From NCBI GenBank assembly GCA_963782815.1, contig CAWALG010000016.1, positions 11,372 through 75,371 of the forward strand: a stretch of 64,000 nucleotides of DNA, in the 5' to 3' direction. Within the stretch, counting starts at the first letter, position 1. Each line of letters starts with the position of its first letter. Made by a program: the position numbers and the translations under genes. Below the pieces are notes generated by a model. The model made no database searches, had not been told where the DNA came from, and saw nothing but the letters and a program-made list of their open reading frames with translations. Below are positions 1 to 64,000 of the stretch, one piece after another. Source of the stretch: an uncultured Acidobacteriota bacterium (GTDB lineage Bacteria; Acidobacteriota; Thermoanaerobaculia; UBA5066; Gp7-AA6).

Positions 1-2251
1 ACTTCTTCGAAGCTACGTCATAGACCACAGCGTCTGTGACGATGCTCGCCACCCGCATCTGCCCGATTGGACTCTCCTCGAGGGCCTTATCGAAGCTGTC
101 CTGAGTGTTACCGAACAGCTCTCTGTGAAGCGGAGGCTTGGAATTTACATAGATGTACCGTTGGGCCGCCTCGCCCAATACGGGCCGATCGAGAGGCTCG
201 TAGAGAATATCCTCGTACTGACTCTTCCCGCTTTGCTCCCGGAAATCAACCTTGCACGTGCTGAGCGCATTGCCGCCATCTCTTAGCTTGGCCTTAGCCT
301 CGATCGTTGCCTTGGCTCCCCAGGCGGTAGCCCAATAGGGAAGAAGGATTCTCGCAATGCGGGTCCCCTCATCACGTAGATCTCGGTGAACTTTGATTTC
401 GAGACTCTCAAGCCTCTCCGTTCCGAGAGACACGCACCCTCATGGACGCCAATACGGAATCTGATTGTTGGCATGCCAGGGAAAGCATCAAGATTGACCA
501 GAAGGACGGCGTGGTTTTCGACGCTCGGCCGGCCAGTGTAATGACCTGGGCGAAACTCGATATCAGCAGGCGGCAAGATCTCACGGGCTTCGGCGACCTC
601 GATCACCTCAGAGCGTTTCTGAGATGACGTCCTCTTTGGCATTTATGGCGGTGGCGGAAATGACGCCTTTTCCCCGGCGACAGGCATGAAAGAGTGACCG
701 GAATGGACTGGAACCCGAGCCCTTCCGATGCCGAACCACCTCGGTATCCGGGCTGGCCCGAACCTTGGGGTTATTCGAACTTATCTCGACAACGTTAAGA
801 TCCGGGGTGGATCGCCGCCCGTTCCGCGTAAAGTGTCACGCGGCGCTCTTCACCGGCTACGAGGCGTATCTGACGTTGAGTAAAGTAGAGATGGTCGTGT
901 CGGCTTTGTCGGTGTGACACCGGTTCCCTCATCGGTCTCATCTTTGTGGAACTTGTTCAGCTCCTGAAGGGCGTTCTTTAACATCTTGTCCAAGGTGGCC
1001 GAGCGATTTCCAGTGCCCTTGCGTTCTCGCTTCTCCTCGGAATCATAGATTGGCTTTAACGTGGCGTTCGACGAGCTTGAACAGGTAGCAGTAATTTCGT
1101 TCCGAGAGTCAAGACCGTCACGAGTCTCAGTCAGTACGGCCTCCGGATAGCGCGCTTCGAGCAGGGCCTCAAGGGGCGCCCGAATACCTGTCAGCCGGAC
1201 GATTCCATAGAGTCGGCTAAGAAGAGGGTTCTCGTCGTACTCCGGAAGAAGGGTCAAATCGAGCACAGCGTCATCGTCGTCGACGAAGAGGAGACCATTC
1301 TCGCGGCGTTCGTAATTGAACGGATCGTAGGGCATCCGACGGTCAGAGCGGGCCAGAAGAATATCGACTGGGATCTTGCCAACCCTGGGATGCTGAAATT
1401 GATCAGTGCTTCTGAGCAAGACAGTCCCGAGGTCGAAGTCATAGCTAAGCCGTTCTTCGAGCCAACCACCGGTCCGAAAACGGCGCACTAGCACACGCAT
1501 CGCAGGATCGCCGCGATCAGCCGGAGCATGTAGAAATTGGCGATGGCCGGCAGGAGATTGCTCTCCTGCAGGATTCTACGGTGCCAGGCGCGAGCAAGAA
1601 GCGTACAACGGTTCCAGAGCGGGTCAGGTCGGCCGGCAAGCCATGCCTCCGCAGAAGATCGGTGCTAACTCTCCCCAAAGTCTGCGTCTCCACGATGGAG
1701 TCGTCCTCGCCCTTCGCCTCCCCCCAATAAACGCGGCAGAGAGAGAGGACCTTGTCCTTAACGCTGTACACCTGGGCGGCAGGGTCGAGGCCATTCTCGC
1801 TGCGTTGATTTGAATGGTAAAGGAATACGTCGAGCGCTCCTCGGCCAAAAAGGCTTCTGGTGCGCTGCCCTTTCGCCTTTGCTTTTGCATACTCACCAAA
1901 GTTCCGATCGAGTTCCTCCTCGGTCATGCCTGGACCGTAGTCGATCACTTGGCAGGTGCGGCTTGGAAATAGCGACCTGTGTTGCTTGGAGTAGACCTCG
2001 ACGATGATTCGTCCCTCTCCCCGCTGGGCAAGCTTCTTCTTCAAGGACGCAGTGTCGATTCGGTCACCGGCGCTTAGCCCCAGGATCTTGTCGACCAAAC
2101 CAGCGGAGTGGGATATGCCCAACTGGTTCTTCAGGGCGCTGTCGGAGTTGGTGATCAGCTCGGTAAGCGTCTTCAGGAAACTCCCCCCAACCGCCTTGTT
2201 GGTTTGACGCCTCTTTTCACGGCCTGCCCAAGTAATGACGCGCTTAGCCAT
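1..2251 (-). CDS. Large GHKL (HSP90/MutL/MORC-like) ATPase; frameshifted in this assembly, 3' end outside window
   Basis: N-terminus has Bergerat-fold motifs TELITNSD (ExxxN), VIDYGPGM (DxGxG) and RSLFGRG. GGAGG RBS before ATG 2251. Coding continues through ORFs 850-1500 and 283-642 and a manually read open frame to position 1 (YIYVNSKPPLHRELFG). Confidence 0.8.
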
Positions 2252-2990
2252 CTTGGCCCTCCGGTCTGAATCGTGGTCCCAGCTCAAGCCCTCGGAACAG
2301 TGAGGGGAATGAGGTTTCTAGCTGCGTTAGGAGTTCTGTAATCTCTTGGTCGCCGGCCCTTCGCGCGGAATCCTTTAGATCGTTAAGACGACGGCGCTTC
2401 GCAGCGGGCGGCGTGTGATCGAAGACTTCGAGCGCGGAATAGACATGAATGATGTCGCGCTGCTCAAGCGGGGTTGTCTTCCAGCGCTCGAAGAGCCTGC
2501 TCGATCGGATTCGAGCAACCTCCGATTTGAAGTCTAAGTCCCTTGCTCGTTCGGAGCGCTTGGAGCCTGGTTGTCTTGGAGCCTCAGTCGGGCTGCCGAG
2601 AACGACGTTTCCGACCTTCGGATAGCCGATCCGACGAAGCATCTCGCTAACGAAGGCTTGACCACTTGGAGTGATCGCATACCCGCGGCGGTTACTCCCG
2701 GAGAGCCAACCCCGATATTTCGGGCCTCCCTGCAGGAGGGACCGCAAGGATCGGTTCGCGTCGGGAAACTCCGGAAAGGAATCCATAGCGAAGCGCTTGG
2801 GGAATAGGCGGTGGTTTGCTACCGCGATCGACTCGACTGTCGGTCGTAGGCCCCACTCACGGAGCCAGTGGATCGTGAACACGGTGAGAGCAGCAAGCTG
2901 TTCGTTCTGGTAACGTTCCAACGGAAAGGGCCCGACTCGCAGGAGGCCGCGCTCAGTCTTCATCGAGATCTTCCGAGTGCTTTCGGCCAT
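2244..2990 (-). CDS. 248-aa hypothetical protein, possible N-terminal winged-helix
   Basis: Intact ORF; stop overlaps the GHKL start; ATG lies 1 nt after the upstream stop. Segment HRLFPKRF...FPEFPD...GWLSG...GYAITPSG resembles a wHTH wing (inference). Confidence 0.65.
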   Translation of the reverse strand: MAESTRKISMKTERGLLRVGPFPLERYQNEQLAALTVFTIHWLREWGLRPTVESIAVANHRLFPKRFAMDSFPEFPDANRSLRSLLQGGPKYRGWLSGSNRRGYAITPSGQAFVSEMLRRIGYPKVGNVVLGSPTEAPRQPGSKRSERARDLDFKSEVARIRSSRLFERWKTTPLEQRDIIHVYSALEVFDHTPPAAKRRRLNDLKDSARRAGDQEITELLTQLETSFPSLFRGLELGPRFRPEGQDG

Positions 2991-2991
2991 C

Positions 2992-3469
2992 CTATGAACC
3001 CCTTTTCCCCCGACTTCTTCCTCTGCGTTTTGATCGCCGGTGGCGCGGAGGCACTTCTGGAACTCCCCATGCCCTCAATGCGTAGAGACCCTTGCCCACT
3101 CGGCAAACCTCGTCAGATCGAGAGAGGTACACGATCACGTTGGCGTCCGTTCCCTTCCCCGGGATTGGGATGCCCTTCTGCTCCAGAGCCAGCCGAAGAT
3201 CGGTTATGTGAAGGGGCTTGCCGCTTTCCTCAAGGACGGCAACCGCGGCCCGCCTTACGGGATGCTCTGAAGACCTGCGCTTCTTGGCGGGGACCTTGGC
3301 TCGAGGCGGTCCCTCTCGGAGGTTCCGGCGCGACGAGCGCTTCCAGCGCGTGTTTCTTCCGCATGTCTTCTGCAATCTCGGCCCGAAGGCGCGAGGCCTC
3401 AGCTTCGTTCGCCTGAATTCGGTCAGTGACCTCCTGAAGCCAGCTGCGTACGGTACGCTCGTCAATCAT
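2992..3469 (-). CDS. Coiled-coil + HARE-type winged-HTH protein with basic tail (one frameshift)
   Basis: ORF 3230-3469 gives a heptad-rich N-terminus. ORF 2992-3465 gives AAVAVLEESGKPLHITDL...FxRVGKGLYAL-like segment typical of HARE-HTH/RpoE-delta-like domains. Confidence 0.65.
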
Positions 3470-3487
3470 CCTATAACCCTAGCTACC

Positions 3488-3515
3488 ATTATACACAAGG
3501 CCAGAGAAAACTCAA
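3488..3515 (-). promoter_or_regulatory. Sigma70-like promoter for the three-gene cassette
   Basis: Minus strand TTGAGT-N16-TATAAT, 18 nt upstream of ATG 3469. Confidence 0.55.
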
Positions 3516-3599
3516 AATCAGTAGCCGAGACCCTCGATCAGTCAATCCGAGGTTGACTCGGTCTGCGCAAGCAGCGCAGGCGCGGTTGCTGTTTTCAAT

Positions 3600-5161
<1,562 letters not shown>

Positions 5162-5165
<4 letters not shown>

Positions 5166-5942
5166 ACGGAACCGGAGCCCAGGAACTCCTCCGCGAGGCG
5201 CGGGTTCCGGGAGAGCTCGTGCACGGAGCCGGACAACGTCACGCGGCCCGTTTCCAGGACGCAGGCGCGGTCGGCCAGCTTCAGGGCGTGAAGGACGTTC
5301 TGCTCGACGAGCAGGATCGTGACGCCCTCTTCCCGGATCCGTCTCAAGGCGTCGAAGACCTCGCGCACGAGCAGCGGGGCGAGGCCCAGGGTGGGCTCGT
5401 CCAGGAGGAGGAGGCGGGGGCGCGCCATCAGCCCCCGGCCGATCGCGCACATCTGCTGCTCTCCTCCCGAGAGCGTCCCGGCCTTCTGCGCCGATCGTTT
5501 CTCGAGCTGCGGGAACATCGCGAAGACCCGCTCCAGGGTCCGCGGCCCTCTCTCTTCGCGCGGAGCGGGAATACGCCCCCATCTCGAGGTTCTCGCGCAC
5601 CGTCATGCCCGGCCAGAGCTGGCGCGACTCCGGGATCAGGACGAGGCCGCGCGCCACGAGCTCGTACGGCGGCAGACCGCCGACGTCCCGGCCCTCGAAG
5701 AGGATCCGGCCCCGGCGAGGCGCGAGCAGGCCGCAGAGACTCTTCAGGATCGTCGTCTTGCCGGCGCCGTTGGCGCCGATCAGCGTGACGACCTCCTATT
5801 CCGCGACTTCGAAGGACACGTCCCAGACGGCCTGGACGTCGCCGTAGAAGACGTCGATGTTCTGAACCGAGAGGATTTGTGAATTGTGATTTGTGATTTG
5901 TGATTGACCGGAGCCCGGAGAACTGTTGTCTGCCCTAATCAC
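5162..5942 (-). CDS. livF: LIV-family ABC ATPase (LivF-like); frameshift plus one in-frame TAG
   Basis: LIGANGAGKTT, TLSGGEQQM, LLLLDEP, LLVEQN. GTG start lies inside a heptamer array. Confidence 0.8.
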
Positions 5943-5966
5943 AAATCACCAATCACCAATCACAAA
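5875..5966. repeat. Inverted pair of heptamer arrays (TGTGATT)n / (AATCACM)n
   Basis: ttgtgaattgtgatttgtgatttgtgattg ... aatcacaaatcaccaatcaccaatcacaaatt. Confidence 0.85.
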
Positions 5967-6707
5967 TTGCTTTCGACGGGTTCCGTGCCCAGATACGCCG
6001 AGACCACCTCCGGGTCCCGGATGACTTCCGAGGGCGTTCCCTCCGCGATCTTCTGTCCGAAGTTCAGGACCAGGATCCGGTCGGAGACGCCGACGACGGC
6101 GTGGACGTGGTGCTCGATCATCAGGACGGTCACGCCCGAGTCGCGGATGGAGCGGATGAGCTTCATCGCGTCCTGGATCTCCGAGGGGTTCAGGCCTCCC
6201 ATGACCTCGTCGAGGCAGAGGACCTCCGGCTCGGTCGCGAGAGCGCGCGCGATCTCCAGGCGCTTCAGCTCCCCGATCGTGAGCGTCCCGGCGAGGGCGC
6301 CGGACTTTCGGGCGAGGCCCGTCTTCTCGAGGATCTCCCCGACGCGCTGTCCGGCGTCTTCCTTGCGGCGGCGGCCCGACGCCGAAGTGGGCGCCGACCG
6401 AGACGTTCTCCTCGACGGTCATGTCCCGGAACGGTCTCACGATCTGGTGCGTCCGGACGAGACCCCGCGCCACGACGGCGTGATTGGGGAGGCGGTCGAT
6501 CCGGTCGCCGCGGAAGCGGACGGTCCCGGAGGTCGGGACCGCGGCGCCGACCAGGCACGAGAAGAGCGTCGTCTTGCCCGCTCCGTTGGGGCCGATGACG
6601 CCGAAGATCTCGCCCCGGGCCACGTCGAAGTCCACGCCCGCGAGGGCGAGGAGCCCCTCGTAGCGCTTCATCAAGCCGCGGACCGAGAGGATCGCTTCAG
6701 CCGGCAT
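5960..6707 (-). CDS. livG: LIV-family ABC ATPase (LivG-like), frameshifted
   Basis: GVIGPNGAGKTT, DEVMGGLN, MIEHH, DPEVVSAYLG. Confidence 0.85.
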
Positions 6708-7662
6708 CGGGCACCGGCCTCGAGAAGGAGCGCGCGACTCCGCGCCGCAGGCGGTGGAAGAGGCCGAGCAGCCCCTTCGGCTCGAAGAGCATCACGGCGA
6801 TGAGCATCCCGCCGTAGATGAAGAGGTACGAGTCGCGCAGCCCGGGACTCGAGAGGAGCTTGATCTGCAGGTAGCCGAAGAGGAGCGCCCCGAGGACGGG
6901 CCCCGCGATCGTGCCGAGGCCGCCGACGATCGGCATCAGCACGATCGAGAGCGACAGGCGGAAGTCGAAGACCGAGTTGGGAGAGATGTACTGGAAGTTG
7001 ATCGCGAAGAGGCTCCCGGCCACCGCGACGATCGCCGCCGAGAGGGCGTGGACGAGGAGCTTGTACTTCGCGGAGTTCACGCCGAGCGCCTCGGCGGCGT
7101 CGATGTCCTGCCGGATCGCGGCGAGGGCCTGCCCGAAAGGGCTCGCCTTGATCCACGCGGCGAGCGCCACGACGGCGACCGCGAGGACCACCATCGAGGA
7201 GTAGTCGCGCGTGAAGTCGAAGGAGCCGGCGGGCATCCGGAGGCCCGAGGACCCGCCCGTGAAGGCGACGCCGGCCGCGACGACCCGCACCGCCTCGGAC
7301 ACTCCGATCGTGGCGATCGTGAAATACGGGCCTCGCAGGCGGAAGGTCGGCAGGCCCACGACGAAGGAGAAGGCCGCGGCGAGCAGGGCGGCCAGAGGAA
7401 GCGTCGCGTACGGGTGGACGCCCTGGAGCGAGAGGAGGGCCGTCGTGTAGGCGCCGATCCCGATGAACGCGGAATACCCGATCGAGACCTGACCCGCGAA
7501 GCCGCCGAGCATGTTCCAGGCGGAGGCCAGGATGACGGCGAACGCGACGTTCCAGATGTCGTTCAACGTCCCCCGCTCGAGAAACCGGGGCGCCGCCAGG
7601 AGGAAGACGAGGGCCGCCGCCTCGATCGCGGCCAGCCGGATCCAGCGGGAGCCGGGTCTCAC
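6697..7662 (-). CDS. livM: LIV-family ABC permease (LivM-like)
   Basis: WNMLGGFAGQVSIG, RLRGPYFTIAT, GGLGTIAGP; GTG start overlaps the upstream stop. Confidence 0.85.
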   Translation of the reverse strand: MRPGSRWIRLAAIEAAALVFLLAAPRFLERGTLNDIWNVAFAVILASAWNMLGGFAGQVSIGYSAFIGIGAYTTALLSLQGVHPYATLPLAALLAAAFSFVVGLPTFRLRGPYFTIATIGVSEAVRVVAAGVAFTGGSSGLRMPAGSFDFTRDYSSMVVLAVAVVALAAWIKASPFGQALAAIRQDIDAAEALGVNSAKYKLLVHALSAAIVAVAGSLFAINFQYISPNSVFDFRLSLSIVLMPIVGGLGTIAGPVLGALLFGYLQIKLLSSPGLRDSYLFIYGGMLIAVMLFEPKGLLGLFHRLRRGVARSFSRPVPDAG

Positions 7663-8567
7663 GAAATGGTCCTGTGGCGGGAGGCGAGGCGGCCGAAGGC
7701 GCCGAGCAATCCCTGCGGGAACGCGACGAGCGCGACGACGAGCAGCGTGAAGGAGAGCGCGTCCTGAAAGGATGTGGGGAGCGAGGTATAGCCGCCGACG
7801 ACGGTCTCCAGAAAGGCCAGCAGGAAAGCGCCGGCCGCGACGCCGGCCACGCTCTCCATCCCCGCGAGCACGATGATGCAGAAGGACTTCAGGAGGAAGC
7901 TCCTTCCGAAATCGGGCGTGAAGGCGTACATCGTCGCGAGGAGGGTCCCCGCGGCCCCGGCGAAGGCGGTCCCGATGCCGAACGCGACGGCGGAGATCCG
8001 GTCCGCGTTGACTCCGGCGATGAGCGCCGCGTCGCGGTTCTGCGTGACGGCGCGGATGGCCCGGCCCAGGTACGTGCGCCGGAGAATGAACTGGAGGATG
8101 AGAAGCGACGAGGCGCTGACCGCGAAGACCGCGACCGACGGGATTCCGACCCGCACGCCGAAGAGCACGACGGACTTCATCGTGTAGCCGGTCAGGATCG
8201 ATTGCGTGTCGCCGCTCCAGATCGCGTAGGCGAGGTTCTGCAGCACGAGCCACACGCCGAAGAGGAGCAGCAGCGACTCGATCGAAGGCCCCGCCCCCGA
8301 TCGCGGCAGCCGCTTGACCATCGTCACGTACAGGAGCACGCCGAATCCGAAGAAAACCGGGATGACGACCAGGAGCGAGAGAAACGGGTCCATGCCGAGA
8401 CGGGAAGAGAGCGTGAAGGTCGCGTAGGCGCCCAGCATCAGCACACCCGCGTGCGCCAGGTTGATGATGCGCATGACGCCGTAGATCACCGCGAGGCCGT
8501 ACGACATGGTCGCGTACAGCCCCGCCGCCAGCAGCGAGTTGACGAGGACGGCGGTGAGATCCTTCAC
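7659..8567 (-). CDS. livH: LIV-family ABC permease (LivH-like)
   Basis: YGVMRIINLAH, GRAIRAVTQN; hydrophobic helices. Confidence 0.88.
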   Translation of the reverse strand: MKDLTAVLVNSLLAAGLYATMSYGLAVIYGVMRIINLAHAGVLMLGAYATFTLSSRLGMDPFLSLLVVIPVFFGFGVLLYVTMVKRLPRSGAGPSIESLLLLFGVWLVLQNLAYAIWSGDTQSILTGYTMKSVVLFGVRVGIPSVAVFAVSASSLLILQFILRRTYLGRAIRAVTQNRDAALIAGVNADRISAVAFGIGTAFAGAAGTLLATMYAFTPDFGRSFLLKSFCIIVLAGMESVAGVAAGAFLLAFLETVVGGYTSLPTSFQDALSFTLLVVALVAFPQGLLGAFGRLASRHRTIS

Positions 8568-8568
8568 T

Positions 8569-8615
8569 GGTCCAAAGTCCCGGGACCTTAGACTTTAGAC
8601 CTTAGACCTTAGACC
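8569..8615 (-). repeat. (GTCTAAG)x4 heptamer array + GTCCCGGG core
   Basis: Plus strand gaccttagactttagaccttagaccttagacc, just after the stop of the upstream minus-strand gene. Confidence 0.9.
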
Positions 8616-8622
8616 TCTCCCT

Positions 8623-9855
8623 TCACTGGCCCTTCGGCACCGGCGCGACGGGATCGCCCGTCTTCGAGGAGACCGGCCAGACGATGTCCACCTTGTCTCC
8701 CGGCTTGTTCTGCGTCACGACGAAGGGAAGGATCGCCTGCCCCGACGCGCTGTACTTCAGCTCTCCGCCGGGGAGGATCGAGTCCTTCAGGTCCACGGCG
8801 GCGAGCGCGCTCCGGATCGCCTCCGGCTTCAAGGAGCCGGCCTTCCCGAGTGCCACGGCGAGAGCGCGCACGGTCTCGTAGGCCAGCGCGTGGTACCACT
8901 GGGGCTCGCTCCCCATGGCGGCCTTCCACTTGGTGTTGAACGCCTTGACCTGCGGGTACGGCAGCAGGTCGGACCACCAGCCGCTCGCGAAGATGTAGTC
9001 GGTCGCCGGGCCGAGGGCTTTCCGGCCCGCCGCGTCCGCTCCTCGCGCGCCGTAGGTGATCATCAGGTGGTAGAGGCCCATCTGCGTGTACGTCCGGTGC
9101 ATCGAGATGTAGTCCTCCAGGTGCGCGTCGGCCATGAAGAGGTCGGCCTTCGCGGCGGCGACTCGGGTCAGAAGAGGCTTGAAGTCCGGCATGTTCAGCT
9201 CGAAGCTCTCTTCGACCGCGATCGAGAAGTCGCCCGGATGCGCCTTGACGTAGTCGTGGACTCCCTGCGCGTAGTCCTTCCCGTGCTCGGTGTTCTCGAG
9301 CACCAGGGCGATCTTCAACGGCTTCTTCAGCTTCCCGGCCGCGACGAGGGAGGCGAGGAAGTCCATCTGCGTCTGCGACAGGACGTCCACCGGGGAGAGA
9401 GTGCCGAAGACCCACTTGCTGCGGCCGTAGATGCCGCGGGCCCCCGCTCCGCCGGAGATGTAGGGAATGCCGTAGCGTTCGGGCACGACGCTCTGCGCCT
9501 GGACGAGATGGGAGCCGTACCCGCCGATGACGACGTCCACCTTCTGCTGCGTCATGAGCTGCTCGACGAGCTGCGCGCTCTTGGCCGCGTCGGAGGTGTC
9601 GTCCAGGAGCGTCAGGTCGATCTTCATCGCCTTTCCGCCCACGGTGACGCCGCCGGCGTCGTTGACCTCCTTGACCGCGAACTCCGTCGCCTGCTTGTAG
9701 GCGCCCCCGATCTTCGACTCCTTGCCCGTGACGGGCAGGACGGCGCCGACCTTGATGGTGGCATCCGCGGCGCGGAGAGCGCCGGGAAGCGCGGCGGCGA
9801 CGAGCGCTCCGGCAAGCACGATCCGGAGAATGACGAACCCTCTGTTCGAGATCAT
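8623..9855 (-). CDS. LIV-family periplasmic substrate-binding protein
   Basis: GGAGGAGG RBS, signal peptide MISNRGFVILRIVLAGALVAAA, IKVGAVLPVTG, type I PBP pattern. Confidence 0.88.
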   Translation of the reverse strand: MISNRGFVILRIVLAGALVAAALPGALRAADATIKVGAVLPVTGKESKIGGAYKQATEFAVKEVNDAGGVTVGGKAMKIDLTLLDDTSDAAKSAQLVEQLMTQQKVDVVIGGYGSHLVQAQSVVPERYGIPYISGGAGARGIYGRSKWVFGTLSPVDVLSQTQMDFLASLVAAGKLKKPLKIALVLENTEHGKDYAQGVHDYVKAHPGDFSIAVEESFELNMPDFKPLLTRVAAAKADLFMADAHLEDYISMHRTYTQMGLYHLMITYGARGADAAGRKALGPATDYIFASGWWSDLLPYPQVKAFNTKWKAAMGSEPQWYHALAYETVRALAVALGKAGSLKPEAIRSALAAVDLKDSILPGGELKYSASGQAILPFVVTQNKPGDKVDIVWPVSSKTGDPVAPVPKGQ

Positions 9856-9935
9856 GGCTTTCCCTCCTCCAAAAGCGGCGTCTCCCGCGACGCCACGACA
9901 GGAACGCGATGAATCACTGATGGAACCCAAGGATA

Positions 9936-11142
9936 TTACGGAGTCGGCGCGCACAGGAACCCGTCGGCGAGGAGGCCGACGGCGAGCGCGGTGACACAAC
10001 TGCCGGCGACACCCGGCCAGCCCCAGGCCTGCCAGGCGTAGCCGGGAAGAAACGAACCGACGCTCGCGCCGACGTAATAGAACGTCACGTAGAGGGCGCC
10101 GGCCGCTCCCTTGGCGCCGGCGGCATTGGCGTTGACGAACGCCGGCGCCGTGGACTGCACCGCGAACATCCCGACGCAGAGGACCACGAGCGAGACGACG
10201 ATGGCCGGCAAGGAGTGCACCAGAGTGCCCAGGATGCCCGCCGCGGCGATCGTGAGCCCCACCGCCATGACGGCGCGCCGCCCCACGCGGCCGGAGATCT
10301 TTCCGGAGACGAGCGAAGTGAAGACGCCCGCGATGTAGACCAGGTACACGGAGGAGACGAGCGCCGTGGACAAACGAAACGGCGGCGCCGTCAGGTAATA
10401 CGGCAGATACGTGAAGACGCCGATGAAGGCGAAGAAGACTCCCCCGCCGATCACGAAGGCTCCGATCAGGCGGCGGTTGCGGAAGTGGACGAACATGCCG
10501 CGGTAGGCGCTGCCGAGCCGGATCCCGGCCGCTCCCTGCCCCGCGGGGAGCCCGCGCGCGATCGCCGCCGCGCCGACGAGGGTCACGAACCCGAAGAAGA
10601 GGAAGGGCGCGCGCCAGTTGGTCCCCGCCGCGATGAGACCCGACAGGACCCTGCCGGTCAGGCCTCCCGCCACCGAGGCCGCGATCCAGCCGCCGACCTT
10701 CGGGCCCAGGTCCGCCTCGCTGTAGTAATCGCCGATGTAGGCGACCGCGACCGCGGTGACTCCCGGCATGAGAAACCCCTGCAGGGCGCGGAAGACGAGC
10801 AGCATGTGGAAGGAAGAGGCGAGCGCGCAAAGGGCCGTCGGAATCGCGAGCAGGAAGCAGCTCGTGACCATGACGGGCTTTCGTCCGACCGCGTCGGAGA
10901 GCGAGCCGTAGGCGCTCGAGACGACGGCAATCATCAGGACGACGACCGAGATCGTGAGCCCCGCGGTGGCGGGAGCGACGTGGTACTCCTTCGAGAGGAG
11001 CGGCAGGATCGGCTGAGTGATGTAGAGATCCGCGTAAACCGCCACGGTCGCGAAATTCAGCGCCGTGACCGTCGCGACGGCTGCTCTGCCCCTCTCCCGG
11101 CGGGAGAGGGACGGGGTGAGGGGGCCTCTTGCCTTCCCTCAT
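9936..11142 (-). CDS. MFS transporter (YnfM-like); start uncertain
   Basis: ADLYITQPILP, GSLSDAVGRK, LYVTFYYVGASVG; about 12 TM helices. Confidence 0.82.
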
Positions 11143-11212
11143 TTCTGAAAGATTCGGTTCGCAGGTTCAGTTCCAACCCCTCACCCTGACCCTCTCCCCT
11201 CGGGGGAGAGGG
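11089..11212. repeat. Inverted pair of CCCTCACCC-N-CCCTCTCCC-N-GGGAGAGGG palindromic repeats
   Basis: Copies at 11089-11124 (minus) and 11177-11212 (plus); third copy at 28645-28678. Confidence 0.85.
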
Positions 11213-11219
11213 AATAAAA

Positions 11220-12839
11220 CTACAGCCCCAGGTATGCCTGACGGATCCGCGGGTCCTCCAGCAGCCGCGGCGCCGTGTCGGCCTGGATGATTCTCCCCGT
11301 CTCGAGCACGTAGCCCCTGTGCGCGTGCTCGAGCGCGACCTGGACGTCCTGCTCGACGAGAAGCACGGTCGTGCCCTTGCGGTTGATCTCCGAGATCAGC
11401 TCGAGCAGCGTGTCCACGACGAGCGGGGCGAGGCCGAGCGAGAGCTCGTCGATCAAGAGCAGGGTCGGCCGGCTCATCAGGCCGCGGCCGATCGCGCACA
11501 TCTGCTGCTCGCCGCCGGAGAGGCGCCCGGCGAGCTGGCTCGCCCGCTCCTTCAAACGCGGCAGCAGGCCGTACACCCATTCGAGGTCTTCCTCGATCCG
11601 GACCCGGTCGCGCCGCAGGTACGTTCCCTGAAGGAGGTTCTCCCGGACCGTCAGCCCGGCGAAGAGGCGCCGGCCCTGGGGAACATGAACGACGCCGGCC
11701 TCCACGACCTCCTCGGGACGCGCGCGCGTCAGGTCCCGGCCCGCGAACCGGATGGAGCCCGACCGCGGCTTGATCAACTGGGAGAGCGTGTACAGGAGCG
11801 TCGTCTTCCCCGCGCCGTTGGCGCCGATCAGGGCGACGATCTCTCCCTGCTTCACCTCGATCGAAACGTCCCAGAGGATCTGGACCTGCCCGTACCCCGA
11901 GGACAGGTCCCTGACCTCGAGAAGCGTTTCCCCCGGCAGCGGCAGGCCGGGCTTCCAGGCCTCCTCCTCCTCGATGGGAACTTTCCGGAAGACTCCTTCG
12001 AGGGTCATCCGCTCCGGCCGGCCCGCCGTCCTCGCCCGCTTCGCGAAGCGCTCGCCCAGGTACGCCTCGATGACCTCCGGGCTCTCGACGATCTCCTCGG
12101 GCCTGCCCTCCGCGATCTTTCGGCCGTAGTGGAGCACGACCAGCCGGTCGGAGATCCCCATGATCGCCTTCATGACGTGCTCGATGACGAAGAGCGTGAC
12201 GCCGTCGCGGTTGATCTGCCGCAAGAGCTCCATCGCGCTCTCGGTCTCCGTCGGGTTCAGGCCGGCCATCACCTCGTCCAGGAAGAGAAGCTCCGGGTCC
12301 ATGGCGAGGGCCTTGGCCAGCTCCAGGCGCTTCAAGTCCGGGATCGTCAGGTCCGAGGCGGTGTGGTCGATGCGGTGCTGGAGGCCGACCCTCGTTAAGA
12401 CCTCCTCGGCCCGCTCGCGCGCCTCCGCCGCCGTGCGCTCCTTTCCGCGCGCCCCGAACATCGCGCCGATCGCGACGTTGTCCCGGACGGTGAGCTGCTT
12501 CAGCGGCTTGACCACCTGGAACGTGCGGGCGATCCCGAGCCGCCCGATGGCGTAGCTCGGCAGCTTCGTGATGTCCTCGCCGCGAAAGAGGATCGACCCC
12601 GAGGTCGGCTTGTCGAGCCCCGTGATGCAGTTGACGAACGTCGTCTTGCCGGCGCCGTTGGGCCCGATGACGCCGAGGACCTCGCCCTTGTGGATCGTCA
12701 GGTCCACGTCCGCGACCGCCGCGAGGCCCCCGAAGCGCTTCGTGATCGAGCGCGCGTAGAGGAGCGGGGGACCGGAACCGTGAGGCGTTAGGCGTGAGGC
12801 GTCAGGCGAAGCAACCGTTTTTCCTCCGGAGTCCTGCAT
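11220..12839 (-). CDS. Fused LivG-LivF double ABC ATPase
   Basis: Single 539-aa ORF with two Walker A motifs (GPNGAGKTT, GANGAGKTT) and two Walker B motifs. Confidence 0.85.
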   Translation of the reverse strand: MQDSGGKTVASPDASRLTPHGSGPPLLYARSITKRFGGLAAVADVDLTIHKGEVLGVIGPNGAGKTTFVNCITGLDKPTSGSILFRGEDITKLPSYAIGRLGIARTFQVVKPLKQLTVRDNVAIGAMFGARGKERTAAEARERAEEVLTRVGLQHRIDHTASDLTIPDLKRLELAKALAMDPELLFLDEVMAGLNPTETESAMELLRQINRDGVTLFVIEHVMKAIMGISDRLVVLHYGRKIAEGRPEEIVESPEVIEAYLGERFAKRARTAGRPERMTLEGVFRKVPIEEEEAWKPGLPLPGETLLEVRDLSSGYGQVQILWDVSIEVKQGEIVALIGANGAGKTTLLYTLSQLIKPRSGSIRFAGRDLTRARPEEVVEAGVVHVPQGRRLFAGLTVRENLLQGTYLRRDRVRIEEDLEWVYGLLPRLKERASQLAGRLSGGEQQMCAIGRGLMSRPTLLLIDELSLGLAPLVVDTLLELISEINRKGTTVLLVEQDVQVALEHAHRGYVLETGRIIQADTAPRLLEDPRIRQAYLGL

Positions 12840-12876
12840 TCGTGCCTCGCCTTACGCCTTACGCCTTACGCCTGAC
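12780..12876. repeat. Inverted pair of heptamer arrays (GGCGTNA)n / (TTACGCC)n
   Basis: gtgaggcgttaggcgtgaggcgtcaggcg ... cgccttacgccttacgccttacgcctgacg. Confidence 0.85.
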
Positions 12877-13872
12877 GGCTTCGGTCAATCCAAGCGGCTC
12901 GCGCGCACGTTGGCGAGCAGGACGTCGGAGCCGAAACGGCCCGCCGCGCGCCACCACGGCGAGCCTGCGGAAGAGCTCCATCAGGCCGCGGGGAAGAAAG
13001 ACGATGAAGAAGACGATGATCGCGCCGAGCACCGTCGGGTGGAGCTCCAGGAAGTGGCTCCAGACGTAGGTCGAAAGGAGCTGGTAGACGGCCGCGCCGA
13101 GGAGCGGCCCCCACACCGTGCCCGTCCCCCCCATGATGCAGGCGATGATCATCTGGAGCGTGTACTCGATCTTGAAGAAGTCGTTGGGAGCGACGTGGAT
13201 GTTCTGGTAGGCGATGATGCCGCCGGCGCAGGACGCGAAGACCGCCGAAAGGGCGAAGGCCGCCACCTTGAACATCGTCGTGTTGATCCCGAGCATCCGC
13301 GCGGCGTCCTGGTCCTCCCGGATCGCGACCCAGCCGTAGCCGAGCTTGGAGCGCGCGAGCCGGGCGGTGACCGCGATCCCCGCCACGACGAACCCCAGGG
13401 CCGTGTAGTAGAAGAAGGCGCTGTCGCTCCTCACCGGCAGGTCGATGCCGGTCGCGCCCTCCGTGACGCGGTCCCAGGCGCCGGCGATCTCCCGGAAGGA
13501 CTCGGCCACCCCGAGCGTCGCGATCGCGAAGTAGTGCCCCTTCAGGCGGAGCACCGGGATTCCGACGAGCGTCGCGACGAGCGCCGAGAGCAGCGCCCCC
13601 GCGAGAAGCGCCGGGAAGAAGGAGAGATGCCACTTCGACAGCATCAGGAGGCCCGTCGTGTAGGCGCCGATCCCGAAGAACGCGACGTTGCCGAAGGCGG
13701 CGTAGCCCGTGTATCCCCCGATGAAGTTCCACCCCTGCGCCATCAGCGCCAGGCACAGCACCGTCGTGTAGGTCAGCAGCTTGTACGAGGAGACAAAGCG
13801 CGGCAGGAGGAGAAGCCCGGCCAGCACGACAGCGAAGAGGAGCAGTCGGACCGCTTTCATGTTCCGCCGCAC
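12859..13872 (-). CDS. livM: LIV-family ABC permease (LivM-like)
   Basis: WNFIGGYTGYAAFG, RLKGHYFAIATLG, AIREDQDAA. Confidence 0.88.
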   Translation of the reverse strand: MRRNMKAVRLLLFAVVLAGLLLLPRFVSSYKLLTYTTVLCLALMAQGWNFIGGYTGYAAFGNVAFFGIGAYTTGLLMLSKWHLSFFPALLAGALLSALVATLVGIPVLRLKGHYFAIATLGVAESFREIAGAWDRVTEGATGIDLPVRSDSAFFYYTALGFVVAGIAVTARLARSKLGYGWVAIREDQDAARMLGINTTMFKVAAFALSAVFASCAGGIIAYQNIHVAPNDFFKIEYTLQMIIACIMGGTGTVWGPLLGAAVYQLLSTYVWSHFLELHPTVLGAIIVFFIVFLPRGLMELFRRLAVVARGGPFRLRRPARQRAREPLGLTEAVRRKA

Positions 13873-13873
13873 G

Positions 13874-14743
13874 CTAGCTGAACGACTTCCCGGCGATTCC
13901 CTGCGGACGGACGACGAGCAGCAGCACCAGGATCCCGAACGTGACCGCCTGGGAGAACGCCGGCAGCCGCGAGCCCACGAAGACCTCGATCACGGAATAG
14001 ATCGCCGCGCCGATCAGGACGTTGGCCACGTTGCCGAGCCCCCCGAGCACGCAGATGACGAAGGCCCGCTCGGTGTAACCGCCGCCGAGGTTCGGATCGA
14101 ACGGGACGACCATCGAGAGGAGCGACCCGGCCGCGCCCGCGAGCGCCGCGCCGATCCCGAACGTCAGCGCGTAGATCGTCGTCACCCTGACGCCCGTCAG
14201 CCTCGCCGCGTCGATGTCCATGCCGGTTCCCCGGATCGCGCGGCCGAGCCGGCTGCGAGTCAGGAAGGCCGCGAGCAGCAGCACGAGGACGATCGAGACG
14301 CCGAGCGCCCCCAGCCGGATGTACGGGACGCGGACCGGGCCGAGGGTGAAGCCCGTTCCGCTGTACGGCGTCATGACCGACCGCGTGTCCGCCTTGAAGA
14401 AGTAGTTCATGAGATTGACGATCAGGATCTCCAGGCCGAACGTCAGGAGAAACGTCGCCAGGAGCGGCGCGCGGATGACCTGGTTGATGAGAGACCGCTG
14501 GATCAGGTACCCCAGGCCGAAGAGCGCGATCATGGAGACGGGGATCGAGAGAAACGGATCCACCTTCCAGAACTCGTGCATCCCGAAGGTGAGATAGGCG
14601 CCGATCACGATGAAGGCGCCGTGAGACAGGTTGACGATATTCATGATGCCCCAGACGAGCGAGAACCCCAGGGCGACCAGCGCCAGGATCCCGGAGAGGA
14701 GCAGCGCGTTGACCGCGATCTGGCCGAGTTCGGCGCCGCTCAT
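13874..14743 (-). CDS. livH: LIV-family ABC permease (LivH-like)
   Basis: ALGFSLVWGIMNIVNLSHG, GRAIRG, VLGGLG. Confidence 0.88.
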   Translation of the reverse strand: MSGAELGQIAVNALLLSGILALVALGFSLVWGIMNIVNLSHGAFIVIGAYLTFGMHEFWKVDPFLSIPVSMIALFGLGYLIQRSLINQVIRAPLLATFLLTFGLEILIVNLMNYFFKADTRSVMTPYSGTGFTLGPVRVPYIRLGALGVSIVLVLLLAAFLTRSRLGRAIRGTGMDIDAARLTGVRVTTIYALTFGIGAALAGAAGSLLSMVVPFDPNLGGGYTERAFVICVLGGLGNVANVLIGAAIYSVIEVFVGSRLPAFSQAVTFGILVLLLVVRPQGIAGKSFS

Positions 14744-14747
14744 GAGT

Positions 14748-14841
14748 CAGGTGGTAGGTGGTAGGTGTTAGGTGGTAGGGACCGGGGGCCCGAAAAACAT
14801 CGTTCCACCCCTACCACCTTCCACCTACCACCTACCACCTA
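14748..14841. repeat. Inverted pair of heptamer arrays (GGTGGTA)n / (TACCACC)n
   Basis: caggtggtaggtggtaggtgttaggtggtaggg ... ctaccaccttccacctaccacctaccaccta. Confidence 0.9.
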
Positions 14842-16053
14842 TCTCTTGTCCCAGGGGGGCATCGGATAGAGGGCCGCCTTCTCGGCCACGTCCCATGGCC
14901 AGACCGTGTACTTGTTGCCGTCGGGCTGGTACTGCTCGGCCGCCATCGACTTGTAGATGTTGACGCCGCGGGAATCGAACTTGATCTTGCCGTAGAAGGT
15001 CATCATGTCGAGGGCGGCGAGCGCGTCGCGCACCTTCGTGGGCTCGATGGAGCCCGCCTTCTCGATCGCTTTCTGGTAGGCGATCACGGCGACGGCCGAC
15101 TCGGCGACCTGGTACGGGACGATCTTGTATTCCGAGTGCTTCGCGCGGAAGGCGGCGCCGAACGCCTTGGGCGTCTTCCAGGCGTCCTCCCCGTCGTACT
15201 GCAACGCCTCGGTCCACTGCGTGGCGCCGAAGATGTAGTCGGCGGCCTTGCCGAGATTCGCGCGGAACTCCGGCGACGACGGCCCGACGGAGAACCCCAT
15301 CGCCCTCGGGTTGACGTTCAGATCCCTGGCCTGCTTGACGATGAGCAGGGAATCCTGCAGGTGCCCGGAGCCCAGGATGATGTGCGGGTTCTTCCCCTTG
15401 ATGGCGGTCAGCAGAGCGCTCACGTCCTGAGCGTTGGTCGGATAGAGCTCGAAGTAGACGACGTCCAGCCCTTTTTCCCTGGCGTAATCCGCCGCCCCGC
15501 CCGCGACCTCTTTCGAAAACGCCTCGTTCTCTCCCAGGATCGCGACCGTCCTGGCCGACGGGTCCTTCTTGATGATCGTTTCGAGGACGCCGCGCAGGTA
15601 GTTCTTTGCGGGCGAGAGAATCATGAACGTGTACTTGTAGCCCTTCGAGAAGATGGCCTCGGCCGAGCCGTTGGCCTCGACCATCGGGATCTTGTACCTC
15701 TCGCAGAGAGGCGCCGCGGTGCCCGTGGGGGACGAGCCGTACGGCCCGAGAATCAGGTTGACCTTGTCTTCGTTGATGAGCTTCTCGATCAACTGCGCCG
15801 TGCGCTCCGGCTTGGTCTCGTCGTCGTAGTACTTGAGCTCGACCTTGTACGTCTTGCCGCCGACCTTGATGCCCCCCATCTCGTTGATCTTGTCGATGGC
15901 GAACTGGTAGCCGTCCCTCGTGTACTCCCCTTCCTTGGCCGTCTTGCCGGTGATCGAGATGGCGGCGCCGAACACGATCGTGTCGGCCGCCAGGGCGGGC
16001 ATCGCGCCGAGCGGGAGAGCCAGCGCAAGCGCCGCGAGCAGCGTCTTTCTCAT
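14839..16053 (-). CDS. LIV-family periplasmic substrate-binding protein
   Basis: AAGGAGG RBS, signal peptide MRKTLLAALALALPLGAMPALA, FGAAISITG; paralogous to 8623-9855. Confidence 0.9.
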   Translation of the reverse strand: MRKTLLAALALALPLGAMPALAADTIVFGAAISITGKTAKEGEYTRDGYQFAIDKINEMGGIKVGGKTYKVELKYYDDETKPERTAQLIEKLINEDKVNLILGPYGSSPTGTAAPLCERYKIPMVEANGSAEAIFSKGYKYTFMILSPAKNYLRGVLETIIKKDPSARTVAILGENEAFSKEVAGGAADYAREKGLDVVYFELYPTNAQDVSALLTAIKGKNPHIILGSGHLQDSLLIVKQARDLNVNPRAMGFSVGPSSPEFRANLGKAADYIFGATQWTEALQYDGEDAWKTPKAFGAAFRAKHSEYKIVPYQVAESAVAVIAYQKAIEKAGSIEPTKVRDALAALDMMTFYGKIKFDSRGVNIYKSMAAEQYQPDGNKYTVWPWDVAEKAALYPMPPWDKR

Positions 16054-16143
16054 CGAAAGCCTCCTTTCCGCAAACGAATCGTCGTTGGGCCGGAACTATA
16101 TTCCCAGTGGCGGCGGTAAGGACAGAACGGACGGAGGTCGGCG

Positions 16144-16590
16144 ATGAACGGTGTTCCTGCGATGGCGCGTCTTGTCGGAGTGTGGAGCCTGGAGGCGATC
16201 CGCGACCGTCTCCCCGACGGCCGCGTGGAGGATCATCCCGACTTCGGCGCGAGCCCGACAGGCCTGATCGTCTACACGGAGTCCGGACACGTCTCGGTCC
16301 AGTTCATGCGAAGCGGGCGTCCACGGTGGCGAAACGAGGACGAACCCGCGGACGCCGAGCGGGCAGAAGCCGCCCGCGGTTACGGCGCCTACGCCGGCCG
16401 CTACGAAGTCGACGAAGCGGCCGGCGTCGTGCATCATCACGTGGAGACGGCGCTCATCCCCAACCGGATCGGCGTCACACTGACCCGGTTCTTCTCCTTC
16501 GAGAGCAACCGGCTGATGCTTTCCCCGCCGCGCTTCCTGCGTGACGGCGTCGAGATCCACCGGACGCTCGTCTGGAGGCGGCTCGCCTAG
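16144..16590 (+). CDS. Lipocalin-like domain protein
   Basis: LVGVWSL, GLIVYTESGHVSVQ, AYAGRYEV and C-terminal LVWRR match the lipocalin_5 pattern. Confidence 0.8.
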   Translation: MNGVPAMARLVGVWSLEAIRDRLPDGRVEDHPDFGASPTGLIVYTESGHVSVQFMRSGRPRWRNEDEPADAERAEAARGYGAYAGRYEVDEAAGVVHHHVETALIPNRIGVTLTRFFSFESNRLMLSPPRFLRDGVEIHRTLVWRRLA

Positions 16591-16604
16591 GTTCTCCTCG
16601 TCCC

Positions 16605-16697
16605 TGTCATCCTGAGCGCAGCGAAGGATCTGCCCTCGTGGCAATCAGCCGACCCGACCAGAGCAGATTCTTCGTCGCTACGCTCCTCAGAATGACA
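16605..16697. repeat. MITE/REP-like composite inverted repeat (TGTCATCCTGAGCG...GAAGGATCTG family)
   Basis: Two related arms in inverted orientation; same element reversed at 39708-39789, single arm at 36072-36099. Confidence 0.88.
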
Positions 16698-16738
16698 GCG
16701 GGATTTGCTTCGGCCCTCAGTTTGACAGGGGAGCATAT

Positions 16739-17707
16739 CTACGGAATCAGCAGGACCTTGCCGGCGGTCTGCCGGCCTTCCAGCATCCGATGGGCCTCGG
16801 CGGCCTGCTCGAGCGGCATCTCGCGGAAGATCGAGAGCTTCAACTTTCCGTCGCGGATCCAGCCGAGGACCTGTCCGGACCGCTCGAGCAGCTCCTCGCG
16901 AAGCGCGACGTAGTGGAAGACGGTCGGGCGCGTCAGGTAGATCGAGCCCTTCTGGTTCAGGACCTGCGGATCGAGCGGGCCGACCGGGCCGCTCGACTGG
17001 CCGAAGAGGACCATCATGCCGCGCCGCGCGAGACAATTGAGCCCCTTCTCGAAAGTCGTCTTGCCGACGGAGTCGTAGACGACCTGGACTCCCTTGCCGC
17101 CGGTGATGCGCTTGACCTCCGCCTCGAAGTCCTGCGCCTCGTAGTCGATCACCTCGTCGGCGCCGGCCTTCGCGGCGATGGCCGTCTTCTCCGGGCCGCC
17201 GGCCGTCGCGATCACGAAGGCGCCGCGGATCTTCGCGACCTGGCAGAGCAACTGTCCCGCGCCGCCGGCTCCCGCATGGACGAGGCACGTGTCGCCGGCT
17301 TTCAGCGGGTACGTCGAGCATGCCAGGTACTGCGCCGTCATCCCCTGGAGCATCGCCGCGGCGGCCTGCTTGAAGCCGACTCCCTCCGGGATCGGAACGA
17401 GCTTCTCCACCGGCGCCGCCGCGTATTCGGCATAGGACCCCGCCAGGTTGACGGAGGCGACGCGGTCCCCGACGCGCACGCCGGTGACATCCGGTCCGAC
17501 GGCCGCGACGGTCCCCGCTCCCTCCTGCCCCAGCGTCAGCGGAAACGAGGCCTTGTAGGCGCCGGTGCGGAAATAGACGTCGATGTAGTTCAACCCGGCG
17601 GCCTCGATCTTGACGACCGCCTCTCCGGCCTTCGGCTCGGGCCGGGCAACGTCTTCGTATCGGAGAACCTCGGGGCCGCCGGGCGCGTGGGCGCGAATTG
17701 CTTTCAT
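16739..17707 (-). CDS. qor: NADPH:quinone oxidoreductase (zeta-crystallin/MDR family)
   Basis: GGPEVL, GLNYIDVYFRTG, LVHAGAGGAG, VVYDSVGKTT, GKVLLIP. Confidence 0.92.
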   Translation of the reverse strand: MKAIRAHAPGGPEVLRYEDVARPEPKAGEAVVKIEAAGLNYIDVYFRTGAYKASFPLTLGQEGAGTVAAVGPDVTGVRVGDRVASVNLAGSYAEYAAAPVEKLVPIPEGVGFKQAAAAMLQGMTAQYLACSTYPLKAGDTCLVHAGAGGAGQLLCQVAKIRGAFVIATAGGPEKTAIAAKAGADEVIDYEAQDFEAEVKRITGGKGVQVVYDSVGKTTFEKGLNCLARRGMMVLFGQSSGPVGPLDPQVLNQKGSIYLTRPTVFHYVALREELLERSGQVLGWIRDGKLKLSIFREMPLEQAAEAHRMLEGRQTAGKVLLIP

Positions 17708-17801
17708 GACCGCGCCGGGAAACCGAAAACGGGAAACGGAAAATGACTCAGGCACATGATGAGATCATTTCACGCCTCATGCCGAGTCGGTCAAGCTTCC
17801 C

Positions 17802-18971
17802 ATGAGACGACGCGCCATCGCGCTGCTCGCCACGGCGCATCTCTTCGATGACGTCAACCAGGGCGTCATCCCGGCGCTCCTCCCCTTCTTCATCGCCGAG
17901 CGCCATTTCACGATCGCGGCGGCCGCCGGACTGGTCTTCGCCTCGAACATCGCCTCCTCCGTTCTCCAGCCGCTCTTCGGTCTTCTCGCGGACCGGCGCA
18001 GCCTCCCCTGGCTCGTGCCCGTGGGGCTGCTCCTCGCGGGCACGGGCGTGGCGCTGGCGGGACTCGCGCCCTCCTACGCGCTCGTGCTCGCCGCCGCCGC
18101 GGTGACCGGGATCGGAGTCGCCGCCTTCCACCCGGAGGCCGCCCGGCAGATCTACTCCCTCTCCGGCGAGCGGCGCGCCACGGCGATGAGCTTCTTCGCC
18201 GTCGGCGGCAATCTCGGCTTCGCCCTCGGCCCCGCTCTCGCGACGCCTCTCCAGATCGCCTTCGGTCTGCGCGGAACGGTCCTGCTCGTCCTGCCCGCCC
18301 TCGCGATGTCTCTCGTCCTCCTGCGCGTGGGAGCCCGCGCCCCGACGGGGACCGCGCCTGCATCGGAGCACCGGCGGAAGTCCGCCCCGGACCGGTGGGC
18401 CGCGTTCGCCCGGCTCTCCGCGCCCGTCCTCTGCCGCGCGATCGTCTTCTACGGGTTGAACACCTTCATCCCTCTCTACTGGATTCACGTCTTCGGCTCC
18501 TCGAAAGCCGCCGGCGGCGCCGCGCTGACGCTGATGCTCGGCTCCGGAGTCGCCGGCACGCTGGCGGGAGGGTGGCTGGCCGACCGCTTCGGGCGGCGGG
18601 TGGTGGTGCTCGTCTCTCTGGTTGCCCTCTGTCCGTTGATGGCGGCGTTCGTCGGCACGGCGAGCCGGGCAACGGCGCTGGCGCTGCTCGTTCCGATCGG
18701 CCTGGCGCTCTACGCGCCCTTCTCGGTCATGACGGTGATGGGCCAGGAATACCTGCCCGGGCGCGTCGGCACAGCCTCGGGCCTCACGATCGGCCTCGCC
18801 GTGACGCTCGGAGGCCTGGCGGCACCCCTCCTCGGCCGCTTCGCCGACCTCCACGGCGTGAAAGCGGCCGTCTCTCTGCTCGTCCTGATCCCTCTCGCCG
18901 GCGCCGCCGCGACCCTGACCCTGCCGCGCGAGCTGCCCGGGCCGGCCGAGCCTGACGGTAGGATGGCCTGA
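17802..18971 (+). CDS. MFS transporter, fosmidomycin-resistance (Fsr) family
   Basis: HLFDDVNQG, QPLFGLLADR, AFHPEA, FAVGGNLGFALGP. Confidence 0.87.
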   Translation: MRRRAIALLATAHLFDDVNQGVIPALLPFFIAERHFTIAAAAGLVFASNIASSVLQPLFGLLADRRSLPWLVPVGLLLAGTGVALAGLAPSYALVLAAAAVTGIGVAAFHPEAARQIYSLSGERRATAMSFFAVGGNLGFALGPALATPLQIAFGLRGTVLLVLPALAMSLVLLRVGARAPTGTAPASEHRRKSAPDRWAAFARLSAPVLCRAIVFYGLNTFIPLYWIHVFGSSKAAGGAALTLMLGSGVAGTLAGGWLADRFGRRVVVLVSLVALCPLMAAFVGTASRATALALLVPIGLALYAPFSVMTVMGQEYLPGRVGTASGLTIGLAVTLGGLAAPLLGRFADLHGVKAAVSLLVLIPLAGAAATLTLPRELPGPAEPDGRMA

Positions 18972-19825
18972 TGGATCCGGTCGAGCGCGTGCGCGTCCGG
19001 TCGCGCGAAGAGGGCGCCGACATCGAGCGCGAAGACACGCTGGCCGTGGAAGAGCCGCTGGAGATCCGGATCGCATCGGAAGAGGGAGGGCCGGTCTCCT
19101 CCTTCGTCACCACGATGCGCACGCCGGGAAACGACGAGGAGCTCGCCGCCGGATTGCTCTTCGCGGAAGGGGTGCTGGAGGACCGATCGGATCTTCGGAG
19201 CATCGCGAGGCCGGCGGACCCGCGAATCGACCCGGAGCTGAAGGCGAACGTCCTCGTCGTGACGCTCGGGCCGGCGGCATTCGAGCGCGCGGCGAAACTG
19301 AGCCGCGGGACCGTGATGGGCTCCGCCTGCGGGGTCTGCGGCAAGACCTCCATCGAGAACGTGATCCCATCCGATCGCCCGCCCCTGACCTGCCCCTTCA
19401 CGGTGACGGCGGAGCTCCTCCACGAGCTTCCGCTACGCCTGCGCGAGCGGCAGTCCCTGTTCGCCAGGACGGGCGGGCTCCACGCCGCGGGCCTCTTTTC
19501 CGCCGGGGGCGCGCTCCAGGAGATCCGCGAGGACATCGGGCGGCACAACGCGACCGACAAGCTGGTGGGAGCCTTTCTGCTTCGGGGCGAGCTCCCCCTC
19601 TCCGACCGGATCCTCGTCGTCTCCGGCCGGGCCGGCTTCGAGATCGTCCAGAAGGCGTTCGCCGCGGGCATTCCGATCGTGGCCTCCGTCTCCGCTCCCT
19701 CGAGTCTCGCGGTCGCCCTGGCGGAGACGGGCGGCGTCACGCTCGTCGGTTTTCTTCGCGAACGGCGATTCAACGTCTACGCGAACGCGGAGCGCATCGC
19801 GGGGAGCGCGCGGTCGAAGGGCTGA
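18971..19825 (+). CDS. fdhD: Formate dehydrogenase accessory sulfurtransferase
   Basis: AVEEPLEIR, TMRTPG, SACGVCG, TGGLHAA, EDIGRHNA, SAPSSLA. Confidence 0.95.
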   Translation: MDPVERVRVRSREEGADIEREDTLAVEEPLEIRIASEEGGPVSSFVTTMRTPGNDEELAAGLLFAEGVLEDRSDLRSIARPADPRIDPELKANVLVVTLGPAAFERAAKLSRGTVMGSACGVCGKTSIENVIPSDRPPLTCPFTVTAELLHELPLRLRERQSLFARTGGLHAAGLFSAGGALQEIREDIGRHNATDKLVGAFLLRGELPLSDRILVVSGRAGFEIVQKAFAAGIPIVASVSAPSSLAVALAETGGVTLVGFLRERRFNVYANAERIAGSARSKG

Positions 19826-19873
19826 TCAAACTTCGGACAATCCCTCGATTTCTCAAGTCCCGGTTAACTCCGC

Positions 19874-19902
19874 TTGACAAGAAAGGCGCGAAGTCTTGGA
19901 AT
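19874..19902 (+). promoter_or_regulatory. Sigma70-like promoter of the fdn operon
   Basis: TTGACA-N17-TGGAAT; AAGGAGG RBS before ATG 19950. Confidence 0.55.
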
Positions 19903-19949
19903 ACGTCCCAAGTATTGAGACGCCCCTGGCGCCCGCGAAGGAGGACCTG

Positions 19950-22900
19950 ATGGAACTCACGCGTCGCGGATTCTTCAAAGCAACCACCATCGGCGGGACC
20001 ATCGCCCTCGGCTTCGACGTCTCCAAGGCCGAGGCGGAGATGCGGGAGTTCAAGATCTCCCGCACGACCGAGACGCGCAGCATTTGCCCCTACTGCGCGG
20101 TCGGGTGCGGCGTGATCCTCCACACGCTCGGCGACAAGTCGAAGAACGCCAAGGCGGCGGTCGTCCACGTGGAGGGGGATCCGGATCAGCCGGTGTCTCG
20201 CGGCACGCTGTGCCCCAAGGGGATCACGCTCAAGGACGACATCACCCACAAGAACCGGCTGACGAAGCCGATGGTGCGAAAGCCGGGCTCGGACAAGTGG
20301 GAAGACATCTCCTGGGACGAGGCGATCGCGAAGATCGCCCGCCACATCAAGACGACGCGCGACAAGTGCTTCGTCGCCAAGAACGCCAAGGGCCAGGTCG
20401 TCAATCGCAACCCCGGCATCGCCTGGATCGGCGGCTGCACCGACACCAACGAGTTCAACTACCTCCAGTGGAAAGTCATCTCGGCCCTGGGGGTGCCGTA
20501 CCGGGACAGCCAGGCCCGGGTTTGACACGGCCCGACGGTGGCCAGTTTGGCCGCCACGTTCGGGCGCGGGGCGATGACCAACGGATGGGTGGACATCAAG
20601 AACACCGACGTCATCCTGGCGATGGGCGGCAATCCCGCCGAGAATCATCCCGTCGGCTTCAAGTGGTTCCTCGAGGCGCGGAAGACGCGCGGCGCCAAGA
20701 TCGTCGCGGTCGATCCGCGCTTCACGCGCACCGGCGCCCTCGCGGACCTCTACGCGCCGGTCCGCGCCGGGATCGGACATCGCCTTCCTCCTCGGAATCA
20801 TCCGGTACGCGATCGAGACGAAGCGCTTCCACGAGGACTACGTCAAGCTCCACACCAACGCCCCCTACATCATCGGCGAGAAGTTCGCCTTCAACGACGG
20901 CCTCTTCTCCGGGTTCGACGAGGCCAAGGGGGACTACGACAAGAGCAACTGGGGCTACGAGGCCGACGCCAAGACGAAGGCGTACGGGGTGGACCCGACG
21001 CTCCAGAACCCGCGCTGCGTCTTCCAGCTCCTGAAGGAGCACGTGGACCGCTACACGCCCGAGATGGTCGAGCGGATCTGCGGGACGCCGAAGGACAAGT
21101 TCCTGAAGGTCTGCGAGATCGTGACTTCGACCGGCAACGCCGAACGGGTGGGCACGATCACCTACGCGCTCGGCTGGACGCAGCACTCGACGGGCGTCCA
21201 GATGATCCGCGCCGCGGCGATGCTCCAGCTCCTGCTCGGCAACGTCGGGCCGGCCGGGCGGCGGAGTCAACGCCTTCCGCGGCCACTCCAACATCCAGGG
21301 CGCGACCGACACGGCCGGGACGTTCGACATCCTGCCCGGGTACCTGAAGACGCCGGCCGGCCCGCAGCAGTCCCTGAAGGAGTACCTCGAGACCAACACG
21401 CCCACGACGCTCAACAAGGAGGCGTGGGCCTCGATGAACTACTGGTCGAACTACCCGAAGTTCATGGTCTCGCTCCTGAAGGCCGCCTGGGGAAAGGCCG
21501 CGACGAAGGAGAACGACTTCGGCTACGCGTGGCTCCCCAAGGTCGACGGCAACTACTCCTGGATGTACATCTGCGACGACATGTACCGCGGCAACTCGAC
21601 GCGCGCCGGAGGCAAGGAGCCCGGGCCCGGAGGGATTCATCTCCTTCGGCATGAACCCGGTCGGCCTCGGCCCGAACTCGAAGAAGTGGATCGCGGCGCT
21701 GTCGAAGCTGAAGTGGCTGGTCATGGTCGAGAACGTGGAGACCGAGACGCGCCCAGTTCTGGAAGGCGCCGAAGGAGTACGACCCGCCCGAGGCCTCCAA
21801 GATCCAGACCGAGGTCTTCCTGCTCCCCGCCGCGGACTTCGCGGAGAAGGACGGGACTTTCACCAACTCCGCGCGCTGGATCCAGTGGAAGTGGAAGGCG
21901 CTCGATCCGCCGGGCCAGGCGAAGTCCGACCAGGAGATCGTGGCGCGGATCTTCCTCGCCGTGCGGGACCTCTACAAGAAGGAGGGGGGCGCGCTACCCG
22001 AAGCGGTCACGAATCTCTCCTGGGGCTACACGAATCCCGTCGAGCCCGATCTCGGCGACGTCCTGAAGGAGATCAACGGGAAGGCGCTCGCGGACATCCC
22101 GGACCCGAAGGACAAGACGAAGACGCTGAAGACCGCCGGCCAGCAGGTGGACGGATTCGGCCAGCTCCAGGACGACGGGTCCACGATGTGCGGCAACTGG
22201 CTCCACTCGGGCGTGTACACCGAGGCGGGCAACAACGCGCAGCGCCGCTCGACCGCCGACCCGACCGGCCTCGGCATGTACCACAACTGGGGATTCTCCT
22301 GGCCGGCGAACCGCCGCGTCATGTACAACCGCGCGTCCGCCGACAAGGACGGGAAGCCCTGGGATCCGAAGCGCCCCGGGATCGCCTGGAACGGCGAGAA
22401 GTGGGTCGGCGACGTGCCCGACATGAAGCCCGACGCGCCTCCCGGCACGTTCGGCGCCTTCATCATGCTGCCGGAGGGCGTGGGCCGCCTCTTCGCGCCG
22501 GCGCTGAACGACGGCCCGTTCCCGGAGCACTACGAGGCGATCGAGGCGCCGATCGACAACCCGCTCCACCCGAAGGTCTCGTCGAACCCGGCGAGCAAGA
22601 AGTTCTCCTCCGACAAGGACGTCTACGGGAAGAAGGAGGACTTCCCGATCGTCTGCACGACCTACCGCCTGACCGAGCACTTCCACTACTGGACGCAGCA
22701 CCAGCACAACGGCGTCTTGAACGAGCTGCAGCCCGGCTTCTTCGTCGAGATCCCCGAGGGGCTGGCCCAGCAGAAGGGGATCGCCAACGGCTCGCAGGTC
22801 AAGGTCACGTCGGCCCGCGGATCGATCCAGGGCACCGCGATGGTGACCAAGCGCCTCTACCCGATGAAGATCGACGGAAAGGAGATGTGGCAGATCGGGT

Positions 22901-23037
22901 TCCCGATCCACTGGGGCTACGCGGGAGACCCGAGCCACACGGGACCGCTCGCCAACCTGCTGACGCCGTCCGCGATGGACCCGAACACGTGGACGCCGGA
23001 ATTCAAGGCGTTCCTCGTGAAGCTCGAGAAAGCGTGA
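19950..23037 (+). CDS. fdnG: Formate dehydrogenase alpha subunit, selenocysteine-containing, Tat-exported (frameshifted in assembly)
   Basis: Tat motif TRRGFFK, CPYCAVGC Fe-S motif, QARV-TGA(20523-20525)-HGPTVASLAATFGRGAMTN, C-terminal TPEFKAFLV. Confidence 0.95.
20537..20555 (+). promoter_or_regulatory. Bacterial SECIS element
   Basis: Hairpin GGTGGCCA-GTT-TGGCCGCC beginning 11 nt after the in-frame UGA, with GU in the apical loop. Confidence 0.85.
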
Positions 23038-23050
23038 GAGGAGGACGATC

Positions 23051-23956
23051 ATGAGCCAAAACCTCGAGATCCGCCGCTCCTCCGCTTCCGTCTGGGGGAG
23101 CCTGTCGGGGATGCGCAGCGTCCCGACCGTCTCCAAGTACATCGACACGACGACCTGCATCGGCTGCAAGGCCTGCGAGGCGGCCTGCATCGAGTGGAAC
23201 GACCTGCGGCGCGTCGGCACGCAGCAGACCGGCACGTACCAGACGCTGCCCACGCTCCACGCCGAGTACTGGAACCTGATCCGCTTCAACGAGCGGGACT
23301 TCGACGGCGGCATCGCCTGGCTGATGCGCAAGGACCAGTGCATGCACTGCGACGAGCCCGGTTGCCTGGCCGCCTGCCCCGCGCCCGGCGCCATCGTGCA
23401 GTACGCCAACGGGATCGTGGACGTCAACCCGGACCAGTGCATCGGCTGCGGCTACTGCGAGACCGGCTGCCCGTTCGACGTGCCGCGCTTCCACCAGACG
23501 ACCGGCAAGATGGCCAAGTGCACGCTCTGCGTGGACCGGGTTTCCGTCGGCCTCGAGCCGGCCTGCATCAAGGCCTGCCCGACCGGCTGCCTGCAGTTCG
23601 GCACGAAGGACGACATGGTCGCGATGGGACTGCGCCGCGTCGATCAGCTGAAGGCGACCGGTTTCAAGGAGGCGGCGCTCTACAACCCGACCGGCGTGGG
23701 CGGAACCGGAGTCGTCACCGTGCTCGCGCACGGCGACCATCCCGACTGGTACGGCCTGCCCGCCGATCCGCACGTCCCGCTGCTCGTGAAGTTCTGGAAG
23801 TCGGTGCTGCGGCCGCTCGGCGTCGTCGCGATTTTCGGAGCGGTCATCGGCGCCTTCGGTCACTACATGAACCTCGGGCGCAAGGGGGTCAAGGGCGGCG
23901 ACGCGCACGACGCGAACCTTCCCGACGAGATCAGCCGAAAGGGGGAGCATCCATGA
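23051..23956 (+). CDS. fdnH: Formate dehydrogenase beta (Fe-S) subunit
   Basis: CIGCKACEAAC, CMHCDEPGCLAACP, CIGCGYCETGCP, CTLCVDR...CPTG; C-terminal TM anchor. Confidence 0.95.
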   Translation: MSQNLEIRRSSASVWGSLSGMRSVPTVSKYIDTTTCIGCKACEAACIEWNDLRRVGTQQTGTYQTLPTLHAEYWNLIRFNERDFDGGIAWLMRKDQCMHCDEPGCLAACPAPGAIVQYANGIVDVNPDQCIGCGYCETGCPFDVPRFHQTTGKMAKCTLCVDRVSVGLEPACIKACPTGCLQFGTKDDMVAMGLRRVDQLKATGFKEAALYNPTGVGGTGVVTVLAHGDHPDWYGLPADPHVPLLVKFWKSVLRPLGVVAIFGAVIGAFGHYMNLGRKGVKGGDAHDANLPDEISRKGEHP

Positions 23957-24650
23957 GCGCCGCTCACCGTCCGATGGATCCCGCGGTCGTCGTCGCGCGC
24001 AAGAAGGAGAACGTCCTCGTCGGCGAGGAGATCGTCCGGCACAATCTGAACTCCCGGATCATTCACTGGTCGGTCGCGGTGACGTTCTTCGTCTCCCTCT
24101 TCACGGGGATGCCGATCTGGACGCCCCTCTTCGGATGGATGGCCGCCTTCTTCGGAGGCCTGTCGGTCTGCCGCGTCATCCACCCTGGGCCGGCGTGGCC
24201 TTCTTCATCGCGGCGCTCTTCATGTTCTTCGACTGGGTGGGCGAAATGACGATGACCAGGCGCGAGAGGAAGGGGTGGTGGGGCCCGCTCCTTTTCCGGT
24301 ACCTGCGCTGGGAGGTCGAGGACGTCGAGACCGGAAAGTACAACGGCGGGCAGAAGTTCTTCTTCTGGACCGTGGGACTGGGCGCCCTGGGACTGCTGCT
24401 CTCCGGGCTCATCATCTGGTTTCCGCGCTCCTTCCCCCAGCTTCTCCGCGAGTTCTCCTATCTGATTCACGACATCACGTTCATCCTGTTCGCGGTCGCG
24501 ATCGTCTGGCACATCTACCTGGGCACGTCGGCGGAGCCCGGCACCTTCCGCTCCATGACGCGGGGCACGGTGACGCCCAAGTGGGCGCGGCTGCACCACC
24601 CGAAGTGGTTCCGCGACGTGACGGCGAAGAAGCACGATCCCCGCCACTAG
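23953..24650 (+). CDS. fdnI: Formate dehydrogenase gamma (cytochrome b556) subunit, one frameshift
   Basis: RIIHW, RVIHPW, GKYNGGQK, HIYL, WARLHHPKW. Confidence 0.92.
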
Positions 24651-25450
24651 CGCGTCGAAGGTCGCCTCGGAATTCGAGCGCCGGGCGGCGCGCGCGGAGT
24701 CGCTGGCGCGGGAGGCTCCGGCCGCGGAGGAGCCGCTCCTGTTCGCCGCCGGCCTCTACCGCGTCCAGGGACGGACGGCCGGCGCCCTGGAGGCCCGGCA
24801 CGCGGAGGAGCCGCTCACGGGCCACCTCGACGAGGACGCCGACCGTTTCGCCGATCAGATCCCGTCGCTCCTGCGCTACGCGGCCGAGAACGGGCCCGGA
24901 GGCTCTCTCCGAGGAGGCCCGCGCCCGGCAGGAGGACCTGCCTTCGACCGCCCGGACACGGCTGCTCGTCTACTGGGCGGGGGACCGGCCGTCGCTCGGA
25001 GGACTACCTCTCCCGCGCGATCCTTCGCCCCTACGTGGAGTTCCTTCGCTCGGTCAATCTGGCGCCGGACCGCGTCCACCGCCGCGGCCAGTGCCCGTTC
25101 TGCGGAGGGGCGCCGTGGATCTGCGCGCGCCGGGAGGGCTCTCTGATGGAGGGGGCGCGCCGCATGCTCGGCTGCGCGCTCTGCGGCGGCGAGTGGCTCT
25201 TCGGCCGGATCCTCTGCCCCTCCTGCTTCGAGGGGGATCCTGCACAAGCTCCCCTCCTTCCAGAACGACAGGCATCCCGCGCGTCCGCATCGAGGCGTGC
25301 GAGACCTGCCACCGCTACGTCAAGTCGCTCGACCTCTCGGAGGACGCCCGCCCGATTCCCGAAGTGGACGACCTCGCTTCCATCTCGATGGATCTCTGGG
25401 CCGTCGAGCAGGGGTTCACGCGGATCGAGCCCGGGATGGCGGGATCTTGA
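24634..25450 (+). CDS. fdhE: Formate dehydrogenase maturation protein, frameshifted; start uncertain
   Basis: CPFCGG, CALCGGEW...CPSC, EACETCHRYVK, VDDLASISMD. Confidence 0.87.
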
Positions 25451-25455
25451 GGGAA

Positions 25456-25492
25456 GTCTAAGGTCTAAGGTCTAAGGTCTAAGGTCCCAGGG
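25456..25492 (+). repeat. (GTCTAAG)x4 + GTCCCAGG
   Basis: Begins 5 nt after the fdhE stop. Confidence 0.9.
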
Positions 25493-25505
25493 CTAGGACG
25501 AACTC

Positions 25506-25947
25506 TTGGAGAAATCATTAGAAGGACTGCTGCCGGCGCAAGCGGCCTGCGAGAGACGGTTCGAGGATTTTCGGCGCGGCGCTCGAGCGGCGGGACGAGG
25601 AGGCGTACCGGTTGGCGCTGACGGATTTCCATCAGTGCTTGCGGCGATGGACGGAGGCGGAGGAGGCGGCCCTGCTCCCCGCGGTGCTGCGGGCGGATGT
25701 CGCGGGACGGGATCCGCGGCGGGAGTTGCGCCTCGAATGGGTGCAGTTGCGGGAGCTGACGCGGTACCTGCTCTCGCAGGTCAACGATCGGGCGCCGATC
25801 GGAGACATCCTCGGGTTCGTGGAGAATCTTGAACGCCGGCTTAGGGCTCACGAATCCGAGATGGAGAGCGTCTACTATCCTGCCGCGGCTCCCTTCCTCA
25901 CCTCCGAGGAATGGAGAATACTCGCAGACTCAGCGCCTTCGGCCTGA
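25506..25947 (+). CDS. Hemerythrin-like four-helix protein with degenerate metal ligands (one frameshift)
   Basis: Repeated helix pattern LRRWTEAEEAALLP / LRAHESEMESVYYP and terminal LTSEEW resemble HHE domains. Confidence 0.6.
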
Positions 25948-25980
25948 GTGTCGGGTCGCGAGCCGAGAAAGGACGAAACG

Positions 25981-27009
25981 ATGATCGTCGTCATGAAAGC
26001 GGGAGCGTCCGCTCCCGATATCGACGGCGTCCTCGCGCGGATCCGCGAGCTGGGTTTCGTCCCGCACCTCTCCCGCGGAGAGGAGCGCACGATCATCGGC
26101 GTCGTCGGGGACGACCGGCGCGTCGCCGAGGTCGGGATGTTCGAGGCGCTGCCCGGCGTCGCCGAGTGCATCCGGATCCTGAAACCCTACAAGCTCGCCT
26201 CCCGCGAGTTCGCCGCCGGGCGGACCGTCGTCGAGATCGGAGAGGGTCCCGGCGCCGTCGCGGTCGGAGCGGGCGAAATCGTCGTCGCGGCCGGACCGTG
26301 CGCCGTCGAATCGTGGGAGCAGCTGGAAGAGGTGGCCTCCGCCGCGAAGGCGCACGGCGCGAAGCTCCTGCGCGGCGGCGCGTTCAAGCCGCGGACGAGC
26401 CCCTATTCCTTCCAGGGACTGGGCGAGGAGGGGCTGAAGCTGCTCGCCCGCGCCCGGGAGGTCACCGGATTGCCCGTGGTCACCGAGGTCATGACGCCCG
26501 AGGCCGTCCCGCTGGTCGAGAGGTATGCCGATTGCCTGCAGATCGGCGCCCGCAACATGCAGAACTTCAACCTGCTCCAGGCCTGCGGCCGGTCGAAGAA
26601 GCCCGTCCTCTTGAAGCGCGGCCCCTCGGCGACCCTCGAGGAGCTGCTGATGGCGGCCGAATACATCCTCTCCTCGGGCAACCGCAACATCGTCCTCTGC
26701 GAGCGGGGGATCCGCACGTTCGAGCGCGCCACCCGCAACACGCTCGACCTCTCGGCGGTCGCGGTCTTGAAGGAGTGGTCGCATCTGCCCGTCTTCGTCG
26801 ATCCCAGCCACGGCACGGGGCAGCGGTCGCTCGTCACTCCGATGGCGAAGGCGGCGGTGGCCTGCGGAGCGGACGGCCTCATCCTCGAGGTGCACCCGCA
26901 TCCGGAGCGCGCGCTCTCCGACGGCCCGCAGTCCCTCACCCCCGCGATGCTCGCCACCGCGATGCAGGAGATCGCCGCCGTCGCGAAAGCCGTCGGCCGC
27001 AGGCTCTAA
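25981..27009 (+). CDS. aroF: DAHP synthase class I-beta with N-terminal ACT-like domain
   Basis: [56 protein letters not shown]. Confidence 0.95.
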
Positions 27010-27044
27010 TTCGCTCACCCGAATGCCGTGGTCGCCGCAACGCG

Positions 27045-27200
27045 GTAGGGGCGGGGCTCGCCCCGCCCGCCTCCGGTCGTTTCCTTCTGGTGAAGTCGAA
27101 AGTGGCAACGGTCGTCAGCCTCGATTCGTAGCCGGCGGCTCTGCTTTCTCGACGTCGCGGTACATTCCGCAGAGGCGGGAGGCGCAAGCGCCTCCCCTAC
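27045..27200. repeat. Inverted pair of GTAG-type REP sequences (REPIN-like)
   Basis: GTAGGGGCGGGGCTCGCCCCGCCC (27045-27068) and reverse complement GTAGGGGAGGCGCTTGCGCCTCCC (27177-27200). Confidence 0.8.
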
Positions 27201-27242
27201 AGCACGAGGGACGCAGATCCCGCGCAAGCGCGGAGCAACGGT

Positions 27243-27542
27243 TTACCCCAGTTGCTGGGTTTCGAACTCTGGCCCGTCGGGCTTCGGGAGAAGGGCCTGG
27301 TACGCCGAGGCCATCCGGTCCTGTGGCCAGCCGAGGAAGACTCCGTCGCCGCGAAAGAACGTCTGTTCCGGCGAGATCTCCACGTAGATGATGGCCCCTC
27401 TCCCCTCACCGCTCTCGACCGCGAGCCGCCAGGCGGACTGCGTCGCGGAACCGTCCCGAAGGCGGATCAGGAATCGCTCGAGCCCGAGCGACCGCGGATT
27501 CGTCAACCCGGGGACCAGCTCCGCCGTGGAAACGTCGCTCAA
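27243..27542 (-). CDS. 99-aa hypothetical protein
   Basis: GGAGG upstream of TTG; protein-like composition; co-oriented after moaA. Confidence 0.6.
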   Translation of the reverse strand: MSDVSTAELVPGLTNPRSLGLERFLIRLRDGSATQSAWRLAVESGEGRGAIIYVEISPEQTFFRGDGVFLGWPQDRMASAYQALLPKPDGPEFETQQLG

Positions 27543-27556
27543 ATTTCTCTTCCTCC

Positions 27557-27588
27557 GACCTTAGACCTTAGACCTTGGACCTTGGACT
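27557..27588 (-). repeat. (GTCYAAG)x4 heptamer array
   Basis: gaccttagaccttagaccttggaccttggact, just after the moaA stop. Confidence 0.88.
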
Positions 27589-27597
27589 CTTCGCTCC

Positions 27598-28621
27598 CTA
27601 CCCTCCCCGCGTGTGCATTTCCAGATGCGGATCGCGCTGGAGCGTCGTGAGCGGAACGAGCGCGGTACGGTCTCGCAGCGCCAGCCGGTCTTCCGCGCCG
27701 CGGTCCATCCGCCCGCGCCAGGTCGCCTCGATCAAGGCCCGAAGCTCCTGCCGCGAGGAGCCGGCCCGAAGAGGCACGGCCAGGTTCAACCCTCGCGCGG
27801 CGTAGAGGCAGAGGTACCAGAGGCCGTCGGCGGTCAGCCGGCTGCGGTCGCAGGAGCCGCAGAAGGGGGCCGTCGTCGAGGCGATGATCCCGAAGACCGT
27901 CCCGTCGGACGAGCCGGAATCGCTCCGCCGGGGCCGAGGTCTTTTCGGCGAGCGGCCGGATCGGCCCGTAGTGGCGCGCCAGGGTCCCGAGCATCTCCGC
28001 CCGGGAGACGACCTTGTCCCGCGACCAGCGCGTCGCTCCCCCGACGTCCATGTACTCGATGAAGCGGACCTCGGCGCCGACCTTTCTGCCGTGTTCCAGG
28101 AGAGGCACGAGCTCCTCCTCGTTGACTCCGCGGATCACGACCGAGTCGATCTTGACGGCGGAGAAGCCCATCCCCGCCGCTACCTCGATCCCCTTCAACA
28201 CTCGCGGAAGATCGTCGAACCGGGTCAGGGTGTGGAAGCGCTCGGGCTGCAGAGTGTCGAGACTGACCGTCACGCGGGAGAGCCCCGCCTCCTTGAGCGC
28301 CGCCGCGTTCTCCGCGAGCAGGACGCCGTTGGTCGTCATGGCGAGGTCCCGGATCGCGGGCTTGGCCGCGATCATCCGGACGAGCTTCGGCAGGTCGCGC
28401 CGGACCAGGGGCTCGCCTCCCGTCAGGCGGACCCGGTCCACGCCGAGGTCGGCGAAGACGTCCACGAGGACGCTCACTTCCTCGAAATCCAGGATGTCCT
28501 TTCGAGGCAGCCAGACGTAGTCCCTCTCCGGCATGCAGTACTGGCACCGAAGGTTGCACCGGTCCGTCACGGAGAGGCGCAGGTTGCCGAGCGGCCTCCC
28601 CCATTTGTCCTTTATCGCCAC
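27598..28621 (-). CDS. moaA: GTP 3',8-cyclase (molybdopterin biosynthesis), one frameshift
   Basis: [32 protein letters not shown]-terminal MHTRGG. Confidence 0.95.
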
Positions 28622-28644
28622 GCCGGGATTCTACCGCGCGCTTC

Positions 28645-28678
28645 TCCCTCTCCCCCCGGGAGAGGGAAGGGGTGAGGG
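28645..28678 (-). repeat. CCCTCACCC...CCCTCTCCC...GGGAGAGGG palindromic repeat
   Basis: Same family as 11089-11212. Confidence 0.85.
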
Positions 28679-28714
28679 CGACACCGGCGCCTCTGAAACC
28701 CGACGCCGCCCGTG

Positions 28715-29464
28715 CTACGACTTCCTCCCGATCCGCAGGTCCAGATCCCATCGAAACGGCCGGACCCGCTCCGGGGGTCCCCAGGCCGCCGCCAGCTCCT
28801 CGCGGACGAGATCCAGAGGGTCGTGGCCTCTGGCCGCCTCGTAGCGCTGCGTGGCCGACCAGGTCCGCAGGTAACCGATCACGGCGGAAAGGTCCCAGAG
28901 CTTCTCGAGCTGGAGCGCCGGCGGCTCGACGGGCGCGAAGGGGAATTCGAGCGCGGCGTATCCCCGCTCGACGAGAGACCGCTCCGGCGGCCAATAGGGG
29001 CCGACGACGTCCCTGTAGAAGCGGTGAACGACCGCCTCCACCTCGGGGCCGATGTGAAAACCGTGGTAGGACCAGACGGCGATGATGCCTCCGGGGACGA
29101 GGACCCGCCGGACCTCCTCCCAGAAGCGGGCGCGGTCGAACCAATGGAGCGCCTGCGCGGCCGCGACGAGCGCGACCGAGCCGCTCGCGAGGGGCGCCTC
29201 CTCCGCCGTTGCGACCGCATAGCGGACGCGAGAGTGCCGCGCGGCGCTCGAGATCTGCCCCATGCTGGCGTCGGTGGCGATAACCGCGTCGAAACTCCCC
29301 GCCAGGCCCAGGGCCGCCTGCCCGCTCCCGGTCGCGCAGTCCCAGGCGGTCTTGCGCTCCGGAGCCAGACCGGCGAGGAACTCGAAGAGGGCCTCCGGAT
29401 AGTCCGGGCGATATTGCGCGTATTCGCTCGCGCGACCGGAAAAATGGTCCGGAAAGGAAGTCAC
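28715..29464 (-). CDS. Class I SAM-dependent methyltransferase
   Basis: DHFS...YAQYRPDYP, AWDCATGSGQ, AQALHWFD, YLRTWSA. Confidence 0.9.
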   Translation of the reverse strand: MTSFPDHFSGRASEYAQYRPDYPEALFEFLAGLAPERKTAWDCATGSGQAALGLAGSFDAVIATDASMGQISSAARHSRVRYAVATAEEAPLASGSVALVAAAQALHWFDRARFWEEVRRVLVPGGIIAVWSYHGFHIGPEVEAVVHRFYRDVVGPYWPPERSLVERGYAALEFPFAPVEPPALQLEKLWDLSAVIGYLRTWSATQRYEAARGHDPLDLVREELAAAWGPPERVRPFRWDLDLRIGRKS

Positions 29465-29479
29465 GCGAAGACGTTACAC

Positions 29480-29520
29480 GGAAAACAAAGGACAGGGGGC
29501 GGCCGAGAGCCGCCCCTGTC
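29480..29520 (-). terminator. Intrinsic terminator of aceA
   Basis: GACAGGGGCGGC-TCTC-GGCCGCCCCCTGTC hairpin followed by CTTTGTTTT on the minus strand. Confidence 0.75.
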
Positions 29521-29544
29521 GAGATTCAACGAGACCGGCGGGAG

Positions 29545-30867
<1,323 letters not shown>

Positions 30868-30917
30868 CGCCGCCTCCTTCCCGCGGTCCGTCGCGTCCCG
30901 CGCGGCGGCATTCTGGA

Positions 30918-30986
30918 TAGCGAAATATCACTTGCAAGCGAAATTTCGCTAAACGAGGCGTGCTAAGATTTCGCGACCAGCGAAAT
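30918..30986. promoter_or_regulatory. Candidate operator cluster between aceA and its divergent regulator
   Basis: Perfect palindrome AGCGAAATTTCGCT (30937-30950) plus additional GCGAAAT half-sites. Confidence 0.65.
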
Positions 30987-32523
30987 GAGCAGCGATCACG
31001 ATGCCCCGTCCCCGCCCCTGGACAGCGAGCACCTGCGCTACGTCCTCGGCCTGAAGCTGCGGAGCCTGCGCCAGGAGAAGGGAAAGCCGCTGAAGGCGAT
31101 CGCGGCGCGGTCGGGCCTGTCCGTCTCCTACCTCTCGGAGATCGAGAAAGGGAAAGAAGTACCCGAAGCCGGGGAAGTTGATCGACCTCGCGCGGGCGCT
31201 GGACGTTCCCTTCGACTCCCTCGTCTCTCTCCAGGTGGACGAAGAGTTGAACCCCGTGAAGGCGGTCTTCTCCTCGAGCCTCCTGCGCGAGTTCCCCTTC
31301 GACCTCTTCGGCATCCAGCCGGAGGACCTCTTCGATCTCGTGACGCAGGACCCCGCCAGGGCCGGCGCGCTCCTGCGGACGTTCCTGGAAGTGGGCCGGC
31401 TCTACGACGTGCACGCCGAGCATTTCCTGCTCGCGGCGCTGCGCTCCTACCAGCAGATGCACGCGAACTACTTCGAAGACCTGGAAGAAGCCGCGGCCTC
31501 CTACCGGCGCGCCCGCGGCTGGTCCGGACGCAAGCCCCCCGCGTTCTCGCGCCTGCGCGCGATCCTCGAGCGCGAGCACGGGTACGCCGTCGACGAGAAG
31601 ACGCTGCCCGCCCATCCCGATCTCAAGAGCTTCCGCTCGGTCTTCGTGGACGGCGAGCGCCCGCGGCTCCTGATCAACGGGCGCCTGATGCCCTCCCAGA
31701 AGGGATTTCGTCCTGGCGCGGGAGATCGGCTACCGGGAGCTCCGCGTGACCGAGCGGGCGACGACCTCGACCTGGATCAAGGTCGAGTCCTTCGAGCAGG
31801 TCCTGAACAACTTCAAGGCCTCCTACTTCGCGGGCGCGCTCCTGATCGACCGGGACGTGCTGCGCGAGGACCTCGGCCGGTTTTTCGCCCAGGCCGAAGT
31901 GGGACGGGACCGCGCTGCTCGAAGGCATGCGCCGCTACGACGCGACGCCCGAGACGTTCTTCCACCGCCTGACGCAGCTGATCCCCCGCTTCTTCGGCCT
32001 GCGCGAGATCTTCTTCATGAGGTTCAGCCACGCGGTCCGGTCGAAGAGCTACGACCTGACGAAGGTCCTGAACCTGTCCCGCGTCCCGGTGCCGCACGGA
32101 GTCGGCGCGGGAGAGACCTATTGCCGCCGCTGGCCCGCCCTGCGGCTGCTGCGCGAGATGGAGCGCGGCGGAAAGAGGCGAGCCCCGGGGCCCGTCGCGT
32201 CCGCCCAGCGCTCCCATTTCCTGGACGAGGACGCCGAGTTCTTCGTGATCGCGATGGCCCGCCCCCTCGCCCTGAGCGACCGGGCCAACTCCAGCGTCTC
32301 GCTCGGGTTCCTGGTCGACGACGCCTTCCGCGACCGCGTCCGGTTCTGGGACGATCCCTCGGTCCCCCGCGTCGAGGTGAACCTGACCTGCGAGCGGTGC
32401 CGCCTCTCCTCCAGGGAGTGCCGCGACCGCGCCGCCCCTCCCATCCTCCACGACAGACAGGAGAAGCAGAACCGCAAGGAAGATGCCCTCCGCCAGCTCC
32501 TGGAAGACCCGGACCGCGTCTAG
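30985..32523 (+). CDS. XRE-family transcriptional regulator (RamB/ScfR-like), frameshifted
   Basis: GLKLRSLRQ...[17 protein letters not shown]; [15 protein letters not shown]; C-terminal CERC-x5-CRDR cluster. Confidence 0.85.
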
Positions 32524-33886
32524 CCGGCCGTGGCCCGGCCGCGCCGCCCCGCGATTCGCGTGATCTGGGCCTGCGCGGCCTCAACCGCGTTCTCGGGAGA
32601 GGCTTCGCCGCGGGCGACGCGCGCGAACATCGTCGGGATGACGAAGGTGTTGAAGACCTCGTCGATCGCCGCCGTCGCGTAGCCGGGGAAGCCGACGTTG
32701 GTCGCCCAGTCGAGCGCCTCGCGAGGACGGCGTACTTGCCCGGCGGCTCGCGCCTTCGGGTCGTCGGCGAGCCGGGCGGCGAGGTCCGGCACCGTCGCCG
32801 GATAGCAGGGGAAGTTGTAGAACTCGCTCTCGCGGAAACACGTCCGCGAAGCTGCCCGACGAGGTCCACCAGGAACTGCTTGGCCGCCGTCGATGTTCTC
32901 CGCGAACTTCCAGATGACGTAGCAGTTCATGAAGTGCTCGGCGGCGATCCGGCGGACCGGGCCCCGCAGGGCCGGCACCAGGCCGATCTTCCGCGCCATC
33001 TCCGGGTTCTCCTTCTCGGCCGTGCGGGTCACCGAGATCGCGTTCTGGACGAACGAGGCGCGGCCCGGCGAGCATCGTGCGGTTGTTCGAGGACGGGTCC
33101 CAGGTGAAGACCTCCGGCGTCTCGGTCTCCTTGTAGAGCGCGCGCACGAACTTCAGCGCCTCGACCGTCTCCTTCGAGTCCAGCGCCGGGCGGCCGCTGC
33201 TCGTCCTGCTCCGCGCCGCCGAAGGACCAGAGCAGCGCCGCGCAGCGCCATGTTCGAGTCCATCTCCTGCGAGAGGCCGAGGCCGACCGGGTTGCCGAAC
33301 TTCTCCCTGATCTTCCGGCCGCCCGCGCGCAGGTCCTCCCAGGTGTCGGGCCCGTTCGGGAAAGCCGACCTCGCTCCAGAGGTCGATGCGGTAGTTGCCC
33401 GGGTCCGGAACGAAGGAGTCGGAGAACGCGAAGTACTTTCCGGTCTTCGGGATTGAACGTCGACTTGTGCGCGAGCGGGATCATCTTGCCGTGGCGTCGC
33501 TCGACTTCCTCGACGATCTCCTGGATGGTCGATGACGCCTGCCGCTCGTAGGCCGCCGGCGGCGAGATGAAGAGGAAGAGGTCGTGCCCCTTTCCGCGCC
33601 GCCGCCTCGGCCGCGCCGCGCGCGTTGACCTCGGTCGCCGCCATGTGATCGACGATGACCTCGGTCCCGTTCTTCGCGCCCCACTCCTTCGTGTAGACAC
33701 CGTCGAACCAGGCGTCGTAGCCGGGCACGAAGTGGCTCCACTGGAGGATGCGGAGCGTCTTCTTCGCCGCGGCGCCTTCCGTCCGGCCCGCACGAGAGCG
33801 CCGGCAGCGCGCCCGCCGCGAGCGCGATGCCCGCCGCCTTCACGAACTCGCCGGCGCGAGAGCCGGCGGCGCCGTCCGAGCTTCAT
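32520..33886 (-). CDS. Extracellular solute-binding lipoprotein (CUT1-like), Tat signal; heavily frameshifted
   Basis: SRREFVKAAG...ALSCG lipobox, LRILQWSHFVPGYD, GPDTWEDL, FVIPTMFA. Confidence 0.75.
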
Positions 33887-33958
33887 CGGCGCGAGCCTCC
33901 GCCGGAGATCGTCGACTCGACGCCGGGGCTGCTCGGCGCGAAGTCTATAATCCGCGGC

Positions 33959-34472
33959 GTGGCCGCCCTGGAGCCCGGAACCCGTTTCCCGCCGCTCCCG
34001 CTCCGCGACGAGAAGGCCGGCGCGCGCCGCGGCTCCCCGCGCGGCGAGACCCTCTACGCCGTCTTCAAGACGACCTGCCCGACCTGCGAGTTCGACCTGG
34101 CCGTATCTCGACCGCATCCGGAAGATCGCCGAGGGCGGACGCCTCTCGGTCGTCGCCGTCTCCCAGGACGATCCGGACGACGACGGCGCGATTCAACGCG
34201 ACTCTGAACGTCGCGATCCCGACCGCTCTACGACCCGGAGCCCTGGCCGGCCTCCGACGCGCTCGGCCTGACGACCGTCCCGACGCTTCTTCGCGTCGGC
34301 GCCGACGGACGATCGTCCGAGAGCGTCGTCGGCTTCGACCGCGCATGAGATGGAGGAGCTTCGCGAGCTGCGCCGCGCGCTCGCGGGCCGGCCGCGCGCC
34401 GACGCTCTTCCGCCGGGCGAACACGTGCCCGCCTTCAAGCCCGGCTGAAGATCTCGCAACGCCGGCAGGTAG
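33959..34472 (+). CDS. TlpA/AhpC-like thioredoxin-fold protein with probable C-terminal selenocysteine; frameshifted
   Basis: FKTTCPTC (CxxC), WPYL, VVAVSQDD, GLTTVPTL, VVGFDR; ends FKPG-TGA(34446-34448)-RSRNAGR-TAG. Confidence 0.7.
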
Positions 34473-34476
34473 CCGG
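34462..34476 (+). promoter_or_regulatory. Candidate bacterial SECIS element
   Basis: CCGGC-AGGTA-GCCGG hairpin; apical loop starts 18 nt after the UGA and contains GGU. Confidence 0.55.
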
Positions 34477-34494
34477 ACGAAAGCGGCCATCGAA

Positions 34495-36068
34495 ATGAGG
34501 CCAGTGAACAACCCAGACACCTTCGGCGACCTGAAGACGTCGCGGCTACCGGCCGCGCGGCGTCAAGGAAGAGCTGCGCGAGAACCTCCGCCGCGCGCTC
34601 GCCGCGCGGCGAGAACCCCTTCGAGGGAATCCACGGCTACGAGCGGACCGTGCTGCCCGTCGCTCCACAACGCGATCCTCTCCAAGCCACGACTTCCTCC
34701 TGCTCGGCCTGCGCGGCCAGGCCAAGACGCGCCTCCTGCGGATGCTCGTCAACCTGCTCGACCCGGAGATCCCGGCGATCGCCGGCAGCGAGCTGAACGA
34801 GGACCCCTTCGCGCCGATCACCAAGTACGGCCGCCGCATCCTCGCGGAGAAGGGCGACGCGACGCCGATCGTCTGGATCCCGCGCGCGGAGCGCTACCGC
34901 GAGAAGCTCGCGACGCCCGACGTCACGATCGCCGACCTGATCGGCGACATCGACCCGATCAAGGCGGCCACCGAGCGCCGCTCCTACTCCGACGAGGAGG
35001 TCATCCACTTCGGCATCGTGCCGCGCACCAACCGCGGCATCTTCGCGATCAACGAGCTGCCGGACCTGCAGCCGCGCATCCAGGTCGGCCTCCTCGAACA
35101 TCCTCGAGGAGCGCGACCTCCAGATCCGCGGCTTCCCGATCCGGATCCCGCTCGACATCCTGCTCGTCTTCTCGGCCAACCCGGAGGACTACACCAACCG
35201 CGGCAACATCATCACGCCGCTGAAGGACCGCATCTCCTCGCAGATCTTCACGCACTACCCCGACGACGTGAAGACCGCGGCGAAGATCACCGCGCAGGAG
35301 GCCTGGCTCGAGCGCGACGGCGAGCCGCGGATCGAGATCCCCGACCTCTTCCGCGAGCTCGTCGAGGAGATCGCCTTCGCGGCGCGCGCGTGCGAGTTCG
35401 TGGACCAGTCCTCGGGCGTCTCGGCGCGCATGCCGATCTCGGCGATCGAGATCCTCGCCTCGAACCTCGAGCGCCGCGGCCTGAAGTCAACGGCGAGAAG
35501 CGCGTCGTCTCGCCGCGGCTCTGCGACCTCCCCGCGACGCTGCCGGCGATCACCGGCAAGGTCGAGATGGTCTACGAGGGCGAGCAGCAGGGCGCCGAGG
35601 TCATCGCCAAGAAGCTGATCGGCACCGCCGTCAAGAAGCTCTTCGACGCGAAGTTCCCGGCGCCCGACTCGGGCCGCCCCACGCGAGCGGCGCCGCCAGG
35701 AGCAGGACGAAGGCCGACGAGATCCCGGCCGGCCCGCCGGCGCCGCGCCCGGATGCCCCCGCCGGAGAAGATCCATCCGCTCTACGAGCCGATCGTCGCG
35801 TGGTTCGCCGCGGGCAACCGGATCACGCTCTCCGACGACACGCCGTTCGCCGAGCACTCGCGGCGCTGCAGTCCGTGCCCGGACCTGAAGAAGGCGGTCG
35901 AGGAGCACTTCGCCCCCGCGCTCCGAAGGAGGAGCTCGCGATCGGCATGGAGCTCGTCCTCGAAGGCCTGACCCAGCACCTGAAGATCGCCCGCGAGGAC
36001 CTCGACTCCCGCGTCTCCTACACCGAGATGCTGAAGTTCAACCTGGTCCGGAACCGCGGACCAACTAG
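34495..36068 (+). CDS. AAA+ ATPase (Mg-chelatase ChlI/MoxR-related), frameshifted; end approximate
   Basis: [57 protein letters not shown]. Confidence 0.85.
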
Positions 36069-36071
36069 ACT

Positions 36072-36099
36072 TGTCATCCTGAGCGAAGCGAAGGATCTG
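36072..36099 (+). repeat. Single arm of TGTCATCCTGAGCG...AAGGATCTG repeat
   Basis: ttgtcatcctgagcgaagcgaaggatctgc. Confidence 0.85.
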
Positions 36100-36864
36100 C
36101 TCCGCGGCTTCCAGGGAGCGTCCTGGCGCGCGAGCCGCTCCTCGGCTGCTTCCTGACCTGGCCGACGGCGGGCGTCGTCGAGCTGCTCGCTCTCGCCGGC
36201 TTCGACTTCGCTCGTCATCGACACCGAGCACGGGTTCTTCTCGATCGAGTCGGTCGAGCGCGATGGTCCTCGCGGCCGAGGGGGCGGGATTGCCGGCGAT
36301 CGTGCGCGTGCCCGTCCTGCACCGCGGCCGAGGTCGGGACGAAGCCTCGACGCCGGAGCGGCCGGGCTCCTGTTTCCGCGCGGCGACGGCCGCGCGGCGG
36401 TCGCGCGGCGCGGTCGAGAGCGTCGAAGTACGCCCCCGTCGGCAAGCGCGGCCTCGCCGGCGTGCGGGCGAACCGCTACGGGGCGATTCCCCTCGACCAC
36501 TGCGTGCAGGAAGCCAACGAGCAGACGGCCGTCGTCGTCCAGATCGAAACGGCCGGAGCGCTGGCGGAGCTCGACGCCGATCGCCGCGGAGACGGTCTCG
36601 ACGTCCTCTTCGTCGGCCCCAACGACCTGTCGCAGGCCCTCGGCGTGCCCGGCCACTACGACGACCCGCGCTACCGGGCCGCGCTCGAGCGAAGATCGCC
36701 GGCCAGGCGAAGGCAGCACGGCAAGGCCGCCGGCATCATGCTGCGGCCGCGCCGACCAGATCCCGGCCCTCCGCGAGCTCGGCTACACGTTCTTCACGAC
36801 GAGCGACCGGACGCTCTTCCTCGAGTCCGCGCGGCGCCTGGCGCGGGCGCTCGATCGAGACTGA
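36080..36864 (+). CDS. HpcH/HpaI aldolase family protein, heavily frameshifted; start uncertain
   Basis: AGFDF..IDTEHG, KYAPVGKRGLAG, VVQIET, DVLFVGPNDLSQALG. Confidence 0.8.
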
Positions 36865-36867
36865 GGC

Positions 36868-37958
36868 ATGCGTTACCGCTACTCGGACTACCCGGTCGAT
36901 CTGCTTCGGGCAGCTCCTGACGTACCAGGAGCTGGTCAAGCTCTTCCTGCAGCTCGTTCTCCAGACCGGCGGCGACGTCGAGGAGGCGCTCCGGTGGATG
37001 AAGTACCTGCAGGAGCGCGGGATGATCGACCCTGGATCGACCTCGAGGAGTTCCGCAAGGCGCTCCAGAAGAGCGAGATCGTCGAGGACCGCGGCGGGCA
37101 GCTCGCGCTCTCGGCCGCCGGCGAGCGGCGGATCCGGCGCTCGGCCCTCGAGGAGATCTTCACGTCGCTGTCCAAGTCCGGGGCCGGGCTACCACTCGAT
37201 CCCGCGCGCGGGCTCGGGCGGCGAGCTCCTGCCCGAGACCCGCGCCTACGAGTTCGGCGACAACCCGACGCGCGATCGACGGCGTCCGCTCGATCGGCAA
37301 CGCCGTGCGCCGCGACGCCGAGGACATCGCCCTGCAGGCCGAGGACTTCGAGGTCCACGAGGAGGAGCACCTGACCTCCTGCGCGACCGTGCTCGCCATC
37401 GACATCTCCCACTCGATGATCCTCTACGGCGAGGACCGCTTCACGCCCGGCCAAGAAGGTCGCGCTCGCGATGGTCGAGCTCATCCAGTCGAAGTACCCC
37501 AAGGACTCGATCGACGTCCTCCTCTTCGGCGACGACGCGAAGCGCGTCCCGATCTCCGAGATCTCCAAGACGCAGGTCGGCCCGTTCCACACCAACACCA
37601 AGGCCGGCCTGGCGCTCGCCCGCAAGCTCCTCGTCAGCACCGGAAGAACCCGAACAAGCAGGTCTTCCTCATCACCGACGGCAAGCCCTCGGCGATCTGG
37701 GAGCGCGGGCGGCTCTACAAGAACCCCTTCGGCCTGGACCTGAAGATCGTCAACCGCACGCTCGAGGAGGCCGACGCCTGCCGCCGCGACGGGATCACGA
37801 TCACGACCTTCATGATCGCGACGGACACGTACCTCGTCGAGTTCGTGGACAAGCTGACCAAGATCAACCGGGGCCGCGCGTACTACGCCTCGCCCTACAA
37901 CCTCGCGGAGTTTCTCTTCACCGACTACATCCGCAACCGGAAGAAGTTCCTCCATTGA
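36868..37958 (+). CDS. vWA domain protein (partner of the AAA+ ATPase), frameshifted
   Basis: MIDAS-like AIDISHSM, HTNTKAGL, FLITDGKPS, TKINRGRAY. Confidence 0.87.
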
Positions 37959-38422
37959 CTCTCCTCCTCTGGGGACTCATCGCCGCGATCGCGGCCCTCG
38001 TCGGGCTCGTCCTCGTGCCGCGCGCTCTCTTGAAGAGCGCCCAGGACCGGCTGGCGCAGGCGGCCATCCTGCGCGAGGGGGAGAACTTCAAGCTCCTGAC
38101 CAGGGCCGACCTCGTCACGGGACGCTACCGCCGGATTCCCGGCGTTCTGGGGCTCACGCCGCAGGCGCTCCAGTTCATGGGCCTCTTCGGCGAAACGGTC
38201 ACCGTGGAGACTCCCAGGATCCACCGGATCGAGACGGGACGCCGGCTGGCCTCGGGCCGCAAGCTCCTCCGTCTCGAGGCGCTGCGGATCACCCGCTCGG
38301 ACGGCACGAGACTCGAGGTCGTCCTGTCGCCGCTCTCCGCGCTCGCCTGGAGGAGCCACCTCGGCGCCTGGGCAGTCGAAGAGCGCCGCGCCGCCATGGA
38401 CCGCGTCACACCCGGACGCTAA
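37955..38422 (+). CDS. Membrane-anchored hypothetical protein (possible PH-like domain)
   Basis: TTG overlapping the vWA stop; N-terminal TM helix; beta-rich GVLGLT...LQF...RIHRIET pattern. Confidence 0.6.
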   Translation: MTLLLWGLIAAIAALVGLVLVPRALLKSAQDRLAQAAILREGENFKLLTRADLVTGRYRRIPGVLGLTPQALQFMGLFGETVTVETPRIHRIETGRRLASGRKLLRLEALRITRSDGTRLEVVLSPLSALAWRSHLGAWAVEERRAAMDRVTPGR

Positions 38423-38426
38423 CGCG

Positions 38427-38825
38427 ATGAACCGGACAGGGCTCGCCGCCGCGCTCGGCGTCCTGGTCGCAACGGCCGCTTTCTCGATCGCGCCGAGGGC
38501 ATCCGCGGCCGGCTCCTCCGTTTCCTGCCCGCGGAGACCGTCTCGAGAGCGGCCGGCGTCGAGGCCGGCGCCTTACGCGGGTGAGCCGATCTCCCTTGAT
38601 CTGAAGGATGCCGACCTGAAGGACGTCCTGCGCACCTTCGCCGAGCTGACGAAGACGAACATCGCGATCGACCCGGACGTCAGGGGCTCCGTCACCGTCC
38701 GGCTGAACGACGTGCCCTGGGATCAGGCGCTCGACGTCATTCTGAGGATCAACGGGTTGGGTTACATTCTCGAAGGCAAGATCCTCCGCGTGGGAACGCC
38801 GGCCAGGCTCCTTTCCGAAGACTAA
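38427..38825 (+). CDS. Secreted stand-alone secretin/TonB N-terminal (STN/N0, PilQ-like) domain protein
   Basis: Signal peptide; YAGEPISLDLKDADLKDVLRTF...VRLNDVPWDQALDVIL matches PilQ N0. Confidence 0.8.
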   Translation: MNRTGLAAALGVLVATAAFSIAPRASAAGSSVSCPRRPSRERPASRPAPYAGEPISLDLKDADLKDVLRTFAELTKTNIAIDPDVRGSVTVRLNDVPWDQALDVILRINGLGYILEGKILRVGTPARLLSED

Positions 38826-39673
38826 TCCGGAAGGAACGCGACCACCCTCTGCGCCAGTGTCGCCGGCAGATGGCCCAGGGCTTCGCGGATTTCTTCGACT
38901 CGGTAGCGCTGCGAGAAGTGGGTCAGGACGATCGCCTCGTTCCGGAATTCGGAGGCGCGCTCGACGAAATCCTCCAGGTGGAGGTGCGCGTAGGTGCGGG
39001 CCCGCTCGCGGTCTTCCGGGAGGACGAAGGAGCACTCGATGAGGAGGACGCGGGCGAGGTAGAGCTCGGGGGCGGCGTCGAAGATCGCCGGCGCGCAGTC
39101 GCCCGGATAGGCGAGGAGCGGCGTCTCCTGGCGGCGCGTGACCTCGACCCCCTGCGCGCGCAGCGCCGCGATCCTCTCCCCCGGCAGGCCGAGAAACTCC
39201 TCCCGCAGCTTGTGCTTGATCTCGCTGAAGAGGTACCCGACCGTGGGAACGCGGTGGCGGCCGGGAAGGATCTTCAGCTCGAGGTCGTTTCGGAGCCGGA
39301 AGGTCGCCCCCGGCGTCGCGGGGGTGACGTGAAGGCCGTAATCCACGTTCTCCAGCCGCTGGGAGAAGGCGAGCCACGCCTCCAGGTCCGGGACGGCCTC
39401 GTCGGGCGCGAAGACCCGGGCGGCGGGCATCCCGTCCAGCCGCCGGCGGGAGGCGTGGTGCGCGAGGCCCGCGGCGTGGTCGAGGTGGCCGTGCGTCAGG
39501 CAGACGGTCGGGTAGGAGACCGTGTCCTCCGGCGCGCGCCCGAATTCCAGGAGAGTCCGGAACCCCGGGAGCTTGTAGAAGGACTCGCGCCCGGCGATCG
39601 AAACGCCTTCGATCGCGATGCCGGCCGCGGTGACCTGCACCCGGCCGCGCCCCTCGAGATAGTCGCCGGACAT
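38822..39673 (-). CDS. Metallo-beta-lactamase-fold hydrolase, RNase Z-like
   Basis: THGHLDHAAG, HRVPTVGY, AYPGD, LIECSF, HLHL, LTHFSQRY. Confidence 0.85.
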   Translation of the reverse strand: MSGDYLEGRGRVQVTAAGIAIEGVSIAGRESFYKLPGFRTLLEFGRAPEDTVSYPTVCLTHGHLDHAAGLAHHASRRRLDGMPAARVFAPDEAVPDLEAWLAFSQRLENVDYGLHVTPATPGATFRLRNDLELKILPGRHRVPTVGYLFSEIKHKLREEFLGLPGERIAALRAQGVEVTRRQETPLLAYPGDCAPAIFDAAPELYLARVLLIECSFVLPEDRERARTYAHLHLEDFVERASEFRNEAIVLTHFSQRYRVEEIREALGHLPATLAQRVVAFLPD

Positions 39674-39707
39674 CGGTCGCAGATTACTGCAGACGCATCC
39701 GCCTCTG

Positions 39708-39789
39708 TGTCATTCTGAGGAGCGAAGCGACGAAGAATCTGCTCGTTTTCGAATGGAAGAGCAGATCCTTCGCTGCGCTCAGGATGACA
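39708..39789. repeat. MITE/REP-like composite inverted repeat (second copy)
   Basis: TGTCATTCTGAGGAGCGAAGCGACGAAGAATCTG ... CAGATCCTTCGCTGCGCTCAGGATGACA. Confidence 0.88.
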
Positions 39790-39809
39790 GGGTCGAGTAG
39801 CCTAAGCCC

Positions 39810-40863
39810 GTGCGCGTCGACCTCTTCGACTACTTTCTTCCGGGCGGACAGGATCGCGCAGACGGCGCGGCCCCGGGGCACGAGCCGGCTCCTGGTCCTG
39901 GATCGAAACACGGGAGCCGCCGCTCACCGGCGGTTCTCCGAGTTTCCCGGGCTGCTTCGGCGAGGGGGACGTGCTCGTCCGCAACGACGTGCGCGTTCGC
40001 CGCGCGCGGCTCTACGGGCGGGACGAGGAAGCGCAGGCTCGTCGAGGTCTTCCTCCTGCGGCCGATCGGCGGGGATGCTGCGCCGCTGGGAGGCGCTCGC
40101 CAGACCGGGACGGCGCGCGAAGAGAGGACGGACGGTTCGATTCCCCGAAGGGCTCGAAGCGATCGTCGAAAGCGTCGGAGACGACGGCCGGCGCCAGGTC
40201 CTCTTCGGCCGCGAGATCGACGAACCGCTTCTCGAAAGGATCGGCAACATCCCCCTCCCCCCCTACATCCGGCGCGAGCCGGGCGCTCCCGACAGGCCGG
40301 AGGACCGCGAGGCCTACCAGACCGTCTTCGCCCGCGAGCCCCTGGCGGTCGCCGCCCCGACCGCGGGGCTCCATTTCACCGAGGAAGTCCTGGACAAGAT
40401 CCGGGATCAGGGCGTCGTCATTGCGGACCTGACCCTCGCTGTCGGCCCGGGGACGTTCAAGCCGGTCACGAGCGACGCCACGGAAGGCCACTCCTTCGAT
40501 CCGGAGGACGTGGTCGTGCCCGCGGAGACGCTCGGCGCCATCGCCCGCGCCCGGCAGAAGGGATCGCCGCGTCGTCGCGGTCGGGAACGACGGTTGCCCG
40601 CGCGCTCGAAGCCGCGGCGCGCCTGCCGGGCGGCCTGCCCGTGCGGCGAAGAACTGCGCTTCGCCGCGGACATCTTCATCACGCCCGGTTTCGAGTTCCG
40701 CGTGGTGGACGCCCTCCTGACGAACTTCCACCTGCCCCGCTCGACCCTCCTGATGCTCGTCTCCGCCTTCGCCGGCCGTGAGAAAGTCCTCGCCGCGTAT
40801 GAGGAGGCGATCCGGCAGGGGTACCTCTTCTACTCCTACGGCGACGCGATGTTCATCGCCTGA
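39810..40863 (+). CDS. queA: S-adenosylmethionine:tRNA ribosyltransferase-isomerase, frameshifted
   Basis: FDY.LP..RIAQ, PLPPYIRR, YQTVFA, AAPTAGLHF, TNFHLPRSTL, FYSYGDAM. Confidence 0.95.
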
Positions 40864-40869
40864 ACCAGG

Positions 40870-40942
40870 GGTCTAATGTCTAAGGTCTAAGGTCTAAAGT
40901 CCCAGGGGCCCGACCTTAGACCTTGGACCTTAGACCTTAGAC
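40870..40942. repeat. Inverted pair of (GTCTAAG)n arrays between convergent genes
   Basis: gtctaatgtctaaggtctaaggtctaaagtcccagg...gaccttagaccttggaccttagaccttagac. Confidence 0.92.
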
Positions 40943-41851
40943 GCTCCTACTCCGTCTCCGTCCAGCATTGCGCGGAGCGCGGCGGTATGCGCGCTCGTCG
41001 TTCCGCAGCAGCCGCCGACGATGCGGGCGCCGGCCGCGAGCCAATCGCGGGCGAGATCGGCGTAGTCCTCGGGCGGCACGTTTTCGGTGAAGACCGTCCG
41101 ATCCTCGCCGGTCGGCGGGCCGAGGTTTCCGTAGGCGGCCAGCGGCACGCCGGGCGCGGCGCGGGCCAGAACGGCGAGATCGCCGCCGAGGCGGCGGGCG
41201 GGCACGCAGTTGATCGAGAGAGCCTCGAGCTTGAGAGACGCGAGAGACCGGACGGCCTCGTCGATGGTCTCGCCCGAGAGGAGACGGCCCTGTCCGTCGG
41301 TGATCATGGACGCGATGACGGGTAGGCCCGTGGCCTTCGCCCAGCGGGTTGCCGCGGCCATCTCCCGCACCGAGTTCTGCGTCTCCACGAAGATGGCGTC
41401 GGCGCCCGCCGCGGCCAGCGCCTCGGCCTGCATGGCGTGCTCCCGCTCGAGCGACTCCCCGTCCGGCGTCAGATCGGGCCTGTAGCAGTCCTCCAGCGGC
41501 GAGAGGGACCCGGCCACGAAGACCGGACGTCCGGCGCCGCGGGCCGCCTCGCGCGCGAGAGCGACCGCCGTCCGCGTCAGCTCCGCCGAGCGCGCCTCGA
41601 GCCGCTCGCGGGCCAGCGTGCGGTGGTGGGTCCGGAAGGTGTTGGCCGTCAGGATCTCGGCGCCGGCGGCCGCTTCCTCCCGATGAATCGCGAGGACGAG
41701 CTCCGGGTTCTCGATCAACGCCCGCGCGCTCCAGAGGGGCAGCCGGACCGGCGCCCCGCCGCGCTCGAGCTGGGTTCCCATCGCGGCGTCGAGGAGAATC
41801 GGGGGCCCCTCCCGGATCCGGGCCCGAAACGCTCTCCGAGGACGACAGCAT
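40930..41851 (-). CDS. Homocysteine S-methyltransferase family protein
   Basis: ILLDAAMGTQL, LTANTF, SINC, IVGGCCGT. Confidence 0.88.
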
Positions 41852-41863
41852 CAGCTCTTTCCC

Positions 41864-41894
41864 ATAAAAAATAAGGCCAGAGATGACTCTGGCC
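41864..41894 (-). terminator. Intrinsic terminator of glnA
   Basis: GGCCAGAG-TCAT-CTCTGGCC hairpin followed by TTATTTTTT on the minus strand. Confidence 0.75.
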
Positions 41895-41926
41895 TTAAAA
41901 ACATATACTCCCTCTGGGAAATTGTC

Positions 41927-43300
41927 TTAATAGGCCTCGAGGTATTTGTCCACTTCCCAGGGCTGGACCTTGGAGATGTACTCCGCCCACTCGCCCCGCT
42001 TGGCTTCCAGGAAGTGCGACAGGATGTGCTCGCCGAGCGCCTCCGTCACGACGTCGTCCTTCTCGAGATTGTCGAGCGCCTCGGAGAGGTTGGCCGGAAG
42101 CTGGTCGATCCGCAGCCGCCGCTTCTCGCGCTCGCTCATCTTGAAGACGTTGCGGTCCACCGGCTCGCCCGGGTCCATCTTGTTCTTCACGCCGTCGAGT
42201 CCGGAGGCGAGCATCACGCCGAAGGCGAGGTACGGGTTGCAGGAGGGGTCGGGCATGCGGACCTCGATCCGCGTGCCCATGCCGCGCCGCGCCGGCACGC
42301 GCACGAGCGGCGAGCGGTTGCGCATGGACCAGGCCACGTTGACCGGCGCCTCGTACCCTGGCACGAGCCGCTTGTAGGAGTTGACGAGAGGATTCGTGAC
42401 CGCGACGAACGCCTTCGCGTGGCGCAGGATGCCGCCCGTGTAGTGAAGAGCGGTCTTGCTCAACTGGTACTTGGCCTTCGAGTCGTAGAAGACGTTGTTC
42501 CCCTTCGAGTCGAGGAACGACTGGTGCGTGTGCATTCCCGAGCCGTTGATCCCGAAGATCGGCTTGGGCATGAACGTGGCGTGCAGGCCGTGGTCCATGG
42601 CGACCTTCTTGACGATGAACCGGAAGGTCGAGACCCGGTCGGCGGTCGTGACGGCGTCGGCGTACTTGAAGTCGATCTCGTGCTGGCCGGCCGCGACCTC
42701 GTGGTGGGCCGCCTCGACCTCGAATCCCATCTGCTCGAGGGCGAGGACGATGTCGCGGCGGGCCTCTTCTCCCCGGTCCACGGGGGTCAGGTCGAAGTAG
42801 GCGCCCTGGTCGTGCGTGTCCACGATCGGGTCGCCGTTGGCGTCGCGGCGGAAGAGGAAGAACTCCGCCTCGGGGCCCGTCACGAGGACGTACCCGAGCG
42901 CCGCCGCCTTGTCCATCTGCTTCTTGAGCGTCATGCGCGGGCAGCCGGGGAACGGCGTGCCGTCCGGGTTGTAGACGTCGCAGATCAGGCGGCCGACCTT
43001 CTCCCCGCCGTTGTGGGCCCACGGGTAGATCGCGAAGGAGCCCAGGTCCGGCACGAGGTTCATGTCGGATTCCTCGATGCGCGTGAAGCCCTCGATCGAC
43101 GACCCGTCGAACTGGATCTCGCCGTCGAGCGCCTTCTCGAACTGGGAACGGGGAATCTCCACGTTCTTGATGACGCCCAGGATGTCGGTGAACTGAAGCC
43201 GCATGAACCGGACGTTCTCCGAGTTGCACACCTTCAGGATCTCCGGCTTGGACAGGCCCGGCCCCGCGGCGTCGAACTTCAGAATCTTCGCCTTCGCCAT
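41927..43300 (-). CDS. glnA: Glutamine synthetase type I
   Basis: LQFTDILG, FDGSSIEGF, HHEVAAGQHEIDF, FMPKPIFGINGSGMH, YKRLVPGYEAP; GGAG RBS before ATG 43300. Confidence 0.97.
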   Translation of the reverse strand: MAKAKILKFDAAGPGLSKPEILKVCNSENVRFMRLQFTDILGVIKNVEIPRSQFEKALDGEIQFDGSSIEGFTRIEESDMNLVPDLGSFAIYPWAHNGGEKVGRLICDVYNPDGTPFPGCPRMTLKKQMDKAAALGYVLVTGPEAEFFLFRRDANGDPIVDTHDQGAYFDLTPVDRGEEARRDIVLALEQMGFEVEAAHHEVAAGQHEIDFKYADAVTTADRVSTFRFIVKKVAMDHGLHATFMPKPIFGINGSGMHTHQSFLDSKGNNVFYDSKAKYQLSKTALHYTGGILRHAKAFVAVTNPLVNSYKRLVPGYEAPVNVAWSMRNRSPLVRVPARRGMGTRIEVRMPDPSCNPYLAFGVMLASGLDGVKNKMDPGEPVDRNVFKMSEREKRRLRIDQLPANLSEALDNLEKDDVVTEALGEHILSHFLEAKRGEWAEYISKVQPWEVDKYLEAY

Positions 43301-43331
43301 TGTGCTCTCCTTTTTTGACAATTTCCGCAGG

Positions 43332-43416
43332 ATTCTAGTGTCATTTCTCGAAAACTCAACGTGTTTTTTTGAGAAACGACCAAAAAATCGTGCCGGGATG
43401 CACAATTCTCTGTGCA
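43332..43416. promoter_or_regulatory. glnA promoter and palindromic operator candidates
   Basis: Minus strand TTGAGT-N16-TAGAAT; inverted repeat 43340-43380; TGCACA-N6-TGTGCA at 43399-43416. Confidence 0.55.
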
Positions 43417-43485
43417 AACCGTCGGCGGGAGAGGGACGCGGCACCGCCGAATGATGTAATTTAATCTTCTCTCGAAGGGGGACTC

Positions 43486-45023
43486 ATGAGCGCGGTCGAA
43501 CTGCTTTCGCCTCGAGCCGTCCGGGCGAGAACGATTTTGAAAGACCAGCCCGGCCAGCGCCTTCGGGAGATGGCCCGCTCCGGCGAGAGAACGACCGAGT
43601 ACGGCTCCCCCGTCTATTCGACCCGCGTCAAGAACCGCTCCGCCAGGAACACCTACATCGTCTCGGATGTCGAGGTCGGAGTGAAGCAGCAGGCGATGGA
43701 TCCCGCGAGCGCGCAGGAGACGATCCGCAGGGTCCAGGAAGCGCTCGCCGGCATGGACCTCATCCAGGTGGACCGCCGGATGGGCGACAACCCCGCCGCC
43801 ACGCTGCGCTGCCGCCTCTTCGTCCCCCGCGACTACGCCCGCATCGCCTTCATGTGGCACAACATGCTCTTCCACTCCGATTCCTCCTTCGAGCCGGACT
43901 TCGTCTCCGTGTACGTGCCCGACTGGCCGGAGAGGCTCATCTTCTGCGACGTCACGCAGGGCTACACCTACATCCTCGGGACCGACTACCCGGGAGAGGC
44001 CAAGAAGTCGATGCTGAGGCAGGCGATGTACTGGATGAAGCGCCGCGGCGGCCTGGGCCTCCACGCCGGCTCCAAGATCCTGCGCGTCCAGGAAGGAGCG
44101 GGGCGCTCCGGGACGTGGGGTTCCTCCTCTTCGGGCTCTCCGGAACGGGCAAGACCACCCTGACGCTTCACGACCACGGGCTCGAAGATCCCGAGAAGGC
44201 GATCATCAAGCAGGACGACGTCGTGCTCCTGAACGCGCAGGGGGGCGCCTACGGCACGGAGGACGGCTTCTACATCAAGACCGAGGGGCTCGAGCCCACC
44301 CAGACCGTGCTCTGGGGCGCGGCGACGCATCCGACCGCCGTCTACGAGAACATCCGGGTGGACGATCAGGGGAAAGTGGACTTCCTGGACACGTCGGTGA
44401 CTTCCAACGGCCGCGGCGTGGTCCTGCGCCGTTTCATCAAGGGGACCGACGACGGGATCGACCTCGCGAAGGCGAACAAGATCGTGTTCATCACGCGGCG
44501 AAACGACGTCGTGCCCGTCTGCGCGCGGCTGACCAGCGAGCAGGCGGCCGCCTATTTCATGCTCGGCGAATCCATCGAGACGTCGGCCGGCGATCCGACC
44601 CGCGCCGGCCAGGCCAAGCGCGAGGTCGGCACGAACCCCTTCATCGTCGGGCCCGAGTCGGAGGAAGGAAACCGGCTGCTCGAGATCCTCCGCCGGAACC
44701 CGGACATGCAGGCCTACATCCTGAACACCGGCTCCGTCGGCGCCGGCGACGGTTTCCCCGGCGAGAAGATCTCGATCAGGGTCTCGACGGAGATCATGAA
44801 GCAGATCGCCCGGGAGGCGATCGTCTGGAAGCGGGACCCCGACTGGGGCTACGAAGTGCCCGCCGCCGTGCCCGGGCTCGATCTGTCCAGGTGCATGCCG
44901 TTCAGCTACTACACGCCGGAGGCCTATCGCGAGCTGGTCGGAAAACTGCGCGAGGAGCGGCGGAGCTGGCTGTCGCAGTTCCCGGGCCTCGATCCCGTGA
45001 TCCCGCGCGCCATCGAACCCTAG
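43486..45023 (+). CDS. pckA: Phosphoenolpyruvate carboxykinase (ATP), one frameshift
   Basis: YPGEAKKS, LGLHAG, LFGLSGTGKTTL, EDGFYIKT, YENI, NGRGV, NPF, LNTG. Confidence 0.92.
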
Positions 45024-45045
45024 CAGGCCGGGAGCAGGAAATCCC

Positions 45046-46168
45046 ATGGTCGAGGTCCGGGGCCTCGAAAACGTCGTCGCGGCGGACTCTTCGATCTGTT
45101 ACATCGACGGCGCGCGCGGCATCCTGTCGTACCGCGGCATCGACATCCACGATCTGGCCGAGAACTCGAGCTTCGAGGAGGTCTGCTTTCTGCTCTGGGA
45201 GGGGAGGCTCCCGCGACGCCCGGAGCTCGAGGCCACGCGCGAGGCGATCGGCGGGCAGCGCGCCGTCCCGCCTCAGACGCTCGAGCTCGTCGGCCGCCTC
45301 GCCGCGCGCTCGGCGCCGATGGACGCTCTTCGCACGGCGGTCTCCGCGCTCTCCGAGACGGACCCGGACGCCCGGGACATGAGCCCCGCGGCCAACCGCC
45401 GGAAGGCCGTGCGCTTGACGGGGCAGATCGCCACCGTCGTCGCCGCGTTTCACCGGCTGCGGGAGGGCAGGCCCTTCGTGCCGCCCGACCCGGGACGAAC
45501 GCACGCGGAGGACTTTCTGAGGATGCTCGACGGCGAGACGGCCCGCTCCTCGGCCGTCCGGGCTTTCGACATCGCGCTCGTCCTCCATGCCGACCACGAG
45601 TTGAATGCCTCGACCTTCGCCGCGCGCGTGACCGCCGCGACGCTGTCCGACATGCATTCGGCGATCACGTCGGCCATCGGGACGCTCAAGGGGCCCCTCC
45701 ACGGCGGAGCCAACGAAGCCGTCCTCCAGATGCTCCTCGAGATCGGCTCCCTCGATCGCGTGGACGAGGAGATCCGGGCGCGGCTCGACCGCAAGGAGCG
45801 GATCATGGGCTTCGGCCACCGCGTCTATACGACCGAGGACCCGAGGGCGACGCACCTGCGAGCGATGTCCGGGGCCGTGGCCGAGTCCTCCGGAGACACG
45901 CGCCTGTACGACATGTCCCGCCGCATCGAGCAGATCCTGAAAGAGCGAGAAGAACCTCAACGCCAACGTGGACTTCTACTCGGCCTCGCTCTACTCCATG
46001 CTGGGTCTTCCGCCGGATCTCTTCACGCCGATCTTCGCCGTCTCGCGGATCTCCGGCTGGACCGCCCACGTTCTCGAGCAATACGCCGGCAACCGCCTGA
46101 TCCGCCCGCGCGCCGAATACACCGGCCCGCCCTACCCCCAGCCCTACGTCCCGCTGGAGGCCCGGTAG
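45046..46168 (+). CDS. gltA: Citrate synthase (type I / 2-methylcitrate synthase family), one frameshift
   Basis: GLENVVA, LSYRG, HADHELNASTF, GPLHGGAN, GFGHRVY, NVDFYS, RLIRPRAEY. Confidence 0.9.
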
Positions 46169-49100
46169 AGCGCGTCTCCGCTCGAGGCCTGGCCGGGAGC
46201 CTCCTCGCCGAACCTTCCCGGCGCCAGCATCGCGGCAAAACCGGCCGGGTCCTCGATCTTCTGCTCCCGCATCCAGGCGTCCGCGGAATCCACGAGGGCC
46301 TTTCCCTTTTCCCCGCCGAGGATCGTTCCGAGGCATCGCCGGCTCACGGCGGCGTAAAGAGCCATGTCGGTCAGCGCGAACGAACTCGCCGCGAAGCCGA
46401 GTCGACGCGCGGTCTGCTTCCAATCGCCCCGGATGGACGCGATTCCGGCCCGCGCGAGAGCGGCGAGAGCATCGGCCCAGTGGACCCGTTCGCGCTCGAG
46501 TCGGCGCGAATCGGAGAGGGCTTCCTCGAGGAGCGACTCCGATTCCGGGGCATCGGCCAGGGCGGCCGTGGCGATCCGGCTGCGGGCGCAGAGATGAACC
46601 CACTCCACCCGCAGGTGGTGGACGCGCATCAGCCGGGAACGCCGGAGCGCCTCCCGGCTCTCCCGCACGAGACTCAAGGCGACGCGCGGTTCCCTCATGT
46701 AGAGGGCGATGTCGGCTTGCGCGAAGAGGGCATGGTAGTGCTGCACGTAGAAACCCCGCTTCGACCAGCGCGCGACGGCATCCTGCGTATCCACCCGCGC
46801 CTTTTTCGGCTCGCCGGCGGCGAGCCAGGCGACGTAGCCGTGCCGGGCGCGCAGGCTCGTCTCCGCGAAGAGATCGTCGCGCTCTTTTGCCTCCCGCAGA
46901 AGAGTCGGGAGACGGGAGGAGATCTCGGCGATCTCGCCCAGATAGAAGAGAGCCCGCAGGGAGAAGATATGAAAGGTGTCGAGCTCCCAGGCGACCCCCG
47001 TGCAACGCTCTCGGAGGATGGCCTCCCCTTTCTCGGCCAGATGCCAGGCCGTCTTCCACCGGCCTTCGGCGAAGGCCGTGATCCCGACCGCGAGTTGCGC
47101 GACTCCGAGCGCCTGCGGATGGCCGACCCGCGCGGCCAGCTGCGTCGCCATCTCCACCAGCCGCGCCGTGCGGCGCGCGTTCGGAGGTCCTCCCATCGCC
47201 GAGTAGCCCGCCTCGTTGGATATCGCCCGCGCGATCCGGTAGGGCTCGCCGGTCTTCAGCGCAAGAAGCAGGTGACGCGCCTGGAAGTCGCGGCCCCGGG
47301 GCGTGTCGATGATGCTCAGGCCCGACGACAACGACCAGAGGGTGTCGATCCGCATCAGCTGCTCGGGAGCGACCTGCGAGGCGTCCCGCTCGCGGAACTT
47401 CAGCCCGCGCAGCCGGATCCGGAGCCGGTGATAGAGGAATAGGAGAAGGGACCCGAGGTTGCTCTCGGCGTACCGGAATCCCAGGGCCACGAGAACGCCG
47501 CGCAGCACCGGCAGGCTCTGGTCGATGTGCCCGCTCATGAGAAGCTGCTCGGCGGCGCGGCGCTGAAGCTCCAGACCCTCGGCCTTGCCCGCTCCCCGAG
47601 ACGCCGCCATGTACGAGTCGGCAGCCTCCGCGCCGCGGCCGGCGTTGGCCAGCGCGTCTCCGAGATGGACCTGCAGCAAGCGGCGCGCCTCCGGCTCGGC
47701 CTTTTCCGACAGCTCCAGGGCCATGAGGTAGAGCCGCGCCGCCTGATCGAACGCCAGGGTCTCGGACGCCCGCCCGGCCGCAGTGGCCGCGTACTCGGCG
47801 GCACGGTCGGGATCCTCCGCTCCCCTCCAGTGCATCGCGAGCCACTCGGGGTCCGCCTGCCCGGAGGCCTCCAGGGCGACGGCCAGCCGCTGGTGTCGCT
47901 CTTTGAGCTCCTGCGGCGAGAGGCCGTCCGCAACGGCTTCGCGGATGCGGTCGTGGTAGGTCTCGATCTCCTCGACGGTCTCGGTCTCGCGCGTGCGGAT
48001 CAGGCGCCCGATTCTCAGTCCCTGGACGAAGTTCTCTCGCGGGTCGGGCTCCGCGGCATTGCGGAGCACATCGAACCGGATCGGCCGGCCCGCCACGGCC
48101 ACCATCTCGAGAAACCGTCTCGCCCCCGGGGAGAGGCGGGAGACGCGGGCGCGAATCACGCGGTCCAGAGTGATCGCCGCCTCCGCGTCCTTGTCCGCCG
48201 GGATCAGGACGGACTCCCCCTCACCCTCGCCGCGCGCGGAGCGCGCCAGCTCGGAGAGGAAGAACGGGTTTCCCGACGACTCGCGGGCGAGGGTCTCGGC
48301 GAGCGCCTCCGTTTCACGGCGCGAATCGGTCAGGAGCGCGCGGGCGAGATCCCGCGCTTCCTCCGGCTCGAGCCGGTCCACCTCGATCCTGCTCCACTCG
48401 CCCGACCCGAGCCTCTGCGGCAGGAGCTTGACCAGCGCCGGGCTCGTGGCGGCCTCTTCGCTCCGGTAGGCCACGATCAGCAGGAGCGGAGGCGCCTCCG
48501 GAGGACGCATCAATTCCTCGAGCATCGCGGCGCTGTCCACGTCCCCCCAATGCAGATCGTCGATGAAGAGGACGAGCGGGCTCTCTTCCGCCAGGCGCGC
48601 CGCGAGCTCCCGGAAGGCGCCGAACGCGCGCCGCCGCAGCTCGTGAACGTCCCGGATCTCGAGCACGCGGCGCCGCGCGCCCGCCACCGCCTCCACGCGC
48701 CGGAGCACCGGGAAGAGGCGCGCCAGGGCGAGGACGTCCCTGGGCATGAGCGCCTCGGCCCTTGCGAGCGGCAGCCGCTTGAGATGGTTGCTCAAGCCGT
48801 CCATGAGGCTGTCGAGAGCCTTGTAGGGGACGGACTCTCTCTCGTAACAGCGGCCGGTCAGGATGACGACCGGCTGGCCGGCGCGGAGAGTGGCGAGAAA
48901 GCGGCGGACGAGCGCACTCTTGCCCACGCCTGACTCGCCGTGGACGGCGACTGTCACCGCCTCTCCCTGCTCCGCCTTCCGGAACGCTTCCAGGAGCCGC
49001 GTCAGATGGCTCTGCCTCCCGACGAAGGGTCTCCGGGACTCGCTCCGGAAAGAGGGAGACGCCGCGCCCGTGAGCTGCCCACCGAGCCTCCGGACGATCT

Positions 49101-50013
49101 CCTCTCCCGTCGGCCGGCGACCGGGATCCCGCCGCAGCAGGTCGCGGCACAACTCATCCAGATCCTCGGGGATACCAGAAGCCAGCTCCCGCGGGGGCCT
49201 CGGCTCGCGGATCATCTTCTCCCGAAGGATCTCGGAAGAGGTGCCCGCGAAGGGACTCTTGCCGGTCAGCGACTCGTACAACATCACGCCGAAGCTGTAC
49301 CAATCGCTGGCCTGCGACACGGTCTGACCGGCGCCCTGTTCCGGCGACATGTAGGTCGGTGTGCCGGCCAGAATCATGCTCTGTTCGCTGTCGGCCAGAT
49401 CGAGTTCGGTCACGAGGCCGAAATCGAGGAGAACGACTCGATCGGACTGCGTCACCAGGACGTTGGAGGACTTGATGTCGCGATGGAGCTTCCCGGCCGC
49501 GTGCAGCGCCCGGATACCGGAAGTGGCCTGGAGGAGACCGGACCGCAGGCGCGCGAAATTGACGCGGGCGGGACGGGAGCCGTATTCCGCGGCGGGGGCC
49601 TCCGCAAGCGCCGGGGCATTGGCATGCCGCCCGATCGTCAGCGTCTCCAGCGTGGAGTCGACCGGCGCCGAGGTGACTTCCGAATCCGTCCCGTAACTCT
49701 CCCGGTCACGGACGTAGTCGAGAAAGCTCTTTCCCTCGACCAGCTCCATGGTGAAGAACCACTGGCCGCCCTCGGACAGCAGCTCGTAGAGGGCCGCGAG
49801 ATTGGGATGCGTAATGTCCGCGAGGGAGCGAAACTCCTTCTTCAGCCGGTAGAGGGCTTCGTCACCCGTTCGCCGCAGCGTCTTCAGCGCGACGACGCTC
49901 GAACGCTCGCGGTCGTACGCCTCGTACACCACGCCGAAGGCTCCGGCGCCCAGCCGCCGCCGCAGCTGGAATCGCGCCGTTCCTGCGAACGGCTCCTCCC
50001 CCGCGTCCGCCAT
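46144..50013 (-). CDS. Ser/Thr protein kinase fused to STAND-type AAA ATPase and helical-repeat C-terminus (1289 aa)
   Basis: LGAGAFGVVY, VALK, HRDIKSSN, DFG, GTPTYMSPE; FVGR, GESGVGKS, FIDDLHWGD, GNPFFL. Confidence 0.92.
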   Translation of the reverse strand: MADAGEEPFAGTARFQLRRRLGAGAFGVVYEAYDRERSSVVALKTLRRTGDEALYRLKKEFRSLADITHPNLAALYELLSEGGQWFFTMELVEGKSFLDYVRDRESYGTDSEVTSAPVDSTLETLTIGRHANAPALAEAPAAEYGSRPARVNFARLRSGLLQATSGIRALHAAGKLHRDIKSSNVLVTQSDRVVLLDFGLVTELDLADSEQSMILAGTPTYMSPEQGAGQTVSQASDWYSFGVMLYESLTGKSPFAGTSSEILREKMIREPRPPRELASGIPEDLDELCRDLLRRDPGRRPTGEEIVRRLGGQLTGAASPSFRSESRRPFVGRQSHLTRLLEAFRKAEQGEAVTVAVHGESGVGKSALVRRFLATLRAGQPVVILTGRCYERESVPYKALDSLMDGLSNHLKRLPLARAEALMPRDVLALARLFPVLRRVEAVAGARRRVLEIRDVHELRRRAFGAFRELAARLAEESPLVLFIDDLHWGDVDSAAMLEELMRPPEAPPLLLIVAYRSEEAATSPALVKLLPQRLGSGEWSRIEVDRLEPEEARDLARALLTDSRRETEALAETLARESSGNPFFLSELARSARGEGEGESVLIPADKDAEAAITLDRVIRARVSRLSPGARRFLEMVAVAGRPIRFDVLRNAAEPDPRENFVQGLRIGRLIRTRETETVEEIETYHDRIREAVADGLSPQELKERHQRLAVALEASGQADPEWLAMHWRGAEDPDRAAEYAATAAGRASETLAFDQAARLYLMALELSEKAEPEARRLLQVHLGDALANAGRGAEAADSYMAASRGAGKAEGLELQRRAAEQLLMSGHIDQSLPVLRGVLVALGFRYAESNLGSLLLFLYHRLRIRLRGLKFRERDASQVAPEQLMRIDTLWSLSSGLSIIDTPRGRDFQARHLLLALKTGEPYRIARAISNEAGYSAMGGPPNARRTARLVEMATQLAARVGHPQALGVAQLAVGITAFAEGRWKTAWHLAEKGEAILRERCTGVAWELDTFHIFSLRALFYLGEIAEISSRLPTLLREAKERDDLFAETSLRARHGYVAWLAAGEPKKARVDTQDAVARWSKRGFYVQHYHALFAQADIALYMREPRVALSLVRESREALRRSRLMRVHHLRVEWVHLCARSRIATAALADAPESESLLEEALSDSRRLERERVHWADALAALARAGIASIRGDWKQTARRLGFAASSFALTDMALYAAVSRRCLGTILGGEKGKALVDSADAWMREQKIEDPAGFAAMLAPGRFGEEAPGQASSGDALYRASSGT

Positions 50014-50119
50014 TTCTCCGCCGTTCTCGACGTCGAGCCGCCGCGTGTCTTGTGGCCGGTATTCTACTCGCGGCGGACCGGCAAGGCCCGCCGAACGCGC
50101 TGTTTCGCGCGGGCCCTCT

Positions 50120-50851
50120 CTATTCGCCCAGGTAGGCTTCTTTGACTTTGGGGTTGGCGGCGACCTCGTCGGAGGTCCCTTCCAGGGCGACGGTCCCGGT
50201 CTCCAGGACGTAGGCGCGGTTGGAGTGCTTCAGCGCCGCCATCGCGTTCTGCTCGACGAGGAGCACCGGGGTTCCCTGCCGGTGGATTTCTTCGATCGCC
50301 TCGAAGATCGTGTGGACGAGGATGGGCGCGAGCCCCAGGGAGGGCTCGTCCAGGAGCAGGACCTGGGGACGGGACATCAGGGCGCGCCCGATCGCGAGCA
50401 TCTGCTGTTCTCCCCCCGAGAGCGTTCCGCCGGACTGCTTCTCCCTCTCCTTCAATCTCGGGAAGATCCCGTACACCTTCTCGAAGTCCTTCGCGGCCGG
50501 GCGGTCCCGGCGCGCGTAGGCTCCCATCTCCAGGTTCTCGCGGACCGTCAGGTTGGCGAAGATCGCCCGCCCCTCGGGCACGAGGATCAGGCCCTCGCGC
50601 ACGAGACGGAAGGTCGGCCGGGAACGCGTCGGCTCCCCCCGGAACCGGACCTCGCCGCGCCGCGCCGGAACGAGCCCCATGATCGCCCGCAGCGTCGTGG
50701 ACTTGCCGGCGCCGTTGGCCCCGATGAGCGTCACGATCTCTCCGGCGCGGAGCGTGAGCGAGATGCCCTTCAAGGCCTCGATCGCGCCGTAGGAGACGCG
50801 CAGGTCGCGGACCTCCAGGATCGGCGAGCCGTCCCCCGGCGCCGTGCTCAC
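50120..50851 (-). CDS. livF: Branched-chain amino acid ABC ATPase
   Basis: LIGANGAGKST, LSGGEQQMLAIGR, DEPSLGLAP. Confidence 0.93.
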   Translation of the reverse strand: MSTAPGDGSPILEVRDLRVSYGAIEALKGISLTLRAGEIVTLIGANGAGKSTTLRAIMGLVPARRGEVRFRGEPTRSRPTFRLVREGLILVPEGRAIFANLTVRENLEMGAYARRDRPAAKDFEKVYGIFPRLKEREKQSGGTLSGGEQQMLAIGRALMSRPQVLLLDEPSLGLAPILVHTIFEAIEEIHRQGTPVLLVEQNAMAALKHSNRAYVLETGTVALEGTSDEVAANPKVKEAYLGE

Positions 50852-51609
50852 GCCCCCCCCAGGTAGGCCTCGATGACCTTCGGATTCGACTGGATCTCCG
50901 CCGGCTTCCCGATGGCGATGGTCGAGCCGTAATCGAGCGCGTGGACGGTCTCGCAGATCCCCATGACGACCTTCATGTTGTGCTCGACCAAGAGGATCGC
51001 CATCCCGAAGTGGTCGCGCACCCAGCGGATCAGGTCCATCAGCTCCTTCGCCTCGTGCGGGTTCATCCCGGCCGCGGGCTCGTCCAGGAGAAGCAGGCGG
51101 GGCGAGGTCGCCATCGCGCGCGCGATCTCGAGCCTCCGCTGGCTGCCGTAAGGGAGATTCCTCGCCTTCTCGTCGGCGGCCGACTCCAGGTGGAAGATCT
51201 TCAAGAGCTCGCGGCTCTCCCGGTCGACTCTCTCCTCCTCCGAGGAGTGTTTCGGCGCGCGAAGGACGGCCGCGGCGAGCCCCGCTTCCTGCCGGCAGTG
51301 GAAGGCGACCTTGACGTTGGCGAGCACCGTCATGTCCCCGAAGAGCCGGATGTTCTGAAACGTGCGGGCGACGCCCCGGCGCGTGATCCGGCCCGTGCGA
51401 TCGCCCGCGATGTCGTTGCCGTCGAGCCGGACCGTGCCCGCGGTCGGCGCATAGACGCCGGTGATGACGTTGAACACGGTGGTCTTGCCCGCGCCGTTGG
51501 GGCCGATCAAGCCGTAGAGGCGGCCGGCGTCGAGCGTCAGGTGGAGATCGTTGACGGCCACGAGGCCGCCGAACCGCATCGTGACTCCGGAGAGCTCGAG
51601 GAGGGGCAC
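50848..51609 (-). CDS. livG: Branched-chain amino acid ABC ATPase
   Basis: GLIGPNGAGKTT, RTFQNIRLF, LPYGSQRRLEIARA. Confidence 0.93.
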   Translation of the reverse strand: MPLLELSGVTMRFGGLVAVNDLHLTLDAGRLYGLIGPNGAGKTTVFNVITGVYAPTAGTVRLDGNDIAGDRTGRITRRGVARTFQNIRLFGDMTVLANVKVAFHCRQEAGLAAAVLRAPKHSSEEERVDRESRELLKIFHLESAADEKARNLPYGSQRRLEIARAMATSPRLLLLDEPAAGMNPHEAKELMDLIRWVRDHFGMAILLVEHNMKVVMGICETVHALDYGSTIAIGKPAEIQSNPKVIEAYLGGA

Positions 51610-51622
51610 GGATCGGCTCCGG

Positions 51623-52636
51623 TCAGCCCCGCAGCGGGGTGGAAGGCACCGAAGGGAGACGCCTGCGCCGGACGAGGAACGAGGCGAACTCCCGGTGGCC
51701 GAGAATCCCCTGCGGCCGCACGATCATGATGATGACGAGAATCAGCGAGAAGAGGACCATCCGGTACTGAGCGAACTCGCGGAACCCTTCGGTCAGGGAG
51801 ATGTACAGCACGGCGCCCACGACCGACCCGGTGATCGAGCCGAGGCCGCCGATGACGATCATGATGATGATCTCGATCGATTTCAAGAACGTGAAGGAGT
51901 TCGTGTGGAGGTACATCAGGTAGTGCCCGAAGAGGCCGCCTCCGATGCCGGCCATCGCGGAGGACACGACGAAGGAGATGACCTTGCTGCGGGTCGTGTC
52001 CACCCCCATCGCCTCCGCGGCGATCTCGTCTTCGCGGATCGCGATGAGCGTGCGCCCGAAGGAGGAGTGGACGATCCGGTAGACGACCACGATCGTCAGC
52101 GCGGCGAAGAGGTAGATCCAGAAGAAGTTCGCGATCTTGGGGATCCCCGAGAAGCCGCGCGCGCCTCCCACCGCGTCGATGTTCAGGATGAAGACGCGGA
52201 TGATCTCGCCGAAACCGAGCGTCACGATCGCGAGGTAGTCCCCTCGCAGGCGCAGCGACGGGACCCCCACGAAGAACCCGGCGACCGCGGCGAGCAGCGC
52301 CCCCGCGGCCAGGCCGAGGAGCAGGACCGCGCCGTCGCCGGCCGCCGAAGGCAGGAACGAAAGCGCGGAATGGACGCGATCGCCGAAGTTCACCGTCACG
52401 TAGGCCGAGGTGTACGCGCCGATCGCCATGAACCCGGCGTGGCCGATGGAGAACTGGCCCGTGAACCCGTTGATCAGGTTCAGGCTCACGGCGAGGATGA
52501 TGTTGATGCCCGCCAGGCAGATGACCTGGAGAAGGTAGGGGGACATCGCGAGCCCCGCGCCGAACGCCCCTGTAAACAGGGCGTTGGCGGCGAGGAGCGC
52601 CGCGACGACCGCGATCGAGAGGAGGAACCCCTTCAA
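51623..52636 (-). CDS. livM: Branched-chain amino acid ABC permease
   Basis: TTG start overlapping the livH stop; GFTGQFSIGHAGF, RLRGDYLAIVTLGFGEI. Confidence 0.92.
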   Translation of the reverse strand: MKGFLLSIAVVAALLAANALFTGAFGAGLAMSPYLLQVICLAGINIILAVSLNLINGFTGQFSIGHAGFMAIGAYTSAYVTVNFGDRVHSALSFLPSAAGDGAVLLLGLAAGALLAAVAGFFVGVPSLRLRGDYLAIVTLGFGEIIRVFILNIDAVGGARGFSGIPKIANFFWIYLFAALTIVVVYRIVHSSFGRTLIAIREDEIAAEAMGVDTTRSKVISFVVSSAMAGIGGGLFGHYLMYLHTNSFTFLKSIEIIIMIVIGGLGSITGSVVGAVLYISLTEGFREFAQYRMVLFSLILVIIMIVRPQGILGHREFASFLVRRRRLPSVPSTPLRG

Positions 52637-53529
52637 ACCTTCTCCTTCTGGACCCGTCCGAGAATCCCCTGCGGCCGCAGGAGCAGCACGAGGATCAGGA
52701 TCCCGAACGCGATGGCGTCGCGGTAGGTCGACGAGAGGTAGCCGACGACCATCACCTCGGAGACGCCGATCAGGAGGCCGCCCAGGACGGCTCCCGGAAC
52801 GTTGCCGATCCCGCCCAGGACGGCCGCCACGAAGGCCTTCAACCCGTAGATGATCCCCATGAGCGGATCGATCTTCGGGATCTGCATCCCGATCAGGACG
52901 CCTCCGGCCGCGGCCAGGGCCGAGCCGAGCGCGAAGGTCACGGCAATGATCCCGTCGGTGGAGATCCCCATGAGCTTCGCCGCGTCGAGGTTGAAGGAGA
53001 CGGCGCGCATGGCCTTGCCGGTGCGCGTCTTCATGATGAAGAGGCGCAGCAGGATCATGAGCAGGAAGGAGACGCCGATGACGGTGATCTGCTCGCTCGT
53101 CAGCCGCACGTCCGCGACGAGAAAATCGAAATGGGGCGCGAGCGAAGGGAAGAACTTCGGGTCCGGGCCGAAGACGAGCTGGCCTCCGTTCTCCAGGAAG
53201 AGCGACACGCCGATGGCCGTGATGAGGAGCGTCAGCCGGGACGCCCGCCGCACCGGGCGGTAGGCGAGCCGCTCGATGACGAGCCCGAGGAGGGCGCACG
53301 CGGCCATGGCGCCGAGCATGACGACGAACGCCGAGACGAACGACGGCTGCCGGCCGGCCATTTTCCGCGAGAGGTAGTACCCGACGTACGCCCCGACCAT
53401 ATACACGTCGCCGTGGGCGAAGTTGATCAGGCGCAGCACGCCGTACACCATCGTGTATCCGAGCGCGATCAGGGCATAGATCGACCCGAGCGAGAGCCCG
53501 TTGACGACCTGCTGAAGGAAGGTGTTCAT
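52633..53529 (-). CDS. livH: Branched-chain amino acid ABC permease
   Basis: NGLSLGSIYALIALGYTMVYG, LKAFVAAVLGGIG. Confidence 0.94.
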   Translation of the reverse strand: MNTFLQQVVNGLSLGSIYALIALGYTMVYGVLRLINFAHGDVYMVGAYVGYYLSRKMAGRQPSFVSAFVVMLGAMAACALLGLVIERLAYRPVRRASRLTLLITAIGVSLFLENGGQLVFGPDPKFFPSLAPHFDFLVADVRLTSEQITVIGVSFLLMILLRLFIMKTRTGKAMRAVSFNLDAAKLMGISTDGIIAVTFALGSALAAAGGVLIGMQIPKIDPLMGIIYGLKAFVAAVLGGIGNVPGAVLGGLLIGVSEVMVVGYLSSTYRDAIAFGILILVLLLRPQGILGRVQKEKV

Positions 53530-53637
53530 TGAAGAGACTCGTGACTCGTGAACTCGGAGTTGTGAGCAGGGCCAACCGTGGCTCGATCAATTCGACTCTC
53601 GGATCGACCAGCGAGTCCCGGTCGCGTCCCGAGGGCG

Positions 53638-54780
53638 CTACGGGGTCACCGTCTCGACGTAGACGAACTTGCCGTTCTCGACCTTCAGGACGACGGCGGG
53701 CTTGATCGCGTTTCTCTCCTTGTTGATGGTGATCTTCCCGGTCACGCCCGAAAAGTCCTTCGTCGCGGCGAGCGCGTCCCGCACCTTCTCTCCCTCGGTC
53801 GAGCCCGCCCGCGACATGGCGTCCGCGAGGATCTTGGCCGCGTCGTAGCCCAGGGCGGCCAGCGCGTCGGGAACCTCCTTGAAGCGCGTCTTGTAGTCTC
53901 CGACGAACTTCTGCACGAGCGGAGAGGGATCGTCGACCGAGTAGTGGTTCGAGAGGTAGCAGCCGTTCAAGGCCGTTCCCCCGATCTCCCACAGCTTGGG
54001 AGAGTCCCAGCCGTCGCCGCCCAGGAGCGGGACGGTCGAAGGGATGCCGAGCTCCCGGGCCTGCCGGGCGATCGTGCCGACCTCCGTGTAATAGCCGGGG
54101 ACGTAGATGGCGTCGGGATTGATCGCCTTGATCTGGGTCAGCTGCGCCCGGAAGTCGGAGTCCCCCTGGCTGTACGACTGCTCGGAGACGATCTGGCCGC
54201 CGAGCTGCTTGAACTGCTCCCGGAAGAAGGTCTGGAGTCCCACGGAGTAGTCGCTGCGCACGTCCACCAGGATCGCGACCTTCTTCGCCTTCAGGGTATT
54301 CGCCGCGAATTTCGCCATGACCGAGCCCTGGAAGGGATCGATGAAGCAGACGCGGAAGATGTAGTCGCCCACCTGGGTCACGCGGGGGTTCGTCGAGGAG
54401 GGGGAGACCATCGGGATGTGGTTGGCCTGGCAGATCGGGGCCGCCGCGAGGGAGTGGGAGGAGGCGACCTGCCCGAGGATCGCGAGGACGTGGTTCTGAT
54501 TGATGAGCTTGGTCACGACCGTTCCGGCCTCTTCGGGCTTGGACTGGTCGTCTTCGACGAGGAGCTTGATCTTCTTGCCGAGGACGCCGCCGGCGCTGTT
54601 GATCTCGTCGAAGGCCATCGTCGAGCCGTTTTTCGTCGAGATCCCGAACGTCGCGATGCCGCCCGTCAGGGACCCGTACTCGCCGACGAGGATCTCGTCC
54701 GAGGTTCGACCCTTCCCGCAGCCCAGGGCGGACAGAACCAGGGCCATCGCCGCCGCCCAGACCAGTAAGCGCACTCGCAT
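53638..54780 (-). CDS. Branched-chain amino acid-binding lipoprotein (LivJ/K-like)
   Basis: GGAGG RBS, lipobox ALGC, SPSSTNP, FRVCFIDPFQG, LGGDGWD. Confidence 0.9.
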   Translation of the reverse strand: MRVRLLVWAAAMALVLSALGCGKGRTSDEILVGEYGSLTGGIATFGISTKNGSTMAFDEINSAGGVLGKKIKLLVEDDQSKPEEAGTVVTKLINQNHVLAILGQVASSHSLAAAPICQANHIPMVSPSSTNPRVTQVGDYIFRVCFIDPFQGSVMAKFAANTLKAKKVAILVDVRSDYSVGLQTFFREQFKQLGGQIVSEQSYSQGDSDFRAQLTQIKAINPDAIYVPGYYTEVGTIARQARELGIPSTVPLLGGDGWDSPKLWEIGGTALNGCYLSNHYSVDDPSPLVQKFVGDYKTRFKEVPDALAALGYDAAKILADAMSRAGSTEGEKVRDALAATKDFSGVTGKITINKERNAIKPAVVLKVENGKFVYVETVTP

Positions 54781-54913
54781 CGTAAAGCCTCCTCGCACCC
54801 TCTTCTCGAAAACGGGTATTCTCTCAGAGCCGGAAGCAAAGTCAAAACATCAATTCCTCCAATGATTTCGGATAGAATAGAGACTCCCGCGACTCTCCAG
54901 GGGGAGACGAGCG

Positions 54914-56287
54914 ATTAGCGAAACGATTTCAGCAATTCAGACCCCAGATTCCAGAATCGAGACACCTCCGGAGACACCGCCGCGCATCCGCCCGCGCAGC
55001 GAGCACCCGATCTCCCGGCGGCAGATCGACCCGGACGCCTTGAAGGTGCTCTACCGGATCTCGGGCGCCGGCTACAAGGCCTACCTGGTCGGAGGCAGCG
55101 TGCGCGACCTGCTCCTGGCGCGCAAGCCCAAGGACTTCGACATCGGGACGGACGCGCATCCGCAGGCGCTCAAGCGTCTCTTCCGCAACTGCCGTCTGAT
55201 CGGCCGTCGATTCCGGCTCGCCCACATCCTCTTCGCCGAAGGGAAGGTCATCGAGGTGGCGACGTTCCGGCGGCGGCCGGAGCCGCTCGATCCGAACGCC
55301 CCGGAGCTCCTGATGACCTCCGACAACGTGTTCGGCACGGCCCGCGAGGACGCTCTGCGGCGGGACTTCACGATCAACGGGCTCTTCTACAACATTGCCG
55401 ACTTTTCCGTCATCGACTACGTGGGCGGCCTCGAAGACCTCGAGGCGGGCCTCGTCCGGACGATCGGCGACGCGGAAGTCCGCTTCCGGGAGGACCCGGT
55501 CCGCATGATGCGCGCGGTGGAATTCGCGAGCCGCCTGGGATTCGCGATCACGCCGGACGCCTACGAAGCGATCGTGAATCACCGCAGGGAGATCGCGAAG
55601 TCCGCGCCCCCCCGGGTCACGGAGGAGCTGTCGCAGTCCCTGAAGGGGGGGCACGCGCTCACCACGTTCCTCCTGATGCGCGAAGTCGGGCTTCTGGACA
55701 TCCTCCTCCCCGAGCTGGCCGAGGTCCTCCGGGAGACCGACCCGGAGCATCCGCACGGCACCGGCCATCTCTTCTGGGGGCTGCTCGACGTGCTGGATGC
55801 GGAGCGCCGCCGCGGCCGGGTCTACGGGGAGGCGGTTCTCTTCGCCCTCTTCTTCCTGCCGATCGTGCGGGCCCGGGTCCGCGACGCCGCGCCCGACGGT
55901 GAGCCGTCGCCGGCCCTCCTTTCGACGCTCCTCGAAGACGTCGTTACGCCGATCGCGATCCGCATGGCGCTCTCGCACGCCGTCTCGCACCGCATCAAGC
56001 AGGCGCTGGCGATCGTCGGAAGGCTCTCGCACCGGCCCGACTCGCGTCTGGCGACCCCCCGCCTGGCGCTGCGGGAGGCATTCCCGACCGCTCTCGAGCT
56101 CTTCGAGCTGCGCGCGATGGCGACGGGACGGGGCGAGGAGCTCGTGCGCGAGTGGCGCGCTCTCGCGGCCCGGGTGGAGAAGACGCGCAAGGCCTATGCC
56201 GACGCCAGCGGGGAGCCCGCCCTGCCGGCCGCGCGGCGCCGGCGCGGCGCGGGAGGGCGGGGACGCCGGGGCCCGGGAGCCGTCTAA
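54914..56287 (+). CDS. pcnB: Poly(A) polymerase I, probable ATT start
   Basis: HPISRRQID, LVGGSVRDLL, DFDIGTDA, PAP-specific LIGRRFRLAHI, RRDFTIN, EDPVRMMRA, Arg-rich tail. Confidence 0.9.
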   Translation: MSETISAIQTPDSRIETPPETPPRIRPRSEHPISRRQIDPDALKVLYRISGAGYKAYLVGGSVRDLLLARKPKDFDIGTDAHPQALKRLFRNCRLIGRRFRLAHILFAEGKVIEVATFRRRPEPLDPNAPELLMTSDNVFGTAREDALRRDFTINGLFYNIADFSVIDYVGGLEDLEAGLVRTIGDAEVRFREDPVRMMRAVEFASRLGFAITPDAYEAIVNHRREIAKSAPPRVTEELSQSLKGGHALTTFLLMREVGLLDILLPELAEVLRETDPEHPHGTGHLFWGLLDVLDAERRRGRVYGEAVLFALFFLPIVRARVRDAAPDGEPSPALLSTLLEDVVTPIAIRMALSHAVSHRIKQALAIVGRLSHRPDSRLATPRLALREAFPTALELFELRAMATGRGEELVREWRALAARVEKTRKAYADASGEPALPAARRRRGAGGRGRRGPGAV

Positions 56288-56360
56288 GGTCTAAGGTCTA
56301 AGGTCTAAGGTCCCAGGCGGGGCCCCGGGACCTTAGACCTTAGACCTTAGACTTTAGACC
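56282..56360. repeat. Inverted pair of (GTCTAAG)x4 arrays with GTCCC/GGGAC core
   Basis: gtctaaggtctaaggtctaaggtctaaggtcccagg...gggaccttagaccttagaccttagactttagacc; first unit supplies the pcnB stop. Confidence 0.93.
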
Positions 56361-56427
56361 GCTCCAAGCGATTTCGCCCGGCGAACATTTCGTGCCAGAG
56401 ACTGCGTTTTGAGAGGGTGAGGCAACA

Positions 56428-57039
56428 TTGAACGGCACCGATGAAAAAGCCCTCGTCGAGCGGTGCCGCCGGGGGGAAGACGAGGCCTGGAGAGAGCTGG
56501 TGGACCGTTTCGGCCAGAAGATCTACTCGGTGGCCTATCACTTCACGCTGAAGCGCGAGGACGCCGAGGAGCTGGCCCAGGAGATCTTCCTGAAGATCTT
56601 CGAGAACCTCCACCGCTACGACGGGGGTTACCCGCTCGTGGCCTGGATCGTGTCGCTCTCGCGCAACCTCTGCATCGACCGGTACCGCCGCCACAAGCGG
56701 GAGAAGTCCTTCCGCTTCGTCTCCGACGACGCCGTCGCGCCTCTGCTCCGGTCGCAGGACGACCCGGCGAGCGAGGCCCTGAAGAAGGAGCGCGCGAAGC
56801 TCCTGTTTTCCGCGCTGGCGGAGATCCCGGAGGACCTCGCCGAGATCCTCGTCCTGCGCGACCTGGACGGGCTCGCCTACGAGGAGATCGGAAAGGCCCT
56901 GGAGCTTCCGGACGGCACCGTCAAGTCGCGCCTCTTCCGGGCCCGCACGGAGGTCGCCCGGAAGATCCGGGAACGCCACGAGAGCCGGCCCGGCGGGACC
57001 CTGGCGTCGCTCGCGCTCGCGGCGGGAGCATTCGTATGA
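56428..57039 (+). CDS. ECF sigma-70 factor
   Basis: DAEELAQEIF, RNLCIDRYR, YEEIG..LELPDGTVKSRLFRAR. Confidence 0.92.
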   Translation: MNGTDEKALVERCRRGEDEAWRELVDRFGQKIYSVAYHFTLKREDAEELAQEIFLKIFENLHRYDGGYPLVAWIVSLSRNLCIDRYRRHKREKSFRFVSDDAVAPLLRSQDDPASEALKKERAKLLFSALAEIPEDLAEILVLRDLDGLAYEEIGKALELPDGTVKSRLFRARTEVARKIRERHESRPGGTLASLALAAGAFV

Positions 57040-57835
57040 GCTGCGCGGAACGGGAGCGGCTCTTCTCTGGCGAACGCCTCCGCAGAAGCGGTCGGGACGC
57101 ACGTCGCCGCCTGCGCTTCCTGCGCGCGGCTCGCGGCGGAGCTCGATCGCGTCGAGGCCACGCTGTCGGACCTGCGCCCCGCGGCCGTCGACCCGGCGCT
57201 TCGCAAAGCGTTGCTCTCCATCCCGGCGCGGACCGTCTCCTGCGAGCGCGCGGACGAGCTCATTGCCGCGGCTCTCGAGGGTCCGTTGCTCGCCCGCGGA
57301 TCTCGCGCGCCTCGAGTTCCACCGCGCGCGCTGCGAAGGGTGCGCCGAAGCCTCGCAAACACTCGCCGGCCTTCGCGAGCTCGTCCGTCCCGAGCCGGCT
57401 CCGTGGCTGCCTGGCCGGATCGTCGCGAACCGGCCGCGCCGGAGGGAACGCCGCGGATGGCGGGCCTTCGCGAGCCCCAAGGTGCTCATCGCCCTGGCCT
57501 ATGCCGCGGCGGTCGTCGTGATGATCGCCGGCTTCAATCCGGCGGACCTGGCGCGCAAGGCGGGCGTGGGCCGGATCGAGGAAACCGCCAGGGCGTCGTT
57601 CCAGGTGGCCGGCAGTTCGCTGGCGGACCGCCTCGGGGCGGTCGAAGAGAACGCCCTGCGCACGCTCGCGCGGTGGAAGGGACACGTGACGGGCTACGGC
57701 CGCGCCGCGATCTCGACCGCCATGGCGCTCGTCATGAAATCAGAACCGCAGCCCCCACCGAACCGCCCGCGCAGCGGCGAGGGGAAGGGCGTCCTGCAGC
57801 AGAACGAAATCGAGACACCGACATGGCGCGCGTAA
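57036..57835 (+). CDS. Membrane anti-sigma factor with two zf-HC2 (ZAS) motifs, frameshifted
   Basis: ATGA overlap with sigma stop; HVAACASC and HRARCEGC; one TM segment (VLIALAYAAAVVVMIAGF). Confidence 0.78.
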
Positions 57836-57854
57836 GAGCCGCCTCAGAGGAGTA

Positions 57855-58469
57855 ATGAACATGGATCCCAACACACCGGCGACTTCGCCCGCTCCACCGT
57901 CACCGCCTCCGCCGCCGCCACCGGTCGCGCCCGCGCCGGGCGTCCCGGTGCCCCCTGTGACGCCGGTTTTCGTCGACCGGAAATCGCCCGGCCTGGCCGG
58001 CTTCCTCTCGATGTTCCCCGGACTGGGTCACCTCTACCTGGGCCTCTACCAGCGCGCGTTCGCCTTCGCCGGCGCCTTCGTCCTGCTCATCTTCTTCAAT
58101 TCGCACGGCCGCATCGCGGTCCTCTCGGGACCCGCGACCTTTTTCCTGTGGGTCTTCGCGATCATCGACGCCGTGCGGCAGGCCAAGGCCATCAACCACG
58201 GCTTCGTTTCCGAGAGCGGTTTCGCGGCGGCGCCCCAGTTGCGCCGGGCCTCGGAAGGAACCGGCTCGTTGACGTGGGGAGTGATCCTCGTCGGCCTCGG
58301 AGCTCTCTGGCTCGTCGACCGCTACGTGGACATCGACTGGTCCTTCATGGAGAACTGGGGAGGGCCGGCGGCGCTCATCCTGCTCGGACTCGTCCTCGTC
58401 GTCTCCCACGTGCGCCGCAAGCGCACCGAGCACGAAGCCGGCGTCGGAATGCCCCCCCGAAGCAACTGA
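57855..58469 (+). CDS. Membrane protein with Pro-rich N-terminus, TM2-like and LiaI/DUF5668-like segments
   Basis: KSPGLAGFLSMFPGLGHLYLG; WGVILVGLGALWL...PAALILLG. Confidence 0.75.
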   Translation: MNMDPNTPATSPAPPSPPPPPPPVAPAPGVPVPPVTPVFVDRKSPGLAGFLSMFPGLGHLYLGLYQRAFAFAGAFVLLIFFNSHGRIAVLSGPATFFLWVFAIIDAVRQAKAINHGFVSESGFAAAPQLRRASEGTGSLTWGVILVGLGALWLVDRYVDIDWSFMENWGGPAALILLGLVLVVSHVRRKRTEHEAGVGMPPRSN

Positions 58470-58526
58470 CCGGTGAGGTCACTCCGTCTGACCCTCCCCC
58501 GGCGGCGAGAGGCGGCCTCCCTTCCT

Positions 58527-60258
58527 TCAGCGCCGCTTGAAGTACTTCTCGAGGTCCTCTTCCGTCATCGAGAGCACCACGGGCCTCCCGTGCGGGCACG
58601 TGAAGCGGTCGGCGGCCTTGATCCAGTCGGAGAGCAGGTGCCGGATCTCCTCCGGCGCCAGGTGATAGCGGATCGTGACGGCGCTCCGGCAGGCGAGCCG
58701 GGCCGCCAGCCGGTCGCGCCTCTGCGCGGCGTCTCCGGCGCCGGGCTCCGCCAGGGCCTCCAGTGCCTCGTGCAGCGTGTCTCCGGGGTCGCGATTCGTG
58801 GTCTCCGCCGGCAGCGCCGAGATGGCGTAGGAGCGTCCCGACATCGGCTCGATCTCGAATCCGGCGGCGGAGAGGTCGTCGAAGGCCGAGGCCAGCGTCT
58901 CCGCTTCCTCCGGAGTGGCTTCGAAGAGCGCGCGCATCAGGAGCCTCTGGGAGAGAACGCGACCCGAAGCGATGCGGTCCCGCAGCCGCTCGTAGAGGAC
59001 CCGCTCGTGGGCCGCGTGTTGATCGATCACGAGGAGTCCCTCCGGGCCCGAAGCGAGAATGTAGGACTCGCGATGCTGCCCGATCGGCACGATCTCGGGA
59101 GGCCTCTTCTCGGCGGGAGCCGCGGGAGGCGTCGGAGGAACCGGGGGGGCCGGGACGGGCGCGCGGTGCGAGGCGGGCAGTGACCCTTCCTCGCCGTAGG
59201 AGCCCTGTGCCTCGGCGACGGAGGGAGGGGGTCCCGCGTTGGAGACCGGCCGCAGCCTTCGCTCCTCCTTCCCGCGAGATCAGGGCCGAAGAGAGCGCGT
59301 GGTACACGAGACGATAAGCCGTTCCCGCGTCGGTGAAACGAACCTGCGTCTTGGCCGGGGAGACATTGACATCCACGTCGCCCCCCCCGGCGACGAGGAA
59401 GAGGAACACCGCCGGATGGCGGTCGGTGCGGATGGCGTCGCGAGAGGCCTGGCCGACCGCGCGGGTCAGGGCGCGGTCTTCGACCGGTCGGCCATTGACG
59501 AAAAGGTACTGGAACCGGCGGCTTGCGAACGTGACGGAGCCGCGGGTCACGAACCCCGTCAGCCGCAGGGGTCCGGAGCGCGCCTCGAACTCCTCGAGGT
59601 CACCCAGTGTCTCGCGGCCGAAGACCTGGAGGATGCGCGCCGCGCGATCCACGGCGGAGGGCGCGTCGAGGGTCTCGCGGCCGTTGGACCGCAGGGAAAA
59701 CGCCACGGAGGGATTGGCCACGGCGGCGCGCGTGACGGCCGCGGCGGCGGCCCGCGCCTCCGCTTCCGGCTTTCCCAGGAACTTCCGCCGGGCCGGAGTG
59801 TGCGCGAAGAGTCCCTCGACGAGCACGTCGGTTCCGCGCGGCCGGCCGGCCGGCTCCTCGGCGGGCGCCGCCCCGTACTCGATCCGAAGCCGGATCGCCT
59901 CGGGGGAGGACCCGTCGCTCGACGTGAGCGTGAGCCTGGAGACGGAAGCGATCGAGGGGAGCGCCTCGCCGCGGAAACCGTAGCTGCGAATCTCCGAAAG
60001 GTCCTCGTCGGAGGAGATCTTGGACGTCGCGTGACGCTCGAGAGAAAGCCGCGCGTCCTCCGGCGACATCCCGCTGCCGTCGTCCCGGACGAGGATGCGC
60101 TCGATGCCTCCGTCCTCGAGATCCACCTCGATGCGGGTCGCCCCGGCGTCCAGGGCGTTCTCGATCAACTCCTTGACGACGGAGGCCGGACGCTCCACCA
60201 CCTCGCCCGCGGCGATCCGGTCGATCACGTCGCTCGAAAGCCGGTGGATCTTCGGCAT
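58527..60258 (-). CDS. mutL: DNA mismatch repair protein MutL (endonuclease-type), frameshifted
   Basis: IAAGEVVERPASVVKELIEN, GFRGEAL, DVNVSPAK, IDQHAAHER, ACR, CPHGRP. Confidence 0.96.
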
Positions 60259-60264
60259 TTGCGG

Positions 60265-60327
60265 TGGCTGGTCCTCGATCCCTGGTCCTTAGTCTAAGAC
60301 CAGGACGGAAAGGACTACGGACGACTC
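60265..60327. repeat. Degenerate inverted heptamer arrays (GGTCCTN-type)
   Basis: gctggtcctcgatccctggtccttagtctaagaccaggacggaaaggactacggacgac. Confidence 0.55.
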
Positions 60328-61974
60328 TCAAAGACGACTTTGCCGCCGACGACCGTCGCCGCGACCTGGATGTGTTCGATCTCCTCCGGCTCGACGGAGA
60401 GGGGGTCGGCCGAGAGAACCACGAAATCGGCGAGCTTGCCGGCGGCGAGTGTCCCCTTCTCCCCCTCCTCGAAGCCGGCGTAGGCGGCGGACGAAGTGTA
60501 CGCGGCGAGCGCCTCCTCGACGGTGATCTTCTGCTCGGGAAACCAGCCGCCGGGGTTCTTCCCGTCGATCGTGCGGCGCGTCACGGCGGCGCCGATCCCC
60601 TCGAGGGGCGAGAGGGGCGCCACGTCCCAGTCCGATCCGAACGCCAGGACGGCCTTCGCGTCGAGAAGGGACCGGAAGGCGTACGAGGTCCTGCAGCGCT
60701 CTCGGCCGATCCGCTTCTGCGCCCAGCGCCCGTCGTCGATCGCGTGGTACGGCTGCATGGAGGCGATCACGCCGAGACGGGCGAACCGCGGGATGTCGGA
60801 GGCCCGCAGATGCTGGGCGTGCTCGACGCGAAAGCGCCGGTCCTTCGGGCCGTTCGCTCGCCGCGACCCGCTCGAAGAGATCCAGGATCTCGGCGTTGGC
60901 CCGGTCGCCGATCGCGTGGATCTCGACCTGGAGGCCGGCCCGGTCGGCGGCGGCCACGCGCTCCTCCATCTTCGCGAGCGGGATCGCCTCGGCGGCCAGG
61001 ACGCCGCGGTTGCCCGGATCGTCGTCGTAGGGATCGAAGAAGAGGCCCGTCCCCGACCCGAGCGAGCCGTCGGCGAATCCCTTCACGCCCCCGACGCGCA
61101 GCCATTCGTCGTTCTTCATCGCGGCCCGGCGCGCGCGCGCCTTATCCCACTCCGTCAGTGAGGGTCGGTAATTGACGCGCACCGTCATTTCCCCGCGGTC
61201 CCGGAGTTCTTCCCAGGCCTCCAGGTCCCTCGGGTTTCCCGGAAGGTCCTGGACGGAGGTGACGCCGTTGCCCGCCGCGTGTTTCATCGCGGCACGCAGC
61301 GCCTCGGCCAGCTCCCGCGACGTGCGGGCCGGGCGCACGCGCCAGATCGCGTCCATCGCGGCGTCCTTCAGGACTCCGGTCGGCTCGCCCGAGGCGTCGC
61401 GCACGATGACGCCTCCCGGCGGATCCGGAGTGCCGCGCGCGATCTTCGCGAGCTTCAACGCGAGGCTGTTGCAAACGACCATGTGGCCGTCCTGCCGCGC
61501 GAGGCAGGTCGGCCGGTCGCCCGTCGCGGGATCGAGCAGGGCGCGCGTCGGGAGACGCGGGACGGCCCACTGCTGATGGTCCCAGGCCCCGTCGGTGATC
61601 CACTGGCCGGGGGGCCGGGTTTTCGCGAATCGGGCGAGCCGCTGCGTGAAGTCGGTTTCGTCTTTCGTGTGGCGGAGATCCACCGCAAGGAGGTTGAACC
61701 CTCCCATCGACATGTGGGTGTGCGCGTCGATGAGCCCCGGCAGGACCCGCCGACCCGCGCCTTCGATGACGCGGGTCGCGGGACCGGCGAGCGCCCGGAT
61801 CTCGCGGTTCTCTCCGACCGCCACGATCCGCCCGCCACGCGCGGCGAGCGCTTCCGCCTTCGGCGGCGCCTTCTCCCCCGTCCAGATCTTCGCCGACAGG
61901 AGGATCAGTTCCGCCGGAGCGGGGGGAGGGACGCGGAGCGGCCGCGGCAGCGATGAGCAGGAGAAGAACCGCCG

Positions 61975-61978
<4 letters not shown>
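60315..61978 (-). CDS. Secreted amidohydrolase (YtcJ-like, Amidohydro_3), frameshifted
   Basis: [46 protein letters not shown]. Confidence 0.9.

Positions 61979-64000
<2,022 letters not shown>

Follow-up and report, generated by a model that had tools for sequence, protein, structure and literature searches.

MORC and paraMORC GHKL ATPases were linked to restriction-modification (R-M) operons by Iyer, Abhiman & Aravind (2008; PMC2292703), who predicted that MORC-type GHKL ATPases act in bacterial R-M and gave rise to the eukaryotic MORC silencers. The same work describes the MORC/paraMORC ATPase module as a GHKL domain combined with an S5-fold domain and places a superfamily II helicase in about 70% of prokaryotic MORC neighbourhoods (PMC2292703). 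Among the paraMORC family features it reports are an ExxxH motif in paraMORC2 and a C-terminal RecB-like, TIR or HxH domain (PMC2292703). Prokaryotic HARE-HTH domains, for their part, have been linked by comparative work to N6-adenine R-M systems (PMC4738411). We found no experimental study of a methylase-linked bacterial MORC-type system in the literature.

We analysed a stretch of 64,000 nucleotides from an uncultured Acidobacteriota bacterium, hereafter the window, together with the sequence adjoining it on the left. Four co-oriented, translationally coupled genes lie at this end, encoding a HARE-HTH protein, a winged-helix protein (U248), a GHKL ATPase and a DNA methyltransferase. This cassette is probably an undescribed R-M-like system without a recognisable nuclease. 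It occupies a low-GC island of ~5 kb that forms one operon, the left part of which lies outside the window. The GC content is 0.55-0.60 over window positions 1-3500 and 0.66-0.73 beyond, in keeping with an earlier reading of the sequence alone (the sequence-only reading), which had described AT-rich DNA with an abrupt change at the 3' end of the acyl-CoA synthetase gene. The right-hand junction, which has no strand, falls within 3516..3599, between the promoter and the acyl-CoA synthetase stop codon (3600-3602). To the left, the low-GC stretch reaches position ~10000 of L002, the locus that holds this end of the window, or about -1370 in window coordinates. Composition and comparison with G808, a genome of the same genus, place the left-hand junction at L002 ~9960-10000, outside the window. 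In G808, the insertion site is empty, and both flanking genes lie ~60 bp apart. A single genome (G000) among the 401 searched in the window's phylum yielded the GHKL family, and a search of the phylum to which G401 belongs likewise gave 1 in 401. Since the site is empty in G808 and the family was found in none of the 400 other genomes searched in the phylum, the cassette was horizontally acquired, as had been proposed from the sequence, and the low-GC stretch is an island of foreign DNA. No tRNA was found in L002, and no convincing terminal direct repeats flank the island. Its surroundings are metabolic genes and not a defence island.

A promoter-like site lies upstream of the first gene on the minus strand (3488..3515), with TTGAGT at 3515-3510, a 16-nt spacer and TATAAT at 3493-3488. 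This was the sole sigma-70-like site returned by a consensus scan of L002 9700-15300 (5.6 kb); as shuffled sequence is expected to yield 1.5 ± 1.2 such sites in the same scan, the hexamers alone are within chance. In 11 aligned loci, however, two boxes, one TTGAC-like and the other TAnAAT, keep their position ahead of the HARE gene, and it is this conservation, not the hexamers alone, that supports the promoter called by the sequence-only reading. Repeated TAnAATG(C/G)TA boxes in the promoter region suggest tight autoregulation. The first gene (2992..3469, minus strand; start ATG at 3469, stop TAG at 2994-2992) encodes a HARE-HTH protein of ~160 aa, in which a coiled-coil helix at the N-terminus is followed by a linker of low complexity, the HARE-HTH domain and finally a basic tail. 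A single frameshift within the linker leaves the gene as two ORFs (3230-3469 and 2992-3465), and a relative's protein maps onto the locus in two frames. The HARE-HTH model PF05066 matches 10 of 10 family members at E <= 0.1. Its best match is the protein of L005, the window's closest relative (E 3.1e-6; 27.9 bits, where the cut-off is 25.9; aligned over positions 3-71 of the 71 in the profile), and the window's own HARE ORF scores 21.4 bits. When the HARE profile was compared with PDB sequences, the sole matches were coiled coils.

The stop codon of the first gene is separated from the start of the second by a single nucleotide (TAG 2994-2992, G 2991, ATG 2990-2988). The second gene (2244..2990, minus strand; ATG 2990-2988, TAA 2246-2244) is intact and encodes U248, a protein of 248 aa whose family ranges from 235 to 248 aa. 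Its predicted structure (pLDDT 77.9) has a winged-helix domain in the N-terminal half (residues ~23-141), which aligns with winged-helix proteins at Z 6-7.6 in structure comparison, and an all-helical C-terminal half without a match. Its relatives form 54 clusters that are 57-96% identical. Searches of U248 against Pfam, PADLOC, NCBIfam and PHROGs matched no family, and a Foldseek search of the model against the PDB returned nothing at E <= 0.001. No longer or fused forms of U248 were found, which is weak evidence.

The third gene (1..2251 within the window, minus strand) overlaps the second by 8 nt (2244-2251), its ATG at 2251-2249 preceding the U248 stop codon at 2246-2244. It crosses the window's left edge and stops 133 nt outside (L002 11238), and its product is a GHKL (MutL/MORC-like) ATPase of about 795-797 aa. 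The GHKL superfamily is defined by motifs I (ExxxN), II (DxGxG), III (a glycine-rich loop) and IV (GT), all of which are present and intact. Across 30 diverse homologs, down to 22% identity, N35, D104, R132, F135, G138 and G214 are invariant, and E31, G108, G136 and T215 are conserved in at least 90%. Pfam matches are mostly below threshold: the window's fragment scores 21.2 bits against HATPase_c / HATPase_c_3 (cut-off 25), the full protein of L004 has no HATPase_c match, and two of 32 diverse relatives exceed the cut-off (P0057 at 27.5 and P0184 at 26.0 bits). The structure model was built from a shallow alignment of 11 close sequences and is poor (mean pLDDT 56.9). Its residues 73-273 match the fold of the SMCHD1 ATPase (Z 10.2), and residues 77-413 match MORC2 (Z 8.8), MORC3 (Z 8.6) and Topo VI-B (Z 8.8); Hsp90 is also among the fold matches. 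The MORC2 and MORC3 Z scores are middling, and the MORC2 alignment extends over 259 residues at an rmsd of 7.6. Beyond the ATPase, the model tentatively indicates Ig-like beta-sandwich domains and a helical C-terminus. In the 30 diverse homologs, no acidic or His residue is invariant beyond residue 440, which argues against a C-terminal catalytic domain like those of paraMORC3 or paraMORC5. Overall, the gene identities proposed by the sequence-only reading stand, given the PF05066 matches, the winged helix in the N-terminal half of U248, and the GHKL motifs and fold; the same is true of the three co-oriented, coupled genes with their TAG-G-ATG joint and 8-nt overlap.

The GHKL family is covered by a set of 403 representatives, distant branches among them. 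Outside it, searches with the GHKL protein returned little. A profile search against PDB sequences gave a chance-level match alone (E 0.21), tblastn against plasmids and phages gave none, viral contigs contained no relatives, and a scan of genome contigs with a single protein as query found nothing. Both cassette proteins searched in the ESM Atlas fell only into "hypothetical protein" clusters. A complex prediction of GHKL residues 30-798 with U248 residues 8-232 scored 0.00, which is evidence neither way.

Extending the contig leftwards, as the sequence-only reading had advised, recovered both the end of the GHKL gene and a fourth gene. That reading had placed a possible effector left of the window; what lies there is a co-oriented, beta-class N4/N6 DNA methyltransferase gene (L002 10361-11241, just outside the window), without a recognisable nuclease. 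Its start overlaps the GHKL stop in an ATGA, and this copy is read in three frames. Intact relatives match PF01555 (E 2.1e-39 in L004, others similar). In the window's fragments, DPPF (motif IV) precedes FAGAG (motif I, FxGxG), an order confirmed by alignment. PADLOC assigns the methyltransferase to MTase_II, with a weaker match to mad2. Two methyltransferase subtypes, A (for instance in L012 and L013) and B, occur in the family, sharing DPPF and CRHC...DYGG motifs, and the best PADLOC model for both is the Type II model PDLC03238 (E 2.5e-64 to 6.3e-131). Solved relatives include both N4-cytosine and N6-adenine enzymes. In L004/L030, L008/L010 and L020 only, the methyltransferase gene faces a convergent BamHI endonuclease gene (PF02923, E 9.4e-44), and L008 also has an HTH_3 controller-like gene. 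Thus, a BamHI-type endonuclease is found in 3 of the 12 distinct methyltransferase-bearing loci, and a recognised endonuclease is missing from the other 9. A tblastn search with the BamHI-type protein of L004 found no match in 16 kb of L002. A 75-aa ORF at the island's left end was considered as a counterpart of a 75-84-aa protein that occupies the first-gene position in other loci, and was rejected for lack of similarity.

Comparison among loci revealed which parts of the cassette travel together. The GHKL gene lies directly downstream of U248 in 28 of the 37 loci with a U248 match. A PF01555 methyltransferase gene comes next after GHKL in all 13 loci that reach at least 300 nt past the GHKL stop, or 11 of 11 once the near-duplicates L004/L030 and L008/L010 are merged. 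The ATGA overlap of the two genes recurs in the window's genome, L007, L009, L011, L012, L013 and L033. The first gene, in contrast, varies, being HARE-HTH in 13 of the 37 loci and an unrelated protein of 75-84 aa in 9. Judged from these neighbourhoods, the conserved unit is the winged-helix protein, the GHKL ATPase and the DNA methyltransferase, and the HARE-HTH gene is an exchangeable first gene outside it. Of the unit first proposed (HARE, winged helix and GHKL), therefore, the winged helix-GHKL pair held, the HARE-HTH protein did not, and the methyltransferase was added. All four combinations of either first gene with either methyltransferase subtype were seen. For example, L008 and L013, which share the first gene and differ in methyltransferase type, have GHKL proteins that are 77% identical; for L008 and L020, which differ in the first gene and share the methyltransferase type, the figure is 70%. 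By this comparison, the modules of the cassette are shuffled among loci. Flanking genes also differ from locus to locus and form no single conserved housekeeping context; an integrase, a transposase of the IS200 type, toxin-antitoxin pairs and housekeeping genes are all among them. Many locus flanks are ordinary metabolic genes. No helicase adjoining the cassette was recognised in the 37 mapped loci.

The reading we favour, and to which we give about an even chance, is a methylation-marked, R-M-like system of self/non-self discrimination of the MORC/paraMORC kind. It draws on the observed gene content, conserved and coupled gene order, intact ATPase motifs, insertion and rarity, and also on the shuffling of modules and the published links of HARE-HTH and MORC-type ATPases to R-M. 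We infer that methylation is the self mark, that the HTH proteins read it, that the ATPase clamps DNA, and that there is any anti-phage effect. The methyltransferase would mark the host's own DNA at target sites, and U248, joined by the HARE-HTH protein where present, would bind DNA and read the mark state of these sites. Upon ATP binding, the GHKL ATPase would dimerise, as MutL and MORC do, and clamp or loop unmarked DNA, which it would then block or pass to a nuclease. This nuclease would be the BamHI-type enzyme where one is encoded; elsewhere, the window's copy included, it could be another or a host nuclease, or none. Weighing against this reading are the failure to recognise a nuclease in the window's copy, or an endonuclease in 9 of the 12 distinct methyltransferase-bearing loci, the want of an invariant acidic or His residue beyond residue 440 of the GHKL protein, the lack of a helicase and the many metabolic flanks. 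Less probable, though worth stating, is an immune or silencing system that works without a nuclease and would be the bacterial equivalent of MORC silencing in eukaryotes. Here too, self DNA would be marked by the methyltransferase, the absence of the mark would be read by the winged-helix and HARE-HTH proteins, and the GHKL ATPase would clamp and compact unmarked incoming DNA, stopping its replication or transcription without cutting.

The convergent BamHI-type endonuclease genes of L004/L030, L008/L010 and L020 raise another explanation, namely that the U248-GHKL pair and its variable first gene serve a Type II R-M system of the BamHI type as an accessory module. The controller-like gene of L008 points the same way, as do the best-matching model and the motifs common to both methyltransferase subtypes. 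Such a module might control or enhance the system, for instance by setting when methylation occurs relative to cleavage once the genes have been transferred, or by forming DNA loops on which the endonuclease acts. The window's copy would then be a derivative from which the endonuclease has gone, leaving the methyltransferase an orphan. We consider this fairly unlikely. The endonuclease is confined to a quarter of the distinct loci, and in type A loci housekeeping genes come directly after the methyltransferase; moreover, identities among the type A methyltransferases are 67-84%, which, together with the ATGA coupling, suggests a maintained unit and not decay. An orphan methyltransferase could instead be part of a non-immune epigenetic or selfish module, in which this enzyme, the HTH proteins and a chromatin-like GHKL clamp would together regulate host genes or stabilise the island in an addiction-like manner. 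The failure to find a nuclease or helicase, the position of the island among metabolic genes outside any defence island, and the signs of tight autoregulation are all consistent with this idea, yet a patchy and rare distribution, module shuffling and the company of R-M and toxin-antitoxin genes are more typical of conflict systems, and we judge it distinctly improbable.

Iyer et al. suggested that a few of the paraMORCs, a minority, might act in repair (PMC2292703), and the ATPase motifs of the cassette do resemble those of MutL; a MutL-like ATPase might tell strands apart by the methyltransferase's mark. However, MutS-, MutH- or UvrD-like partners were found in no locus, and the distribution is rare and mobile, leaving a methyl-directed repair-like module a very small probability indeed. 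A different kind of doubt concerns the window's copy, which could be a dead pseudogene cassette whose frameshifts are real and whose locus is inactive. The HARE gene has one frameshift and the methyltransferase at least two frame changes. Compared with its closest relative, the GHKL gene has 11 small indel events in 2.39 kb and is broken into five or more ORFs, and truncated U248 remnants exist elsewhere (L018, L029, L034 and L035). Against this, the GHKL indels have a net length of zero, so that the full gene length is kept, and the neighbouring acyl-CoA synthetase gene, spanned by one open frame in G808, has 6 single-base insertions in ~1.55 kb relative to that genome. Because this housekeeping gene has the same indel density, the frameshifts are most likely assembly errors, and we see only a slim chance that the copy is dead. 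The LivF- and LivG-like ABC genes are, by eye, also split between frames, and the genome's completeness of 56.7% at 4.06 Mb fits an error-rich assembly.

With three or four genes, intact ATPase motifs and a dedicated methyltransferase, the family is a compact test case, and it offers two candidate readers of DNA modification without a visible nuclease. If protective, it would show how a MutL/MORC-like clamp couples to a methyl mark and whether restriction works without cleavage. If not, it would illustrate how an orphan methyltransferase can travel together with an ATPase of chromatin-like type.

The sequence-only reading could not match the cassette to a named defence system, and our comparisons agree. 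In PADLOC scans that covered the window's fragments and the intact homologs of L003 and L004 (E <= 0.01-0.1), PADLOC-DB 2.0, whose models include Mza, Hma, MADS, Tiamat and BREX, matched the methyltransferase only. The U248, GHKL and HARE proteins likewise matched no NCBIfam or PHROGs model. The methyltransferase match and the endonuclease of three distinct loci recall BamHI-type Type II R-M systems, but an endonuclease is missing from the window's copy and from most others. In their usual description, Type II R-M systems work without a GHKL ATPase or a winged-helix partner. Mza, like the cassette, is a candidate defence operon of several genes that include a GHKL ATPase, MzaA being MutL-like, and the C-terminal HTH of a distant GHKL relative (P0085) matches MzaA positions 595-656 (E 1.8e-9). 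The window-type GHKL protein, however, matches no Mza model, and in the PADLOC scans the models of the other Mza components match no cassette protein. Tiamat and Tiamat-like GHL ATPases are sometimes found beside DNA methyltransferases, and methylation-based self/non-self discrimination has been proposed for them (bioRxiv 10.64898/2026.09.30.754977). The PADLOC Tiamat model has no match to the cassette GHKL, in which the C-terminal PD-(D/E)xK nuclease described for Tiamat in that preprint is not recognisable. The likeness to BREX, a methylation-based exclusion system whose core lacks a dedicated nuclease, is an analogy of logic only: both combine a methyltransferase, an ATPase and DNA-binding proteins without an obvious nuclease, which makes restriction without cleavage conceivable, but no cassette protein matches the PADLOC BREX models and the methyltransferase class differs.

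MORC/paraMORC systems, which we compared by their published descriptions, differ from the cassette in several respects. The cassette has neither a superfamily II helicase nor a recognisable nuclease; its methylase is of the beta-class N4/N6 type, while those described in the 2008 account are mostly C5-cytosine enzymes (PMC2292703). Its GHKL protein also appears to carry Ig-like beta-sandwich domains and a helical C-terminus, and its partners are winged-helix and HARE-HTH proteins. Nevertheless, the cassette shares with them an N-terminal GHKL domain with intact ATP-binding motifs, followed by a region whose poor model gives middling fold matches to the MORC2/3 ATPase module, a DNA methylase in the same operon (13 of the 13 loci that reach far enough), a BamHI-type endonuclease in three distinct loci, and a patchy, mobile distribution.

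The window corresponds to G000:C16:11372-75371, and every gene of the low-GC stretch at its left end lies on the minus strand. The stretch covers about 5 kb, with a GC content of 0.55-0.60 between positions ~10000 and ~14950 of L002 (the left part of the window plus a further 11 kb leftwards; window position = L002 position minus 11371) and of 0.64-0.74 in the flanks on either side. It encodes an HARE-HTH protein (start ATG at 3469, stop at 2994-2992), a 248-aa winged-helix protein that we call U248 (2990-2244), a GHKL ATPase (start at 2251) and, outside the window, a DNA methyltransferase (L002 11241-10361), whose ATG overlaps the GHKL stop codon as ATGA. The gene couplings and promoter described in the sequence-only reading (TAG-G-ATG, an 8-nt overlap, and TTGAGT-N16-TATAAT at 3515-3488) are all present in the sequence. 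The leftmost ORF of the island, after the methyltransferase, is on the same strand and encodes 75 aa (L002 10226-9999, ~1.15-1.4 kb left of the window). Pfam, PADLOC and PHROGs gave no match for it, and its sequence is not similar to the 75-84-aa protein encoded by the first gene in other cassettes.

We mapped 37 loci with a U248 match, comprising the window's own, two from species genomes and 34 from metagenomes, and including the near-duplicates L004/L030 and L008/L010. A GHKL ORF directly followed U248 in 28 of the 37; four loci (L018, L029, L035 and, judged by its likeness to L035, L034) held truncated U248 remnants without GHKL, and five ended within or just past U248. The methyltransferase came next in all 13 loci that extend at least 300 nt past the GHKL stop. 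Upstream of U248, the neighboring gene encoded the HARE protein in 13 loci and an unrelated 75-84-aa protein in nine, and a toxin-antitoxin-like pair adjoined U248 in five; the remaining loci had other genes or no sequence. The conserved core thus consists of U248, GHKL and methyltransferase. The small gene pair (L007 1314-1945, L009 1-653, L011 7191-7830, L034 939-1570 and L035 3182-3813) resembles, by eye, an antitoxin of the AbrB/SpoVT type together with a toxin of the PIN type, and L035 has a second, YefM/YoeB-like pair after its truncated U248. At L003 (genome G402; L044-L046), pieces of the GHKL gene sit at three contig ends; the methyltransferase, fused to an HTH_3 domain, is upstream and divergent, with a gene for an IS200-type transposase beside it.

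The methyltransferase belongs to PF01555 (beta-class, DPPF motif), would make either m6A or m4C, and occurs in two METHYLTRANSFERASE subtypes, type A and type B. Type A enzymes (L007, L009, L011, L012, L013, L033 and L037) share 67-84% identity and are coupled to the GHKL gene via ATGA; type B enzymes (L003, L004, L008 and L020) are 37-40% identical to type A. The window's enzyme is nearest to type A, with 41-48% identity versus 29% to type B (tblastn). All four combinations of first-gene type and methyltransferase type occur, and in three pairwise comparisons GHKL identity followed the first gene rather than the methyltransferase type (77% versus 70%, with 77% for L004-L020), providing limited evidence for module exchange.

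In G808, a 97% complete genome of the same genus, the genes flanking the island are ~60 bp apart, and the corresponding points in the window's genome, G000, are ~5.1 kb apart. On one side, the match to the acyl-CoA synthetase gene (87% DNA identity) reaches G808:C1:235358; on the other, positions 235418-235639 correspond to the end of the uracil-DNA-glycosylase-like gene. By this alignment, the low-GC island is an insertion relative to G808. We found no tRNA or convincing terminal repeats at its ends and no integrase or transposase match among its ORFs. A short GC-rich repeat of the GTCATCCTGAG...GAAGGATCT type occurs twice at the empty site in G808 (L053, G808:C1:234800-236300), and a degenerate copy is retained at the left junction in G000 (L002 ~9915-9960); such a repeat, or the DNA next to it, may have been the insertion site of the island. 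Elsewhere, ~95 nt of the DNA that separates the LivF-like from the LivG-like ABC ATPase gene (~5874-5967), where GC dips, have dozens of matches in G808, G357 and G806. Both strands often match at one place, which suggests a palindromic, REP/MITE-like repeat of this bacterial family.

Frameshifts interrupt the cassette genes of G000 other than U248. For the GHKL gene, alignment with the closest relative, L038, reveals 11 small indel events that sum to zero and leave its length unchanged; the HARE gene has one frame change, in the linker, and three frames are needed to read the methyltransferase. Compared with G808, whose copy is a single open frame, the neighboring acyl-CoA synthetase gene carries six single-base insertions in ~1.55 kb; by eye, the LivF-like and LivG-like genes, located with it in the region 3600-6707, appear to be split between frames too. 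Because indel density is equal in housekeeping and island genes, the frameshifts point to assembly error rather than decay. The whole assembly (56.7% complete at 4.06 Mb) seems error-rich.

The HARE protein (~160 aa) consists of an N-terminal coiled-coil helix, a linker, the HARE-HTH domain and a basic tail; PF05066 matched 10 of 10 members, at best with 27.9 bits (cut-off 25.9). The U248 family comprises 54 clusters (57-96% identity, 189-275 aa), none of them named, and matched no Pfam, PADLOC, NCBIfam or PHROGs family; a search for longer or fused forms found none. Its structural model (pLDDT 77.9) contains a winged helix at residues ~23-141, matching many winged-helix proteins with Z of 6-7.6 and DtxR with a Foldseek E of ~0.05, and an all-helical C-terminal half without a match.

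The GHKL protein (~797 aa) shows a mean column identity of 78% among close homologs, and its wider family counts 403 representatives at E <= 1e-3, of which 98 reach E <= 1e-30. Across 30 members, with identity falling as low as 22%, the ATP-binding residues are fully or almost fully conserved. The model is poor (pLDDT 56.9), but it aligns residues 73-273 with the ATPase domains of SMCHD1 and Hsp90 and residues 77-413 with MORC2/3 and Topo VI-B, and it places an Ig-like sandwich at residues 455-560. Judging by the pattern of secondary structure, the protein probably has a second sandwich, and its C-terminus is probably helical. Beyond residue 440, the 30 members share no invariant acidic or histidine residue, and we therefore see no catalytic C-terminal domain. 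Among distant relatives (P0085, P0107, P0110 and P0084), some (~940 aa) carry C-terminal Sigma70_r4 and DnaA_C HTH domains, one carries a DSP-type phosphatase domain, and the C-terminal HTH of one matches PADLOC MzaA, so the family swaps C-terminal modules.

In 11 HARE-type loci, two boxes lie at a constant position upstream of the HARE gene, one TTGAC-like and the other TAnAAT. Up to three copies of a ~10-nt box, TAnRATG(C/G)TA, surround this promoter, the last overlapping the start codon (examples: L004 9449-9508, L023 346-406, L024 588-647); the window has a single exact copy, at -10 (3484-3493). Of the 13 HARE loci, 12 have a match to the box in the ~100 nt before the HARE start; the only two other matches among the 37 loci are those in the duplicate pair L008/L010. 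By chance, one match per ~33 kb is expected, although the count is partly circular, as the pattern was derived from the same sequences. The repeats suggest a candidate operator for autoregulation, perhaps by the HARE protein.

The cassette is sparsely distributed. The GHKL profile matched G000 alone among 401 genomes of its phylum (370 high quality) and G401 alone among 401 genomes of its own; plasmid, phage and viral-contig collections yielded no GHKL relatives. Named U248 relatives come from Acidobacteriota and Nitrospirota MAGs.

We consider the chances about evenly balanced that the cassette is a methylation-based self/non-self system. This reading draws on an operon in which a DNA methyltransferase always accompanies the MutL/MORC-like ATPase and the winged-helix protein, and on horizontal movement, module shuffling and an occasional cognate endonuclease. 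In its main rival, the cassette would be an accessory to an R-M system of the BamHI type: a BamHI-type endonuclease accompanies type B in L004/L030, L008/L010 and L020, and L008 additionally carries a controller-like HTH gene. Downstream of type A, wherever the next gene could be named, it has a metabolic function of the housekeeping kind (for example in L013, L033 and L037).

No experimental study of a cassette like this emerged from literature searches. The family matched no PADLOC system, in line with the sequence-only reading, which could not match it to a named defense system; the methyltransferase alone, in both subtypes, best matches the model PDLC03238. Citing papers (PMC4738411, PMC10853773) regard the HARE-HTH domain as a likely modified-DNA reader in N6-adenine R-M systems. 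The closest literature is the Tiamat preprint (bioRxiv 10.64898/2026.09.30.754977), and Tiamat belongs to a different GHL clade than the cassette GHKL. For MORC and paraMORC ATPases, a methylation-based system of this kind was predicted by Iyer et al. 2008 (PMC2292703). Compared with the published systems, the cassette family lacks a helicase, most of its copies lack a recognizable nuclease, its methyltransferase is beta-class and its partner proteins are new.
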